Source of the DNA: an uncultured Clostridia bacterium
Lineage (GTDB): Bacteria > Bacillota > Clostridia > Christensenellales > UBA1242
Assembly: GCA_944350265.1 (NCBI GenBank)
Contig: CALVOG010000005.1
Coordinates: 2,891 to 66,890, forward strand
DNA length: 64,000 nt
Direction of reading: 5' to 3'
Below the pieces are notes generated by a model. The model ran no database searches and was not told the origin of the DNA. It worked only from the letters and a program-made list of their open reading frames with translations. Below are positions 1-64,000 of this stretch, piece after piece; the first letter of the stretch is position 1, and each line of letters begins with the position of its first letter. A program made the position numbers and the translations under genes.

Positions 1-1
1 A

Positions 2-739
2 GAAATTGAAACGCAAACTCAAACAATTTCTGGAAACTTATACTTTTCTAGTTATGAACACTTTACAAATTTTGTTGAATTTGTGGGAAACATAAATACA
101 ACAACGCCTTTAAAACTATATTATTCGACTGAAGGAATAAGTTTTGATTATTCACTAGAAAGTGAATGGTATAAATTAGTTTTAATAAATGAGATAGACA
201 AAAGCGAAATTGACTATAAAACAGGCTTTTTGAAGTGCAAAGTAAAGTTTATGTGCTTATCAAGATGGAAGAAAGACAAAAAGATCGTTTTAGAATTAAA
301 TAGATATGGCGAACCATTAATCTATCCTTATTATTATCCATATTTTTATGGCGGTAGCAACAATCTTGCGGTTGACATCGACAATGAAGGGAATTTGCCA
401 ACAAGTTGTGTGATTAAAATTGAAGCTGTGACCGATGCTCCATTTATAAGAGTTATTCAAGATGGAGAAATAAAAGACCAAGCAAAGTATAACTTAATTG
501 TAAATGAAAACAGCTATTTATTGATAGACAGTAGCCCAGATTCGCAGGAAGCAAGTCTATACACAAAAGTTGATGATAACTATGTTAAAGAAGATGTTTA
601 TTATATTGGCGAAAAAGACTATTCGTATTCAAATTTTATTACTATTCCATCTGGTAAATCTACAATTGTTTTTTCTGCTACAAATACTGACTTTGGAAAA
701 GTTACGATATCATATTCTATACAAAAGGAACTAGTGTAA
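2..739 (+). CDS. phage distal tail protein (Dit-like), 5' end outside the window
   Basis: The frame is open from position 2, with no stop before the GTG at 83 listed in the ORF track, so the gene begins left of the window. The translation has the YPYYYPYFYGG / IDNEGNLPT..IKIE pattern I associate with siphovirus distal tail proteins. Tightly packed same-strand structural genes follow it. Confidence 0.55.
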   Translation, partial: EIETQTQTISGNLYFSSYEHFTNFVEFVGNINTTTPLKLYYSTEGISFDYSLESEWYKLVLINEIDKSEIDYKTGFLKCKVKFMCLSRWKKDKKIVLELNRYGEPLIYPYYYPYFYGGSNNLAVDIDNEGNLPTSCVIKIEAVTDAPFIRVIQDGEIKDQAKYNLIVNENSYLLIDSSPDSQEASLYTKVDDNYVKEDVYYIGEKDYSYSNFITIPSGKSTIVFSATNTDFGKVTISYSIQKELV

Positions 740-740
740 G

Positions 741-1814
741 ATGGTTCATTATAGGATTTATGCGAGAAATAATCTCGAATATATAGATGGTGGAGTGGTA
801 AAGGATTATTCCATTGATTACGATATAATCTCAAACAACACAAGCACTGCATCAATAATAAATATTTCAAATGGTTTTAAGGGGGATATTATTGCTTTAA
901 TTGATGGCAGTTCGCTTGTAGAATTAGGCGTGATAACATCAATAGACAATACTGAAAAGAAAATTTCATTTAAGCATATGAAAGAACTTTTTAATGATAC
1001 AGTGATAAATGTTTTCAAGTTTACTGATTTACTAAATTGTAAATTCGATGGAGTGCAAGGTTTAAAAGTTATACTTAATTATGCTTTTATCAATATAGTA
1101 GATGTAAAGAAAAAATTGCCATTAGAGATAAGAACATTTGGAAGTGATACCAGTTGTGTCTATACAACTGATGAAGATACAATTAACATACTAGATTTTA
1201 TAGACTGGTTGTTCAACACTTATAATATTTACCTTGATTTTTCAATTGATTTTGTTAACAACAAAATTGTGTGTACGATCATAAAAAATTCAACAGAAGG
1301 ATATGTGATAAAAGACAACATTAAGTTGTCAAAACCTGAATTTGACAATAATGATATGCCAACCTATAACAAGGTTGTTTTTTTTAATTCAGAGTCTGGT
1401 GTTGAAGAAGGAACATATTATTTGCTGTCAAACAATGAAGTAAGTTCTGATTTAAACGATGAAAAGAGAATTTTGCCAACACAAACAAAATTTGTTTCTT
1501 GGGATGAAACAGAAGCTATTAAAGAAGGTTATACAATGCAAGAAAAAGCAGAAAGTGAATTATGTGGCAACATTTACAATCATTGCATTTTATACAAATT
1601 GGCAAAGAAACAAACAATGATAAATTGCAAAAATTTCAACTACGGAGATAAGGTTACAATTGTTTATAAAGACAGAGAATATGAATCCATCTTCACAGGA
1701 CTTAAATACACAATGTATGATCCATATTATACTTGTGTTTTTGGAAAAACAAGAATTGATTTTACTGATAGAATGAAAATTTATAACGATAAAAGATATA
1801 GGAGAAAGACATAA
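741..1814 (+). CDS. phage tail/baseplate structural protein (in the position of a Tal-like protein)
   Basis: The ATG lies 2 nt after the upstream stop. The gene sits directly after the Dit-like gene and is AT-rich like its phage neighbours. No catalytic motif was recognised by eye. Confidence 0.45.
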   Translation: MVHYRIYARNNLEYIDGGVVKDYSIDYDIISNNTSTASIINISNGFKGDIIALIDGSSLVELGVITSIDNTEKKISFKHMKELFNDTVINVFKFTDLLNCKFDGVQGLKVILNYAFINIVDVKKKLPLEIRTFGSDTSCVYTTDEDTINILDFIDWLFNTYNIYLDFSIDFVNNKIVCTIIKNSTEGYVIKDNIKLSKPEFDNNDMPTYNKVVFFNSESGVEEGTYYLLSNNEVSSDLNDEKRILPTQTKFVSWDETEAIKEGYTMQEKAESELCGNIYNHCILYKLAKKQTMINCKNFNYGDKVTIVYKDREYESIFTGLKYTMYDPYYTCVFGKTRIDFTDRMKIYNDKRYRRKT

Positions 1815-2494
1815 TGGGTTACATTTTGAAAGGAATAGGCGATAAAGTCACTGGCAAAAACGAAATAGTGCCGACTTTTGATGCAAAAATATATAACTTT
1901 TGTGCGCAAAGTGTTCCAGGAGTTATAGCAAGTGAAAAGAATAAATTTCCTATTTCATTGATTGATAGAGGCATTATTATAGGCCCAGGACTAGCACAAG
2001 CATTTGGTTATTTTGGTGTCAGTGATGCATCAGTTCAATTTAATTTCATTATTCCATCAGGACAAACTCAATACGCAAAGGTTTATGCAGAATTCGATTT
2101 GTCTGCAAGGCCACAATCATTTTCAATCAAAGTAACACCACAAAGCAACACAAATATCATCGAACTTACGCAAGATGATTTGTCTGAAATACCGGCAGGG
2201 GTTTATCAATTGCCACTATATCTCATAACATTACAAACAAATGGAACAATTTCATTTACTGACATACGAGAACTTTTAGAAAGAATATCATATTCAAAAC
2301 ACAGTCTAGAGTCAGACCATACGTTAGAATCAGACCACTCTCTACAAGCAGATAATGCCACATTAGCGCAAAGAATTGTTTATACGACAACATTACCATC
2401 AAGCAGCCCACCGGCAGGAACTCTTATAATTTACAATGGTACCAGTGTTCCAACAACTAGGTATGATAGAGTTTTATACCTTATAAGTGTCTGA
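1814..2494 (+). CDS. phage structural protein of unknown function
   Basis: Its start overlaps the upstream stop (ATAATG), indicating phage-style packing. It contains an in-frame hexapeptide repeat HSLESD/HTLESD/HSLQAD at 2300-2353. Confidence 0.45.
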   Translation: MGYILKGIGDKVTGKNEIVPTFDAKIYNFCAQSVPGVIASEKNKFPISLIDRGIIIGPGLAQAFGYFGVSDASVQFNFIIPSGQTQYAKVYAEFDLSARPQSFSIKVTPQSNTNIIELTQDDLSEIPAGVYQLPLYLITLQTNGTISFTDIRELLERISYSKHSLESDHTLESDHSLQADNATLAQRIVYTTTLPSSSPPAGTLIIYNGTSVPTTRYDRVLYLISV

Positions 2495-3164
2495 GGTAGA
2501 TATGCCTTTATATTTAGGAAGCAAGCAACTATCAAGAAACTTTATTGGTTCTTCTCCAATAAGGGAAATTTATTTCGGCAACAAAATAATAATGGGCTTT
2601 GTTGACGCAAGTTATTCTGCTGATGAAATGGTAGGAACACCGATTGATAATTCAAGCGTTTACCCAGAAATTACAGGAACTGGTTCAAGGATAGTGGTGT
2701 CTACTAAGGATTATAATCCTGGGTATGGTTATACAAAATATTTTTGTGATTATATGGAATATACCATGATGTATTCAGGCGATATTTATGTCTTTGACAA
2801 AAATGGAAATGAACTTATAAGTGTTGTTTGCACTGATTCTTGGTCATTTGCCAAGAACGAGTGGACATTAACTTGTAAAGTGACAATGTTTGGTAAAGTT
2901 CTTATGGATGTAACGAATAAATCAACAAACATAGATTCTGCAAACTTAAATGGCAAAATTTATTACGATACATCAAGTAAACAGTGGGTTTTTGAAAGGA
3001 ATGGAAGTGTTGTGAAAAGTGATGTGGTAGAATGGCAACCGACGTATTTTCGATTAACGCCTAAAATCTGGTTTTTAATATCTACTGCATCCAGTATGTT
3101 TTTTGATGGCAATATAGCGATTACAAAAATGAATAAAGCGGTTGGTTATCCAAATGCGAAATGA
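2487..3164 (+). CDS. phage protein of unknown function (tail/baseplate module)
   Basis: It overlaps the previous gene by 8 nt, lies on the same strand, and shares the AT-rich composition. Confidence 0.4.
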   Translation: MSEVDMPLYLGSKQLSRNFIGSSPIREIYFGNKIIMGFVDASYSADEMVGTPIDNSSVYPEITGTGSRIVVSTKDYNPGYGYTKYFCDYMEYTMMYSGDIYVFDKNGNELISVVCTDSWSFAKNEWTLTCKVTMFGKVLMDVTNKSTNIDSANLNGKIYYDTSSKQWVFERNGSVVKSDVVEWQPTYFRLTPKIWFLISTASSMFFDGNIAITKMNKAVGYPNAK

Positions 3165-3175
3165 GGTGAGTATAA

Positions 3176-4636
3176 ATGCAAGGTTTAGAAATTACATTAA
3201 AAAGAAACAAACAATATGAAGCGGAAAATAGCGAAGAGTTTCTAGTTATTTCTGGCGAAAATAATGCAACTAGTATTCTTGTTCATTTCCCTGAAGAATA
3301 TTTGGATTATTCAAAGCGAGTGGATTTTAACAATGTTAGAGGCGAGAAGTGGACGATAGGGTTGTATACACCAGAAGATAAAACGATAGAGTATGGAGAT
3401 GAATTTGATAAATTAAATTTTGTATTTACATTGCCAACACAGGTCACTGTAAATGGAGAATTAAAAATTCAATTTATTGCCTATTTGTGCGATGGTAGTG
3501 AAACATTAGTGCCATTTAAAATGCTGAAACTAAAAGTTAACGAGGCTATTAATTATGCAAAGCAGTTAAGCGTGGAGAATCCAGATCTCATTGTTAAGGC
3601 TTACGAATATAGCAATCTAGCAATGGAATCTGCAAAGGCTGCAGAAAATAGTGCAAGTGAGTCTGCGGCAAGTGCTTTATCTGCACAACAAGATGCTACA
3701 AAAGCAGAACAATATGCTAAAACATGCGAAACAAAGGCTAACGAGGCTGCCTCATCTGCACAATCAAGTTTGGAACTAGTGGAAGAATCATCAGAACTAA
3801 CAAGTCAAGCACAAGCATCGGCTTCACAGGCTCAACAATCTGCCGAGCAAGCTCAACAATCAGCAAGTGAAGCAGCACAAGATGCAGAAACTGCGAATAA
3901 CAATTCTCAAACAGCATTAACCAATTCAAATGATGCTGTGAACACCTCAAATAAAGCACTTGAAATAGTGGATAATTTGACAGTATCGAAAGAGATAGTA
4001 GATTGTGAGCAAGATCCAAATGTTATAATTGAAACCGACAATACAACAAAGCATAAAAACTTAAAATTTACTTTGCCAGAACCTAAGAAGGGTACTTCAT
4101 ATAGAAATCGTGGCGCTTGGGAATCTTCTATTCAATACTTAAATAATGCATATTATATTGATACTGTTAGCAAGTATGGTTGTACTTACTATTGTAAGGT
4201 TACTAATTCAAACATAAGTCCTTCGGATGGGGTAGATAATGAATATTGGGGAATTTTGGCTCTTAAAGGCAATGATGGTGGTATCACAATTATAGATAAT
4301 CTAGATTCTGATCATTCAGATTATGTATTATCTGCTAAACAAGGCAATGTGTTAAAAAATAAAATAGAAGAATCTAAGCAACAAATTTTAGGGAATGTGG
4401 AAACGCAATTGAATACATTAGAAAAAGTTGCTAATTCAATTAATAACGATAGTAATGTTTATCAAACAATATTAAATGCAATACAAAATGTAAAAGAAGA
4501 AATAATATTGCAAATTAATAGCGTTGAAAGCGACCTAAATTCTGATATAAATAATTTACAAAATCAAATTAATCAAATGCTTAATGGAACAACAGTATTT
4601 ACATTACTAAAAGCAAATTCTATAGATGTTATATAA
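3176..4636 (+). CDS. phage tail fibre-like protein
   Basis: The 486-aa product has a long Ala/Gln/Ser/Glu-rich coiled-coil-like segment (SAKAAENSASESAASALSAQQDATKAEQ...). It also has a C-terminal heptad-like region. It is the last large structural gene before the lysis-type genes. Confidence 0.55.
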   Translation: MQGLEITLKRNKQYEAENSEEFLVISGENNATSILVHFPEEYLDYSKRVDFNNVRGEKWTIGLYTPEDKTIEYGDEFDKLNFVFTLPTQVTVNGELKIQFIAYLCDGSETLVPFKMLKLKVNEAINYAKQLSVENPDLIVKAYEYSNLAMESAKAAENSASESAASALSAQQDATKAEQYAKTCETKANEAASSAQSSLELVEESSELTSQAQASASQAQQSAEQAQQSASEAAQDAETANNNSQTALTNSNDAVNTSNKALEIVDNLTVSKEIVDCEQDPNVIIETDNTTKHKNLKFTLPEPKKGTSYRNRGAWESSIQYLNNAYYIDTVSKYGCTYYCKVTNSNISPSDGVDNEYWGILALKGNDGGITIIDNLDSDHSDYVLSAKQGNVLKNKIEESKQQILGNVETQLNTLEKVANSINNDSNVYQTILNAIQNVKEEIILQINSVESDLNSDINNLQNQINQMLNGTTVFTLLKANSIDVI

Positions 4637-4646
4637 AGGAGATAAA

Positions 4647-4949
4647 ATGATTTCAGTAGTTTTGAGTGCAGTTGCGAGTGTGCTTTCTGGACTCATTCTT
4701 TATTTTCTTCAACGTTATTTTAAAAAGAAAGAAAAAATAGAAGAGGAAAGGGAAAAGCAACATCATAAAAAAGATGCCTTAATTATTAAAAGTATAGAAG
4801 CGGTTGGGAAACTTACAGAAGCGAATTCAATTGCATTAAGAGATGGGAAAACGAATGGAGAAATGCATGAAGCATTAAATAATTATAAAAATGTCGAGCA
4901 GGAAATGCTCGATTTTTTAATTGAAAAATCAATAGATAAAGGAGAATAA
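4647..4949 (+). CDS. phage small membrane protein (lysis-cassette associated, XhlA/holin-accessory-like)
   Basis: AAGGAG at 4637-4642 lies upstream of the ATG at 4647, so the track start at 4626 is probably too early. The product has a single N-terminal hydrophobic helix (VVLSAVASVLSGLILYFL) followed by a charged coiled region. Confidence 0.4.
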   Translation: MISVVLSAVASVLSGLILYFLQRYFKKKEKIEEEREKQHHKKDALIIKSIEAVGKLTEANSIALRDGKTNGEMHEALNNYKNVEQEMLDFLIEKSIDKGE

Positions 4950-4951
4950 CA

Positions 4952-5269
4952 ATGATAGAGATTATTTGTGTACCAGTGATAGTAGCACTTGTTTTTGTAA
5001 TTATGGAAATTTATAAAAAATTTATTGCAAAAGAAAATAAAATTCTAATTGCAATTATACCTATTATAGGTGCAGTGCTAGGAATAGTTTTTGGTATAGT
5101 TTGCTTTTACGCAATTCCGAGTATTATTCCTGCAACTAATGTATTAACTGCCATTTTGATTGGAGGTGCTAGTGGTTTGTCTGCGACTGGATGTAATCAA
5201 ATATTTAAACAATTGAAAAAATATGGTATTGAAATAAAAGAAATTAATGAGGAATCAAAAGATGAGTAA
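4952..5269 (+). CDS. phage holin
   Basis: The 105-aa product has three hydrophobic spans and a charged C-terminal tail. It has a GGASGLSATG..QIFKQLKK motif like small Firmicute phage holins. It sits after the tail fibre gene. Confidence 0.6.
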   Translation: MIEIICVPVIVALVFVIMEIYKKFIAKENKILIAIIPIIGAVLGIVFGIVCFYAIPSIIPATNVLTAILIGGASGLSATGCNQIFKQLKKYGIEIKEINEESKDE

Positions 5270-5402
5270 TATTGATTATTTATTTTGTAAAGGTGTAATT
5301 GATTTACTTTTAAGTAAAAATTTAATAACAATTAAAGAACATAAAGAAATTGATGCACTAAATAAAAAGAAATTAAGATGTCTAAAAAGTCTTATTTTTT
5401 AA
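5262..5402 (+). CDS. small ORF (46 aa) of unknown function
   Basis: The ATG at 5262 overlaps the holin stop (gATGAGTAAt). It reads MSNIDYLFCKGVIDLLLSKNLITIKEHKEIDALNKKKLRCLKSLIF and is below the ORF-track size cutoff. No homology was recognised. Confidence 0.25.
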   Translation: MSNIDYLFCKGVIDLLLSKNLITIKEHKEIDALNKKKLRCLKSLIF

Positions 5403-5464
5403 AAATTTCGCTGGACTTTGATAAAGGTATGCGGTATTGTTTGTGATGACTAAGGGAGGTACAA

Positions 5465-6925
5465 ATGGCAGTTAAAGTAATAGAAAAAAAGCAAGAAGAA
5501 ATACCATGTTGTGCTTATGTAAGAGTTAGCACAAAGAAAGATGAGCAGGAGCATAGTATGCTTTTACAAGAATCATATTGGTTAGAAAAACTTAAAAACA
5601 CACCAAACAGAAAATTTTGTGGAATTTATGTTGATCAAGGCATAAGTGGATACAAAGTTATTCAAAGAAAAGAATATTGTAAAATGATAGAGTTTGCTCT
5701 CGCAGGATTTATCAAAGAGATTTATACAAAAAGCATTTATAGATTTGGTAGGAACACTTACGAGGCTCTTGAAACAATACAAAAGTTACGAGAGGCAGGT
5801 GTCGCTGTAATCTTCGAGACAGAAGAGATAAATACATTGACTTGTTCCAGTGATTTATTATTAAAATTAAAGTCAATATTTGCAGAGCAAGAATTGAAGA
5901 ATATGAGCAAGAATGTATTATTTAATATAAAAGACAGATTTCAAAAAGGCATTGTTCCAATATTCCATGTTTACGGTTATGATTTAGATGAAAATAAGAA
6001 ATTCAAGATCAATCAAGAACAAGCAAAGGTTGTACAATTTATTTTCACATTTTATTTAAAGGGATATGGTTTTGATGGAATATCAAAAGAATTGAACAAA
6101 TTAAAAATTCAATCACCTAAGGGAACAATGTGGAGAGGTGCCACAGTTCAAAAGATATTGACTAATCCGATTTACATTGGCAATGTGCTGTTACAAAAAA
6201 GCATAACTGTTGATGGGAAAGCAAAACCTAATAATGGTGAAGCAACAAAATATTTAGTAGAAAACAACCATGAACCTATCATAGACAAGGAAACATTTGA
6301 ACATGTTCAAGAAGAAATTTCAAAGCGTAGCAAGGGGAAAGCAAACCATAGTCGCACATATTCATTAAGTAAGAAAATAATTTGCGGAAATTGTGGGAAG
6401 ACCTATAGTCATGTGATAAATAGTAAAATAGTAAATTTTAATAATGAATTATGGGCATGTTCGTTAAAAAATAGATTTAATAAGAGTTATTGCTTATCAA
6501 ATAATATCAGTGATACTTTAATAAAAGAAATTATTGTTGATGCTTACAATGAGTACATTGATTTGCCTTATGAGATAAAAACAGAGGATGAATTACAGAA
6601 TAGGAATAAGGATATTTCTATGGTACTAGAAACATTGAAGAGATATTATTTAGATAAGTTGATAACTTATGAACTATACCAAGTAGAAACTCAAAAATTA
6701 AAAAATGAACAATACGAAATTGTTGACAAATTAAGAGATAATAAAATTATGAGTCTATACAAAAAACCAACAAAAAAAGTCTCTGCATTCTCTGATGAAA
6801 TAGTATTAAATCATATAGACCATATAGAAATAGATGGCTACAAAGTTAAAATTATATTTAAAAATTCACAAGAAGTAGTTAAGGAGTTTAAATATGAACA
6901 TAGAAAATACTGCAAGAACTATTAA
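5465..6925 (+). CDS. large serine recombinase (phage integrase type)
   Basis: AGGGAGG lies upstream of the ATG. The N-terminal resolvase motif is CAYVRVSTKKDEQEHS..Q. It has a DQGISGY..R motif, a recombinase domain and a Cys-rich zinc-ribbon region (CGNCGKTY..C..C). Confidence 0.85.
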   Translation: MAVKVIEKKQEEIPCCAYVRVSTKKDEQEHSMLLQESYWLEKLKNTPNRKFCGIYVDQGISGYKVIQRKEYCKMIEFALAGFIKEIYTKSIYRFGRNTYEALETIQKLREAGVAVIFETEEINTLTCSSDLLLKLKSIFAEQELKNMSKNVLFNIKDRFQKGIVPIFHVYGYDLDENKKFKINQEQAKVVQFIFTFYLKGYGFDGISKELNKLKIQSPKGTMWRGATVQKILTNPIYIGNVLLQKSITVDGKAKPNNGEATKYLVENNHEPIIDKETFEHVQEEISKRSKGKANHSRTYSLSKKIICGNCGKTYSHVINSKIVNFNNELWACSLKNRFNKSYCLSNNISDTLIKEIIVDAYNEYIDLPYEIKTEDELQNRNKDISMVLETLKRYYLDKLITYELYQVETQKLKNEQYEIVDKLRDNKIMSLYKKPTKKVSAFSDEIVLNHIDHIEIDGYKVKIIFKNSQEVVKEFKYEHRKYCKNY

Positions 6926-8477
6926 AATAATACCTGTCCAGCAAGCAAAATCGGATAAAATTCGAACAGCAATTAAAGAAAAAGTATGTGCCTATGCGAG
7001 AGTTAGTACTGATAACGAAGATCAACTAAATAGTTATGAAACTCAATGTAAATATTATAATGAAAAATTAAGCAAAGATCCAAATATTATTTATGTTGGA
7101 TTATATGCAGACCCTGGGCGAACTGGAACTAAAATGAGAATAAGAAAAGATTTTCTACGAATGATAGAAGATTGTAGAGCTGGAAAAATAACCAGGATTA
7201 TAACAAAATCTGTTCAAAGATTTGCTAGGAATACTGTTGAATGTTTAAATATAGCGAGAGAATTAAGCAATAGAGGGATAACAATATATTTTGAAACTAA
7301 TGGTATAGATACAGCAGATCCTGGCTCATGGCTGATATTAAGTATTATGGCGTCTATTGCTGAAGAAGAAAGTAGAACAATTTCGCATAATGTTAGTTGG
7401 GCTTATCAAAAAAAGTTTCAAAAAGGTGAATATGCTGGTGGCCAAATTTATGGATATAAAATAGAAAAGAATAAATTTGAAATTGTGCAAGATCAAGCAT
7501 TGGTTGTAAAACGAATTTTTAATGAATTTATGCAGGGGAAAACATTACGTGCTATACAGATTGGGCTTGAGGCAGATGGTATTTTAAGTCCTGGCGGAAA
7601 ACAAAAATGGCTTCATTCTACAATAAAATCAATTCTTCAAAATGAAAAGTATAAAGGCGATTTGATACTTCAAAAGACATATAAAGTTGATGTGCTATGT
7701 GACAGAAAAGCTAATAATGGAGAAAAACCTAAATATTTAGTTTCCAACAATCATTTACCAATTATAGAAAGGTCATTGTTTGATGCCGTTCAGGTTGAAT
7801 TAAAAAACAGATTTAAAAGGAAAACTGAAGAAATTGGGTTGGGTAATTTTACATGCGAGTATGCTTTTAGCACTATAGTAGAATGTGGAGAATGTGGTCA
7901 TAAATTTAGAAGGCATAGTCAGTGGAGTTTAGACCATAGCAAGAAAGTTCCAATTTGGGTATGCACTAAACATCAAAAGGAACACGATAAATGTTCAATG
8001 AAACCAATTAAGGAAGAGTGCTTGGAACAAGGATTTTTAAAGGCAATAAACAAGATTGTAGATAACAAGGAAGAGTTGTTGAATATGATAGTAAATAATG
8101 CTAGAGAAGTTATAGACCAACCTAATGTTTATACAATCAATGATTTAACAGAAAATCTATCACAAAAGCAAGAGGAGTTAGTTGTATTAAGTCAAAAGTA
8201 TTCTATAAGGCCTACTGAGGAGCAACAGAATCAGGTTTCTAATTTAATAGAAGAAATACGGAGTATCCAAGAACAAATGGAAATAATAAGACAAAAGAAC
8301 AATTCCATATGTATACTTGATTATAGACTTAATGAAATAAAGACAGTTCTAAAAGGGGTTTATAATACCTTCCATAAAGATATATGCAAAGCTTTACTTG
8401 AAAAAGTTGTAATTAAAGACAAGCATAGTGCAACATACGTATTTAAATGTGGCATAGCAATAGAACAAGAAATTTAA
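6894..8477 (+). CDS. large serine recombinase (second, overlapping copy)
   Basis: The catalytic motif is AYARVSTDNEDQLNSYETQ. It has ADPGRTGT, SVQRFARNT and zinc ribbon CGECGHKF...C motifs plus a C-terminal coiled coil. It overlaps the previous recombinase by 32 nt. Confidence 0.85.
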   Translation: MNIENTARTIKIIPVQQAKSDKIRTAIKEKVCAYARVSTDNEDQLNSYETQCKYYNEKLSKDPNIIYVGLYADPGRTGTKMRIRKDFLRMIEDCRAGKITRIITKSVQRFARNTVECLNIARELSNRGITIYFETNGIDTADPGSWLILSIMASIAEEESRTISHNVSWAYQKKFQKGEYAGGQIYGYKIEKNKFEIVQDQALVVKRIFNEFMQGKTLRAIQIGLEADGILSPGGKQKWLHSTIKSILQNEKYKGDLILQKTYKVDVLCDRKANNGEKPKYLVSNNHLPIIERSLFDAVQVELKNRFKRKTEEIGLGNFTCEYAFSTIVECGECGHKFRRHSQWSLDHSKKVPIWVCTKHQKEHDKCSMKPIKEECLEQGFLKAINKIVDNKEELLNMIVNNAREVIDQPNVYTINDLTENLSQKQEELVVLSQKYSIRPTEEQQNQVSNLIEEIRSIQEQMEIIRQKNNSICILDYRLNEIKTVLKGVYNTFHKDICKALLEKVVIKDKHSATYVFKCGIAIEQEI

Positions 8478-8510
8478 CCCATTAGGACTAATCCTAATGG
8501 GTAGTTTTTT
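8478..8510 (+). terminator. intrinsic terminator after the recombinase pair
   Basis: A perfect 10-bp stem CCCATTAGGA/TCCTAATGGG with loop CTAA is followed by a T6 run at 8505-8510. Confidence 0.75.
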
Positions 8511-8648
8511 ATTTTGATTTAAAAAAATTATGTGGTATAACATGTATAGCATACCTTAAATTGATTTATTATTGTTGATTTGATATTCAAAAGAAATCAA
8601 AAATTAATCAAAGTTTACAAAGAAATCAAACATAGTAAATACAAAAAA

Positions 8649-8677
8649 ATAAGACGCTTTGAAAGAAGTCTTATTTT
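8649..8677. terminator. bidirectional hairpin terminator
   Basis: The stem ATAAGAC/GTCTTAT is flanked by an A-run on the left and a T-run on the right. It lies downstream of tRNA-Leu and of the leftward NrdR-box promoter on the minus strand. Confidence 0.55.
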
Positions 8678-8690
8678 AAATGTTATGCAA

Positions 8691-8737
8691 ACACAATATA
8701 CAGGAAAGTTTATTAACCTCAACACAATATATAGTGC
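8691..8737 (-). promoter_or_regulatory. pair of NrdR boxes overlapping a leftward promoter
   Basis: ACACAATATACAGGAA (8691-8706) and ACACAATATATAGTGC (8722-8737) start 31 bp apart. The second matches the acaCwAtATaTwGtgt consensus at 15 of 16 positions by hand count. On the minus strand, TTGAGG (8717-8722), a 16-nt spacer and TATATT (8695-8700) overlap them. Confidence 0.6.
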
Positions 8738-8778
8738 TTTTTAGTCTTTTTGAAAAAAGACATTTTGGATAGGTGATT

Positions 8779-8864
8779 TGGTGCTGGTGGTGGGGGTCGA
8801 ACCCACATGAAGTTGCCTTCGCGGGATTTTGAGTCCCGTGCGTCTGCCATTCCGCCACACCAGC
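8779..8864 (-). tRNA. tRNA-Leu (anticodon CAA), CCA encoded
   Basis: The reverse complement reads GCTGGTG-TG-GCGGAATGGCAGACGC-A-CGGGA-CTCAAAA-TCCCG-long variable arm-GTGGG-TTCGACC-CCCAC-CACCAGC-A-CCA. This gives a class II cloverleaf with anticodon CAA and discriminator A. Confidence 0.9.
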
Positions 8865-9163
8865 ACATCTACCTCTTATTTAATTTATTAAATTTGCCAA
8901 TCCATTATTTTATTTAATTTTACTCAGCACTGCTCGAAACTTTATCAAAATTAAGGCAATTTAATAAAACACGTTAATCTTATCACATTTTTAATGTTTT
9001 TGCAAGTATTTTTCGATATTTTTTACCTAAAAACTTCTAATTTTCAAAAATTATCAATCACGTTAAAAAAAGACGAAGAATTTTTCTACTTCCATTTAGG
9101 ATGTTTGGACATATTCTTAGGCTAATGCGAAGGGAATTTTTTTTGAAATTTGTGCGAAATAAC

Positions 9164-9192
9164 TTGATTATTTTTTTCAATGTTTATATAAT
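9164..9192 (+). promoter_or_regulatory. sigma-A-type promoter for recJ
   Basis: TTGATT, a 17-nt spacer and TATAAT lie 26 nt upstream of the recJ ATG. Confidence 0.5.
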
Positions 9193-9217
9193 ATTATTGA
9201 AAAATAGGTAAAACGGA

Positions 9218-11569
9218 ATGATTTTTAAAAAGTTTTTTAATCAAAATTCCGCGCTTGTGAAAAGCTATGCGGAAAAGTTTAAAGTTTTACCGTCAACAAT
9301 GTATTTGATTTTATCGCGCGGGCTGAAAAGCGAAAAAGAGATTGAAGAATATTTGTCTGTGGGAGCGCTCCTTGACCCATTCCTAATTAGGGGGATGAAA
9401 GAACTTTGTGACAGGGTGCGCCTTGCCAAGGAACTCGGCGATAGGGTGCTTATTTTTGGCGACTATGATGTTGACGGTATCAGCGCCACGGCGATTATGC
9501 TTAAAACGCTTAAATATTTGGGGATTGAAGCCTCTTACTATCTTCCAAATCGCTATGAAGATGGCTATGGTTTATCACGCGAAGTTATCGACAAGATTGA
9601 AAAGAAGTTCTGCCCAGACCTTATCATCACCGTCGACTGTGGAATTTCCTGCTATGACGAGGTGGAGTATTGCAAGAGTAAGGGCATTGACATCATCATC
9701 ACCGACCACCACGAGATACCCGAAAAATTGCCAAACACCCTTGTTTTGAACGCGAAAATTAAGGGACAGGACTATCCATTCACCGAAATTTGCGGAACGG
9801 GAATGGCGTATAAGATAAGCGAGGCGCTTTTGGGGCAAAAAAAGGCGGAGGAATTTTTGCCGATTGCTGCGATTGCAACGATTGCCGATATTGTTTCGCT
9901 GACGGGTGAAAACCGCAACATAGTCAAGCGCGGATTTTTGACCTTTGATAAGTTGCCGATTGGGCTTAAACAACTTTTTAAAGAGAATAAGGTGTCGCTC
10001 TCGAAGCCGTCAGCAAGCGATATCGCCTTCAAAATTGCACCAAAAATCAATTCTGCGGGCAGGATGGGTAAGGCGGAGGATAGTTTGAAACTATACCTAT
10101 GCGAGGATATGGTGGAGATAAGAAGTTATCTTCAAAAAATTGCGCGCCATAATCAGCGTCGGCAGGAACTTTCGGCGCTTATAATGGAGGACGCTGAGAG
10201 GGCAATTAAAAAAATGGACCTTTCAAAAACGCGCGTGATAACGCTGGCTTCTAAGAAATGGGACCAAGGTATTCTCGGCATTGCGTGCGCGCGTCTTGTG
10301 GAGGAATATAACCGCCCAGTCTTTCTCTTTTCGCAAGTGGGCGACGTTCTTCACGGCTCGGGGCGAAGCATAGATGACATCAACATACACGAACTTCTTT
10401 CCTCTATGCAGGATATTTTGGAAACATTCGGCGGGCATACAATGGCGGCGGGGCTGACGCTTAAAAGAAGTAACTATGAGGAATTTTCCAAGCGCGTCAA
10501 CGCTTTTGTTTTTGAGAAGATAAACGACGATGTTTTCATACCAATTAAATATTACGATTTGGACGTGAAACTTGAAGAAATCGACGATAGGTTTTTGAAA
10601 GAACTTGCGCTTTTGGAGCCGTATGGTTGCGGGAATCCAAAACCGAGATTTCGCATAAATGCCGAAAAAATTCAACTTCAACCGATGAAATACTGCCCGC
10701 AACACGCGAATATTAAAATCGGCGACTTGGAACTTGTTTATTTCAATTTTATGAAGAATTTTAACGCGCTCTATTTTTCGAGGTATAAATCTTTCATCTT
10801 TGAATTTCAGGGCGAGGAGAAAAAGGGGAATGTCTCCTATTTCGACCCAGGTTGTTTCATAATTGAAAATGCCAATCTTTACACCGAGCCAGTTAAAATG
10901 GAAGAACTTTACTTTGATAATTCGGGCGATTTAGACTTCACTTACTATCCACAAAACGAACTTTTAAACTTCGTTGTTGGCACCGAAAAAAGCGTTTACG
11001 GCACGGCGTTTGTCACGTTTAATGCCTATGAATTTGTGGCTTTTTCGAAAAATTACTCAAAAGAAAACATCTTTCATATGGGGATTTATGACGAGAATTT
11101 GGTGGGCTATAATTCTCTCCTTTTAGCGCCACGCGGTGTGGAATGGGCAAAGAATTTCGATAAAATTATCTTCCTCTCAAAGGTGCTTGACAGCGCATAT
11201 TTAAGCGCCATAAAAAAGGTTTCAAAGGCGGAAATTTACCTTCCAATCGAAGATAAGGAAGAGAAAAATAGGTTTAAAAACCTCAGTCTCTCCAGGGAGA
11301 GTTTTGGGAAAGTTTTCAAGGCGCTCACCGCAAGAAGTGGGCAAAAATTCTATTCGCCCGTTGATTTTTATGAGGCGCGCTTAAAGGGAAAAGTGACATT
11401 TGACACCTTTTATTCGGCTTATTTAACCTTTTTGGAACTAGGGCTTATTAAGAAGGACGAAGGAGGATATTTTTCTCACACGGAGGTTAAAAATCTCAAA
11501 AAATCGCTCCAATCTTCTAAATTTTACAATAAACTCCAATTACTTGTTGCAGTAGAGCGAAAAAGTTGA
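9218..11569 (+). CDS. recJ: single-stranded-DNA-specific exonuclease RecJ
   Basis: DHH family motifs are present: IFGDYDVDGISA, DCGIS and ITDHHE. A DHHA1-type GGH..AAG region (FGGHTMAAGLT) is also present. The product is 783 aa. Confidence 0.9.
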   Translation: MIFKKFFNQNSALVKSYAEKFKVLPSTMYLILSRGLKSEKEIEEYLSVGALLDPFLIRGMKELCDRVRLAKELGDRVLIFGDYDVDGISATAIMLKTLKYLGIEASYYLPNRYEDGYGLSREVIDKIEKKFCPDLIITVDCGISCYDEVEYCKSKGIDIIITDHHEIPEKLPNTLVLNAKIKGQDYPFTEICGTGMAYKISEALLGQKKAEEFLPIAAIATIADIVSLTGENRNIVKRGFLTFDKLPIGLKQLFKENKVSLSKPSASDIAFKIAPKINSAGRMGKAEDSLKLYLCEDMVEIRSYLQKIARHNQRRQELSALIMEDAERAIKKMDLSKTRVITLASKKWDQGILGIACARLVEEYNRPVFLFSQVGDVLHGSGRSIDDINIHELLSSMQDILETFGGHTMAAGLTLKRSNYEEFSKRVNAFVFEKINDDVFIPIKYYDLDVKLEEIDDRFLKELALLEPYGCGNPKPRFRINAEKIQLQPMKYCPQHANIKIGDLELVYFNFMKNFNALYFSRYKSFIFEFQGEEKKGNVSYFDPGCFIIENANLYTEPVKMEELYFDNSGDLDFTYYPQNELLNFVVGTEKSVYGTAFVTFNAYEFVAFSKNYSKENIFHMGIYDENLVGYNSLLLAPRGVEWAKNFDKIIFLSKVLDSAYLSAIKKVSKAEIYLPIEDKEEKNRFKNLSLSRESFGKVFKALTARSGQKFYSPVDFYEARLKGKVTFDTFYSAYLTFLELGLIKKDEGGYFSHTEVKNLKKSLQSSKFYNKLQLLVAVERKS

Positions 11570-11594
11570 CAAACATATCCAAATGATATATAAT
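11566..11594 (+). promoter_or_regulatory. consensus sigma-A promoter for rel
   Basis: TTGACA, a 17-nt spacer and TATAAT are present. The -35 box overlaps the recJ stop codon. Confidence 0.6.
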
Positions 11595-11735
11595 TTGATT
11601 GACAAAGGATGAAATGACGCTGTTTTGTTTATGAATTTTGTTTGTTCACAAAAAGCGTTGGTGTTTTAATGGAAATTTTTTTGCACTTATCACATTTCAC
11701 ACGTTTTCAAAAATATATATATTTTGGAGTTAAAT

Positions 11736-13817
11736 ATGAAACAAGAAGTTATCGACAATATAAAGAAAAATTTTAAGTTATCGTTGCACGAAAATAAGTT
11801 AATAAACCAAATTGTGGTGGAGGAAATTGACCTATTAAGGCTTAACCACGTCATTGATGTTATGGCGGAATACCATATGCAAAACGAGGTTTTGATGGCA
11901 TATCTTCTCTTTCAATTCTATAAGGTGAGAGAGGAAGAGGCGACGGCGCTGGTTAAAGAACTCACTTCGTCACAGCAAAAACTTTACGAAACTTTCAAAC
12001 TTTTAAGAAATGTCAACACCATTTCTAAAAGTGGTGAGGCGGAAGATATCAAGCGTATGTTTGTGGCAATTTGCCAAGATATGCGCGTTGTTATCATAAA
12101 GTTCGCAACAATCGACTATGACCTTGACAAAATCACACTGCCAATGAATGACGAAACCAAGAAATTCGTTAAAATGGTGGCGGAGATTTTTTCACCGCTT
12201 GCTGAAAGTTTGGGACTTAGTAGGTTTAAGTCCTCATTCGAAGAGAACACTTTTAAACTTTTGGAGCCAAAGGCGTATAACGAACTCAAAGACAATGCGC
12301 TTATGAAAACCGACGACAATATGCGACAAATGCAAATTGTGGAAAGGAAATTGCAAAAAATCTTGGCTGAACTTGGCGTTGAAGGTGAAATTCAAAAGCG
12401 ACAAAAGCACTTCTATAGCGTTTATAAAAAAATCAAAATGAAAAACATCACCCTCGGCAAGGTTTATGACCTTCTTGCTATGCGTGTTTTGGTGCCGACG
12501 GTGGAAGATTGCTATTCGGTGCTTGGGAAAATTCACGCAATTTATCGGCCGATACCTGAGCGCGTGAAAGATTACATTGCGAGCCCCAAGCCGAATGGCT
12601 ACCAAAGTTTGCACACCACCATTATTGCCGATAACAACAGACCGCTGGAAATTCAAATAAGAACCTTTCAAATGCACAGGCACGCTGAGTATGGTATTGC
12701 GGCGCACTGGATTTATAAAGAGCGCCGAAAAAGCAATAAGTTCGACGCCAAATTTGCGCGTTTTAAAGAGATACTTGAACATTCCGACGAACTTCCACCA
12801 GAGGAATTTTTGGAAACCTTAAAAAGCGACCTCTACGGCGAAAGTATCTTTGTGCAGACGCCGAAGGGAAAGGTTTTGGAGCTTCCTGTTCATTCCACCA
12901 TCATCGACTTTGCCTATGCCATTCACAGTGAAATTGGAAATAAGTGCGTGGGCGGAAAGATTAATGGCAAACTATTTCCTATCGTAACCGAACTTAAAAA
13001 CGGCGACACGGTGGAAATTATCACCAACCAAAACAGCAAGGGACCGTCGAGAGATTGGCTTAAACATATTAAAACCTCTTCGGCGCGCAGTAAGATTCGT
13101 GCATTTTTCAAAAGTGAATTTAAAGAAGAGAACACGCGAATTGGCAAAAATATCTTCGAACAAGCGCTAAAAAGCAAAAATTTGGTGGTCTCAAAGGCGG
13201 AAAAGGAAAAGTATTTAAGCGATATTGCCTCTTCGTTTATGATGGAAACGCCAGAGATGCTCTTTGCGGAAATCGGCGGAGGCACGCTTTCGGTGACATC
13301 GGTTATCGGTCGCTTTGTTAATTTGTATGTTAAAGAAAAGGCGAAAACTGTCACCGAAGAAAAGGTTATCGAGGTAAAGAAGAACAAGGACGGCGTTCTA
13401 ATCGATGGCGACAGTGGGCTTCTTATTCGCTACGCTGGATGCTGTTCGCCGGTTATGGGTGATGAGATTGTGGGGTATATTTCGCGCGGGCGCGGTGTGA
13501 CCATCCATCGTATGGAATGCCCAAACCTCAAATACTTAGAAAAAGAGCGCTTGATTTCGGCAAAATGGGAGCAAAATGCCGGCTCGAAGTTTTTGGCTGT
13601 TATTAAGGTTGTCTCTTCAAGCGAAAAGGCGGGCGATTACATAAACAATGTGGCAAGAAACTTAAAGTTGAACCTGAAAGGTTTTTCATATAAGAAGGTG
13701 AAGGATGAAATTGTGTTTGATATTGCGCTTGAAGTTGGCGACAAGAGCGAAATCGACAGCGCAATTCGAACCTTTGAAAGTGTGAAGGGCGTTGAGAAGG
13801 TGTTTAGGAGTGAGTGA
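11736..13817 (+). CDS. rel: long RelA/SpoT homologue; (p)ppGpp synthetase with an apparently degenerate hydrolase domain
   Basis: GGAG lies 6 nt upstream of the ATG at 11736. Synthetase motifs are intact: RQKHFYSVYKKIKMK, DLLAMRVLV, PKPNGYQSLHTT and EIQIRTFQMHRHAEYGIAAHWIYKE. TGS and ACT-type C-terminal regions are present. The HD-domain signature residues were not found. Confidence 0.85.
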   Translation: MKQEVIDNIKKNFKLSLHENKLINQIVVEEIDLLRLNHVIDVMAEYHMQNEVLMAYLLFQFYKVREEEATALVKELTSSQQKLYETFKLLRNVNTISKSGEAEDIKRMFVAICQDMRVVIIKFATIDYDLDKITLPMNDETKKFVKMVAEIFSPLAESLGLSRFKSSFEENTFKLLEPKAYNELKDNALMKTDDNMRQMQIVERKLQKILAELGVEGEIQKRQKHFYSVYKKIKMKNITLGKVYDLLAMRVLVPTVEDCYSVLGKIHAIYRPIPERVKDYIASPKPNGYQSLHTTIIADNNRPLEIQIRTFQMHRHAEYGIAAHWIYKERRKSNKFDAKFARFKEILEHSDELPPEEFLETLKSDLYGESIFVQTPKGKVLELPVHSTIIDFAYAIHSEIGNKCVGGKINGKLFPIVTELKNGDTVEIITNQNSKGPSRDWLKHIKTSSARSKIRAFFKSEFKEENTRIGKNIFEQALKSKNLVVSKAEKEKYLSDIASSFMMETPEMLFAEIGGGTLSVTSVIGRFVNLYVKEKAKTVTEEKVIEVKKNKDGVLIDGDSGLLIRYAGCCSPVMGDEIVGYISRGRGVTIHRMECPNLKYLEKERLISAKWEQNAGSKFLAVIKVVSSSEKAGDYINNVARNLKLNLKGFSYKKVKDEIVFDIALEVGDKSEIDSAIRTFESVKGVEKVFRSE

Positions 13818-15226
13818 TGAGAGTTTTTTGTGAGAGTAAGGATTTTCAAAATGATATGCAGGACCTTGCCAATTTTTTCGACCCGGACGAGTCGATTGCC
13901 TTTAACATTCACCACAGCGACCGAACTCTCGACAGCACGCTGACAAGCAAAATTATGCTCGAAAACAATGGCGATGTGAAGGAATATGTTAAATTTTTCA
14001 CCATACCCGTTGGGCTGAGCGCGTTGAGAGAAAAAAGCGTGAAAAAAAGTTTTTTTAAAAATCATCTTTACCTCGTTTTATCGGCGGTGCTTAAAAAATC
14101 ATTGCCGTGGGGGTCGCTGACAGGCGTTCGCCCTTGCAAATTTATGCGCGAAATGGTGGAGCGCGGTGAGGTTAAAGAGCATATCGTGCCAGAAGTTTTG
14201 ATGAAAGAGTTTTTTGTCAGTGAGGACAAGGCAAAGTTGGTGTATGAGATAATGAAACACCAAAAGTGCATAATAAAAAATGATAAGTTGGTCGACCTTT
14301 TCATTAATATTCCAATTTGTCCAACTAGGTGTAACTACTGCTCTTTCATCTCAAATGAGTTATGTAAAATCGCTGGCAAGGTGGATGTTTACCTCGATTG
14401 CCTTTTGAAGGAACTTAAAGCCGTGAAAAATCTTATCGCCGATAAGTCATACATTGTGCGCACGATATACATAGGCGGAGGAACGCCAACAGTCCTCACC
14501 GCAAAACAATTAGACCGACTTTTGGGCGAGATAAACTATCCCGTTTCGGAATTCACCGTTGAGTGCGGGCGCGCGGACACGATTACGCGTGAAAAGTTGG
14601 AGGTTTTAAAGAGACACAACGTCAACAGGATTTCCATAAATCCTCAAACTTTTTGCGAGTCAACACTTAAGCGCATCGGCAGAAAGCAGACGAATAAGCA
14701 AATTTTCGACGCGTATATGCTGGCAATGGAATTTGGATTTATTGTGAATATGGATATGATTGCAGGGCTTCCGGGTGAGAAGTTAGGGATATTTAAGCGC
14801 TCTATAAACACCCTTTTGGAGTTGTCGCCAGAAAATATCACCGTTCACACTCTCACCATAAAAAATGGCGCAAGTTTGAAGGAGGATAGGTCGCAAGTTG
14901 CTGAAAAGGACGTGCCGAAAATGGTGGATTATGCTGAAAAAGTCCTTCAACAAAACGGGTATAAGCCGTATTATATCTATCGCCAAAAACACCAAATTGG
15001 CGGGCTGGAAAATGTGGGATATTTCCGCGATGGGCATATTTGCATTTTCAATATCGACAGTATGGAGGATGTTTCGTCGGTTATCGGCGTCGGCGCGGGC
15101 GCGATAAGTAAGCGGGTGTTCAATTTGGAAAATCGTTTGGAACGAGAGCCAAATTGCAAGTTTATTGAAGATTATATTTCGCGTATCGACGAGATGGTGG
15201 AAAAGAAGGTGAAATTTTTTTCTTAG
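13814..15226 (+). CDS. hemZ: radical SAM coproporphyrinogen dehydrogenase-like protein (HemZ/HemN family)
   Basis: It has the CPTRCNYCSF radical-SAM cluster motif and IYIGGGTPT. A roughly 150-aa N-terminal extension is typical of HemZ. Its start (GTG 13814 or ATG 13817) overlaps the rel stop. Confidence 0.65.
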   Translation: MMRVFCESKDFQNDMQDLANFFDPDESIAFNIHHSDRTLDSTLTSKIMLENNGDVKEYVKFFTIPVGLSALREKSVKKSFFKNHLYLVLSAVLKKSLPWGSLTGVRPCKFMREMVERGEVKEHIVPEVLMKEFFVSEDKAKLVYEIMKHQKCIIKNDKLVDLFINIPICPTRCNYCSFISNELCKIAGKVDVYLDCLLKELKAVKNLIADKSYIVRTIYIGGGTPTVLTAKQLDRLLGEINYPVSEFTVECGRADTITREKLEVLKRHNVNRISINPQTFCESTLKRIGRKQTNKQIFDAYMLAMEFGFIVNMDMIAGLPGEKLGIFKRSINTLLELSPENITVHTLTIKNGASLKEDRSQVAEKDVPKMVDYAEKVLQQNGYKPYYIYRQKHQIGGLENVGYFRDGHICIFNIDSMEDVSSVIGVGAGAISKRVFNLENRLEREPNCKFIEDYISRIDEMVEKKVKFFS

Positions 15227-15460
15227 TTACCGTTCGCCGTTGCCTTGTTTGTCATTAAATATAATATCGATGAGTGGGCGCAGGCAAGGCGCACGTTTGT
15301 CATTCTAAGCAAGGAGGGTAGCGACGCCACCGACGAGATTCTTCGGCGTTGCCTCAGAATGACAAGCAAGCCAATCGTCCTTGAGGAATAAGTGTAGTGA
15401 TGGGCTTGCCTCAGAATGACAAATAGGCTGACAGTCCTAATGGTATGGGAGGGGTGTTAA
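15227..15460. repeat. cluster of interspersed hairpin-core repeats (family A)
   Basis: It contains TTTGTCATTCTAAGCAAGGAG...GACGAGATTCTTCGGCGTTGCCTCAGAATGACAAGC and a second ...GCCTCAGAATGACAAATAGGCTGACAGTCCTAATGGTA. The same cores recur at about 19.4, 47.4, 55.1 and 60.1 kb. Confidence 0.85.
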
Positions 15461-15522
15461 ACTTTTTGATGGAATAAAAAATGCGAAAATAATCAAAAAA
15501 ACGCGTTTTTTTTGCGAAAAAA

Positions 15523-16251
15523 TCAAATTATTTCCTCTTTTAGAAGTTTTTTCTTGATTTTACTTAATATTTTCTTTTCAATGCGCGAAATGTAACTTTG
15601 GCTAATTCCCATAATGTCGGCAACTTCTTTTTGCGTTTTTTCCTCTTTGCCGTCAAGCCCAAAGCGGTATATCATAATTTTTTGCTCGCGTATGTCGAGT
15701 TTTCTTATGACGCTGAAAAGAATTTGTTTGTCGGCGCTCATCTCCACACCTTTTGAAACCACGTCCTCGTCAACAGGGATGATGTCGGCAAGTAAAAGTT
15801 CGTTGCCCTCACCGTCCGCCGAGAGCGGTTCGTCCAAACTCACCTCATTTTTGAGGCGGGTGTTTTTTCTTAATTGCATCAATATTTCATTTTCAATACA
15901 GCGACTTGCGTAGGTTGCCAGTTTAATATTTTTGTCGAGGCTGTAAGTTTTGACCGCTTTAATAAGCCCAATCGCGCCGATTGAAATTAGGTCATCAAGT
16001 TCCAACCCGCTGTTTTCAAACTTTTTTGCGATATACACCACAAGACGGATGTTATGCTCGATGAGTTTATCGCGAGCCTGACTGTTTCCTCGCGCAATTT
16101 CTTCCAAAAGCATCAACTCTTCTTGCGAGTCGAGAGGTTCTGGCAGAGATTCCTTTCCGCTTATATAGTGGATAAAATTCTTCGCTTTTTTTCGGTAAAT
16201 TTTGTTGAAATGTTTATAAAAGAATAATTTGATTTTCAAAAATAATTTCAT
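15523..16251 (-). CDS. sigE: RNA polymerase sporulation sigma factor SigE (pro-sigma-E)
   Basis: It matches B. subtilis SigE closely: LPEPL, IEHNIRLVVYIAKKFENSGLELDDLISIGAIGLIKAV, KLATYASRCIENEILM and KTQKEVADIMGISQSYISRIEKK. It has a hydrophobic/basic N-terminal pro-sequence and lies directly downstream of spoIIGA. GGAGG lies 5 nt before the ATG at 16251, so the track start at 16281 is a GTG containing the RBS. Confidence 0.9.
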   Translation of the reverse strand: MKLFLKIKLFFYKHFNKIYRKKAKNFIHYISGKESLPEPLDSQEELMLLEEIARGNSQARDKLIEHNIRLVVYIAKKFENSGLELDDLISIGAIGLIKAVKTYSLDKNIKLATYASRCIENEILMQLRKNTRLKNEVSLDEPLSADGEGNELLLADIIPVDEDVVSKGVEMSADKQILFSVIRKLDIREQKIMIYRFGLDGKEEKTQKEVADIMGISQSYISRIEKKILSKIKKKLLKEEII

Positions 16252-16270
16252 AAAAACCTCCAATTTTGTT

Positions 16271-16345
16271 AAAAAATACACTTTTTTTGCATTTTTTATC
16301 GAATTTTTGCTGTTTTTTTGCGTTTTTGCATTTTTTAATATTTTT
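16271..16345. repeat. phased T/A-tract array in the spoIIGA-sigE spacer
   Basis: Seven T5-T7 tracts are centred roughly every 9-11 bp. On the coding strand this reads as repeated GCAAAAA units. Confidence 0.8.
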
Positions 16346-17133
16346 CACACATAGGCGCCGTTTAAAATCATTTCGTATGAGGGGAAATTTTTGAAGGATA
16401 GCGCCAAAATTGCCTTTTCGTTTTCTTTGCCGTCGATGGATATTTTGTCGATTTCAAACGCCAAGACTTCCTCACTTTTTGCCACTGTGTCGAGTGAGAT
16501 ATAATGCCCAAGTTTGAAATTTTTGACGTCGACATTTTTCGTTAGAAGGTTCATAAGGCAGTTTTCGCCAAAAATTTCTTTGAAAAGTTTAAGCCCGATG
16601 ATGGATACGGGGCGTTCGGTGAGCGGGTCCACAAGTAAGTTGCCGGTGTCTAAAAAACCTTTGCACGTAATCTTTTTCTCGTCCACTTCGATTGTGACAT
16701 CGCAGCAAACTTTTTGCACCATTCGCCTTTTTGTTAAAAAGTTTAAAAGTTTTTTAAGGACAAAGTAAGAGAGAGTTATTGATAAAATTAAGAAGATTAC
16801 TGATAGTTCGCCAAAGGTTTGGGTGAGGAAAGTGGCAACTCCGCCATAGATAAATGTTGAAAAGAGGAAGACAAAAAATATTTTTACAAATGATAGTAGG
16901 GAGGAAAATTTGAAAACGATTGAGGTTAAAAGCGCGCCAAAAAGTATCTTCACAAAAAATGAGGGGATGCTTGTTAGGTGGAATAATGGAAGTATGAGTG
17001 CGAAAATTGACGCCAAAAATGACGCAAAAATGATAAATTTTCCTTTAATTTTTAACACATTTTCGGTGGTTTTAAATATGAGAGTGTCTAAAAGTAGATT
17101 TTCAATAAGCACATATTCAACAACAATTTCCAT
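16345..17133 (-). CDS. spoIIGA: sigma-E processing peptidase SpoIIGA
   Basis: The N-terminal half is polytopic. The C-terminal domain has the aspartic-protease motif GFLDTGNLLVDPLT. GGAGGG lies upstream of the ATG and sigE lies immediately downstream. Confidence 0.85.
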   Translation of the reverse strand: MEIVVEYVLIENLLLDTLIFKTTENVLKIKGKFIIFASFLASIFALILPLFHLTSIPSFFVKILFGALLTSIVFKFSSLLSFVKIFFVFLFSTFIYGGVATFLTQTFGELSVIFLILSITLSYFVLKKLLNFLTKRRMVQKVCCDVTIEVDEKKITCKGFLDTGNLLVDPLTERPVSIIGLKLFKEIFGENCLMNLLTKNVDVKNFKLGHYISLDTVAKSEEVLAFEIDKISIDGKENEKAILALSFKNFPSYEMILNGAYV

Positions 17134-17709
17134 TTTCCCTCCTTTATGAAATGTTTTTTATGTGGTTAGGAAGTGTAAAAAACGCGCACAAGGTGTTTGA
17201 TAATCTTTTGAATTTTTTAGGTGACTATGAAGTGGTCTTTAAATCAATTTGAAACAATCACGCCTTTTTTGAAATATTCTTTTAAGTGGGCAATGTGAAT
17301 ATAGCAAGTAAATTAAATTGCGGTTTTTTATTTGCGATAAACTTTTTAAGATTCTACTTTGATGTGTTGAAGTTTTATCGCTACACACTTAATATTAAAG
17401 CAATTCGCGCTCGTATCCTAGAAGAAAAACGGTAGAAAACTGAGTTTTTGCATTCTTTTTGTCGAAGGTGTATGTCTAGCGGATTTTGGATATAAAAACA
17501 TAAAATTGCGTAGATGAATAGGACGCAATCTGTTGATGTTTTAGGGAAGAACAAAAAAATAAAAAAGTTGCAAAAAAGAAGATGGGGTTAAAAAAAGCTG
17601 AAAAAATAGTTTTTTAGAGAAAAATTGTTTTTAACTCAAATGTTTGACTGACATTTTTAATTTAATGAGTTGTAACTAATTTTTACTTAGGGTAAGATAA
17701 TAAATTGGT

Positions 17710-17738
17710 TTGACAAGTTTGTGCGAGGGTGTTATAAT
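17710..17738 (+). promoter_or_regulatory. consensus sigma-A promoter
   Basis: TTGACA, a 17-nt spacer and TATAAT lie upstream of the DUF1858 gene. Confidence 0.6.
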
Positions 17739-17761
17739 AGGGCGTATTTATGGAGGCAAAA

Positions 17762-17992
17762 ATGAAGAAAAATGAGCAAAAAACTGAAAAGGTTGTGATT
17801 AATAAGGATATGACCATCGGCGAGGTGCTGGCGCTTGACGAGAATTTGGCGGATGTGTTTATGGGTTTTGGTATGCACTGCATCTCTTGCCCTGTCAGTC
17901 AAATGGAATCAGTCGAGGAGGCGTGTTTGGTGCACGGCTTAGACTGTGATTTTGTGCTTAAAAAACTCAATGAAAATGTGAAGAAAAAGTGA
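17762..17992 (+). CDS. DUF1858-type small redox/disulfide protein (hybrid-cluster-protein-associated family)
   Basis: The translation MTIGEVLALDENLADVFMGFGMHCISCPVSQMESVEEACLVHGLDCDFVLKKLN shows the typical CxxC small-protein pattern. GGAGG at 17752-17756 favours the ATG at 17762 over 17750. Confidence 0.7.
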   Translation: MKKNEQKTEKVVINKDMTIGEVLALDENLADVFMGFGMHCISCPVSQMESVEEACLVHGLDCDFVLKKLNENVKKK

Positions 17993-18386
17993 ATGAGGTT
18001 TGGCGCCAAAAGTGATGTCGGCGTTTTTAAGCCGGGCTTAAAATAAGACATATTTTTGAGAAAAATGTAATTTTGAGAAAATAATGGTTTTTGTCATAAG
18101 ATTATGGAATGATGTCGCTTTGCGACGGAAAAAGTAAGACCGTCGTCTTAATTAAAAAATATTTTGGAAAAAATTGATAAAATAGCATTATTTTAAGTAA
18201 AAAAATAAGAAAATAATAAAGATAAAGGAGTTTTTTACTAATCCGTAGGATTAAACCAAAACTCTTTTTTTTGCAAAAAGTGTCTAATTTTGTATGATTA
18301 GTCTAAACAATTTTTTGTTGCATATTTTGGTAGTGTTAGGTGAAAATTTTTAAAATATACCTATTAGATTTTCGCGTTTTTGTGAG

Positions 18387-19028
18387 GTGAAAGTGGAAAA
18401 TATTGGCAAAAAGGTTGTGGCGCTTTTGGAGAAAAAAGTTGTTGGGTTTGTGCTTAAACCTTTCATAAATTTCAGGCTTTTAAAGAAAACGGGTTATGTT
18501 GTTGTTGATGACGAAAGCGAGCAGGAGTATTTTGTTGGTTTTGAGAACATCAAAAAAATCGATGACTGTGTGCTTATTGAAAGTTCAAACGCACTGGAAT
18601 ATCTTGGTGAGAGTGGCGAGTTTCGCAAAAGAGTGCTGTCAGTTGCGGGCGAAGATTTGGGCAGGGTGAGAGAGTATGCTTTTCGCTATCGCGTGCTTAA
18701 AAAAGTTGTGACCGACAAATGCGAGATAAGCGCCAAAAATATCAGCGATGTGGGCGACGATGTTTTGTTTGTCAATTTTTCAAAAAAGCGTAGAAAATTC
18801 CCGCGCTCCAAAAATGAGAATGCGAAGGTTGTGGCAATGAATGAAGTGAAATTGCCAGCCGTTGTCAATCTTTCCTCGTCCTATTATATAGGAAAGGTGG
18901 CAACCAAAATGCTTCTTGGGCTTAACCACGAACTGATTGTCAAGGACGGAACAAAAATCACCAAGCAAATTTTTGATAAGGCAAAGAAGCATAACCGCCT
19001 TAACGAACTTTTTTTCATTATAAAATAA
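18387..19028 (+). CDS. hypothetical protein
   Basis: It is a 213-codon ORF with a GTG start, host-like composition and no convincing RBS. No family was recognised. Confidence 0.35.
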   Translation: MKVENIGKKVVALLEKKVVGFVLKPFINFRLLKKTGYVVVDDESEQEYFVGFENIKKIDDCVLIESSNALEYLGESGEFRKRVLSVAGEDLGRVREYAFRYRVLKKVVTDKCEISAKNISDVGDDVLFVNFSKKRRKFPRSKNENAKVVAMNEVKLPAVVNLSSSYYIGKVATKMLLGLNHELIVKDGTKITKQIFDKAKKHNRLNELFFIIK

Positions 19029-19373
19029 GTTCATAAGGAAAATATTTTTATAAAAAAATAAGAAAAAACATTGATAATTAAAAATAATTTATTGAAAAAT
19101 GGAAAATTAAAACATCAAAAAAAATTGCCTATTTGGGAAAATTAAAAAAACAGTTTTAGCATCAAAAAAATGTTAAATTAGCGTATTAAAAATAACGGTT
19201 TTATTTACTAAAAAATAATAAAAAAACAAAAAAATATCAAAAAAACACGTTTTTTTCAAAAAATAATTGAAATTTAGTCCATTTTTTGATGTTTTTTGTG
19301 ATTAAAAATGTTTTATAAGAAACAAAGCAATGATAAAAGTGTTAGCGTAAAAGTTTTGTCATAAGTTTGTTTG

Positions 19374-19745
19374 GACCAAGCGCGCTTGGATGTGTGAGGT
19401 GTTCTGGGTTTAGCCGTGTTTTGCTGACGAAAGAGTGTGTGGATTAGGCATATGAAAAGTGGATATATTAGACATTCGCGGGTGGGTGCTACGACGAGAT
19501 TCTTCGGCGTTGCCTCAGAATGACAAATAACCGACAGTCCTAACGGTAGGGGCTATACTGCGCGTAGAACATTATATAAAACGTGGCAGTGCCACCCCAG
19601 AATGACAAATAAACCCAGAGCCTTAACGAGATGGGCGGTATGTTGTGTTAAGCTTTTTTAAGAGGATGTATTAGACATATGCGGGCGGGTGCTACGACGA
19701 GATTCTTCGCTTCGCTCAGAATGACAAATAACCGACAGCCCTGGC
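19374..19745. repeat. cluster of interspersed repeats (module B plus two full and one partial family-A unit)
   Basis: Module B, GACCAAGCGCGCTTGGATGTGTGAGGTGTTCTGGGTTTAGCCG (19374-19416), recurs at 60115-60157. Full units of about 90 bp, GGATRTATTAGACAT..GCGGG.GGGTGCTACGACGAGATTCTTCG..CTCAGAATGACAAATAACCGACAG, lie at about 19461-19550 and 19666-19745. Confidence 0.85.
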
Positions 19746-19816
19746 GTCTAAATTTAATTAATATATTTTTTTGATTTAATTTCCAATTAAAACTATTTTT
19801 GCTAGTAATTATTTTT

Positions 19817-19890
19817 GATTTTTATGTTTTAATTTTTATTTTGATTTTTTTATGTTTTAATTTTTATTTTGTTTTTTTATTTTTGTGTTT
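19817..19890. repeat. AT-rich tandem repeat (26-28 bp unit, about 2.5 copies)
   Basis: GATTTTTATGTTTTAATTTTTATTTT (19817-19842) and GATTTTTTTATGTTTTAATTTTTATTTT (19843-19870) are followed by a partial third copy. Confidence 0.8.
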
Positions 19891-19997
19891 TCGCTAATAA
19901 ATATTTTTTTATATTTTTTAGGTTTTTTATTTTATTTATTTGTATTTTTGATTTGAAATGTAGTATCATAAAAATATATAGGTGAGAGGAGGCGTTT

Positions 19998-22673
19998 ATG
20001 GTTCGCTTAATTCCAAGAAAAACTAAGGTCAGATTTGAGTTCTTTCGAGGTGTGACTGGGCTTGATATTCTTTTGGGCGCCATTTTTCTTGCCATTGCCA
20101 TTGTGCTTTTCACGGCAAACTTTCCTTACCACATTTGGTTCGGTTTTGCGTGGACGATTGTTGCAATTTCCCTCTTTTTCAAATTTGCAGACGATGTTAG
20201 ATTCTACACCACTCTTGTTTATCTTTTGAAGTTTATGGTGCAGAAGAAAAAATTTACTAACGAAAGCGAGGGTAAAAAGGGCGACATCAACAACATTTTG
20301 CCATATAGCGGAATTGTGCAGGATAGATACATAAATTTTGGAATTTACTACGGAATGGTTTTGGAGGTTCAGCCGATGTTCTTCACCCTTCTAACCGAAG
20401 CCTTCCAAGATAACGTTATTGAAAGTTTTGCAAACGCATTAAGACGATTAAATAACGACCAAACTTGTTCGATTGTTAAAATTAGGAAACCGATGGTGCT
20501 TGACAACTATATTTACAACGAGAACAAGAAATACGACACTCTTTACGATATGCAATACGACGGGCAGATAACCGAGGCGGAAATTGATGCGCGCGCTCCT
20601 ATTTTCGAGGAGAGGGTTTCCTTTTTTGAATACATAAATCGTCAGCAAAAAATCTATAAGGACTACTTCTACATCGTGGTTTACGACAAGGATAGAGAAC
20701 TTTTGGAGAACACGGTGAATGGTATGATGACGGCGCTGGCAACGTCGCTCAATCCAGTGAGTTCGAAGATTTTAACAGGAAGAGACCTTTACATCTTCCT
20801 TAAAGCGAATAACGGCAAGGATTTTGACCAAAGAGATTTGGACATTATGCCATTCAATAAGTATAAAGAGTGGATTAAGCCGGCAAAAATCAAATTTAAT
20901 ATCGCAAGGTATTTTATAGATAAAGATAGTTATAGGGTGTTTAACCTTATTGACTATCCTCTTCAAGTGGGCAACGCTTGGGCGGCGTCCTTCTTCTTGC
21001 TTGATAGAACCAAGGTGGTTATGAAGTTCAATCCTATGCCACGGCTTGAAAGTGAGCGCCAAATTGACAAAGCGATTATGGAAATGGAGTCGAAACTGAG
21101 TAAAGCGGGCAGAAGTTCGACGCAAATTGACTACCAAACGCACCTAGACACACTTAAAGAACTTTTGGTTGGCTTAAAAAATAATAACCAGCAACTTTTC
21201 AACGTCAACACCTTTGTCACTTGTGAGGACTCCGCAAAAAAAGACGTGCGTGCTATGCTTAAACAACAAGGTTTTAGATATAGCGAAATGTTCTCGCGCC
21301 AGATTGATGGGTTCATTTCCTCCAATATCTCGCGCCTAGACACAATGAAGTCGACGATGCGCGGAATCCCAACCACAACGCTTGCCGCAGCCTTTCCGTT
21401 TATTTCAAACTCGTTGCAAGACCAAAATGGGATGTATTTGGGCGATAATGAGTATCCAGTTTTCGTCGATTTCTTCAAAAGAGACCGCGAAAGAGTTAAC
21501 TCCAATATGATGATTATCGGTAAATCTGGTTCGGGTAAAAGTTACGCAACGAAAACGCTACTGACAAACCTTGCGGCGGATAACTGCAAAATCTTCATCT
21601 TGGACCCAGAAAATGAGTATAAAACCCTCACCAAAAACTTGGGCGGGAAGTTTATTGATGTCGGTTCCTCTTTGCAAGGCATTATCAATCCTTTCCACGT
21701 GATAACTTCACTTGACGCTTCAGAGGATGACAAGGATGAATATGACGAATACGGGCAACTTATTGAGAAGAAAATTGAAGAAAATGTCGACGATTCCTTC
21801 GCACAACACCTCCAATTCTTGGAACAGTTCTTTAGGGTGATTTTGGAGGGGATAAACTCCGACGCTTTCGAGGTTTTGAACTCGCTTGTTATCGATATGT
21901 ATAAGGAGAAGGGGATTGACTATAAAACCAACCTCTCCAAGTTTAAGCCGGAAGATTATCCAGTTTTCGACGACCTATATAACCTCATACTAAGACGCCT
22001 TAAAACCGCCAAGGACGATTTCTCAGTTAAGAACCTTATGACAGTGGAAACTTACGTTAAAAAGTTCGCAACGGGCGGTAGAAACAGCAAACTTTGGAAC
22101 GGACCAACCTCCATTGAAACCAACGAAAACTTTGTAACCTTCAACTTCCAGTCGCTGGTTGCGGGCAATAACCCAACCGTCACGAACGCGCAAATGCTTT
22201 TGGTGTTTAGGTATTTGAACAACGAAATTATCAATAATAAGGACTTTAACGCTAAGTATCATAAAAATAGGAAGATTATTGTTGCCGTCGACGAGGCACA
22301 CATCTTTATTAACCCAAAATACCCAATCGCGCTTGACTTTATGGCACAAATGGCAAAGCGTATTAGAAAGTATGGCGGTATGCAAATCGTCATCACTCAA
22401 AACCTTGCTGACTTTATCGGCACCGACGAAATCAAAAGACAGTCGACGGCGGTTATCAACGCTTGTCAGTATTCTATGATTTTCTCGCTTGCGCCGAACG
22501 ACGTTAACGACCTAACAGAGCTTTACAAAAAGTCGGGCGGTATTAATGAAGAAGAACAAAATTCCATTGTGACCGCGGGCGTTGGACAGGCATTTTTGAT
22601 TACCGGTCCAACCTCTCGAACGACCGTGCAAGTTGTGGCTAATGACTACGTGAAACAACTGTTTGGAGGTTAA
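19998..22673 (+). CDS. VirB4/TraE/PrgJ-type conjugation-family ATPase fused to an N-terminal VirB3/PrgI/TcpE-like two-helix membrane domain
   Basis: GAGGAGG lies upstream of the ATG. The N-terminus reads RKTKVRFEFFRGVTGLDILLGAIFLAIAIVLF...IWFGFAWTIVAISLFF. Walker A GKSGSGKS is at 21519-21542, followed by FILDPENEY and GIINPF. Walker B IIVAVDEAH is at 22275-22301. The product is 891 aa. Confidence 0.7.
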   Translation: MVRLIPRKTKVRFEFFRGVTGLDILLGAIFLAIAIVLFTANFPYHIWFGFAWTIVAISLFFKFADDVRFYTTLVYLLKFMVQKKKFTNESEGKKGDINNILPYSGIVQDRYINFGIYYGMVLEVQPMFFTLLTEAFQDNVIESFANALRRLNNDQTCSIVKIRKPMVLDNYIYNENKKYDTLYDMQYDGQITEAEIDARAPIFEERVSFFEYINRQQKIYKDYFYIVVYDKDRELLENTVNGMMTALATSLNPVSSKILTGRDLYIFLKANNGKDFDQRDLDIMPFNKYKEWIKPAKIKFNIARYFIDKDSYRVFNLIDYPLQVGNAWAASFFLLDRTKVVMKFNPMPRLESERQIDKAIMEMESKLSKAGRSSTQIDYQTHLDTLKELLVGLKNNNQQLFNVNTFVTCEDSAKKDVRAMLKQQGFRYSEMFSRQIDGFISSNISRLDTMKSTMRGIPTTTLAAAFPFISNSLQDQNGMYLGDNEYPVFVDFFKRDRERVNSNMMIIGKSGSGKSYATKTLLTNLAADNCKIFILDPENEYKTLTKNLGGKFIDVGSSLQGIINPFHVITSLDASEDDKDEYDEYGQLIEKKIEENVDDSFAQHLQFLEQFFRVILEGINSDAFEVLNSLVIDMYKEKGIDYKTNLSKFKPEDYPVFDDLYNLILRRLKTAKDDFSVKNLMTVETYVKKFATGGRNSKLWNGPTSIETNENFVTFNFQSLVAGNNPTVTNAQMLLVFRYLNNEIINNKDFNAKYHKNRKIIVAVDEAHIFINPKYPIALDFMAQMAKRIRKYGGMQIVITQNLADFIGTDEIKRQSTAVINACQYSMIFSLAPNDVNDLTELYKKSGGINEEEQNSIVTAGVGQAFLITGPTSRTTVQVVANDYVKQLFGG

Positions 22674-22684
22674 AAAGGAGCGTT

Positions 22685-25600
22685 ATGACCAAACTTTATC
22701 GAAGAATTTTTGTTGGCGTGTTATCTTGCATTGCTTTTGTCTTTGCAGGAGTCTTTTTTGTCGGCTGTGGGAAGGTGGATTATTCAAATATCTCCGTTTC
22801 GGCAAACACGGCAAGTGTGGACCTAGAAAGAGGAGAAAGCACAAATCTTTCCTTCTCAATAGAAAACACCTCAAAATCTTTCTATAAAGTCTTAAAATTT
22901 TCCCTAGATAAAGAGGGGGTCATCTCCATAGATGATGTGAAATATGAAAACGATACTGCCGTGGTCACCATAAGCGCGCTTGCTGGCGGAACTGCCAATA
23001 TTACGGCACACGCGGAGGAGGGGTATAAGTGGACAAGTGTGCGCGTGAACGTTGTTGAACATTCCTCTTCGATGAGTTATGGCGGAAATGCCTTCTACCT
23101 CACCGCGGGCAGTGAACTTAGCGCGCCATCTAATTTAAACCTCACTGCAAGCGACTATGTTTTTAGCCCTAACGCCACTGATAAAGACGTGACCTTTTAC
23201 TATGTGTATGGCGGTGCAAACTTCGCCGATTTAAAGTTTAAAGATTTTTATGGCGCGACCTTTGATTTTAATGACTTAAACAACATTGCTATGCCGGACG
23301 AGTTGTTGTTTGAAGAGGGGAGTTATCTAATTTTTACCGATTCGAACACCGTTGAACATAACGTGAGTGCGGTTAAGTTTGATGGCGCTAAGGTGGAAAA
23401 TGGCGCTCTTAACCTTTATTATAACGGCGAAATTGTGGCGTCGAGTGGGTATGAGAACGACAGTCCGCTCACTCGAAGTTTGCAAACCGCGCTTTTAGAG
23501 CAGAAATTTAACCTTGTTGCTTTTTATAATTATTCGGTATACGAAAACAGCGCTTTGGAAGGTGTGAAATCCTACCTCTACACAATGCACGAGGCAAAAA
23601 TCTACCAAAATTTGGACGTCAGCGTGACGAGTGGCTACATAAAAACCACCACTGGTGAAAATTTGGAAAAAGAAAAAACGCTGGAATTTTCGAGTAAATT
23701 TAATGAAAACATCAAACTTTTGCCGAACAGCAACGAGTTTAACACCATCGCTTTGAAGGTGAGTCTTGGCGTGAGCATTGGAAGCGTTGATTATGGCGTT
23801 ATGAACATCGCTGAAAACCTGATGGTGGAGGTGGTTTCCGCGTCCTCGTGGGCGACGTATAAAGAGGAAAACGGCATAGTTGAAAGTAATGCGACCGACG
23901 AAGAGAATGTCTTTTATGTTATCATCAACTCCTCGGCTTTTGAGAAGGGCGAGTTTAAATTCGAACTCTTTGCAAGGTATGATGCGCTCAGCGACGTTTT
24001 AGATGACTATAACGTCAACTTCTGCCCGCAAATTGAGGTGGAAGTGGGCTTGGTGCCAACCGAAATTCTTTTCAATGGCGTTAGTGCCACTTCGTATAGT
24101 TCGGCAACTGCGCCTATCATCATCTACAACTATTACCGCTACCCTGATTTTGGCTGGAAAGACCTTGAAATATCCTTGGCAACGGGGCTTGACTCTGTGG
24201 CAGATTTTTCCTATGCTGTTGTGAATTATGAAAGTGATGATATCGATTTTAAGCAAGGCGAAAGCACACCGATTGAAAATGACGAAGAGATTTATGACTT
24301 GTCAACGCCTTTTAAGTATCGCGGAAATGAGCAGTTTAAGGAAGAGGGAATTGGTTATTTCACTATAACCATTCATCTTGAAGTAAGCGACGGAGAGACG
24401 ATTTCGATTAGCGCTGAGGTTTACTACAATCTTGTTAAAGGCGCGTCGGCAATTTTAAAGGACGACATTAATTATGGCACGAGTGGCGTTTTGTTTGTGG
24501 ATATGCAGGCGGAGGGCGTGATGTCGCTTGGCAACTACCTCTATGCCGACACCATTTTCAACGGTGTTTCAATTGAGCATATTTCGGGCGAGGACGTGGT
24601 GTCGTTTATAATTAACCAAGATTGCTGTAAGGAAGTGTTGAACGCCTTGAATGAGCGTATTTTTGTTGTCAATGCGGAAATTTCGGCGCGAAGAACGGGC
24701 AGGGGAACGTATCGCGTGGAATTAGACAACGGCGTTTTCACAAGTATGACTGTTGAGGTTATCGACACGTTGCAGTCCGACAACTTTGGCGTGGAACTTG
24801 TTTCGTCTGACTATGTGGGATATTATGAATATACCACCTCGCATTTTGAGGAAGATAACGAAGAAGAAAGATACGTAAACACCTTGCACCTTGAAATTTT
24901 GAATGCCACCGACAAGGACACATACGAAGTCAACTTTGGCAGTGTGGTTGGCGTGAGATTTTATGGAAATATCATCTCAATATCCGAGCCTCAAATCGAC
25001 AACAACGACGTGATTTCAGTGGGCAGGAATAGTGAAGTGCGCTTCAATATAACAACCACTTCAAATGGTGAATCGCTGGTGCATTTCGTTGCTAATGGCT
25101 ATGCCGTTGACAGTGAAAAACTCCAAAAAATAGATACGGAATTACATTATTATATCGATGTGAAATCCTATTCGCTTGTCGACGAATTTTACCTTCTTAA
25201 CGACGGGCGCTATGCGGTTGACAATGTGGTTTATTACGGGCAAAGTTCCAACCTTCCAAGTGAGGCAACAAGCGTAACATTCGAGGTCTATGCCGAAAAC
25301 AAGGAGGCGTTTGGATTCTATGAGTATAAGATTTCCGACGATTATTTTGAATACTTAAAAGAGGATATGCTCACCGAAGGCGAACAACTTAACACTTCAA
25401 ACATCTTTGGCAGGCTGGTTTATGAACTTAGTTCGGCGATAAGTGCGGGCGAAGAACCAACCGACGGCGAGGAGATACTTTTAGCTGACATTGACGACGA
25501 ATATATTAAAAGCGAACTTGTTTATGAGAAGTATGACAGGCGATTTATTTATTTCTATGCCGACGCAAATTCGCGCTCGCTTAGAACGGCAAGTGAGGCA

Positions 25601-28600
25601 ACCATCACCGTTTCGCGCGAAAATGCCAAACTTTCCTACACCGTTTATTTCAACCTTCCACGTGGGATAATTTTCAATATGAAAGATAAGGAAACATCGG
25701 TGAATGTTGGCGGTGTGGAGTATATTATATCCATCGAATTTTCCAACGTTTTCAGTCTTGCTGGCACCAGTGGTATGCAAGGGCGATTCAACTTTAACAC
25801 CTTCACCTATGAGCATACCGTTGCAAACCGTGGCGACTTTGTTCTTCACTCATATTTGCAACAACGAAATTACAGCGAAATGCAATACGACGCCAACATC
25901 ACAACAACGCAATATGTTGAAGTGGAGAGGGTTTCCACCGCTTCAAAAATTGACGAAATCGCTTTCACAAACGGTTATTTAAGCGATATTTTCGTTGTGT
26001 TCGCCAGTCCAACAAACGCCACTAACATCGATTTGAAAGCACAATTTGCGCCGATTAATTTTGCATCCAGCGACCTTGTCACCACAAATATCATCAAGCA
26101 AAGCGCGGGCGTTTATCTTGTTGAGGTTTCGGTGGAAAAGTTCTATAATAATAACAGCAACATTAACTCCATTGAAGAGGCGCTCTCTGGCACATTATAC
26201 ATCTTCCCAAGCGAGTGGGGTGATAACTACACCTTGCTTGGCGAGCATACGCCGATTGAGATTGTTGTGTCTTACCGCAACGGCTCGGAGGCGAATAGGT
26301 ATATCCTAGATTCGCCAGAGGACGTTCTTCAAATCGGCAATAATGAAGAAACTCTTTCAAGTCACTATGAAGTGCGCTCGAACATTGATATGTCCACTGT
26401 CCGCGGAGAGAGTATTGGTTTCTTAAACGGCGAACTTGTGGGCTTCTCAGGTTCGATTGTCGGCACAACTTCACAAGCGGGGATTTCAAATTTCAGCATT
26501 TCCTTTGCTGAAGGAAAAGGAGTTATCGCGCCGAAAGCCGACGGGACCAGTTATTATGCGGGCATCTTTGCGCAAATCAACGACGACGCTTACATTAAAA
26601 ATTTAACCATAAGCGCAAAGTTTGATTTAAACACACTTGGATACACTGGGAATTATCGAATTGCTCTTCTTGCTGGCATAAATTACGGCAGGCTTTCGAA
26701 CGTCAGCGCGGAGGTTTTGGAGTCTAATATCGCCGTTCGCGGTGGTGGCGACTTTGTCATCGGTGGGCTGGTTGGAGAAAACGGCGTCATAAGTTATAAC
26801 GAGGACGCAACTGAAGTTTCAAAAGCGGGCGAAATCTTGCAAAACTTCTCTTCATACGCTGAAAGTGAAAATGAGATTGAGGGGTATTTCACCATCAAAG
26901 ACAGGGTGGGCGAGTTTAGCGGTCAAACGCCAAAAATGCTTGCTTCCTTTGATGGAAAACTCAGCATAAATATCGACGGCACCGCGTCAAATGCAAGAGT
27001 TTACGTGGGCGGTGTTGCTGGGAAAAATAGTGGCGATATATATAGGATAGACGACGAAAGTTTGAGTATCTATGGCTACGCGTCATATTCAAGTTACGCC
27101 AACATTGAAGTGGGCGGAGGCAGTGCTGATTGCGTATATCTCGGTGGCACGGTTGGATATTTTGTGGGCAACAGCAAAGTTCTTTCGAAGATAATTAAAA
27201 TCTCAAACGACGACTATGATTTTGCGGTCAACGAAAACCCTGTCAATGTCACTGCGCGTGCAACAATCTTTAACCTCCTAGTGGGTGGCGAGGTTGATTT
27301 AAGCGTTCCTGTTGAAAACAGTGCTGTTGGTGGCATTGTGGGATATGCTGGCGGAATTGAAAATAGAGAAGCTCAGCAGGTTTACCTTTTGAAAAATACC
27401 TCCCGCACCTTCGTTCGCGGAGATATGTTCACAGGCGGAATTGTGGGCGCGGAGGATTATAGCGAAAATAAGCCTTCTGTCAACTATCTTCTTCACGAAA
27501 CGACCCCTAGTGGCGAATACGTTTTAGTGGAGAACGATGACGGCGCTTTGGAACGCGTGGTTTTAGAGGAAACTAAAAATAAGATTGAGGCTGTCGATGA
27601 CGGAAGAGGCGTGTTCGAAAGTTCGATGATGCTTTTAAGAGGCGCCGAAGACGACAAGAAAGATATCGAAAATAAGGACGCCTTCACGCAAAATCTTGTT
27701 ATTGCGATTGGAAATTCCTATAAAATTGGACGAAACTATCAGCCAAGCCTTGAGGATATCAAAATGACGCTTGCTGACTTCGATATTTGCTCCTATCTTT
27801 CAAGAGGTTTTGTTAGTAACGAGGTGCTTGACAAGAACGTCAATTCGCTCAATTCATATTATGGTGACTATCTTGTATATGACGGCACAGAGCGCGTGGA
27901 AAGTTTTAATTTTGCGAAGGCGGAGGCAAACCTTGGAATCGGCGAAAGCGATTTCAAAATGACAAGTGAAAACGGCGCCGAGAATGTCTTTTTGATGTTT
28001 AACTTCTCTGGCAATTTCACCGAGGATGCCGAAGGAATTGCCGAAGAGTATATTGAGGATGCGGGCTTAAACAAGTTCTCGCCTAACAGCAAACTCTATC
28101 CTTTCGCGCTTAACACAAGAGATGCGCAAATTCTCTCCACCTCAACGCACCTACTTAGAGTGGATGCGGACGGAAGTTTAACCACCTATTCAAACGGCGT
28201 TGCAAGTGTGAGTTTGCAATCAATTTTGAACATACAAAAATCAATAAAAATCTATCTATACATTGTTGACTACTTGGACGTTTGGTCGCAAGATTCCATC
28301 TTCTACGCTTCCAACACCATTGACTCCTCCAACATCATCTCAGGCTCGGAAATCTCCGTTTACGGCACGAGGCAAACCACCATTCACGCCGTGCCAACCT
28401 ACGCTCTTAAAGAGGGCTACCTTTCTTACGAGGCGGGTGGAAGAAATGTGGATGTGGTGATTGAGCCAGACGGCACTTTCAACTTAAATAACGTCAACAT
28501 AAAATTAAGCGGAAACGAAAGCGTGGTTGTGGATGCAAAGTGCGAAAATCCTCTTTACACCACCCACCAAGTTGACAACAACGCCATTCTCTTCTTCGGC

Positions 28601-31600
28601 AACGGCGACAACTTGCAAGGCAGAGACACCTACATTCTTTCCTCGCACCTTGAAACCGAAATTGAGGGCGAGAAATATCGCTTTGATATCGGCGCGTCGA
28701 AAAACAGTGAGGGCGTCAGCGTTGGCGTGACCTATAAAGAAACGGCAACGAGCATCAAGGTGTCATCCAATTTGATTTCAATGAGAACCAACGACGTTCA
28801 AAAAGAAAAAATCGAAGTGACGTCGCGTAACGACGAGTTCGTTTATTACGAAATCTTCTTTGAAAGTGAAAACGGCGAGAAAATGATTGCCAGCAAGATG
28901 GATATGTCCTGGGCAAACGGCGTTAGCGACGAAAATTTTGTTGAGGAATATGTGAAATATATCAAAGACTCAAATGCGCTTTTCCTTTTAAACATCGAAA
29001 AAAATGGCAACACTTTCGACCTTTCAATAAGCATTAACAAGGAAAGCGAGGCGTTCAAAAATAGGAAAAACGAAACTATTTATGGCACCTATCGCATAAC
29101 TTTCTATGCTAACGAACTTTATGACGGCGTTCACACCAACTTCACCATTTTCCTTGCCGAAGCGGAAATCACCAGCGTTGAGGCTTCAAATTATTCAAAT
29201 TATAAGGATATAAGCGCGCGCGATAACAAGATTGTGCCGTCGAGGTATGGGCTTTTGGAGATTGACGTAAGCCCAGTTGAGGCGGAATTTGACACTTTCA
29301 GCATAAAAAATAACGCCATAAACTACGTTGAGGGCGCGGGTGAAGTGGATTTCACTTTTGCTTATAGGAATGTCACTGAGGAGGGCGTTACACTTGTCAC
29401 AGACACTCTGTTTGGCAAGGGCGTCAACGGCGAACTCACCTTCACTTATGAAGATTATGTTGACTACCTTGAAGAGCGCAACCTTTCCTATAACGGCAAG
29501 ATTTACATTCGCTATCTTCTTTCCTCACTTGGAGTTGCGGGCGATATGCCAATCCGTTTTGATATCACCGTGTCAAGCCTAAACGGGCAGGTGAGCGAAG
29601 AAGTGAATTTGGTGACAGAACTTGAAAATTACGCCAAACTTTCCTTTAACGACAGAGAGGAAGCGGAGGTTTATTATGTGGCACGCGGGCTTAACTACGG
29701 AATGACGCTTGATTACTTTGGCTATGCGCTTGACGACATTGAAATCTCGCTTTCGGATAGTTCTGTTGCGCAAATCACCGGCGAAGGCAGAGAGAGAGTT
29801 TTAGAGATAACCGACAACACCATAACGCCAAACGACGATATCGGCTTCAAACTCAATATCTATGTGAATGCAAGTAGGGTCATTGACAATGTTGTGGTGC
29901 CATATTCGCAAATTCTCACCGTTTACATTATGGAATTTGTGCTGGATTATCAGTATGTCGCTGGCTTTAACGAGGATGTTGTGCGTGGGATGGAGGACGG
30001 CGTCATCTCAACGGCGGTTGGAAATGCCTATAAACTTGAGGTCGACATTTGGAACTACCTTGAATATGACGCCGAAAACAACTCGGTTGTTCAAAACGTT
30101 CGTCAGTTTATGGAATCGCTTTCGGCAAATGCTGAGTTTAGGCTCTATGACGCTGAAAATGGCAGAAACGGCGTGCTTATCACCGACAGTTTGAACATAA
30201 AGAGTGACTATTATCACATTAATGGAAAATACGTCACGGGCATCCGCCTTTACGAGCCTGAGCAAGACCTCTATCACTTCTCAATGGAAGTGAAATTTGT
30301 GCGCCGTAACGGTCTTTATGTTGTCGACAAAAACGCGGTTGACCCTGAAGTTGTTTACACCGAATTTTCCTTCTATATTCACCAGCAGTCCACCAACGAA
30401 AGCCCGATTCCTGTTGAAGATATCGAAGATTTGATGGGAATGGAAGAGGGGCAGTATTATATCCTTTTAAACGACATCGTTCTTCCAAACGATAATTCGG
30501 CGGAAAGCTTCGCACCAATAACCGAACAAGTTGCTGGGTTTGACGGCAACGGCTATGCTCTCATTTTCAGCGGAACTTACACCTTTGAAACGTCGAACAT
30601 AGGCATTTTTGAGAACGTTGCCTCAGGCGCAGTCATTAAGAATATGACGGTCGAACTTGCCTCAAACACCACCTTTAAAGCGCCAAGTGCGAGCGCTTCG
30701 GTGGGGCTTATCGCGGGAAATAACGCGGGCGTCATCACCAACTCGGAGGTTTCTTCCTTGAACAACTCCGCGCTCTCCATTTCTCTTTCAAGCACCGATT
30801 CGTATGTTGCGGGCTTTGTGGGCAGGAACACAGGAATTATCACCAATTCGCGTAGCCTTGTCAGCGTTTTCTCTAATGCTAATCTTGCCGGCTTTGCAGG
30901 CACTAACTCTGGCACAATTTCCTCCTCCTATTTCTACGGCGGAAACTTGCGCAATGAAAGCACCGCCACAACTTCAGGTGGCTTCACAGCGGGCTTTGTT
31001 GTGAATAACTCAGGCAAAATCAACACGTCGTATGTTTCGGACGAGGTGACAACAAGCGAGGATGAAGTATATTCGCCTAACGCGTCAAGTTCGATTGTTT
31101 CGCGTAATGCCATCTCTGGCTTTGTGTTCACAAATTCGGGCGGGATATCTAACTGCTATTCCAACATTCATATGAACAACACAAGTTCGCTTGCTTCTGG
31201 GTTTGTGTTCAACAACGAGGCGAGTGGCGAGGTGAGTTCGTCGATTTCCACAAGCATTCTTAACAATAACAACACTCTAAGTTACGGCTTTGCGCGCGAG
31301 AATGCTGGCATAATCAGCGACGGCATCTATCTAAGCGATAACGGAATAAACGACAGCGTCGGCTCAGTGTCGAACAATGAAAGAACGTCGATTATGGCTC
31401 TTAGCAAAGAGGAATTTGACATCAATGACGAAAACTTTGCTGAGAATTTTAGGAACTTTGTTTACTCGAACACTCGTGGCTATAACGCTGTTTGGTTCTA
31501 TAATAACACCAACTCGTCGGCGTATTTTAACGGGCAGAACTTCAATGTGAATAGGCTGGAACTTGTTGCGCCAAACATTATCGCCTTCTCGCAGAGGTAT

Positions 31601-33664
31601 TTGTCGGACACCAACGAGGTTGTAGACCCTGAAACAGGCGTGACGAGTGTTGTGTATCATTACCTTAACACCGCTGAAAGTGGCGAAAGCGGAACGATAA
31701 CCAACCCAATATTACTCGATAACGCGGAAAATTTTGAAAACTACATTTTAAATGAAAACAACAATAATAACTATAATCACGCTTACTATCGCGTTGTCAA
31801 CAACATAGATTATTCTTCCTATGCGGGCAACAGTGAAATCTACAAAACTCGATTTATGGGCTATTTTGAGGGCAATTTCCTCACAATTAGTGGCGTGCAT
31901 ATGGTGACGAGTGAGAACTTGGAGCACGCAGGCTTCTTTGCCGAAGTTGGCTCCTCAACTCGTTCGGGCGCAATCGGCACCGTGATGAACTTTGACCTTG
32001 AACCAGTTGAAATGGTGTTCACTAATGCCAACGTTTCGGGCGGTATTGCGGGGCGTGTCGACAGCGGTATTGTTGCCAACGTCAACTTAATCGGTGACGA
32101 AAGCACAATGATTACAGCTAGCAACATTGCGGGTGGTGTTGTTGGGCTTGCAGTTGGCGATTACTACATTGAAAATGTTCACTCCGACGCCTCAGCAAAG
32201 GCAACCTATATCCCAGAAAACAACAACAGCAATATCTTTGAAGAAAACGGCAACTATTCGCGCAATTCCTATGCGGGCGCCGTTGTTGGTGTTGCGGGCG
32301 GACACGGAAGGGTGAACAAGATAAGCGTCGATTCGGGCGTTGCCGTGTTCGGCGGAACGGCTGGCGGACTTATTGGGCTTGTGACAAGAGACGCCTCGGC
32401 TTCCAATATGTCACTCACTGTCAATGACGATTTAATCATCAACGCTTATTACTACGGCGGTTTGGCGATTGGAGAGAGCGCAGGCAATGTTGAAAATGTG
32501 GACGTTGTTGGAACGGGCAGGTATGAAACGATATTCGGCGAAATACCAAGTAGCCCTGTTGCGGTTGGTGGCGTGGTTGGCGTCCTTTCAAGCGGTAGAG
32601 TGAACAATGCAAGCGCTAATCAAAGTTTGTCGCTTTCCTCTGAAACTTTGGAGGAGGGCGTGGACTACCTCGGCGGTTTTGCGGGTGTTGTTACGGGCAG
32701 TGTCACCCTCAGCAACATTGATGTTGAAGGGTCGTTTGTTGGCTTCAGCACCGTGGGCGGTGTGATTGGTGGCGTGACAAGTGAAAATGTTGCCATAACC
32801 ATAAGCGATGTCAACTACCGTAGCGGCTACCTTTCAGTTCAGTCCTTAGGGCAGTCACGTGCGATTGTGGGCGGTCTTGTTGGTTATGCCACAGTGTCAA
32901 CAAATCTCAACGTCACTGCAACTCTTTCCTATTCTCTTCAAAATGAGATTAAGAATTTTGCTGATGCCTTCATTAAAGACCAAGATGGCGACGAAAATTA
33001 TATTGAATTCACCGAGGCGGTTGGCTCAGACCAAATCTATTCGCTTTCCACTGATATTTTCACCAATGACGAGCGCTCGGCAATTAATTCCGCATACCTA
33101 AGCGAGGCTAACAAGGTGGATTTTGAGGCGTATGTTCGCGTGTATGTTTACGGCACAACACTCAACATCTATCTCGGCGAGGTGGTTGGCTACACTGACA
33201 GCGCAATGATTTATGTGGAAAACACCGTGAGCGTGATGAACGCGGATGTTTACAGTTATAATATGGGCTGTGTTGTTCCAACTGAGTATACCGAGAGGGC
33301 GTATGCTTCGCAAAAAGAATACTCTTATATTCTCCACTCTGGCAATGGCGTTACGTATAACGGAAGCGGAACGATGTTTGAAAATGTGCTTGATTATAGC
33401 GCAACAAGCGGTGTCAGCCTCGACGGACATATCTACCAAGAACTAACCTCAACATACACGCCAACAAGAGCGCAGTCGGTTGCGGAAAATGTCATTGAAA
33501 CCACCTATGGCTTCAGCGCAACTTTCGGGGCAAACGTCTCCGTTATGCCAATCTTCAGTCAAAACATAAGTTACACTTTCTATATGGAAAATGGCGAATC
33601 CAACCATAGCCTTTACTTAAATAACTATGGCATTTTGGTGGGCGAGGAGTTTGTTGGCTTATAA
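22685..33664 (+). CDS. giant (3659 aa) surface lipoprotein with an Ig-like domain and three GLUG-like beta-helix repeat modules
   Basis: AAGGAG precedes the ATG, which lies 11 nt after the ATPase stop. The signal peptide has lipobox VGC, with Cys28 at 22766-22768. The N-terminal segment is Big_2-like (TANITAHAEEGYKWTSVRVNV). GG[LIV][VA]G..G.I.N-type repeats lie at about 26558-27470 and 30510-32915. There is no LPXTG or other C-terminal anchor. Confidence 0.85.
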   Translation: MTKLYRRIFVGVLSCIAFVFAGVFFVGCGKVDYSNISVSANTASVDLERGESTNLSFSIENTSKSFYKVLKFSLDKEGVISIDDVKYENDTAVVTISALAGGTANITAHAEEGYKWTSVRVNVVEHSSSMSYGGNAFYLTAGSELSAPSNLNLTASDYVFSPNATDKDVTFYYVYGGANFADLKFKDFYGATFDFNDLNNIAMPDELLFEEGSYLIFTDSNTVEHNVSAVKFDGAKVENGALNLYYNGEIVASSGYENDSPLTRSLQTALLEQKFNLVAFYNYSVYENSALEGVKSYLYTMHEAKIYQNLDVSVTSGYIKTTTGENLEKEKTLEFSSKFNENIKLLPNSNEFNTIALKVSLGVSIGSVDYGVMNIAENLMVEVVSASSWATYKEENGIVESNATDEENVFYVIINSSAFEKGEFKFELFARYDALSDVLDDYNVNFCPQIEVEVGLVPTEILFNGVSATSYSSATAPIIIYNYYRYPDFGWKDLEISLATGLDSVADFSYAVVNYESDDIDFKQGESTPIENDEEIYDLSTPFKYRGNEQFKEEGIGYFTITIHLEVSDGETISISAEVYYNLVKGASAILKDDINYGTSGVLFVDMQAEGVMSLGNYLYADTIFNGVSIEHISGEDVVSFIINQDCCKEVLNALNERIFVVNAEISARRTGRGTYRVELDNGVFTSMTVEVIDTLQSDNFGVELVSSDYVGYYEYTTSHFEEDNEEERYVNTLHLEILNATDKDTYEVNFGSVVGVRFYGNIISISEPQIDNNDVISVGRNSEVRFNITTTSNGESLVHFVANGYAVDSEKLQKIDTELHYYIDVKSYSLVDEFYLLNDGRYAVDNVVYYGQSSNLPSEATSVTFEVYAENKEAFGFYEYKISDDYFEYLKEDMLTEGEQLNTSNIFGRLVYELSSAISAGEEPTDGEEILLADIDDEYIKSELVYEKYDRRFIYFYADANSRSLRTASEATITVSRENAKLSYTVYFNLPRGIIFNMKDKETSVNVGGVEYIISIEFSNVFSLAGTSGMQGRFNFNTFTYEHTVANRGDFVLHSYLQQRNYSEMQYDANITTTQYVEVERVSTASKIDEIAFTNGYLSDIFVVFASPTNATNIDLKAQFAPINFASSDLVTTNIIKQSAGVYLVEVSVEKFYNNNSNINSIEEALSGTLYIFPSEWGDNYTLLGEHTPIEIVVSYRNGSEANRYILDSPEDVLQIGNNEETLSSHYEVRSNIDMSTVRGESIGFLNGELVGFSGSIVGTTSQAGISNFSISFAEGKGVIAPKADGTSYYAGIFAQINDDAYIKNLTISAKFDLNTLGYTGNYRIALLAGINYGRLSNVSAEVLESNIAVRGGGDFVIGGLVGENGVISYNEDATEVSKAGEILQNFSSYAESENEIEGYFTIKDRVGEFSGQTPKMLASFDGKLSINIDGTASNARVYVGGVAGKNSGDIYRIDDESLSIYGYASYSSYANIEVGGGSADCVYLGGTVGYFVGNSKVLSKIIKISNDDYDFAVNENPVNVTARATIFNLLVGGEVDLSVPVENSAVGGIVGYAGGIENREAQQVYLLKNTSRTFVRGDMFTGGIVGAEDYSENKPSVNYLLHETTPSGEYVLVENDDGALERVVLEETKNKIEAVDDGRGVFESSMMLLRGAEDDKKDIENKDAFTQNLVIAIGNSYKIGRNYQPSLEDIKMTLADFDICSYLSRGFVSNEVLDKNVNSLNSYYGDYLVYDGTERVESFNFAKAEANLGIGESDFKMTSENGAENVFLMFNFSGNFTEDAEGIAEEYIEDAGLNKFSPNSKLYPFALNTRDAQILSTSTHLLRVDADGSLTTYSNGVASVSLQSILNIQKSIKIYLYIVDYLDVWSQDSIFYASNTIDSSNIISGSEISVYGTRQTTIHAVPTYALKEGYLSYEAGGRNVDVVIEPDGTFNLNNVNIKLSGNESVVVDAKCENPLYTTHQVDNNAILFFGNGDNLQGRDTYILSSHLETEIEGEKYRFDIGASKNSEGVSVGVTYKETATSIKVSSNLISMRTNDVQKEKIEVTSRNDEFVYYEIFFESENGEKMIASKMDMSWANGVSDENFVEEYVKYIKDSNALFLLNIEKNGNTFDLSISINKESEAFKNRKNETIYGTYRITFYANELYDGVHTNFTIFLAEAEITSVEASNYSNYKDISARDNKIVPSRYGLLEIDVSPVEAEFDTFSIKNNAINYVEGAGEVDFTFAYRNVTEEGVTLVTDTLFGKGVNGELTFTYEDYVDYLEERNLSYNGKIYIRYLLSSLGVAGDMPIRFDITVSSLNGQVSEEVNLVTELENYAKLSFNDREEAEVYYVARGLNYGMTLDYFGYALDDIEISLSDSSVAQITGEGRERVLEITDNTITPNDDIGFKLNIYVNASRVIDNVVVPYSQILTVYIMEFVLDYQYVAGFNEDVVRGMEDGVISTAVGNAYKLEVDIWNYLEYDAENNSVVQNVRQFMESLSANAEFRLYDAENGRNGVLITDSLNIKSDYYHINGKYVTGIRLYEPEQDLYHFSMEVKFVRRNGLYVVDKNAVDPEVVYTEFSFYIHQQSTNESPIPVEDIEDLMGMEEGQYYILLNDIVLPNDNSAESFAPITEQVAGFDGNGYALIFSGTYTFETSNIGIFENVASGAVIKNMTVELASNTTFKAPSASASVGLIAGNNAGVITNSEVSSLNNSALSISLSSTDSYVAGFVGRNTGIITNSRSLVSVFSNANLAGFAGTNSGTISSSYFYGGNLRNESTATTSGGFTAGFVVNNSGKINTSYVSDEVTTSEDEVYSPNASSSIVSRNAISGFVFTNSGGISNCYSNIHMNNTSSLASGFVFNNEASGEVSSSISTSILNNNNTLSYGFARENAGIISDGIYLSDNGINDSVGSVSNNERTSIMALSKEEFDINDENFAENFRNFVYSNTRGYNAVWFYNNTNSSAYFNGQNFNVNRLELVAPNIIAFSQRYLSDTNEVVDPETGVTSVVYHYLNTAESGESGTITNPILLDNAENFENYILNENNNNNYNHAYYRVVNNIDYSSYAGNSEIYKTRFMGYFEGNFLTISGVHMVTSENLEHAGFFAEVGSSTRSGAIGTVMNFDLEPVEMVFTNANVSGGIAGRVDSGIVANVNLIGDESTMITASNIAGGVVGLAVGDYYIENVHSDASAKATYIPENNNSNIFEENGNYSRNSYAGAVVGVAGGHGRVNKISVDSGVAVFGGTAGGLIGLVTRDASASNMSLTVNDDLIINAYYYGGLAIGESAGNVENVDVVGTGRYETIFGEIPSSPVAVGGVVGVLSSGRVNNASANQSLSLSSETLEEGVDYLGGFAGVVTGSVTLSNIDVEGSFVGFSTVGGVIGGVTSENVAITISDVNYRSGYLSVQSLGQSRAIVGGLVGYATVSTNLNVTATLSYSLQNEIKNFADAFIKDQDGDENYIEFTEAVGSDQIYSLSTDIFTNDERSAINSAYLSEANKVDFEAYVRVYVYGTTLNIYLGEVVGYTDSAMIYVENTVSVMNADVYSYNMGCVVPTEYTERAYASQKEYSYILHSGNGVTYNGSGTMFENVLDYSATSGVSLDGHIYQELTSTYTPTRAQSVAENVIETTYGFSATFGANVSVMPIFSQNISYTFYMENGESNHSLYLNNYGILVGEEFVGL

Positions 33665-33869
33665 AATGCATTAAATATAGGTCAGCCAAAAAGGTTTGCG
33701 TCCATAAACCAGCCTTATATAGTTAAGTTTGCTGGGTGTAGGTGAAATTGCGTGAGTGTTGACCACATTGTTTTTGCTAATATCTTAAATAATGCGCTAG
33801 ATAAAATCAATATGTAAGCATAAAATCAAGCGTAGCATTAAAGGTGATGGTTTTAGTGAATATGTGCAG

Positions 33870-33948
33870 TTTCGACAAAATTCGACAAAATTATTATGTT
33901 AAGTAGGCTAATCTAGGGCGAATAATTTTGTCGAAAAATGTCGAAAAA
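33870..33948. promoter_or_regulatory. symmetric array of four consensus Spo0A (0A) boxes / 26-bp imperfect inverted repeat
   Basis: TTCGACA occurs at 33871 and 33881, and TGTCGAA at 33929 and 33939. Each pair has a 10-bp period. The inner 15-bp arms TTCGACAAAATTATT/AATAATTTTGTCGAA are perfect complements. Confidence 0.6.
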
Positions 33949-34088
33949 ATGACATATTTTCTATTTTCACATTTGATTTCATATTATTTCATTGCGCAAA
34001 TAGTCAAGTTTTACATTTAATTTCACATTAATGTGTATTAAAACGGGTAATTTGGCAATAGTTTTTTAAGAAAATTTATGAAAATCGC

Positions 34089-34117
34089 TTGCAATTTGTT
34101 TGCGTTCTTGCTAAAAT
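34089..34117 (+). promoter_or_regulatory. candidate upstream sigma-A promoter for rpoB
   Basis: TTGCAA, a 17-nt spacer and TAAAAT are present. Confidence 0.4.
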
Positions 34118-34170
34118 TTTGCTAACTGAGTAGTTTTTTGCAATTTTTGTAAATTATTTTTGAAAAACTA

Positions 34171-34200
34171 TTGACAAAGAGCGTTTATTGTTGCTATAAT
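34171..34200 (+). promoter_or_regulatory. consensus sigma-A promoter for the rpoB leader
   Basis: TTGACA, an 18-nt spacer and TATAAT lie 120 nt upstream of the rpoB ATG. Confidence 0.6.
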
Positions 34201-34252
34201 AAAGTGGTTATTAGCATAAATGTGGAAAAATATCGCGATTTAACTTAATACG

Positions 34253-34296
34253 GGAAGCATTATGGTAAGTTTTCTTGCCATAGTGTTTCCTTTTTT
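34253..34296 (+). terminator. intrinsic terminator/attenuator inside the rpoB 5' leader
   Basis: A 17-bp stem (GGAAGCATTATGGTAAG / CTTGCCATAGTGTTTCC, three G-U pairs) with loop TTTT is followed by T6 at 34291-34296. It lies between the promoter and the AAGGAG RBS. Confidence 0.65.
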
Positions 34297-34320
34297 AGTC
34301 TAATTTTTAAGGAGTATGTT

Positions 34321-37300
34321 ATGTCAGTTGCACTAAAAAAAGAAAAATTTGGAAAAGCCGAAAGATATACTTTTGCAAAGTTAAAAGACTATATCGACAT
34401 CCCACCACTTCTTGAGATTCAAAAGAAATCCTTTAAAGATTTCCTTGAACACGGAATTAGAGAAGCATTAGACGAATTTTCGCCTATCGTTGACTATAGC
34501 GGTAAGGCAAAACTTTATCTTTTGGATATCATTATGGATAAGGAGCCTAAATACTCCACCAAAGAGTGCAAGCGCCGTAGCGCCACTTACTCCATTCCTC
34601 TCAATGTGAAGGCACGCTTTGTTGTTGAAGAAACAGGGCAGGCGGTTGAGGATGTTGTTTTCTTAGGCGACATTCCTTATATGACCGACGACTGCACCTT
34701 TATCATCAACGGCGTTGAAAGAGTTGTTGTTAATCAAATTATCAAATCACCAAACTACTATCTTCTTAGAGATAAAAACCAGGATAACTCCACGCTTGTT
34801 GGGCAGATAATTCCTAAGCGCGGTATGTATATTGAAGTTAAGCAAGGTGCGAATGAGGTTTTGAATATCGTTTTGGATAGACGTAACAGAATCACGCTCG
34901 GCTTGTTTTTGAAGTGCTTTGGTTACACCGCTGACGAAATTTCCAAACTTTTTGGCGACCACAGGCTTGTTAAGCACGTCCTTGAAAAAGAGCCACAACA
35001 AACGCAAGAAGAGGCGCTTTTGGAATTTGCAAGAAAAACGCGTCCAGCCGATGTGCCAAGCGCTGAAACCACAAGAAGTTACCTTAACCTTTGGTTCTTC
35101 TCCGACCAATACTATAACCTTTCGAGGGTGGGAAGATATAACCTCAACAAAAAACTTTCCATTGCAAAGAGAATCACAGGTCAAGTTGTTGCTGAGGACG
35201 TTGTCAGTGAGGACGGCGAACTTTTGGCTAGGGCAGGGCAAGAGATTGACGCCGAAACCGCAAACAAGATTAAGGCAAACGGCATAAATGAAGTTTGGCT
35301 TCAACTGCCAGATAAAAAATACCTTGTTAGAGGCAACAACCGCGTTAAACTTAGCGACGTTTTTCCTTGCAATGAAGAAGAACTTGGAATTTTGGAAGAG
35401 GTTTACTATCCTGTTCTTAAAGAGATTTTGAAGGAAAATAAAACTAAAGAAAAGCGCCTCGAGGCAATTAAGGCGCGCGCTAAAGACCTTATGATAACAA
35501 CCCTCACAATGGACGACATTTTGGCTTCGATAAGTATGTATTTGGATGTTATTGAGGGCATTGCAAAGACTGACAAAATCGAACACCTTTCAAATAAGAG
35601 AATTGCAACTTGCGGAGAACTCTTCTTTGACCATTTCCGTTCGGGTATCACAAAACTTGTTTCGAATGTGAGAGAAACCTTGCAAGGAAAGGAACTTAGC
35701 GAAGTTACGCCAAGACAGATTGTTAACCCTAAGGCTGTGAACAGGGCGCTACGCGACTTCGTGGCAACCTCACAACTTTCGCAGTTTATGGACCAAGTCA
35801 ATCCGCTTTCGGGCATCACACAAAAACGTCGTGTTTCGGCGGTTGGACCTGGCGGTATTAGAAAGGAAAGAGCGGACGCGGAAGTGAGAGATATTCACTA
35901 CACGAACTATGGCCGTATCTGCCCAATCGAAACCCCAGAAGGTCAGGCAATCGGCCTTGTGAACACAATGACAAGTTACGCAAAAATCAACGAATATGGC
36001 TTCCTTGAAACGCCGTATAGAAAGGTGGATAAGGAAACAGGCAAGGTTTCGAATAAGTGCGAATACTATATGGCTGACATTGAGGACACCGCTTACATCG
36101 CTCAGGCAACCGAACCTCTTGACGAGGAGGGAAGGTTTGTTAACAAGCGCATTATTTGTAGGCACAAGGACTATGTTGTGGACGTTCCAGCAAGACAAGT
36201 TGACCTTGTGGACGCTTCTCCAAGACAGTTCATCTCCGTGGCAACCTCGCTTATTCCTTTCCTTAACTCCAACGAGGCTAACCGTGCGCTGATGGGCGCA
36301 AATATGCAACGTCAGGCTGTTCCACTTCTAAGACCAGAATCGCCAGTTGTCGGCACGGGTATGGAAAAGGTTGTGGCAAGAGATTCTGGCTACTGCACAA
36401 TCGCCAAAAATTCTGGCGTGGTTGAGTATGTCAGCGCTGACGAAGTGAGAGTTAAAACTAGCGAGGGAACTGTTGATATCTATCCTCTCACAAAATTCGA
36501 AAAGACCAACGATGAAACCTGCGTCAACCAAAAACCTTGCGTAAAGAAAGGCGAAAAGGTGAAAAAGGGCGATGTGATTATCGATGGCTACTCCTGTGAA
36601 AACGGCGAACTTGCGCTTGGCAAGAATGTGCTTATTGGATATATGAACTGGGAGGGCTATAACTTCGAGGACGCTATCATCATAAGCGATAGGCTTGTTA
36701 AGGAAGATGTTTACACCTCAATTTGCCTAAAGGTTGAAGAACTTAAATGCCGAACCACCAAACTTGGTGACGAGCAGATTACCCGTGATATTCCAAACCT
36801 CGGCGAGGAAGCGCTTAAGAATTTGGACGAAAACGGTATTATTCGAATCGGTGCCGAAGTGCGACCGGGCGACATCTTGGTGGGCAAGGTTTCACCTAAG
36901 GGCGAAACAGAACTTAGCCCAGAAGAAAGACTGCTTCGCGCAATTTTCGGCGAGAAGGCAAGAGAGGTGAGAGATACTTCTCTTCGCGTGCAACACGGCA
37001 AGGGCGGAATTGTTGTTGACGTGCAGGTGTTCTCGAGAAAGAATAAAGACGAACTTGAGCCTGGCGTGAACGAACTTGTTAAGGTGTTTATCGCTCAAAA
37101 ACGTAAACTTTCCGTCGGCGACAAGATGAGTGGTCGTTACGGCAACAAGGGCGTTGTTTCCATCGTGCTTCCAGAGGCTGATATGCCATTTATGGCAAAC
37201 GGCAAGCCACTTGATATCGTTCTTAACCCACTCGGCGTTCCAGCGCGTATGAATTTGGGGCAGGTTTTGGAGGTGCATCTCGGGCTTGTTGCGGGCAGTC

Positions 37301-38031
37301 TTGGTTGGAAAGTGGCAACTCCAGCGTTTGACGGCGCCGACGTTGCGTCAATCAAACAACTTTTGAAAGAAAACAACTTCCCAGAGGATGGCAAAGTGCA
37401 ACTCTATGACGGACGCACTGGTGAACCTTTTGAAAATAAGACCACAATCGGTATTAAATATATGCTTAAACTTAACCATATGGTTGACAGCAAAGTGCAC
37501 GCTCGTTCGATTGGTCCATACTCACTTATCACTCAACAACCACTCGGCGGAAAAGCGCTGTTTGGTGGGCAGAGATTCGGTGAAATGGAAGTTTGGGCGC
37601 TTGAAGCATACGGCGCAAGTCACGTTTTGCAAGAGATGCTCACGGTTAAGAGTGATGATGTTGTTGGCAGGGTGAAAACTTTTGAGGCGATTGTGAAAGG
37701 CGAACCAATTTCAGAGCCGGGAATACCTGAATCGTTTAAGGTTTTGGTTAAAGAATTGCAAGCACTCGCGCTTGATGTGAAGATTCTCACCGAAAACGAC
37801 GAAGAAATTGATTTACCAGAACTATCGCAAGACGAACACGACAGACCTGTGCTTGAAAAGGAAGTGGAAAACGACCTTAAAAATGTGACCCTTGACCTTG
37901 ACGAACTTATCAACGACCAAGGCGAAGAGGAAAAGAAAACTGACATTGAAGAGGCAATCGACGAGCAAACATCTACGCAGGGCATTGACGATATCGACCT
38001 ATTCGACGATTTTGGTGATTTTGACGAATAA
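34321..38031 (+). CDS. rpoB: DNA-directed RNA polymerase subunit beta
   Basis: The translation is unambiguously RpoB (for example GPGGIRKERA, NMQRQAVPL, RYGNKGVVS, LGGKALFGGQRFGEMEVWALEAYGA). It has an acidic C-terminal tail. Confidence 0.97.
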   Translation: MSVALKKEKFGKAERYTFAKLKDYIDIPPLLEIQKKSFKDFLEHGIREALDEFSPIVDYSGKAKLYLLDIIMDKEPKYSTKECKRRSATYSIPLNVKARFVVEETGQAVEDVVFLGDIPYMTDDCTFIINGVERVVVNQIIKSPNYYLLRDKNQDNSTLVGQIIPKRGMYIEVKQGANEVLNIVLDRRNRITLGLFLKCFGYTADEISKLFGDHRLVKHVLEKEPQQTQEEALLEFARKTRPADVPSAETTRSYLNLWFFSDQYYNLSRVGRYNLNKKLSIAKRITGQVVAEDVVSEDGELLARAGQEIDAETANKIKANGINEVWLQLPDKKYLVRGNNRVKLSDVFPCNEEELGILEEVYYPVLKEILKENKTKEKRLEAIKARAKDLMITTLTMDDILASISMYLDVIEGIAKTDKIEHLSNKRIATCGELFFDHFRSGITKLVSNVRETLQGKELSEVTPRQIVNPKAVNRALRDFVATSQLSQFMDQVNPLSGITQKRRVSAVGPGGIRKERADAEVRDIHYTNYGRICPIETPEGQAIGLVNTMTSYAKINEYGFLETPYRKVDKETGKVSNKCEYYMADIEDTAYIAQATEPLDEEGRFVNKRIICRHKDYVVDVPARQVDLVDASPRQFISVATSLIPFLNSNEANRALMGANMQRQAVPLLRPESPVVGTGMEKVVARDSGYCTIAKNSGVVEYVSADEVRVKTSEGTVDIYPLTKFEKTNDETCVNQKPCVKKGEKVKKGDVIIDGYSCENGELALGKNVLIGYMNWEGYNFEDAIIISDRLVKEDVYTSICLKVEELKCRTTKLGDEQITRDIPNLGEEALKNLDENGIIRIGAEVRPGDILVGKVSPKGETELSPEERLLRAIFGEKAREVRDTSLRVQHGKGGIVVDVQVFSRKNKDELEPGVNELVKVFIAQKRKLSVGDKMSGRYGNKGVVSIVLPEADMPFMANGKPLDIVLNPLGVPARMNLGQVLEVHLGLVAGSLGWKVATPAFDGADVASIKQLLKENNFPEDGKVQLYDGRTGEPFENKTTIGIKYMLKLNHMVDSKVHARSIGPYSLITQQPLGGKALFGGQRFGEMEVWALEAYGASHVLQEMLTVKSDDVVGRVKTFEAIVKGEPISEPGIPESFKVLVKELQALALDVKILTENDEEIDLPELSQDEHDRPVLEKEVENDLKNVTLDLDELINDQGEEEKKTDIEEAIDEQTSTQGIDDIDLFDDFGDFDE

Positions 38032-38059
38032 TTTAGTTTGAATTATAAAATTAAATGTT

Positions 38060-38548
38060 TTGAAAAATGGGCAAAAGGTTTCCCTTAGTTTTGGGCAAAA
38101 GGTTAAAATAGGAGGAAGTGTGGCAGAAAAAGTTTTCATTGATGTTTATGATGTGGAGAATAACTCGATTTCAAATTTTTACTTTTCGAAGGATAAGTTC
38201 TTCTCCTACGGCGAAAACGACAAAACTTTTGAAGAATTTCCTGTTGACTATGAAAAAAATTTCCTTCCAGCAAAAACTATGGGCAAAAAATCGCATATCA
38301 CAACCGTTTACTGCTCGCCAAAAGTGGAAAAATATTTTAAAGACCACTTTCAAACCTTCCTCATTCAAATCGGCAAGCGTGGCGAGCGGTGTGCGAGAGA
38401 TATGAAAGAAAGAGTGCCGATATTTGGTAAGCATTACACAAAATCACAACTTAATTTGTTTTGCACCTTTTGGGAGTGTCGAAGATATTACCAAAATGAG
38501 GAAAGCAATTTAAATAAAAAAATTTTTAATGTAACATTTACAAGATGA
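38060..38548 (+). CDS. hypothetical protein encoded between rpoB and rpoC
   Basis: The 162-codon frame is open from a TTG at 38060. AGGAGG at 38110-38115 suggests the real start may be the in-frame GTG at 38120 (142 aa). Composition is host-like and no family was recognised. Confidence 0.4.
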   Translation: MKNGQKVSLSFGQKVKIGGSVAEKVFIDVYDVENNSISNFYFSKDKFFSYGENDKTFEEFPVDYEKNFLPAKTMGKKSHITTVYCSPKVEKYFKDHFQTFLIQIGKRGERCARDMKERVPIFGKHYTKSQLNLFCTFWECRRYYQNEESNLNKKIFNVTFTR

Positions 38549-38574
38549 AAAGAATTTAATTTTAGGGGATTGTT

Positions 38575-41500
38575 ATGTTTGAACTTAATAACTTTGAAAA
38601 AATCAAAATTGGACTTGCTTCGCCAGAGAAGATTAGAGAATGGTCGCACGGCGAGGTGACTAAGCCTGAAACCATCAACTATAGAACCCAAAAGCCTGAA
38701 AAGGACGGCTTGTTCTGCGAGAGGATTTTTGGACCTAAAAAGGACTGGGAATGTCACTGCGGTAAATACAAGAAAATCCGCTATCGTGGCGTAATTTGCG
38801 ATAAGTGCGGTGTTGAAGTGACAAGAAGCAAGGTGCGCCGTGAAAGAATGGGGCATATTGAACTTGCTTGCCCTGTCACGCACCTATGGTATTTTAGAAC
38901 CGTTCCTTCACGCATTGGAATGCTACTTGACCTTACTCCAAAAACTTTGGAGCAAGTGGTTTATTATATCAATTACATCGTAACAAACCCTAAAAACACA
39001 GACCTTGCTTATAAGCAAATTTTGACCGACAAGGAATACCGTGACGCGATTGAACTTTATGGCGCTGGCAGTTTTGAGGCTGGTATGGGCGCTGAGGCAA
39101 TTAAGAAACTTCTTGGCGACATCGACCTTGAGAAGGAGGCAAAAGAACTCAAAGAGGAACTTAAAAACTCCAAAGGTCAAAGAAAAATTAAGGCAGCAAA
39201 GAAACTCGACATCGTTGAGTCGTTTAGAAAGAGCGGGAACAGCCCAACTTGGATGGTTTTGGATGTTATCCCTGTTCTTCCACCAGACCTTCGTCCTATG
39301 GTGCCACTTGATGGCGGAAGATATGCAACAAGCGACTTAAACGACCTTTATAGACGCGTCATAAACCGCAACAATCGCTTGAAAAAACTCATCGAACTTG
39401 GCGCGCCTGACGTTATTTGCCGTAACGAAAAGAGAATGCTTCAAGAGGCAGTTGATAACCTTATTGATAACGGCAAGCGTGGCAAGGCAGTGCAAGGCTC
39501 AAAACAAAGAGATTTGAAGTCGCTTTCCGCAATGCTCAGCGGTAAGCAAGGTAGATTTAGACAAAACCTCCTCGGTAAGCGTGTGGACTACTCTGGCCGT
39601 TCGGTTATCGTTGTGGGACCTGAACTTAAAATCTACCAGTGCGGACTTCCTAAGGAAATGGCGCTTGAACTCTTTAAGCCTTTCATTATGAACCGCTTGG
39701 TTGAAATGAACCTCACAAACAATATTAAAACAGCAAAACGTATGATTGAAAGAGAAAAGCCAGTGGTTTGGGATATCCTCGCTGACGTCATAAAAGACCA
39801 CCCAGTGCTTTTGAACCGCGCTCCAACACTTCACCGTCTTTCCGTGCAAGCGTTCGAGCCTGTGCTTGTTGAAGGCAAGGCAATCAAGTTGCATCCGTCA
39901 GCCTGCGCCGCATTCAACGCGGACTTCGACGGCGACCAAATGCCTGTTCACATCCCTCTTTCCATCGATGCAAGAACAGAAGCAAGAACTTTGATGCTTG
40001 CATCCAACAACATTTTGAAACTTTCCGATGGCGAGCCAATCGTTTCTCCATCACAGGATATCGTGCTTGGTTGCTATTATTTGACGCTTGTTAGACCTGG
40101 CGCAAAGGGCGAGGGGAGCATCTTTGCTTCGCGTAACGAAATGATTTACGCATACCAAACCAAAAACCTCGATTTGCAAGCGGAATGCACTGTGCGTTTA
40201 ACCAAGGAAGTGAACGGAAAAACTTACACAAAGCGTATCACCACAACCGTTGGGCGTGTGCTTTTCAATAATATCATTCCACAAAACTTGGGTTATGTTG
40301 ATAGAACTATCGAGGATAACATTTGCGAACTTGAAATCAACAAGCCAATTATGAAGGCGGGGCTTAAAGACCTTATCGGCGATGTGTATGACAAATTCGG
40401 CACAACTGCAACCGCTGAACTTGTTGATAAACTTAAGGAAATCGGCTATAAATATTCCACCCTTGCTTCCATCTCGGTGAACATTTACGACATTGAAGAG
40501 CCAAAAGAGAAGAAAGAGATTATGAAAGAGGCTGAGGACCAAGTTTTGGAAAACGAGAAACTCCTCAACCGCGGTCTTATCACCATCAACGAGAAGTTGG
40601 ACGCAAATATTGACATTTGGAACCACGCTGTGAGCAAAGTGCAAGATGCGGTTGTTAAGTCGCTTGACCCATTCAACCCATTCTCACTTATGGTGCTTTC
40701 GGGCGCGCGCGGAAATAAAGTGCAGTTAAATAGTGACTGCGGTATGATTGGTATTAAAACAACGGCGTCGGGAACGAAAATCGACACGCCTATTAAGTCG
40801 TCGTTTAGAACGGGCTTGACACCAATTGAATACTTCGTCAACTCGCGTGGTTCGCGTAAAGGTTTGTCTGACACCGCGCTTAAAACCGCTGACTCTGGTT
40901 ACCTCACAAGACGTTTGGTGGATGTTGCGCAAGACGTTGTGATAACCGCCGACGATTGCTTCGCTGAAACAGGCGAAAAGATTAAGGGCGTTGTGGTTAG
41001 CGACCTCGTTGCTGACGGTGTTGTGCAAGAAAGTTTGGCAGAAAGAATTTACGGACGTGTGGCAGTTGAAGATATCGTAAATCCTAAGACCAAAGAGGTG
41101 ATTGTTAAGTCGAATGAAATGATTACGAAAGAACAAGCGGACGAAATCACCAAGGCGGGAATTAAGGAAGTTCAAATCCGCTCGCTCATCACTTGCCGTT
41201 GCAAGCACGGCGTTTGCGCAAAGTGCTATGGCAGAAATATGGCTGGCAAAGATATGGTTCCTCTTGGCGAGGCTGTGGGCATTATCGCCGCTCAATCAAT
41301 CGGCGAGCCTGGCACTCAGTTGACAATGAGAACCTTCCACACTGGTGGTTCGGCGGTTGCTGCGGATATCACACAAGGTCTGCCGAGAGTTGAGGAAATC
41401 TTCGAGGCAAGAAAACCTAAGGGCGAGTGCATCCTTTCGGAGGTTGCTGGTAAGGTGCATATTCGTGAGGACGCTAAAAATTACACCATCACCATTTTGA

Positions 41501-42099
41501 CTGGCGAGGGCGACATTGATTACGAAGTGAGAAAACCAGCCGTGTTGAAAGTTAAAGAGGGTGAGTCGGTTGAGCCTGGTTCGCAACTCACTGGCGGTGC
41601 AATCAACCCAACCGACCTTTTGAGAACAAAAGGTTTGAAAGGACTTGAACAATATCTTCTCAGTGAAGTTATCAAAGTTTATCGTGGGCAAGATGTTAAG
41701 GTTAATGACAAGCATATCGAAATCATCATCCGTCAAATGCTTAAAAAGGTTAAGATTGAGGACGCTGGCGACACAAATCTTTTAACTGGCGAAATCGTTG
41801 ATATCTCGCGTTGCGACGAAGAAAACGAAAGAACTTTGAGAGAGGGTGGTCGTCCTGCCATTGCAAGAAGAATGCTTCTTGGCATCACAAGGGCGGCGCT
41901 TATGACGGAATCTTTCCTCTCATCTTCCTCCTTCCAAGAGACCTCAAGAGTTTTGACCGATGCTGCGCTTAAAGGCAAAGTGGACAACCTTATTGGTATT
42001 AAGGAAAACGTTATCATTGGAAAACTCATCCCAGCGGGAACAGGGCTTAAAAAGTATCGAGCAGTTGTGCCTGTTAAGGTTGAAGACACTGCAATGTAA
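38575..42099 (+). CDS. rpoC: DNA-directed RNA polymerase subunit beta'
   Basis: The translation is unambiguously RpoC: a zinc-binding [11 protein letters not shown] motif, [12 protein letters not shown], and trigger loop/bridge helix regions. Confidence 0.97.
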
Positions 42100-42159
42100 T
42101 TACAAATTTAGCCGTGTTTTACTGGCGCAAGAGTGGCGAAAAGTGTTTGAGGATATAAA

Positions 42160-42194
42160 ATATGGTGTAGTATGCAATGCATACTACACCATAT
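42160..42194. terminator. long palindromic hairpin between convergent rpoC and the 42465-42875 gene
   Basis: ATATGGTGTAGTATGCA-A-TGCATACTACACCATAT has 17-nt perfectly complementary arms. There is only a short T-run (TTT) afterwards. Confidence 0.5.
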
Positions 42195-42464
42195 TTAGTA
42201 TATAGCCTAATCTTATCAAGTAATTTTGTCAAACTCCAAATTTATAAATTAACCAATTTGCTTAGCCAAATCTTACTTTGCCACTTTAACTTAACCAAAT
42301 CTACTTTACTAAATCAATTAAGATTTACATTACTAAGTAAACAAGATTTACCTCACTAAAAAAACATTTACTTAACTTAATCAGGTTTATTTAACTAAAT
42401 TTATCTTGCATCCCTTTATGGGTGGAGTTAAGACAGGGCGCTGTTAAGATTTTTTATATGAAAA

Positions 42465-42875
42465 TTATATTTCTTTTTGTGGCTCGGCGGTTTTAGTGTA
42501 ACTGCTGTCGGCGATTAGCACTTCTTTACTTTGCACCATATTTTTATCAGTGTTTTTGCTGACCCTGTAGGTGAAAGTGGTTGAGCCTTTTGACGAAAAT
42601 GACATAATTTGAAATTTTGTTCTATCTGTTAAATCGTCCTTAATTTTAAGGTCGATTTTTTCAAAGCCGTCGTCGAAAGAGAAGGAAAGTATGCGAACAT
42701 CGCTGTTGACCTGCTCGCTTTCTTCGCTTAGCGCATTGTGCTTGCGTGCATAATCCAGCAAACTGCGTGCGGTGTTGCCTGTGAGGTAAATTTTGCAATC
42801 AAGGTTTTCTACGACCGCCTTTTTGATGTAATCTAAGACGTTTGCTTTTTTAGGTATTGCAATATAGTCATCCAT
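42465..42875 (-). CDS. hypothetical protein
   Basis: GGAGG lies 7 nt upstream of the ATG. The product is 136 aa and no family was recognised. Confidence 0.5.
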   Translation of the reverse strand: MDDYIAIPKKANVLDYIKKAVVENLDCKIYLTGNTARSLLDYARKHNALSEESEQVNSDVRILSFSFDDGFEKIDLKIKDDLTDRTKFQIMSFSSKGSTTFTYRVSKNTDKNMVQSKEVLIADSSYTKTAEPQKEI

Positions 42876-43098
42876 AAACTTTCCTCCTTTTCTCTACGTG
42901 GTTTCGCTTATGTTATATCATTAAACTTTTCATTTTGTGGCTTTTATATTTACACTATTACCTCAAATTTTATGTGAAGTTTTATTTCAATTTAAAGCGT
43001 AAACTTAACTTTTCTCTCCAACACCTTGAAGTTCACGGTTTTTATTAAAAATAGCAAAATTGTTAATTTTAATGCGTATCAAACTGATAAGTATTTAG

Positions 43099-44385
43099 TT
43101 AGTTAATAGGCGTTATTACTTTTTTTCCGCCCATATACTTCTGAAGAACTTCCGGCACCAACACACTGCCGTCCTCTTGCAAGTTGTTTTCTAAGAGCGC
43201 AATGAGTGCGCGGGTGGAGGCAAGCACGGTGTTGTTGAGGGTGTGAAGATAATAGTTGCCCTTTTCACCTTTTGCGCGGATGCCAAGCCTGCGCGCCTGC
43301 GCGTCGCCAAGTGTGGAGCAAGAGCCGACTTCAAAATATTTCTTTTGGCGCGGACTCCAAGCCTCAACATCACAACTTTTCACTTTAAGGTCGGCAAGGT
43401 CACCACTGCAACATTCAAGCGTGCGCACAGGTATGTTCATATTGCGGAAAATCTCCACAGTGTAATTCCACATTTTGTTATACCAGTCCATACTTTCCTC
43501 TGGGCGACACAAAACAATCATCTCTTGCTTTTCGAATTGATGGACGCGATAAATTCCGCGCTCCTCAATGCCGTGCGCGCCAACTTCTTTGCGAAAGCAA
43601 GGACTATACGAGGTCATTGTGATTGGAAGTTCTTTCTCGTTTATGATTTGACCTTTGAATCTGCCTATCATACTATGCTCGCTTGTGCCGATAAGGTAGA
43701 GGTCCTCTCCTTCAATTTTATACATCATTGCGTCCATTTCGGCAAAACTCATAACACCGTTCACAACGTCGCTTCTTATCATAAATGGAGGTATGCAGTA
43801 GATAAAACCTTTTTCAATCATATAGTCGCGGGCGTAGTTTATCATTGCGCTGACAAGCCTTGCTGGGTCGCCGATAAGATAATAAAAACCATTTCCGCTC
43901 GTTCTGCCTGCGCTTTCTTTGTCTAAGCCGTTAAATCTCTTTAAAATGTCGGCGTGATATGGCACTTCAAACGCTGGCACCTTAGGTTCGCCAAAACGCT
44001 CGATTTCCACATTTTCGCTGTCGTCCTTGCCGAGTGGGACGCTGGCGTCGATTATGTTTGGAATTGTCATCATATTTTTTTTGATTTGCTCATTGAGCGC
44101 ATCTTCTTCCTTTTCAATCTCGGCAATTCGTTCGTTATTCTTTTTGACGGTTTCCTTAATTTTGTTTGCCTCGTCCACATTTTTCTCGCGCATAAGTTTG
44201 CCAATTTGCTCGCTTAAACTGTTGCGGGAGGCGCGGAGTGCATCTGCCTCTTGTTTAAGGGCACGGTTTTTCTTATCTAATTCAAAAACCTCGTCAACAA
44301 GAGGGAGTTTTTCGTCCTGGAATTTCTTTTTGATATTTTCCTTCACAAGTTCTCTATTTGTTCTAATTAAATTGATGTCAATCAT
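43099..44385 (-). CDS. serS: seryl-tRNA synthetase
   Basis: It has an N-terminal coiled-coil arm and class II motifs (FRKEVGAHG..RGIYRVHQFEK, GSCSTLGDAQARR). AAGGAG lies upstream of the ATG. Confidence 0.95.
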   Translation of the reverse strand: MIDINLIRTNRELVKENIKKKFQDEKLPLVDEVFELDKKNRALKQEADALRASRNSLSEQIGKLMREKNVDEANKIKETVKKNNERIAEIEKEEDALNEQIKKNMMTIPNIIDASVPLGKDDSENVEIERFGEPKVPAFEVPYHADILKRFNGLDKESAGRTSGNGFYYLIGDPARLVSAMINYARDYMIEKGFIYCIPPFMIRSDVVNGVMSFAEMDAMMYKIEGEDLYLIGTSEHSMIGRFKGQIINEKELPITMTSYSPCFRKEVGAHGIEERGIYRVHQFEKQEMIVLCRPEESMDWYNKMWNYTVEIFRNMNIPVRTLECCSGDLADLKVKSCDVEAWSPRQKKYFEVGSCSTLGDAQARRLGIRAKGEKGNYYLHTLNNTVLASTRALIALLENNLQEDGSVLVPEVLQKYMGGKKVITPIN

Positions 44386-44463
44386 TTTTATCTCCTTACT
44401 CTATTATTTTAGTTCAATTTGGCGTAAAAAGCAAGTTATTTCGGTGAAAAAATTTGTTTTGAT

Positions 44464-44587
44464 GGGGCGCTGGGAGCGCGCGAAACGCGCGCTCGGCGAG
44501 AGGCGCAAAAGGTTTAAAAAAAATGCGTAAGGGCTAGGCGCGCCTCTCGCCACCGATTTTTCGCCGAAAAATCGGTTCCAGCGCCCG
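44464..44587. other. GC-rich nested-palindrome element folding into a four-helix junction
   Basis: GGGCGCTGG (44465-73) pairs with CCAGCGCCC (44578-86). A hairpin GAGCGCGCG-AAA-CGCGCGCTC spans 44474-94. GGCGAGAGGCGC (44495-506) pairs with GCGCCTCTCGCC (44540-51). A hairpin ACCGATTTTTC-GCC-GAAAAATCGGT spans 44552-76. All four stems are perfect. Confidence 0.8.
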
Positions 44588-44811
44588 CCTTGTGACTATC
44601 TTGCCCACCAAAATTCAAAGCAAAATAAGCATTATTTTAAGAACCTATCAACTGCAAAACTTAAACCTAGTCTTGTCAACGCTTTTTTAATTTCTTTTAA
44701 AGTGATATAAGTTTAGCGCAATCAAAAAAAGCGCGTGCAAAGAGAAAACAACAAGAAAATTGCATAAATATTAAAAAAAATTAATTTTTATAAATAATTT
44801 GAGTATTTTGT

Positions 44812-44840
44812 TTGACAATTTTTTCATAAATAGATAAAAT
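44812..44840 (+). promoter_or_regulatory. sigma-A promoter for ftsA-ftsZ
   Basis: TTGACA, a 17-nt spacer and TAAAAT lie 20 nt upstream of the ftsA ATG. Confidence 0.55.
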
Positions 44841-44859
44841 ATAGTTATAAAGAGGGGTT

Positions 44860-45975
44860 ATGGCGGAAAATTGCGTAACGGTTATTGAAATCGGTTCGTC
44901 CAAACTTTCGTGTATGATTGCCGAGAGGGGGCTTAACAACACTTTCTGCATCAAAGCGAAGGCGTCGGTTGATTACGCTGGCTTTTTGGAGGGCGATTTT
45001 GTGGAAAAGGCGTATTTAGACGACGCTGTGATGACTCTTTTTTCGCAAATCACGTCGGTATACAAAAAGAAAATCAAAAAAGTTTTTGTAGGTGTGCCTG
45101 CCGAATTTTCGAAGGTTATCACCGAAAACTGTCAACTGAACTTCAAAAATCGTCACGCGATAAGCGAGAAGGACATTGATAACATCATTGCCAGCGCATC
45201 CAGCGCGAACTATGCTGATGATATGGACATAATTTCGGTCAACCCAATTTCCTACACGCTCGACGAGGCGAAGAACATACAAAATCCGTTAAAACAAAAG
45301 TGCTATTTCATCTCAGCCGACCTATCGGTGGTGCTATGCAAGGCGGATTTCATTAAACAATTCAACAAAATTTTCTCAAAGATGAACATCGAACAGGTGG
45401 AATACATAAGCGAACCGCTTGCCGAAGGGCTGTTTATTTTGGCAGAGGAGGAACGCGAGCGCACTTGCATTGTGATTGATGTTGGCGCGCGCTCCACAAG
45501 TGTGGCGTTCATTAAAAACAATGCGATGACAAACCTCACCTCTTTCTCAATGGGAGGGTCCTACATAACAAGCGACCTCGCCGAGGCCTGCGGAATTGAT
45601 TACCAAGAAGCGCGTCGGCTGAAAAAGCAAATTGTGCTTTCTCTTAAGGGCGCGGATGACACCTACGAACTCTCCACACTTGGCGGAAAAATTTTGAAGT
45701 TGCCGTTGAATTTTGTCAATGAGGCTGTGTGCTATCGAATAGGGCTGATTGCCTCCACGGTCAACGAGTGCATCCGTGTTTTCGCCAAGGAGTATGTGCC
45801 GTTCTATCCAATCTATCTTTGCGGGGCGGGCATAAGCAAGTTGCGAGGCGGAAAGGACTATCTTGCAAAGTGCCTTAATCGAAACGTTAGTTATGGCACA
45901 CCTCCAATTCCGGGGATGGACAAGCCGGAACTTGCCTCAATCTTGGGGCTTGTGTCGACCGCGCTGAATAGTTAA
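44860..45975 (+). CDS. ftsA: cell division protein FtsA (short form, no obvious C-terminal membrane-targeting helix)
   Basis: It has an actin-fold ATPase pattern (VIEIGSSKL, IVIDVGARSTSVA, MGGSYITSDLA, LCGAGISKLRG). It lies immediately upstream of ftsZ. The product is 371 aa. Confidence 0.85.
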   Translation: MAENCVTVIEIGSSKLSCMIAERGLNNTFCIKAKASVDYAGFLEGDFVEKAYLDDAVMTLFSQITSVYKKKIKKVFVGVPAEFSKVITENCQLNFKNRHAISEKDIDNIIASASSANYADDMDIISVNPISYTLDEAKNIQNPLKQKCYFISADLSVVLCKADFIKQFNKIFSKMNIEQVEYISEPLAEGLFILAEEERERTCIVIDVGARSTSVAFIKNNAMTNLTSFSMGGSYITSDLAEACGIDYQEARRLKKQIVLSLKGADDTYELSTLGGKILKLPLNFVNEAVCYRIGLIASTVNECIRVFAKEYVPFYPIYLCGAGISKLRGGKDYLAKCLNRNVSYGTPPIPGMDKPELASILGLVSTALNS

Positions 45976-46041
45976 AAAATATTCGTCAAAAAGTTGCATT
46001 TAGTTTCCAAAAAAGTTAAAATAAAATAAAAGGAGAAAATT

Positions 46042-47214
46042 ATGGAACAACAAGACTTAAACTCAACTTCCGTGGTAAAAATCAAGGTGCTGGGCGTCGG
46101 CGGGGGCGGAAATAACGCCGTGAACCGTATGATTGACGCCAACGTTTCAAGCGCGGAGTTCGTTGCTATCAACACTGATAAGCAGGCGCTTTTAATCTCA
46201 AAAGCACCAAAGCGCCTTCAAATCGGCGAAAGATTGACGGGCGGTAAGGGTGCGGGTGGCATCCCAGAAGTGGGAAGAAAATCCGCTGAAGAAAGCAAAA
46301 CCTCCATCACAGAGGTGCTTAAAGGCGCGGACCTCGTGTTTATCACCGCTGGTATGGGTGGCGGAACGGGAACGGGCGCGGCTCCAGTTATCGCACAAAT
46401 CGCCAAAGAACTTGGCATACTCACGGTTGGTATTGTCACCAAACCTTTTGCGTTTGAAAATAGACGAAGAATGGAAAATGCGGAAAAGGGCATCAATGAA
46501 CTCAAAAAATATGTCGACACCATTGTTATCATTCCAAACGAACGCCTTGCAACGATTTTGCCTGAAAAAATCACTCTTGTTGACGCGTTTAGGTATGCGG
46601 ACGACGTTCTTCGCCAAGGTATTCAAGGAATAAGCGACCTCATCGTTTTCCCTGGTATGATTAACTTGGATTTCGCGGATGTGGAAACTGTTATGAAAAA
46701 CCGTGGACTTGCGCATATGGGTATCGGCAGAGGTAAGGGCGAAAATAAAACCTTGGAGGCAGTGCGTCAGGCAGTGGCTTCTCCTCTTATCGAAACCACA
46801 ATTGAGGGCGCGACTGGCGTTGTTTTGAACATTAAGGGCGGAAGCGATATCACTTTGCGCGAGGTTACTGAAGCGGCTAATATGGTTAAGGAGGTTATCG
46901 ACCCAAGTTGTAACCTTATCTTCGGTTCGAGTATCGACCCAGAAATGCACGACGAGGTGGAAATCACCATCATCGCAACTGGCTTTAGAGGCAAGGACGA
47001 CGAGGAAGAGGAAAAAGAAGAGGCTGAGCCTGAGAATTTGGCAGAAGATAAGAAGGATGACGACGAGTTTAAGAGTTTCAATCCTTTTGGCTACACCGCT
47101 CCTAAGGAAGAGGTTAAGTTGGAGCAAAACGACCAAACGTCACGCGTTGATGTTAACCCATCTTCTTCCATTCCACCTTGGATTGAAAAAATTAGAAGTA
47201 AATGGAAAAAATAA
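46042..47214 (+). CDS. ftsZ: cell division protein FtsZ
   Basis: Motifs GVGGGGNNAVNRM and the tubulin signature GMGGGTGTGAAPVIA are present. A variable acidic linker and a C-terminal peptide follow. Confidence 0.97.
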   Translation: MEQQDLNSTSVVKIKVLGVGGGGNNAVNRMIDANVSSAEFVAINTDKQALLISKAPKRLQIGERLTGGKGAGGIPEVGRKSAEESKTSITEVLKGADLVFITAGMGGGTGTGAAPVIAQIAKELGILTVGIVTKPFAFENRRRMENAEKGINELKKYVDTIVIIPNERLATILPEKITLVDAFRYADDVLRQGIQGISDLIVFPGMINLDFADVETVMKNRGLAHMGIGRGKGENKTLEAVRQAVASPLIETTIEGATGVVLNIKGGSDITLREVTEAANMVKEVIDPSCNLIFGSSIDPEMHDEVEITIIATGFRGKDDEEEEKEEAEPENLAEDKKDDDEFKSFNPFGYTAPKEEVKLEQNDQTSRVDVNPSSSIPPWIEKIRSKWKK

Positions 47215-47258
47215 GACTTAAATTGATAATGCTTCTTTAAAGTATTTTAAATAAAAGA

Positions 47259-47303
47259 CTGTTTATGAATCGAATGAAAGTTCGTCCATAAACAGCCTTT
47301 TTT
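47259..47303 (+). terminator. intrinsic terminator after ftsZ
   Basis: The stem CTGTTTATG/CATAAACAG has inner CGAA/TTCG pairs. It is followed by T6 at 47298-47303. Confidence 0.7.
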
Positions 47304-47317
47304 ATTGCACAAAAAAT

Positions 47318-47800
47318 CGCATTGCGCGAAATGCAATACTATTTGATTGCAATTTAGCCTATATCGAAGAATAGCGCTAAATGACATTCTAAGGCAACGC
47401 CGAAGAATTTTGGTGGCGTTTTCGAATTTTGAAAGCCGTTCTACGACGAGATTCTTCGCTAACGCTCAGAATGACAAGCGAGCCAATAGTCCTAACGGAA
47501 TAAGTCGCATTGCGCGAAATGTTATTTGATTGCAATCTAGCTCATACCAAGAATAGTGCTAAATGACATTCTAAGGCAACGCCGAAGAATTTTGGTGGCA
47601 TTTTCGAATTTTGAAAGCCGTTCTACGACGAGATTCTTCGCTCCGCTCAGAATGACAAGCGAGTCAATAGTCCTAACGGAATAAGTCGCATAGCGCGAAA
47701 TGCAATACTATTTGATTGCAATTTAGCCTATATCGAAGAATAGTGCTAAATGACATTCTAAGGCAACGCCAAAGAATGGTCGTAGGTGACGTTGCCACTT
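47318..47800. repeat. tandem array (about 2.6 copies) of a 181-188-bp composite repeat built from family-A cores
   Basis: Copies start at 47318, 47506 and 47687 with CGCAT(T/A)GCGCGAAATG... Each contains GACATTCTAAGGCAACGCCGAAGAAT and the inverted CTACGACGAGATTCTTCGCT..CGCTCAGAATGACAAGCGAG.CAATAGTCCTAACGG. Confidence 0.9.
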
Positions 47801-47832
47801 TTTAATGTATTGCTTAACACCACGGTATTGTA

Positions 47833-47930
47833 TACCGTTAGGCGGGGTAGTTATTTGTCATTCTGAGCAAGGAGCAAGGCGACGCCAGCGAAGAATCTCG
47901 TCGTAGCCACTGCCCGCGTATGTCTAATTT
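47833..47930. repeat. inverted full-length family-A unit
   Basis: TACCGTTAGGCGGGGTAGTTATTTGTCATTCTGAGCAAGGAGCAAGGCGACGCCAGCGAAGAATCTCGTCGTAGCCACTGCCCGCGTATGTCTAAT is the reverse complement of the roughly 90-bp unit seen at 19461-19550. Confidence 0.85.
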
Positions 47931-48023
47931 TTTCCACTTATTAAAAATTGTTTTACTTAAACTGTAACACATCAAAAAGCAGTATCGCTGAGATTCTTTT
48001 TTTTGCTCTATGTAAGCAAAAGG

Positions 48024-48467
48024 TTACATCTCGGTGATAAGTTTAATAAAGTTTGTGACATCTTTAAATTGTCGGTAAACGGAGGCGAAACGCACATACG
48101 CAATTTCGTCCACTTTTTTGAGGCGCTCCATAATCATTTCGCCTATCTCTTGGCTGGAAACCTCTTGGCGAAGAGAGTTTTGGATGTTTTTTTCAATATC
48201 CTCAGCCATTTCGTCGATTTGTGCCATACTCACTGGGCGTTTTTCGCACGCTTTAATCATTCCGCATTTGATTTTTTCGATATTGAACGGTTGGCGAGAG
48301 CCATCTTTTTTCACCACCAAAATTGGCACGGTTTCAACTGTTTCATATGTAGTGAAGCGCTTTCCGCAGTTAAGGCATTCACGGCGCCTGCGAATTGAGT
48401 TTGATTCATCCGTCGAGCGACTGTCAAGCACCTTGCTTTCTTCACAACCACAATAAATACATTTCAT
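48024..48467 (-). CDS. nrdR: transcriptional repressor NrdR
   Basis: It starts [42 protein letters not shown], a zinc ribbon, and is followed by an ATP-cone domain. Confidence 0.95.
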
Positions 48468-48491
48468 ATTCTTCTCCTTTTGTTAATGATA

Positions 48492-48538
48492 ACACAAAAT
48501 ATGGTATGAATGCAACTTAATAACACCATATTTTTTGA
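48492..48538 (-). promoter_or_regulatory. candidate NrdR boxes over the nrdR promoter (autoregulation)
   Basis: ACACAAAATATGGTAT (48492-48507) and ACACCATATTTTTTGA (48523-48538) start 31 bp apart. They match the consensus at about 13/16 and 12/16 positions. On the minus strand, TTGCAT-17-TTATCA overlaps them. Confidence 0.45.
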
Positions 48539-48768
48539 TTTCCGCTTATTTTTAGATTATCTAAGGCGAAGGCAAGCGTTCGCGCGAAATTATGTAAGCG
48601 GTGTCGTAATATGTGAAAAATTATTTTTTAATGTTGCAAAGCGTTGGTTGAAATTATTTAATTTGTTTTAATGCTAAGATTTTATTATTGTTGCCAAGCG
48701 ATTGCCTCCGCGGAGTTATTTAACTCACAAGAAAACATAAAACAGGGCGCATTTGCATAGGATTTTAT

Positions 48769-48990
48769 ATGATTTCACTTATAAATGGTGTGGTGGGGCG
48801 AAAATATAAAATCCTGTCGGTGGGTGGCGAAGAGAAAGTGGCTAGGCGCTTTCTCGAACTTGGAATAATCGCGGGACAAGTTGTCACAATTTTAAATATC
48901 TCTCCACTTAAAAAGGTGTTTTTGGTGGAAATTCGCGGGTATGTGCTTAGCGTGCGAAGTGCACTACTTGTGGATGTGGCGGTGCAATGA
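48769..48990 (+). CDS. feoA: ferrous iron transport protein FeoA
   Basis: It is a 73-aa SH3-like FeoA pattern (KYKILSVGGEEKVARRFLELGIIAGQVVTI). Its stop overlaps the feoB start. Confidence 0.85.
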   Translation: MISLINGVVGRKYKILSVGGEEKVARRFLELGIIAGQVVTILNISPLKKVFLVEIRGYVLSVRSALLVDVAVQ

Positions 48991-51074
48991 CGGAAGAAAT
49001 ACTTTTGGTTGGCAATCCCAACGCTGGCAAAACCACCTTTTTCAATTCGCTTGTGCGCGCGAATGAGCACGTTGGAAATTGGCACGGAGTGACGGTTGAG
49101 GAAAAGAAAAAAGAGTTCTCGCTCGGCGGGAAAAAATATATGCTTGTTGACACGCCAGGGATATATTCTCTCACGCCTCTCTCATTTGAGGAGGAGGTTT
49201 CCACAAAGTTGATTCTTGGGTCAAACTCAAAAATAATTAACATTTGCGACCTCAACAATCTTCAGCGAAATCTATACCTCACACTGTGTCTAATTGAGGC
49301 GGGCAAGGAGATTTGCGTTGTTTTAAACGAAATTGATAGGCGCACCAAATTTAAAGTTTCACAAAAAAAATTGGAAGAGATTTTGGGTGTGAAAGTGATA
49401 GAAGTTAATGCTGAAAAAAATATAACCGAAATCAAAAAACTTCAATTTTTTAATAAAAAAACGCCAAAATACTTAAAAAAAGTTGATTTTTCTTGCATTT
49501 CGCACTATTTTTCTGAAAATAACAATAAAACGCTCTGCCTCATTAAGGCATTTGAGAGAGATAGGAATTTCCTTTTAGGTGAGGGTTTTAAGGAAAGCGA
49601 GATTGATGAAATCTTCAAAAATCTTCCCTCCTCTTCAATGGAAACTTTGGCAAAGGCGCGCTATCAATTTTTGGACGAGGTGATAAGTGAGTGCTGTCAA
49701 AGTGCTGATTTTGTTTATGGAAAAAGCAAGTTTGACAAAATTTTATTGAATAAATTTTTGGCGTTCCCGTGCTTTTTTCTCATCCTTGGTGCAATTTTCT
49801 ATCTCACTTTTTTCTCGCTTGGCGCCTTTATGTCTAGCGCACTTTCCTCGCTTTTGGGGCTTATAACTGAGCCGATTTCTCAATTCTTAATCTCAAAATT
49901 AGGTGATGGTTTTTGGTGTTCGCTATTTAACGACGCGCTCTTTGGCGGGCTAAACACCGTGCTTTCTTTTTTGCCACAAGTGGTCCTTTTATTCTTCTTT
50001 TTGAGCCTTTTGGAGGACAGTGGCTATCTAAGTCGCGTGGCGTTCATCTTTGAGGATATCTTAGGTAAAGTTGGCTTGTCAGGCAAAAGTGTCTACACTC
50101 TTCTTATGGGTTTCGGCTGTTCGACCACCGCCATTATGACCGCGCGCAATATGGACAACAAAAACAGCAAGATAAAGACCGCGCTTGTTTGCCCATATAT
50201 GAGTTGTTCGGCAAAAATTCCCATCTATGCAGTGGTGGGCGGGGCATTTTTTGGCGCGTCCAACATTTTTGTCATTCTCGGACTATACCTTCTTGGCGTT
50301 ATTGTGGCAATCACCGTTTCAAAAATCTTTGATATGACGTTTCTAAAGAGCGATAACACCACTTTCATTTTGGAATTTCCGCCTTATCGTCATATGTCAC
50401 TGAGGCGAACAATGAAAGTGCTTCTTGCAAATTCAAAGCAATTCCTAGTAAAAATTGGCTCGGTGATGATTGCGATGAATGTTATTGTGTTTTTGCTGTC
50501 GTCGTTCAGTTTTTCGTTTAGGTATTGCGCGAACGGCGAGGGGAGCATTTTGCAATCGCTGGGCAAGTTCTTGGCGCCTTGCTTCGCTCCGCTTGGCTTT
50601 GATAATTGGGCGGTGGTGTCGGCACTTCTTGCGGGGCTTATTGCAAAGGAGGTTGTGGTGTCGTCGATTGCTATGTTTAACGGCATCGACGCAGGCTCGA
50701 CGCAACTAATAAAAGAATCCATCCTTCTTCCAACAAGTGTGGTATATTTCGCATCATATGCCTCGGTTTTGTCCTTTTTGGTGTTTTCGCTCTTATATGT
50801 TCCGTGCCTTGCCTCGATTTCAACCCTCCTTGACGAAGTTGGTAAAAAGTGGACGCTAATTGGTGTTATTGTAGAACTTTTCACCGCGTATGTTGTCAGT
50901 TTCATTGTCTTTAACATCGCATTTGCCATTGAAATTTATGGTTGGGCTTTTGTTCTAATTTTGCTTGCTTTCGTCTTTATTTTGCTTTCACTAATTTTCA
51001 TTTATAGATTTATAAAAAGAAAAAAATGCCCATTTAATTGCAAAAACTGTCAAAAAAAGTGCCTTAAAAAGTAG
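48987..51074 (+). CDS. feoB: ferrous iron transporter FeoB
   Basis: It has an N-terminal G domain (GNPNAGKTTFFN, DTPG). A polytopic permease domain follows. The product is 695 aa. Confidence 0.93.
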   Translation: MTEEILLVGNPNAGKTTFFNSLVRANEHVGNWHGVTVEEKKKEFSLGGKKYMLVDTPGIYSLTPLSFEEEVSTKLILGSNSKIINICDLNNLQRNLYLTLCLIEAGKEICVVLNEIDRRTKFKVSQKKLEEILGVKVIEVNAEKNITEIKKLQFFNKKTPKYLKKVDFSCISHYFSENNNKTLCLIKAFERDRNFLLGEGFKESEIDEIFKNLPSSSMETLAKARYQFLDEVISECCQSADFVYGKSKFDKILLNKFLAFPCFFLILGAIFYLTFFSLGAFMSSALSSLLGLITEPISQFLISKLGDGFWCSLFNDALFGGLNTVLSFLPQVVLLFFFLSLLEDSGYLSRVAFIFEDILGKVGLSGKSVYTLLMGFGCSTTAIMTARNMDNKNSKIKTALVCPYMSCSAKIPIYAVVGGAFFGASNIFVILGLYLLGVIVAITVSKIFDMTFLKSDNTTFILEFPPYRHMSLRRTMKVLLANSKQFLVKIGSVMIAMNVIVFLLSSFSFSFRYCANGEGSILQSLGKFLAPCFAPLGFDNWAVVSALLAGLIAKEVVVSSIAMFNGIDAGSTQLIKESILLPTSVVYFASYASVLSFLVFSLLYVPCLASISTLLDEVGKKWTLIGVIVELFTAYVVSFIVFNIAFAIEIYGWAFVLILLAFVFILLSLIFIYRFIKRKKCPFNCKNCQKKCLKK

Positions 51075-51096
51075 TTTTTTCTTTAAGAGAGGAGTA

Positions 51097-51125
51097 TTGA
51101 CATTTTGTTAAATCTATTGTATACT
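51097..51125 (+). promoter_or_regulatory. sigma-A promoter
   Basis: TTGACA, a 17-nt spacer and TATACT are followed by TAAGGAG and the ATG at 51150. Confidence 0.55.
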
Positions 51126-51149
51126 ACACGCATATAAGGAGTGTGCGTT

Positions 51150-51632
51150 ATGCTTAAAAATAGAAACAAAATATTTAGGATTGCCTTGATTTCTGGTACT
51201 ATTTTATCTATTGGGGCTTGGGTAACAGCGGTTTCAATTGAAGCAATAAGCAGTGGGAAAAGAGAAAACATTGAAAAAGGTTATGACGATAATGATAAGT
51301 TTATTGAGGCTTGCTTAAATGATAACTATTTGAGACGTTTATATGTAGAAAAGGTTTACCCTGCGGAGTTACAATATGAAAATGGAGAGATATCTAAAAA
51401 AGATTTAGAAAACATTGAAAGCGAGTATGTTGAAGAAGTAAAAATAAATTACAATCTTGAAGAGTATATCGACTTATCTGGGCAAAGAGAACCTTATGAA
51501 AAGGCGAAGGACCTTGAGGAAACGTCTGGAGCTATTATATGTTTTTACACACCAATCTTATTTTCTGTTGAAGGTCTTGCGTTATTTTCTTATTATGTGA
51601 GTGCAGATAAAAGAGAAGAACGTGAATTATAA
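51150..51632 (+). CDS. hypothetical membrane protein
   Basis: TAAGGAG lies upstream of the ATG at 51150. The product has N- and C-terminal hydrophobic helices. Codon usage is visibly AT-rich compared with its neighbours. Confidence 0.5.
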   Translation: MLKNRNKIFRIALISGTILSIGAWVTAVSIEAISSGKRENIEKGYDDNDKFIEACLNDNYLRRLYVEKVYPAELQYENGEISKKDLENIESEYVEEVKINYNLEEYIDLSGQREPYEKAKDLEETSGAIICFYTPILFSVEGLALFSYYVSADKREEREL

Positions 51633-51777
51633 AACCTGACCGACCAAGAAATTACAATTTAAAAGAGTGAATTGTAACTGCACTAAACCTCTCTGAAACT
51701 AAAAAGCAAAATTTATTTAGTAAAACGCTTTACAATTTACTAGGTTTTTTTTATTTTAATTGTATATGGAGATAAAT

Positions 51778-52218
51778 ATGAAAGAAAAATTACCAAAAAT
51801 TTATTTAGTTTTAAAAATATTAGGAATAATTTTGTTTCTTGCAGGACTTGCTCTTTTAATCACCTCTTTTTGTGTAGATGATTCTTTTAGCGAAATGGAA
51901 AAAAGTGTAGGCTTTATGTTTGGTGGGATGGTCGGTCTTATGATTGGCATCATTATGATGAGTATTGGTTTTACGCCTAATATGCAAAAACTTATGATAA
52001 AGACGCAGAAACATATAATTAATGAAAATAGGGAAGATTTGAAAGACATTGCTAATACGCAGGCTGATGTTTCAAAAGGTGCAGTAAAAACCGTGGCTGG
52101 TGCCGTTAAAGAAGGAATGACCGAAGAGGTTGTGGAAGAAAAGATGTTTTGTAAGTACTGCGGAAAAGAAATTGATAAAGACTCTAAATTTTGTTCCTAT
52201 TGCGGAAAAGAGCAGTAA
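51778..52218 (+). CDS. membrane protein with a C-terminal zinc-ribbon
   Basis: GGAG lies 6 nt before the ATG at 51778. The product has two hydrophobic helices and ends FCKYCGKEIDKDSKFCSYCGKEQ. Confidence 0.55.
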   Translation: MKEKLPKIYLVLKILGIILFLAGLALLITSFCVDDSFSEMEKSVGFMFGGMVGLMIGIIMMSIGFTPNMQKLMIKTQKHIINENREDLKDIANTQADVSKGAVKTVAGAVKEGMTEEVVEEKMFCKYCGKEIDKDSKFCSYCGKEQ

Positions 52219-52443
52219 AATTTGGTTATGCTTGTTAATTGTAGTTTAAATGGTCTATGTTTATTCTTAGACAAATCTATTATAAAAATGTTTATTATTA
52301 AATGCCTAAGTATTCGTTACTTAGGTGTTTTATTTAAAACTTTTTAACTGATTATTTCAACATAATTTAATTTAAAAAATTTTAAGTGATTTTATTTTGC
52401 TAATTTATTTTACTTATTTTTCCTAGTGTGATATATTTTATAT

Positions 52444-53751
52444 ATGAGTAAACCTATTGTTGCCATTGTTGGGCGCGCAAATGTTGGAAAATCCACACTT
52501 TTCAACAAACTTTGCGGAAAAAGGATTTCGATTGTTGACGATGTTGCGGGGGTAACGCGCGACAGAATTTATGCCGACGCTGAATGGTGTGGTAAGGAAT
52601 TTAGTTTGGTTGATACGGGCGGGCTGGAAGAGAAAAGCGACGATGCTTTTCAGCCAGAAATTAAAGAGCAGGTCAATCTTGCACTTGACACTGCCGATGT
52701 TATCATTTTTTTGGTGGATGGCAAGGTTGGCGTCACAAACGGCGATATGGCGGTGGCGCGATTGATAAGAAAAACCAAAACGCCAGTGGTGCTTGTTGCG
52801 AATAAACTTGACAATTTTGACCTATCGAACCTCTATGATTTCTACTCGCTCGGGCTTGGCGAGCCAATGCCTATCTCTTGCACGCAAGGGCGAGGAATTG
52901 GTGATGTTTTAGACAAGGTTACTTCATATTTTCCAAACGACCAAAGCAAAGAGGAATTGGGTGGCATAAAGATAGCGCTTGTGGGGCGTCCAAACGTTGG
53001 CAAAAGTTCGATAATCAATCGCCTTCTTGGCAAGAAACGCGTGGTTGTGAGTGAGGTTGAGGGAACGACGCGAGATGCGGTCACAATCCCATTTAAGTGT
53101 AATAAAAAAGACTACTTTTTGGTCGATACCGCGGGGCTTAGGCGTCAGCGTTCGGTTGAAAAGGAAAGCGTTGAGGGGTATTCCGTGCTTCGCAGTATGA
53201 TGGCAATTGACGACGCGGACGTTGTTTTGATTGTGCTTGATGCGTCCAAGGAGATTACTGAGCAGGATGTTAGAATTGCAGGCTATGTGCATGAGGCGGG
53301 CAAGCCAAGCGTGGTGGCTGTCAATAAGTGGGACCTTAAAACTATGGATAAAAATAAGTATGGCGAAATTTTGAAAGACAAACTCTCGTTTATGTCATAC
53401 TTTGTTCCTATCTACGTTTCGGCGCTTCTTGGCAAGGGTCTCTCAGAAATTATGGAAAAGGTGGATTATGTCTACGAGAACGCCTCGCGCCGAATCACAA
53501 CGGGAGTTTTAAATGATATTTTGCAAGACGCCATCCTCAATTTCGAGCCTCCTGCAAAGAATGGGCAGAGGGCGAAAATTTTGTATGCGACCGAGCCTTC
53601 CACCAATCCGCCTAAGTTTGTTTTCTTTTGCAAGGAGCCAAAACTTATCAACTTTTCGTATGAGAGATATTTGGAAAATAGGCTCCGCGAGAAGGTTGAC
53701 TTTTCTGGCACGCCTATCACGCTAACTTTTAAAGGGAAGGAGGAAGATTAG
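52444..53751 (+). CDS. der: ribosome biogenesis GTPase Der (EngA)
   Basis: It has tandem G domains (GRANVGKSTLFN, DTGG, NKLD; GRPNVGKSSIIN, DTAG, NKWD) and a KH-like C-terminus. Confidence 0.95.
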   Translation: MSKPIVAIVGRANVGKSTLFNKLCGKRISIVDDVAGVTRDRIYADAEWCGKEFSLVDTGGLEEKSDDAFQPEIKEQVNLALDTADVIIFLVDGKVGVTNGDMAVARLIRKTKTPVVLVANKLDNFDLSNLYDFYSLGLGEPMPISCTQGRGIGDVLDKVTSYFPNDQSKEELGGIKIALVGRPNVGKSSIINRLLGKKRVVVSEVEGTTRDAVTIPFKCNKKDYFLVDTAGLRRQRSVEKESVEGYSVLRSMMAIDDADVVLIVLDASKEITEQDVRIAGYVHEAGKPSVVAVNKWDLKTMDKNKYGEILKDKLSFMSYFVPIYVSALLGKGLSEIMEKVDYVYENASRRITTGVLNDILQDAILNFEPPAKNGQRAKILYATEPSTNPPKFVFFCKEPKLINFSYERYLENRLREKVDFSGTPITLTFKGKEED

Positions 53752-54498
53752 ATGGCTTGGTGGATTTATCCGATAATCGTGGTGATTTCGTATCTTGTGG
53801 GCAGTGTAAGTTTTGCAAGAATTTTCTCTTGGGCTTTTGCCAAAAAAGATATCACAAAGGTTGGGAGTCACAATCCTGGCACGATGAATATGCTTCGCAC
53901 GCGCGGTTTCGGCGAGGCAATTTTGACGCTTGTTATGGACGCAATTAAGTGCGGTTTGCCAGCGCTTGTGTCTTACTTTATTGTGGAACATTTCTATGAC
54001 GGCTATGGCGATTTAGCGTATTTTGTTGCCGGAATTTCCGCCATTGTGGGGCACTGCTTTCCAATTTATTATAAATTCAAGGGCGGAAAGGGCGTGGCAA
54101 GCACATTCGGGCTTTTCACTTTCAATCCTCATTTTTACTGGATGAGCCTTGTGGCGTTCGTTGTTTGCTTCTTGCTTATGCTGTTTGTCATCAAATACGG
54201 CTCGGTGATTTCGTTTATCTACATCCTCTCAATGGCAATCACATCAACCACGCTTTTTTCGGTGTGGAATATTGTGCACCTTGTGCCTGTTTTGGTGCTT
54301 ATATGGTGCATTGTGGCACTTGTTTTCGCGCTTCATCATAAGAACATCGCACGCCTAGTGGTGGGCAAGGAAAATAAAATCGACCTTATGAGTAAAATTC
54401 GCAGGAAAAAGACGGAGGTTTCCGCCGAAGAGGGTGAAGAAAAGGGCGAGGAAATTATTGTTGAGGAAAGTGCGGAAAGCGAGAACGAGAAAAAGTAG
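53752..54498 (+). CDS. plsY: glycerol-3-phosphate acyltransferase PlsY with an acidic C-terminal extension
   Basis: Motifs GSHNPGTMN and FKGGKGVA are present and the protein is polytopic. The ATG immediately follows the der TAG. Confidence 0.9.
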   Translation: MAWWIYPIIVVISYLVGSVSFARIFSWAFAKKDITKVGSHNPGTMNMLRTRGFGEAILTLVMDAIKCGLPALVSYFIVEHFYDGYGDLAYFVAGISAIVGHCFPIYYKFKGGKGVASTFGLFTFNPHFYWMSLVAFVVCFLLMLFVIKYGSVISFIYILSMAITSTTLFSVWNIVHLVPVLVLIWCIVALVFALHHKNIARLVVGKENKIDLMSKIRRKKTEVSAEEGEEKGEEIIVEESAESENEKK

Positions 54499-54589
54499 AA
54501 TTTAATTGCGCTGGGAAGAGTTTTGTGCTTTTAGATAAAAAATATTGTGAAAAATATGAATTTTTTGGATGGAAAGTTGAGGCTCCATT

Positions 54590-54979
54590 ATGACAAAGGA
54601 AGAATTTGTTAGGTTTGTCAGCGAAAATTATGGCGTGTCGGCGGATAATCCGTTTAGTGATATCGACGCGCTCGTCTTTCGCCATACCGAAAACAGAAAG
54701 TGGTTCGCTATCATTATGCGTGCTGAAAGGGGCAAGATTGCCAAGGACGGCGGGGAAAGGTTGGTTGATATCTTGGATGTGAAAACCGACCCTCTTATTC
54801 GCGCGGACCTGCTGAACAAAAAGGGCGTTTACACGGCTTATCATATGAATAAGGTCCATTGGCTGACCGTGGTTTTGGAGGAGGTTGCAAAAGACGACCT
54901 CGAGTTTTTGCTTGATTTAAGTTTCAGCCTCACCAAAGCCCGCCCGCGTAAAGCCAAGCGTTCTAACGTTCCAAATTGA
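54590..54979 (+). CDS. MmcQ/YjbR family DNA-binding protein
   Basis: The pattern YGVSADNPFSD..ALVFRHTENRKWFAIIM...VYTAYHMNKVHWLTVVL is typical of YjbR-family proteins. Confidence 0.7.
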   Translation: MTKEEFVRFVSENYGVSADNPFSDIDALVFRHTENRKWFAIIMRAERGKIAKDGGERLVDILDVKTDPLIRADLLNKKGVYTAYHMNKVHWLTVVLEEVAKDDLEFLLDLSFSLTKARPRKAKRSNVPN

Positions 54980-54999
54980 CACTTAACACGCAATATCTC

Positions 55000-55535
55000 T
55001 TCTACCGCAAGGACTGTTGGCTTGTTGTCATTCCAAAGGTAACGCCTTTATAATGTAATGCTTTAACACGTTACACCATATATTCCGTTAGGACTATTGG
55101 CTCATTTGTCATTCTGAGCGTCAGCGAAGAATCTCGTCGAAGAACAGCTTTCAAAAACAAGAGCGACACAGCGTGGTTATAACCTAACCCTTACCGCAAG
55201 GCGATACCGTTAAATGTCATTCTTCGGCTTCGCCTCAGAATGACAAATAACTGCCTTGCCTAACGGTAGAAGCTATACTTTGCGCTAGGCGTTTTTTATG
55301 TGGTATGATTGATATATTGATGGAAAGAGGATGTATTCGCGCGGTGAGAGGAGGGCGTGTAGTGAAAAGAGGATAGATTAGACATTCGCGGTCGGGTGCT
55401 ACGACGAGATTCTTCGGCGTTGCCTCAGAATGACAGATAAGCCGATAGTCCTAATGGTATAAATTGTAGTGTGTGTTAGGCAATAAATACTTGGAATGAC
55501 AAATAACTGCCTTGCCTAATGGTAGAAGTTATCTT
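55000..55535. repeat. cluster of family-A interspersed repeats in both orientations
   Basis: One copy is CCGTTAGGACTATTGGCTCATTTGTCATTCTGAGCGTCAGCGAAGAATCTCGTCG at about 55085-55140. A full unit GGATAGATTAGACATTCGCGGTCGGGTGCTACGACGAGATTCTTCGGCGTTGCCTCAGAATGACAGATAAGCCGATAGTCCTAATGG lies at about 55371-55457. Several partial ...GAATGACAAATAACTGCCTTGCCTAA(C/T)GGTAG copies are also present. Confidence 0.85.
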
Positions 55536-55608
55536 GCGCGTTGAACGTAATATAAAAGCAAAATAGGCTAACACGTGAAATTGCTAGCTCTTACTTTTTT
55601 CATTAATA

Positions 55609-55689
55609 TGGCTTAATGCTTAAATGGCTTAATGCTTAAAGGGCTTAATGCTTAAAGGGTTTAATGCTTAATGGCTTAATGCTTAAATG
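55609..55689. repeat. tandem array of a 15-16-bp unit (GGCTTAATGCTTAAA), five copies
   Basis: Core G(C/T)TTAATGCTTAA starts at 55611, 55627, 55643, 55659 and 55674. The array ends just upstream of the -35 box at 55693. Confidence 0.9.
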
Positions 55690-55692
55690 CTA

Positions 55693-55721
55693 TTTACAAA
55701 CTTTTTAAAATGTGCTAGAAT
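55693..55721 (+). promoter_or_regulatory. sigma-A-type promoter
   Basis: TTTACA, a 17-nt spacer and TAGAAT lie 18 nt upstream of the ATG at 55739. Confidence 0.45.
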
Positions 55722-55738
55722 GAGAGAAAGGGGTGAGT

Positions 55739-56776
55739 ATGGAAAATCTCGTTTATGCGCTTATCGCTGTTATGGTTGTGGACGCTGGGCTACTCGTCTT
55801 TTTCGTTGTCCGAACAATTTTAAAGAGCAAGGCGGAAAAAGAGAAGGATAGGGTGCATAAAAACAAGAATGGCACCCATTTTGAGACCGCCAAAAATTCA
55901 GCTGGCGAAGCGTTAAAAGAAGAGGGGAGTTCGGATTTTGACAAAAATTCAGCAAACGAAACAGCAAAATCGGCGCAAAAAACGCCAAAATTAGCGGATA
56001 AATTCTCAAAAAAAGAAGAAAAAACTGAGAAAGTGGAGAAAACTAAAAAGGCAAAGCAAAAACTGACAAAGCGCAGTTCTTTCGGCAAAATTAAGGTTAA
56101 TGAGGAGGCGCTTAAAAAGATTTTGGCGGGTTATGACGAAAAGGAAAACGCGAAGAAAGCGGACGTCGCAGAAGATGGTGCGAGCGAGAAGGATGAGACC
56201 GCTCAAAATTTGCAACCTTCCACGGAAGAAAATTTGGACGCCGTTTTTGAAGATTTCAAGGTGGAAGAGCCAGCAACAAAAGAAAAGTTTTCTTCACCAT
56301 TTAGGCGCGCAAGTGGGCATCGAGCATTCGCACCTAAGCCACCAAAGGAGGAGGATGACTATGACGATTTTGGCGACGATGACGACTTTGAGGACGATAT
56401 CGAAAAGGCATACCAAGACTTTTTGACGCGCAAGAAACAAGAGTATCTCAAAAAATACGAATCCAATTTTGACGACGAAATAAATGACAACATTGGTGAA
56501 ATAAGTGACGAAGCTGACGACGAATTGGACTTTGACGAAGATGAGCCTTCAAATTCACCTCTTGAAAAACAACCGAAATTTAACGAATTGCAAGATAATA
56601 AAAAGTTGCCAAAAGGTGCTTCTCAAGCCTACACCATTGAGGATTTTAAAGACGATTACTTTAACAAAAAAGAGGACATTTCGCTTATTTTAAGCAAACT
56701 TTCCGAGGTGGATAAGAACAAAATTCTCTCCATCCTCCTCTCAAAAGAAAGCATTGATGAAAGCGATTTTGATTAA
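55739..56776 (+). CDS. membrane-anchored, highly charged (Lys/Glu/Asp-rich) protein of unknown function
   Basis: An N-terminal helix LVYALIAVMVVDAGLLVFFVV is followed by low-complexity KEKE and acidic DDYDDFGDDDDFEDD segments. The ATG at 55739 is preferred over the GTG at 55733. Confidence 0.55.
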   Translation: MENLVYALIAVMVVDAGLLVFFVVRTILKSKAEKEKDRVHKNKNGTHFETAKNSAGEALKEEGSSDFDKNSANETAKSAQKTPKLADKFSKKEEKTEKVEKTKKAKQKLTKRSSFGKIKVNEEALKKILAGYDEKENAKKADVAEDGASEKDETAQNLQPSTEENLDAVFEDFKVEEPATKEKFSSPFRRASGHRAFAPKPPKEEDDYDDFGDDDDFEDDIEKAYQDFLTRKKQEYLKKYESNFDDEINDNIGEISDEADDELDFDEDEPSNSPLEKQPKFNELQDNKKLPKGASQAYTIEDFKDDYFNKKEDISLILSKLSEVDKNKILSILLSKESIDESDFD

Positions 56777-57104
56777 TTTCTTTGAAAATATCATTACGCA
56801 AAGGAGATTTCTCGGCGATTCGAAGTATGTTTTTGTTATATTTAAAAGTTATTTGACTAAATAAAAAGTCGAATTTAATAAGTTTAAACATATTCAATCG
56901 ATTTTAATAATCTCATTCAATAAGTTTAAAATAACATTTATTAGATTTAAGCAATTTTTGGTGATTTGGCTGGCAATTAATGGTTAAAAATGGATTTTAA
57001 CTAATTTAGAGAGAATTTTTAGTATTTTTAAAGTGAATATCTTAAAAGAAAGAACTTGCTTCGACAAGTTTCTTTAAAAAATTATTATTTTCTATAAAAA
57101 TTGT

Positions 57105-57134
57105 TTGACACATCCTTTCTTTTATTGTTACTAT
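57105..57134 (+). promoter_or_regulatory. sigma-A promoter for the lipoprotein gene
   Basis: TTGACA, an 18-nt spacer and TACTAT are followed by AAGGAGG and the ATG at 57163. Confidence 0.5.
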
Positions 57135-57162
57135 ATAAATAGGTTAAATAAAAGGAGGATTT

Positions 57163-57944
57163 ATGAAAAAAATTTTAACTGGACTTGCTGGGCTTGCCGT
57201 TGTTGCAGTGGGCGGGCTGGCACTTGCTTCTTGCGGAGGCGGAAGTATTGTTAACACCGCGGGTAACTACAAAGAGCAGCCTATTATGAGGAGGTTGTGC
57301 CGGTAACCACAGACTACACTCCGTCGGCGGGCGGATACGAGTTTAGAATTGTCATCGATGCGTCGCTTAATGAGGATGTTGACATCACAGGCATTGGGCT
57401 TGAAGAAGGTACGGCAAGATTTAACTACTCTGGAACTATTGATAGCGCTGGCAATATCTACCTCACTGGAAGCGCGTTCTTTAAAGGAGGATTTCAGGGG
57501 CTGAAAATTTCTTATAACGCGAAGGGCAGTGTTTATTTTGACGGCACAACCAACACGGCTTATAGCAATGTGAACGGAGAAAAGATAAAATACAATGATG
57601 CTTCAGATTTGACATTCACATCAATTTTTACAAAATTTGCTGAAGCCATTGATTCGAATAGTGTTGTTAGCGCTTATTTTAACGACGCGGATGCAACCTA
57701 TAAAATGGCAACTAGCGATAGTTACGTTAAGTTAAATGTGTCTTTGGCAGACCCTGATGCTGAAGTGAAAAACGAAGGAAATGTGTATTTAATTTTGGAC
57801 GCTGACAAGAATTTCAAAGAATTTAGAATGGACGCCAATGTTCAAGGAATGAGCCAAATCATCGAATTTGTTGCAAGCGAAAAGACGGTTGAAATGCCAG
57901 AAGATTTGGAAAGTTACCAAGATTACGCTTCTATTGGTGGCTAA
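57163..57944 (+). pseudogene. lipoprotein gene interrupted by a frameshift (or sequencing error)
   Basis: Frame A reads MKKILTGLAGLAVVAVGGLALASCGGGS..., a signal peptide with lipobox LASC, and stops at 57304-57306. The only long continuation (57267/57297-57944) is in the -1 frame and has no start context of its own. Confidence 0.6.
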
Positions 57945-57982
57945 AATTTGCTGAAAATTATTAAAAATCGAAAAAAAAGTTT

Positions 57983-58013
57983 AGGAAGAAATTTTTATGT
58001 TTCTTCCTTTTTT
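57983..58013 (+). terminator. intrinsic terminator
   Basis: The stem AGGAAGAAA/TTTCTTCCT is followed by a T-run. Confidence 0.7.
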
Positions 58014-58043
58014 ATTGCGAATAAGCAAAATTAATGTAAAAGG

Positions 58044-58280
58044 TTCATATTTCATATATAACATAATCCATTTACAAAATACTTTTTTTTGATGGTAAGA
58101 ACAAAGTCTAAGGTCTTTCATATATAGCATAACCCGCTCATATAATACCATTTTGCCTTGCAAGAACAAAGTCTAAGGTCTTTCATATATAATAAAATTC
58201 GCTCCTATAATACTGGCTTGCCACAATGTTGTATTCCATATATGTCTTTCATATATAATAAAATTTTCTCATATAATACC
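58044..58280 (+). repeat. four direct copies of a promoter-like module upstream of yqfC
   Basis: The units are centred on (G)TCTTTCATATATA..14 nt..C(A/C)TATAATAC at 58118-58146, 58183-58211 and 58249-58277. A degenerate copy lies at about 58044-58082. The two middle copies share AAGAACAAAGTCTAAGGTCTTTCATATATA. Confidence 0.85.
58249..58277 (+). promoter_or_regulatory. sigma-E-type promoter, proximal copy, positioned for a leaderless yqfC mRNA
   Basis: TCATATA (58249-55), a 14-nt spacer and CATATAAT (58270-77) compare with the B. subtilis sigma-E consensus kmATAww-14-CATACAmT. The -10 box ends 7 nt before the ATG at 58285. No SD sequence is present. Confidence 0.5.
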
Positions 58281-58284
58281 TTGA

Positions 58285-58527
58285 ATGTTCAATTTTTTCG
58301 GCGAAATTAAAAAAGATTTGAAGGTGGATGAGTTTCATATCATCAATATTTCCAATCGCATTTTGTATGTTGAGGGGCATAGGGGAATAAAAACGCTCAC
58401 CAAATCGCTGGTGGTTTTTAGGGTGAAAAACGGCAGTGTTGAGGTGGAAGGCGAGGGCTTAAATTTGAGCGAACTCACCGAAAACACACTGAAAATCTCG
58501 GGCGAAATTAAGAGGATTAACCTTTGA
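58285..58527 (+). CDS. yqfC: sporulation protein YqfC (YabP/YqfC family)
   Basis: The 80-aa product has the pattern ...NRILYVEGHRGIKTL....VVFRVKNGSVEVEGEGLNLSELTENTLKISGEIKRI. It lies immediately upstream of yqfD with a 4-nt overlap. Confidence 0.75.
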   Translation: MFNFFGEIKKDLKVDEFHIINISNRILYVEGHRGIKTLTKSLVVFRVKNGSVEVEGEGLNLSELTENTLKISGEIKRINL

Positions 58528-59648
58528 AAAGATTGAAAAGTGGCGTTTTGTTTAAGATTAAAGGGCTTAACATCGAAAAAAACTTGAACATTCTTTCTAA
58601 GCAAGTAGAAATTTTCGACATTTTTCGACATTCTAAAAACCTCACATCCTTTAGGGTGGGCGCGACGAAGGCTAAAAGCGTGAGAAAATTTTTGCAAACA
58701 CATAACTATGAAATTTTAGAAGAGCGAAGGGTCGGTGGCGCCATTTTTTTAAGGGTGCTTAGTATAAATGTGCTTTTACCAGTTGTGTTTGGGGCGCTTT
58801 TAATTTTTTTGCAATCGCCATTCATTTTGCAGTATGAAATTTTGGGCGGAGAGAACATTTTGGAAAAGGAAGTTGTTGAATATATTAGAACCAATTTTCC
58901 AAAAAATAAATATAAGTTAAACACAAAAAAGGTGGAGGGTGCGCTTTACGACCACTTTGACGAGATAAGTTTTGTGTCGGTGATTGTGCGCGGACAAACC
59001 CTTGTTGTCAACATAAAAGAAAAACTCTTGCCTGAGGAAATTTATGGCGAGTTCGCGCCGATTGTGAGCGACTACGACGGAAAAATAACCGATTTTGAGT
59101 TGGTTTCGGGAACGATGGCGGTGAAAATCGGCGACTATGTGCGTGCGGGCGATGTTTTGGTTTATCCATTTTATATCGACGGTGGCGTTCGGCACAGGGT
59201 GCTTGCAAAAGCGCAAATCACAATGGAAATCTACCACACCGCAAGCGTTCAGCATCAAAACGAGCGAACCGAAAAAGTGCGAACGGGCAGGACGAGCGAA
59301 AGGTTGGTGGTGACGCTTTTTAACCTTCCAATTTACCGCAACGAGGCGAAGGAAACCTTTTCTCTTTATGAGGAGGAGGTGGAAATAAAACCGCTTATTT
59401 TAAACAATCTTCTTCCTCTTAAACTGGAAAGAACAACATATTTCGAACTCGAATTTGTTAAAATTAAAGAAACTTTTGCCGAGGCGGAAGAACGGCTAAA
59501 AAAAGAGGCGCGCGAAAAAGCGTTGAAAAATTTGACGAAGTGTGGTATAATAAAAGATGAATTCGTGCAATCGAGCGAAACCGACGGAGGTATGCTGGTT
59601 TCATACACTATTGTTGAAGAAATTGAGGTGGGTAGAGATGAAAATTGA
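58524..59648 (+). CDS. yqfD: sporulation protein YqfD
   Basis: The 374-aa product has a single central TM helix (VLLPVVFGALLIFL). Its position between yqfC and ybeY matches Bacillus and Clostridium. Confidence 0.7.
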   Translation: MKRLKSGVLFKIKGLNIEKNLNILSKQVEIFDIFRHSKNLTSFRVGATKAKSVRKFLQTHNYEILEERRVGGAIFLRVLSINVLLPVVFGALLIFLQSPFILQYEILGGENILEKEVVEYIRTNFPKNKYKLNTKKVEGALYDHFDEISFVSVIVRGQTLVVNIKEKLLPEEIYGEFAPIVSDYDGKITDFELVSGTMAVKIGDYVRAGDVLVYPFYIDGGVRHRVLAKAQITMEIYHTASVQHQNERTEKVRTGRTSERLVVTLFNLPIYRNEAKETFSLYEEEVEIKPLILNNLLPLKLERTTYFELEFVKIKETFAEAEERLKKEAREKALKNLTKCGIIKDEFVQSSETDGGMLVSYTIVEEIEVGRDEN

Positions 59649-60099
59649 CGGAAAAATCGGGCTATACAAAAGAAAAATCGGCAAAATTTTTAAGATTGCC
59701 GAGAAGGTTTTGGGCGAGGACTTTGAAAACGTCTATCTTTCGGTGAATTTCGTCAGTGATGAAAAAATTAGAGGGCTGAACAGAGAGTTTCGTAAGATTG
59801 ACAAGGTGACCGACGTGCTTTCTTTCCCAAATCTACAAAAAAAAGCGGAGGAAAGTTTGAAAAATTTTCAAAGTGACGCCGATTTTGACACTAATATGCT
59901 CTTTTTGGGCGATGTGGTTATCTCCAAAAATGTGGCAAAGACGCAAGCAAGGGAGTTTGGGCATTCAATGAAAAGAGAGGTTTGCTTTTTGGCGCTTCAC
60001 GGACTTTTGCACCTTTTGGGCTATGACCATATTGAAAAAGATGATGAAAAAATTATGAATAAATTGCAAGACGAAATCTTGCTCCGCGCGGGAGTTTAG
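59638..60099 (+). CDS. ybeY: rRNA maturation endoribonuclease YbeY
   Basis: It carries the zinc-binding motif HGLLHLLGYDH. The ATG at 59638 overlaps the yqfD stop by 11 nt, so the track start at 59557 is probably too early. Confidence 0.88.
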   Translation: MKIDGKIGLYKRKIGKIFKIAEKVLGEDFENVYLSVNFVSDEKIRGLNREFRKIDKVTDVLSFPNLQKKAEESLKNFQSDADFDTNMLFLGDVVISKNVAKTQAREFGHSMKREVCFLALHGLLHLLGYDHIEKDDEKIMNKLQDEILLRAGV

Positions 60100-60114
60100 T
60101 GAATTGCGCGATAT

Positions 60115-60179
60115 GACCAAGCGTGCTTGGATGTGTGAAGTGTTTTGGGTTTAGCCGAACCTACGACGAGATTCTTCAT
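60115..60179. repeat. module B joined to a truncated family-A core
   Basis: GACCAAGCGTGCTTGGATGTGTGAAGTGTTTTGGGTTTAGCCG is followed by AACCTACGACGAGATTCTTCAT. Compare 19374-19416 and 19490-19510. Confidence 0.8.
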
Positions 60180-60229
60180 AAATCAACTATTTATATTTTC
60201 GCAAAATTGGGTTGGCGCAAATTACCACT

Positions 60230-60535
60230 CTATTTTTTTAAAAAGGTTATGCAGTAAGGGTGGTTTTTTAGGTCGTTTAATGTTATGCCGTTTGCCTCGC
60301 ACACGCCGTTATCATTGAAAAGGCAGTTTGCTTGGCATTCAATTTTTATCGTTTTACTATCTCTTTGCGGGGCGTATCTTGGCGTGTTTGAAAACATTTT
60401 TTTGCTTTTATCCACCTCTTTATTGCCCTTAACGAAAGCCCTGCAAACGCACGCCTTACTCACATCAATTTTGCGGGCTTTACAGGTGTAGCGGTCATTA
60501 AACTCGCAACCAGTTTTTCTGCAACGAATATCCAT
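60230..60535 (-). CDS. DUF1540-type cysteine-rich small protein
   Basis: GGAGG lies upstream of the ATG. Two Cys-rich half-domains are present (CRKTGCEFNDRYTCKA..I and CQANCLFNDNGVCEANGI), as in DUF1540 proteins of spore formers. Confidence 0.6.
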   Translation of the reverse strand: MDIRCRKTGCEFNDRYTCKARKIDVSKACVCRAFVKGNKEVDKSKKMFSNTPRYAPQRDSKTIKIECQANCLFNDNGVCEANGITLNDLKNHPYCITFLKK

Positions 60536-60579
60536 TTTTCCTCCTTGCGCTTTTTAGACGATAATATTGTTGCCAAATG

Positions 60580-60609
60580 TTGACAAATCAAACTTAAATG
60601 CGATAAAAT
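60580..60609 (+). promoter_or_regulatory. sigma-A promoter for rplI
   Basis: TTGACA, an 18-nt spacer and TAAAAT are followed by AAGGAG and the ATG at 60628. Confidence 0.55.
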
Positions 60610-60627
60610 ATTCGAAAAGGAGAAAAG

Positions 60628-61077
60628 ATGAAAGTTGTTTTACTTAAAGATGTTAAAGGCACGGGAAAGAAGGGCGAAATAAAGGAGGTTGCCGACGGCT
60701 ATGCAAGCAATTATCTATTTAAAAACAATCTTGCAAAGCGCGCTGACAACTCGGCTCTTAACGAAAATATGGGGCAGAAGAGTGCGCAAAATTTTCATAA
60801 GCAAGAGGAGATTAAGTCTGCCAAAGCCCTTGCTGGCGAAATTGAGGGCAAGGTTGTTTCCCTCAAAATTAAGTGCGGAGCAAATGGCAAAATGTTTGGC
60901 TCGGTGACAAGTAAGGAAATTGCTGATGCGCTTAATGAAATCGGCATAACAATCGACAAAAAGAAAATCGAACTTAAAGAACCAATCAAAATGCTGGGCG
61001 TTTACAAGGTCACAGCAAAAATTTACCCGGAAATTTCCGCCACTTTTTCGGTGGATGTTCTTCCGCTTTTGGATTAA
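60628..61077 (+). CDS. rplI: 50S ribosomal protein L9
   Basis: The translation starts [36 protein letters not shown] and ends with a C-terminal globular domain. The product is 149 aa. Confidence 0.93.
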
Positions 61078-61533
61078 AATTTTTGCAGTTTATTTTCACT
61101 TTGAAAATCTAATCAAAAACAATTTGTGCAAAGTTTACTTTGGGCGCTCTTTTTTAGTCAATTTATGGCATTTTGTGGAGGAAAAACTAAGAGGAGGCGA
61201 GTCGCGAGCGGGAAAAACGCGCAAAGGAAATTAACCTAACTTCTATGCGTGGAATATAGAAGAGTATGGACGAAAAAGAAAGCACGCTCCTTCTTGCCAC
61301 ATATCTTGCAATGGAACTTGCCTGCGGTAAGGATGATGACGAAATTCGATATATTAGAGATTTAATAAACCAAATTTCTTGCTCGCTTTCGAACCTATTG
61401 AATTGTAGGATGTTTCGAAAGTGATTTTTTGTGCTTAAAAGACCACGCGCGTATACTGCAATATTGCGTGCTGGTTGTTTTATTAAGTATTTGCTTTAAA
61501 AGTGGTGATTATTTTTTTTGCGTCATTTGACTA

Positions 61534-61563
61534 TTGACAGAATGTGCCTCATTATGATATACT
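61534..61563 (+). promoter_or_regulatory. sigma-A promoter
   Basis: TTGACA, an 18-nt spacer and TATACT are present. This promoter lies inside the 5' end of the track ORF 61544-62455, which argues for the downstream ATG at 61673. Confidence 0.5.
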
Positions 61564-61672
61564 CTTAATAGAAAATGTTGCGTTAATTGTGACTAATATT
61601 CTCTTACTTATCAAAATTTTTGCAATTTACCTCAATCTGCAACATTATTTTGGTCAAAAAAGTGAGGACTTG

Positions 61673-62455
61673 ATGAGGTTTACCAAAGGAAAAAATTTTA
61701 AAAATAAGCGCGAAGAGCAAAAATGCTTAGATATGGTTAAAAAAGATATCATTAATAAAAAGCGCGAAAAAGAGAAAAATAGAGTGGAAGATTTTTTGGA
61801 AATCGTTCTTCCTCTCATTAAAGAAAATTTGGAAAATATTAGAGAGGATGTTGAGGGCATACAAAGCGCGCTTGAAATGGCATCGTATTATACCAAAGAG
61901 CACAGTTCGAAAAACTATGCAAAGGTGCAAAAGTCGTTCGGCAAGGTTTTGTGCGCGATTGATGAATTTTTAAACGTCAACACTTCCAAAATTCAGTCAT
62001 ATGATGCACTTGCCGACAAGATTGTCTTTCCATTCATCGACATACACTCGGAGGTTGAAAGTTTCCTTTTTCTCAACCGTAGGGCGTTTTTAAATGAAAA
62101 TATTTATGGCGACACGGCTGATGATATGTATTATATCTGCGAAGAACTTGAAAAAATGGCAGGTGACTGGCTTTCGGTGAACTTTTTAACGATGACAAAC
62201 GACACTCGTTTTTCGTCAACCTATCAAACTCCATATTACGACGCCAAAGAACTCGACCTCAACGGGCTTAAAACCGACAAAAATGGCAATAAAATTTTGC
62301 CGAAAGGTTACATAACATACAGCGTCCACAAGGGAATTGTGCTTGTGAATGATGAAAATGACTACACACTGCTTGATAAGGAAGTGGTGTTAATTCAAAA
62401 AGACGAACTTTTATACGAGCAAAATATGAATAATTCCACCGAATTTAATAGGTAA
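61673..62455 (+). CDS. hypothetical protein
   Basis: The 260-aa product starts at the ATG at 61673, with GTGAGGA 5 nt upstream. No family was recognised. Confidence 0.45.
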   Translation: MRFTKGKNFKNKREEQKCLDMVKKDIINKKREKEKNRVEDFLEIVLPLIKENLENIREDVEGIQSALEMASYYTKEHSSKNYAKVQKSFGKVLCAIDEFLNVNTSKIQSYDALADKIVFPFIDIHSEVESFLFLNRRAFLNENIYGDTADDMYYICEELEKMAGDWLSVNFLTMTNDTRFSSTYQTPYYDAKELDLNGLKTDKNGNKILPKGYITYSVHKGIVLVNDENDYTLLDKEVVLIQKDELLYEQNMNNSTEFNR

Positions 62456-62486
62456 ATAAAGAAAAAACAAAGATAGTGAAAATTTG

Positions 62487-62515
62487 TTGACAATATTTTT
62501 AAATCGTGCTAAAAT
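62487..62515 (+). promoter_or_regulatory. sigma-A promoter for the T-box leader
   Basis: TTGACA, a 17-nt spacer and TAAAAT are present. Confidence 0.6.
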
Positions 62516-62520
62516 TTTAG

Positions 62521-62719
62521 CGTAAACGTTGAAGAAAGAGAGTATCTTCGTTTGTGACACACAGAGAGGCGCTGGCTGGTGAGAAGCGTCCGTAAGAGGA
62601 AGAGAAGAACACTTTTGGAGTTTAAAAATTTAATAAGAGTGGTCAAATTTTTTGACAAATTAGGTGGCACCGCGGAAGATTTTTCGTCCTAATGCAAGTT
62701 TTTTGCGTTAGGATTTTTT
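62521..62719 (+). promoter_or_regulatory. T-box riboswitch leader, specifier most likely AAC (Asn)
   Basis: Stem I has GA/K-turn-like GTTGAAG and the S-turn AGAGUA (62539-44) opposite GAAGAACA (62604-11). It also has the AG bulge CAGAGAG and the distal GGTGAGAAG. The T-box sequence AAATTAGGTGGCACCGCGG lies at 62657-75. The terminator TCCTAATGCAA/TTGCGTTAGGA plus T6 lies at 62687-62719. Confidence 0.8.
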
Positions 62720-62741
62720 GTTGGTGCAAAAAGGAGAGAGT

Positions 62742-64000
62742 ATGACAGAGCAAATTTCAAAATTAGTGCCAGGACGGGTGAGATTTCAGGGTATGGTCGA
62801 CACCGTCCGCGACAAAAAGAACATCCAATTCGTCATCCTTAAAGATTTTTCTGGGAAAATTCAGGTGACGGTCGATAAGGTTGCGCACGCCGATGTTGGC
62901 GAGGTTTTTTCACACCTTCTTGTTGGTTCAACGGTTATCGTGGAAGGGGAACTTGTGAAGAGCGAATACGTGAAAATGGGTGGGCAGGAAGTGCTTGCCG
63001 AAAGCGTTACCGTCACAAGCACGGCGGAGGTCTATCCAATCGGGCCAGAGAGCAATATCGACCAAAGGATTGACTACCGCTGGTTAGATTTGCGCCAAGA
63101 AAAAAATTTATTACTTTTTAAGGTTCAAACTCTTTTCACAAACGCAATGCGTGAGTTTTTGATTGAAAGAGATTTCATCGAAATTCACTCGCCAAAACTT
63201 ATCGGCACGGCGTCGGAATCGGGCGCGGAGGTGTTTAAGGTGAAGTATTTTGACACATACGCATACCTCGCGCAAAGCCCGCAGTTTTATAAGCAAATGG
63301 CAATGAGTGGCGGATTTGGGCGAATTTTTGAGTGCGGGCCTGTGTTTAGGGCGGAAAAATCGCATTCCAAAAAACACGCCACTGAGTTCACTGGTTTCGA
63401 CCTTGAATTTTCGAACATAGACTCGTTCGAGGATGTGATGAAACTTGAAGAAGAACTTTTGACGGACGCGCTTAAAAAAGTTAAGGAAAAATATGGCGAG
63501 GAAATTAAGAACACCTTTGGCGTGGAGGTTGTGGTGCCAAAAATGCCTTTCCCTCGCATCAAACTTTGCGACCTTTATGCCGAACTTGAAAAGAGGTATG
63601 GCTACACCTGTGCGGACGCTGAGAAGGACGATTTGACCACGGAAGCGGAAAGGCTTTGTGCGCAATTTTCGAAGGATGCATACAGCAGTGAGTTCTTGTT
63701 CGTCACCGACTATGGCGCAAGAAAGCGGGCGTTCTATCATATGCGCAAGGACGGCGTCCCACAAGGATATGACCTCATTTGGAAGGGCGTTGAGATAACA
63801 ACAGGCGCGCAAAGAGAACATAGGTATGACATTTTGAAAAAGCAAGCCGAAGAAAAGGGGCTTTCAAAAGATGTGGAATTCTATCTCCAATTTTTTAGGT
63901 ATGGTTGTCCTCCACACGGCGGTTTTGGGCTTGGGCTTGACCGCATAACAATGAATTTACTTGAACTATCGAATGTGAAAGAAGCGATGTTCATATTTAG
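62742..64000 (+). CDS. aspS: archaeal-type (class IIb, type 2) aspartyl-tRNA synthetase, 3' end outside the window
   Basis: AAGGAG lies upstream of the ATG. The translation has LAQSPQFYKQ, GPVFRAEKSHSKKHATEF, GVEITTGAQREHRYD and FRYGCPPHGGFGLGLDR, which closely resembles Pyrococcus-type AspRS. The ORF runs off the window and so is absent from the ORF track. Confidence 0.85.
   Translation, partial: MTEQISKLVPGRVRFQGMVDTVRDKKNIQFVILKDFSGKIQVTVDKVAHADVGEVFSHLLVGSTVIVEGELVKSEYVKMGGQEVLAESVTVTSTAEVYPIGPESNIDQRIDYRWLDLRQEKNLLLFKVQTLFTNAMREFLIERDFIEIHSPKLIGTASESGAEVFKVKYFDTYAYLAQSPQFYKQMAMSGGFGRIFECGPVFRAEKSHSKKHATEFTGFDLEFSNIDSFEDVMKLEEELLTDALKKVKEKYGEEIKNTFGVEVVVPKMPFPRIKLCDLYAELEKRYGYTCADAEKDDLTTEAERLCAQFSKDAYSSEFLFVTDYGARKRAFYHMRKDGVPQGYDLIWKGVEITTGAQREHRYDILKKQAEEKGLSKDVEFYLQFFRYGCPPHGGFGLGLDRITMNLLELSNVKEAMFIF

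Follow-up and report, generated by a model that had tools for sequence, protein, structure and literature searches.

The closest known kind of element to the one described here is the REP/BIME class of intergenic repeats. REP, BIME and REPIN sequences occur with RAYT (TnpA-REP) transposases in Enterobacteria and Pseudomonas (Di Nocera et al. 2013, PMC3733652). An individual REP is a single imperfect hairpin of 20 to 40 nt that bears a GTAG or CGTC tag and is present in tens to hundreds of copies alongside a RAYT gene (PMC3733652). Islets behind tRNA and tmRNA genes, and tandem islands at tRNA genes, are a further described arrangement, exemplified by the ssrA islands of Dehalococcoides (McMurdie et al. 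2011, PMC3146451). Two other kinds of element also invite comparison. These are the attC sites of integrons and the short, non-coding, dispersed insertions known as MITE, Correia/NEMIS, RUP and ERIC.

The element analyzed here lies between the divergent genes serS and ftsA, within the window (the whole 64,000-nt stretch of DNA that was analyzed). Its paired part is 122 nt long and consists of four helices that together hold 41 Watson-Crick pairs, with no G-U pairs and no mismatches. The preliminary description had proposed four perfect helices that could form on either strand, and sequence and folding bear this out (41 pairs, z about -7). Its limits, 44464-44587, were one base too wide at either end, as G44464 and G44587 are unpaired. 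The minimum free energy is -79.2 kcal/mol for the + strand (z -6.7) and -76.4 kcal/mol for the - strand (z -7.6), and none of 200 shuffles folded equally well. The element is a genuine structure, clearly beyond chance.

It had also been noted that the region carries no T-box, and a search of the window element against Rfam (15) at E<=10 agreed, returning no T-box and nothing meaningful. ARAGORN found no tRNA at this position, and a scan of 44300-44900 gave 0 terminator-like sites.

BLAST of the whole element against its own genome (G000; 1.116 Mb in 18 contigs, 40.6% GC, 95% complete) returned only the self match. We then scanned the same genome for perfect hairpins and subsequently with a descriptor comprising a closing stem around a hairpin, a long-loop stem and a second hairpin. 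This search identified the same architecture at four further places, one each on contigs C7 and C18 and two on C1. BLAST, which had been put forward as the way to look for further copies, misses these paralogues because their central third is too diverged, and only a structure-aware search recovers them. The preliminary description was thus correct that the window holds a single copy, as the paralogues all lie outside it, but the element is not solitary. In addition to the four paralogues, the genome contains three related junctions: a scan that admitted only Watson-Crick pairs found eight compact GC-rich four-way junctions in the real sequence, as against none after Markov shuffling. When all copies were searched against Rfam, as had been suggested for this region, no known RNA family and no tRNA was reported, although true tRNAs in the neighborhood were detected. 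No copy is followed by a T-run.

A MAFFT alignment of the paralogues was unfit for modeling, and the alignment was therefore bootstrapped from a single-sequence covariance model. Model R1, built from the window copy alone, was used to align the other four copies, and model R2 was rebuilt from those four only. R2 recovered the unseen window copy as the top match in the genome (97.4 bits, E 4e-15). Across the five paralogues, standard pairs make up 97.4% of pair cells and 27 of the 40 pairs have changed on both sides, and the long-loop stem co-varies at all 11 of its modeled pairs, so that the covariation analysis recommended earlier supports the fold. This level of covariation was reached by 0 of 500 shuffles and was not approached in any slid register, with the caveat that the alignment is itself fitted to the model. 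The non-Watson-Crick cells on the + strand comprise five G-T and one C-A, and all five G-T cells sit at helix ends.

The five copies are 115 to 124 bp long and combine a shared scaffold with a private module. The scaffold consists of the closing stem (GGGGCGCTGG/CCAGCGCCC), a GCGCGC hairpin and a CGATTTTC/GAAAATCG hairpin and, judging by its sequence, is recognizably homologous across copies; in hairpin 3 the shared core shows compensatory changes. The private module is a stem of 10 to 12 bp with a sequence unique to each copy, around a loop of 29 to 37 nt, and neither stem nor loop has anything in common between copies. The long-loop stem of the window copy, for instance, occurs in no other paralogue. 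The flanks and "tails" of the different copies have no sequence in common that could point to a larger mobile unit. A TTGTGA-like motif near several element ends is too inconsistent to be a target site or duplication. A guide-RNA role for the private stem and loop was rejected, since their candidate targets elsewhere in the genome are chance matches of only 12 to 16 nt. The positions of these features are collected in Table 1.

Table 1. Positions of the window element, its parts, its neighbors and its paralogues. Positions without a contig name refer to the window.
Feature	Position	Strand	Remarks
serS (seryl-tRNA synthetase)	43099-44385	-	Pfam Seryl_tRNA_N, tRNA-synt_2b; lagging strand
Probable serS promoter	44434-44406	-	-35 TTGCTT, 17-nt spacer, -10 TAAAAT
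Complete four-way junction, type I copy "C5"	44465-44586	+	Folding; R2 97.4 bits, E 4e-15
Closing stem, 5' arm GGGCGCTGG	44465-44473	+	Pairs with 44578-44586, 9 bp; kept in 4/5 paralogues
Hairpin 1, GAGCGCGCG-AAA-CGCGCGCTC	44474-44494	+	9 bp; GCGCGC core common to paralogues
Long-loop stem, 5' arm GGCGAGAGGCGC	44495-44506	+	Pairs with 44540-44551, 12 bp
A/T-rich loop of long-loop stem, 33 nt	44507-44539	+	Unconstrained
Long-loop stem, 3' arm GCGCCTCTCGCC	44540-44551	+	
Hairpin 3, ACCGATTTTTC-GCC-GAAAAATCGGT	44552-44576	+	11 bp
Sole linker, T	44577	+	
Closing stem, 3' arm CCAGCGCCC	44578-44586	+	
Lineage-specific spacer DNA 3' of element	44587-44735	.	Outer end approximate; absent from L003, polymorphic among strains
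ftsA promoter, TTGACA-17-TAAAAT	44812-44840	+	11/12; 226 nt downstream of element; block kept with L003
ftsA	44860-45975	+	Flanking gene, then ftsZ
Paralogue (C7)	C7:54519-54635		Descriptor scan; between two TauE half-genes, 4 nt after stop codon
Paralogue (C1)	C1:31199-31322		Descriptor scan
Paralogue (C1)	C1:106797-106915		Descriptor scan
Paralogue (C18)	C18:1438-1552		Descriptor scan; between Ig-like membrane protein gene and radC, 3 nt after stop, 30 nt before next ATG
Setting of one of the two C1 paralogues: between era and a DUF378 gene			
Setting of the other C1 paralogue: between queA and tgt			

REP/BIME sequences resemble this family in being GC-rich palindromes between housekeeping genes, often just past stop codons, in being lineage-specific and present or absent between relatives, and in having had both DNA and RNA roles proposed for REPs (PMC3733652). 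The element analyzed here differs from them in several respects. It is a perfect four-way junction of 115 to 124 nt with no tag and only five copies, it includes an arm private to each copy, and its stems are under roughly 11-fold purifying constraint. Neither GTAG nor CGTC occurs within the element, which starts with GGGGCGCTGG. A search for PF01797 (Y1/RAYT) gave no match in the 95%-complete own genome, while matches were present in four congeners and six control genomes. The preliminary description held that it would be refuted by many dispersed copies if these had the termini of a known REP/MITE family, or by a match to a known RNA family. This applies only by half: we found dispersed copies, and no GTAG/CGTC tag, RAYT gene or Rfam match.

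The family shares with MITE, Correia/NEMIS, RUP and ERIC elements the character of short, non-coding, dispersed intergenic insertions with terminal inverted repeats, a part that the closing arms could play. It departs from them in that the central third is unrelated between copies and in that each of the four helices is under selection to stay paired. Only the era copy has a flanking direct repeat (TTTGTG), with no consistent target-site duplication elsewhere, and searches for Y1 and tyrosine recombinases revealed no autonomous transposon relative. The family is not previously described: a full-text literature search returned no account of four-way-junction intergenic repeats.

We next consider how the family is distributed. 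Its host is a species complex of a gut lineage with a genome of roughly 1 Mb, whose records are labeled uncultured Clostridia or Bacilli, and the relatives identified through serS are likewise metagenome-assembled genomes of uncultured gut Bacilli/Clostridia with small genomes. When R2 was run against 36 congeners and against 24 genomes from the same order, no copy was found. A signature consisting of hairpin 3 and the closing arm was run against 185,579 species representatives, IMG/VR and JGI metagenomes and yielded no true member; the 73 genome, 7 viral and 81 metagenome stretches that matched are all chance occurrences, none of which fits the model or has the 5' arm. Searches of phage and plasmid collections did not find the family either. 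It thus appears to be confined to the host species complex.

Comparison of orthologous loci indicates that the element was inserted. Divergence within the genus defeats a search at the DNA level, and we located the congener loci by protein anchors. In the closest relative, L003 (92% SerS identity), the ftsA-serS spacer is 223 nt long and lacks the element, with the ftsA and serS promoter blocks kept on either side of the gap. Here the spacer is 474 nt, a length made up by the element together with spacer DNA that is absent from L003. The queA-tgt spacer, also 474 nt here, measures 0 to 110 nt in seven of the eight congeners in which both genes were located and contains an inserted gene in the eighth. 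At the TauE locus, one strain has an empty site. The earlier proposal of a solitary nested-palindrome mobile element therefore holds as far as an intergenic nested-palindrome insertion is concerned, with empty sites in relatives and in one strain, but not as to its being solitary. In 492 kb of the closest congener, G030 (32% GC), there are two compact four-way junctions whose sequence is quite different, and these separate gene pairs that are directly adjacent in G000. So the architecture recurs in the genus, with sequences and sites particular to each lineage.

Strain variation offers a direct view of the constraint on these structures. Haplotypes were collected from contigs encoding identical flanking proteins, which gave 6 to 12 distinct haplotypes at each of five loci: the window, TauE, radC and era loci of the family, and the rny locus, which has a variant junction. 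The queA-tgt locus yielded identical sequence only and hence no variant haplotypes. Stem positions are variable at 6 of 372 sites (1.6%), as compared with 11 of 59 for small loops and linkers (18.6%), 34 of 165 for long loops (20.6%), 116 of 1053 for flanking spacers (11.0%) and 82 of 469 for four-fold codon sites in adjacent genes (17.5%). Stems thus have about 11-fold fewer variable sites than four-fold positions (odds ratio 0.08, p 5e-16), while the loops in total (45 of 224, 20%) are indistinguishable from them. Hypermutation of the loops was rejected for this reason, even though their variation is twice that of the flanking spacers, which are themselves partly constrained. Each of the six stem variants is a single change without compensation.

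The window copy has stems as conserved as those of the other copies. Across its 12 haplotypes the long-loop stem has no variants and hairpin 1 has two rare ones, both uncompensated, while 5 of 32 positions of the 33-nt loop vary, as does a homopolymer length. The haplotypes of the radC locus fall into two main groups, between which 17.5% of four-fold sites and 40% of long-loop positions have diverged, as against only 1 of 68 stem positions. This indicates that the elements predate the divergence of these groups and that purifying constraint on the helices is strong. The constancy of the private long-loop stems cannot be put down to gene conversion from a master copy. Given how constant the stems are among strains, the dissimilarity of the long-loop stems between paralogues does not reflect slow compensatory drift within the lineage. 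It seems instead that every copy was born with its own long-loop module.

We also asked how G-U pairs fare. Each stem pair offers one transition site that leaves a G-U pair on the + strand and one that does so on the - strand, and the expected number of such variants was derived from four-fold sites, 11.1% of which show transitions. Against an expectation of 20.6 per strand, we observed one on the + strand (P 8e-9) and two on the - strand (P 9e-8). Wobble pairs are therefore selected against as strongly as true mismatches, on both strands.

All five copies are intergenic, and their setting relative to genes and replication bears on what they might do. The window copy lies 30 nt upstream of the serS -35 box and 79 nt upstream of the serS start codon. 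The serS promoter is called probable on the basis of conservation, as it is kept in L003, a relative without the element; its -35 box matches at only 3 of 6 positions and the consensus scanner does not list it. It would leave serS a leader of roughly 15 to 20 nt. As this promoter stands between element and gene, the element would lie outside the serS transcript, and it is upstream of both divergent promoters, that of serS and that of ftsA. The only promoter-like sites able to read through it are weak, at a chance-level 9/12 and in strain-variable sequence, and the promoter scan gave no convincing + strand promoter of its own. The genome shows very strong GC skew and gene-strand bias, and the modeled + orientation, which is common to all five paralogues, corresponds to the leading-strand sequence (the lagging-strand template) in 5/5 copies. 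This uniformity is only suggestive, with a two-sided p of about 0.06 at n=5 and confounding with transcription direction.

Taken together, these results are best read as a REP-like nested palindrome, maintained by the host and acting in the form of folded DNA, a reading to which we assign a probability of roughly 0.5. Once the duplex is opened, either strand would fold into a fully stacked four-way junction. Opening would take place chiefly on the lagging-strand template at the replication fork and, at the window, possibly also under negative supercoiling in the stretch that separates the two divergent promoters, those of serS and ftsA. Selection that keeps four perfect helices and no loop sequence would suggest that the shape is read by a structure-specific DNA-binding or DNA-processing protein, to the benefit of the host, and the element would have a REP/BIME-like lifestyle in that it is intergenic, lineage-specific and inserted between housekeeping genes.

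We rank this folded-DNA reading first because of the rejection of wobble pairs on both strands and the position of the window copy. Intolerance of wobble pairs is what would be expected of a DNA structure or of folding on both strands, unlike ordinary structured RNAs, although it is not decisive, as G-U pairs would also be disfavored if maximal RNA stability were selected. The cruciform or DNA-level candidate of the preliminary description is thus favored by two-strand pairing, by wobble selection on both strands and by replication orientation, with the qualification that a stem whose arms are 33 nt apart is kinetically difficult to extrude from a duplex. Other points weigh against the folded-DNA reading as well. 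At least two copies must be transcribed and an RNA role suits most copies equally, the 5/5 orientation has the limited weight given above, and candidate partners are wanting, with no Y1/RAYT gene and no tyrosine recombinase gene adjacent. Purifying selection at the host level is unusual for REP-like "junk," and some strains carry fold-breaking deletions at the TauE locus.

One alternative, possible but in our estimate unlikely, is that the element is an RNA module, co-transcribed with the upstream gene as an extremely stable four-helix RNA that punctuates operons. It might block 3' exonucleases or act as a signal for processing or insulation, by analogy with REP stabilizers or tRNA-like "punctuation." The C7 and C18 copies start only 3 to 4 nt past a stop codon, and the C18 copy ends 30 nt before the radC start, so that at least these two must be transcribed and lie on mRNA. 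Element orientation matches gene orientation in 4/4 co-directional contexts. The cloverleaf topology, and the combination of constrained stems with neutral loops that is typical of a purely structural RNA, would likewise suit an RNA. The excess of G-T over C-A cells on the + strand (5 versus 1) points the same way, but all five are at helix ends, and among strains wobble-creating transitions are rejected like other changes on both strands. The window copy, upstream of both flanking promoters and with no convincing one of its own, has stems that are equally conserved. Moreover, there is no Rfam match, there are no conserved loop or junction nucleotides for tertiary contacts or protein binding, and a single hairpin would suffice as an exonuclease barrier. 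The earlier candidate of a novel structured leader or ncRNA is accordingly weakened as regards an RNA role in general and fails as a serS leader, given the conserved promoter in between.

A second alternative is a folded single-strand site of recombination or insertion, comparable to integron attC or CTX-phage attP, in which the junction would offer a recombinase a pseudo-duplex and strain-variable DNA would be gained or lost at its edge. Several differences among strains do fall at the edges of the junctions. At the era locus, about 920 nt with a 164-amino-acid (aa) open reading frame (ORF) replace 34 nt of G000 in 5 of the 10 strain contigs listed, and the difference begins exactly past the last base of the closing stem, CCAGCGCCC. 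At the rny locus, a 485-nt indel, which has no match in Rfam, ends about 6 nt from the closing stem of the variant junction. The TauE locus has a 39-nt spacer in one strain and a filled form that is 266 nt longer, the addition consisting of the junction directly after the stop codon and an unrelated 146-nt tail, present or absent as a whole unit. Other strains have lost either 23 nt between GGCGCGC repeats or 7 nt at this locus, and both deletions break the fold. At the window locus, strain L366 has a 10-nt deletion that starts from the last closing-stem base. Both a recombination site and simple palindrome fragility fit these edge breakpoints, as fork stalling and hairpin cleavage would also be expected to place breaks at palindromes.

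The likeness to attC extends to a conserved outer pairing around a central part that varies in sequence and length yet remains palindromic, to variable DNA that starts at the site edge and to orientation relative to replication, as in other single-stranded-DNA elements. On the folded-DNA reading, the element would also share with attC an active form that is a folded single strand. It lacks, however, the RYYYAAC/GTTRRRY cores and the extrahelical bases of attC, and it is a four-way junction, not a bulged hairpin. Its copies are dispersed over four contigs without arrays, an adjacent IntI gene or mobile cassettes. The 164-aa ORF, which matches no Pfam family, was rejected as a mobile cassette because it is always found at the era locus. 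The genome has four tyrosine recombinase genes, none of them adjacent to any copy, the inserted segments carry no junction of their own and the tails of the copies are unrelated.

This same alternative would make the dispersed copies kin to the four-way-junction modules behind tRNA genes of the same genome. The remaining three of the eight junctions differ in the order of their arms and share an 11- to 12-bp stem with a 33- to 34-nt loop. One is located on C1, 5 kb away from the GC-skew switch, and the other two follow the tRNA-Gln(ttg) and tRNA-Gln(ctg) genes. The tRNA-Gln junctions take two of their four arms from the tRNA itself, whose T-arm and acceptor 3' strand pair with an inverted copy located in the trailer, and a direct repeat of the tRNA 3' end marks the limits of the islets; such T-arm arms and repeats are typical of integrase sites. 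The same tRNA-Gln module is present in 2 of 40 congeners, where the trailer arm co-varies with the tRNA T-stem, while the remaining matching congeners have the two tRNA genes close together without the module. Like tRNA-tail islets, the tRNA-Gln junctions bring to the comparison a closing stem, two hairpins, an 11-bp stem and a 33-nt loop, whereas the window element and its four paralogues lie away from tRNA genes and are without tRNA-derived sequence. The matching design makes the two groups candidates for kinship only. On balance, we regard a recombination site as improbable.

A bolder proposal, to which we give equally little credence, would make the junctions a new class of DNA site that is selected in the host and specific in its shape. 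They would be Holliday-junction mimics that form on the lagging-strand template and are read by a structure-specific enzyme, with DNA insertion, deletion or exchange precisely at the base of the closing stem, the private stem serving as a locus address and the tRNA-Gln-tail junctions being the ancestral or "docked" form. If true, this would amount to an attC-like recombination platform in folded DNA without an integron.

T-box leaders are common on aminoacyl-tRNA synthetase genes of Firmicutes, and the element lies close upstream of serS, but a cis-regulatory leader that replaces a T-box, or an intrinsic terminator or attenuator, is very improbable, because the conserved serS promoter separates the element from the gene and is kept in a relative without the element, the region has no T-box at E<=10, no U-tract and no terminator, and the same element stands beside the unrelated genes era, queA/tgt, TauE and radC; the earlier placement of the element in the serS 5' region as a leader is therefore not upheld.

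Palindromic repeats between genes are commonly regarded as selfish or neutral DNA, and the structures they form as incidental. Here, a genome of 1.1 Mb holds a handful of junctions with constrained helices, a uniform facing relative to replication and positions at the edges of indels. This combination suggests a structure that is read as folded DNA and is important to the cell. If so, the family would provide a handle on proteins that recognize branched DNA outside recombination, and it would bear on how small pieces of DNA are gained and lost in reduced genomes.

Compact four-way junctions also occur in the closest congener genome, G030, which carries two with perfect pairing. Each is inserted into a gene pair whose members lie side by side in the genome to which the window belongs (G000). 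These two junctions have three short hairpins apiece and are unrelated in sequence.

Within G000, a variant junction lies near rny and was present in all six of the strain haplotypes compared at this locus, with no variation in its stems. Its arms comprise, in order, a closing stem of 12 to 13 bp, a 12-bp stem capped by a loop of 34 nt, and two 6-bp hairpins. The element is about 5 kb from a switch in GC skew at approximately 135 kb on contig C1, which is probably the replication terminus. The noncoding segment that abuts it is found in G000 and one other strain and is missing from four others, and an Rfam search of this segment returned no matches.

A different arrangement was observed behind tRNA genes. 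In the two tRNA-Gln junctions, the tRNA itself supplies two of the four arms, namely its T-arm and acceptor 3' strand, and their pairing partner is an inverted copy located in the trailer. A direct repeat of the final 20 nt of that tRNA delimits the junction islet. Congeners G026 and G061 have the same module, with arms that covary, and it is absent from the remaining congeners with a match. The modules behind tRNA-Leu(aag) and tRNA-Leu(taa) each terminate in a copy of the last ~18 nt of the tRNA that they follow.

Features in and around the junction loci. C1, C3, C7 and C16 are contigs of G000; L-numbers are individual sequence records.
Feature	Size	Coordinates	Location
Compact perfect four-way junction, G030	82 nt	L293:2055-2136	
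Compact perfect four-way junction, G030	77 nt	L321:1649-1725	
Variant four-way junction		L087:3034-3156 (C1:140233-140355)	98 nt upstream of rny
Noncoding segment	~485 nt	L087:3157-3888 (C1:140356-141087)	Between yebC and rny; one end abuts the rny junction
Four-way junction		L370:104-211 (C16, outside window)	Directly behind tRNA-Gln(ttg)
Four-way junction		L370:339-446 (C16, outside window)	Directly behind tRNA-Gln(ctg)
tRNA-tail module	~150-220 nt	C1:162850-163026 (outside window)	Behind tRNA-Leu(aag)
tRNA-tail module	~150-220 nt	C3:7560-7998 (outside window)	Behind tRNA-Leu(taa)
Strain-variable AT-rich segment	~920 nt	L350:537-1456 (strain contig)	era-DUF378 locus
Probable serS promoter and short leader		Window 44386-44434	TTGCTT-17-TAAAAT, conserved
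Partial second copy		L085:2905-2936 (C1:106704-106735)	75 nt upstream of queA-tgt element
TauE/TSUP permease encoded by a pair of half-size genes	138 and 129 aa	L086:2600-3711 (C7:54099-55210)	Junction between the halves

The strain-variable segment at era encodes, on the opposite strand, a 164-amino-acid open reading frame with no Pfam family, and every occurrence of the segment is at this locus. Its insertion point is the exact 3' edge of the four-way junction. At the TauE locus, one strain (contig L336) has only 39 nt between the two half-genes. Next to the window element, the serS leader behind the conserved promoter is short, at an estimated 15 to 20 nt or so, and has no T-box either in the window or in the relative L003. 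The partial copy near the queA-tgt element, which may be the leftover of a tandem neighbor, reads GGCGATTTT..TTGTGA-GGGGCGCTGAG; it combines a hairpin-3 arm with the closing 5' arm, and a TTGTGA motif stands between them.

Finally, strain contigs L340, L344 and L345 cover the region downstream of radC. In some strains radC is followed by a large serine recombinase gene, positioned close to the tRNA-Ser site of the G000 contig. These contigs revealed no link between the radC-locus junction and the variable region downstream. The genes downstream of radC differ in other strains, and because of these differences we conclude that this region is a variable integration hotspot.
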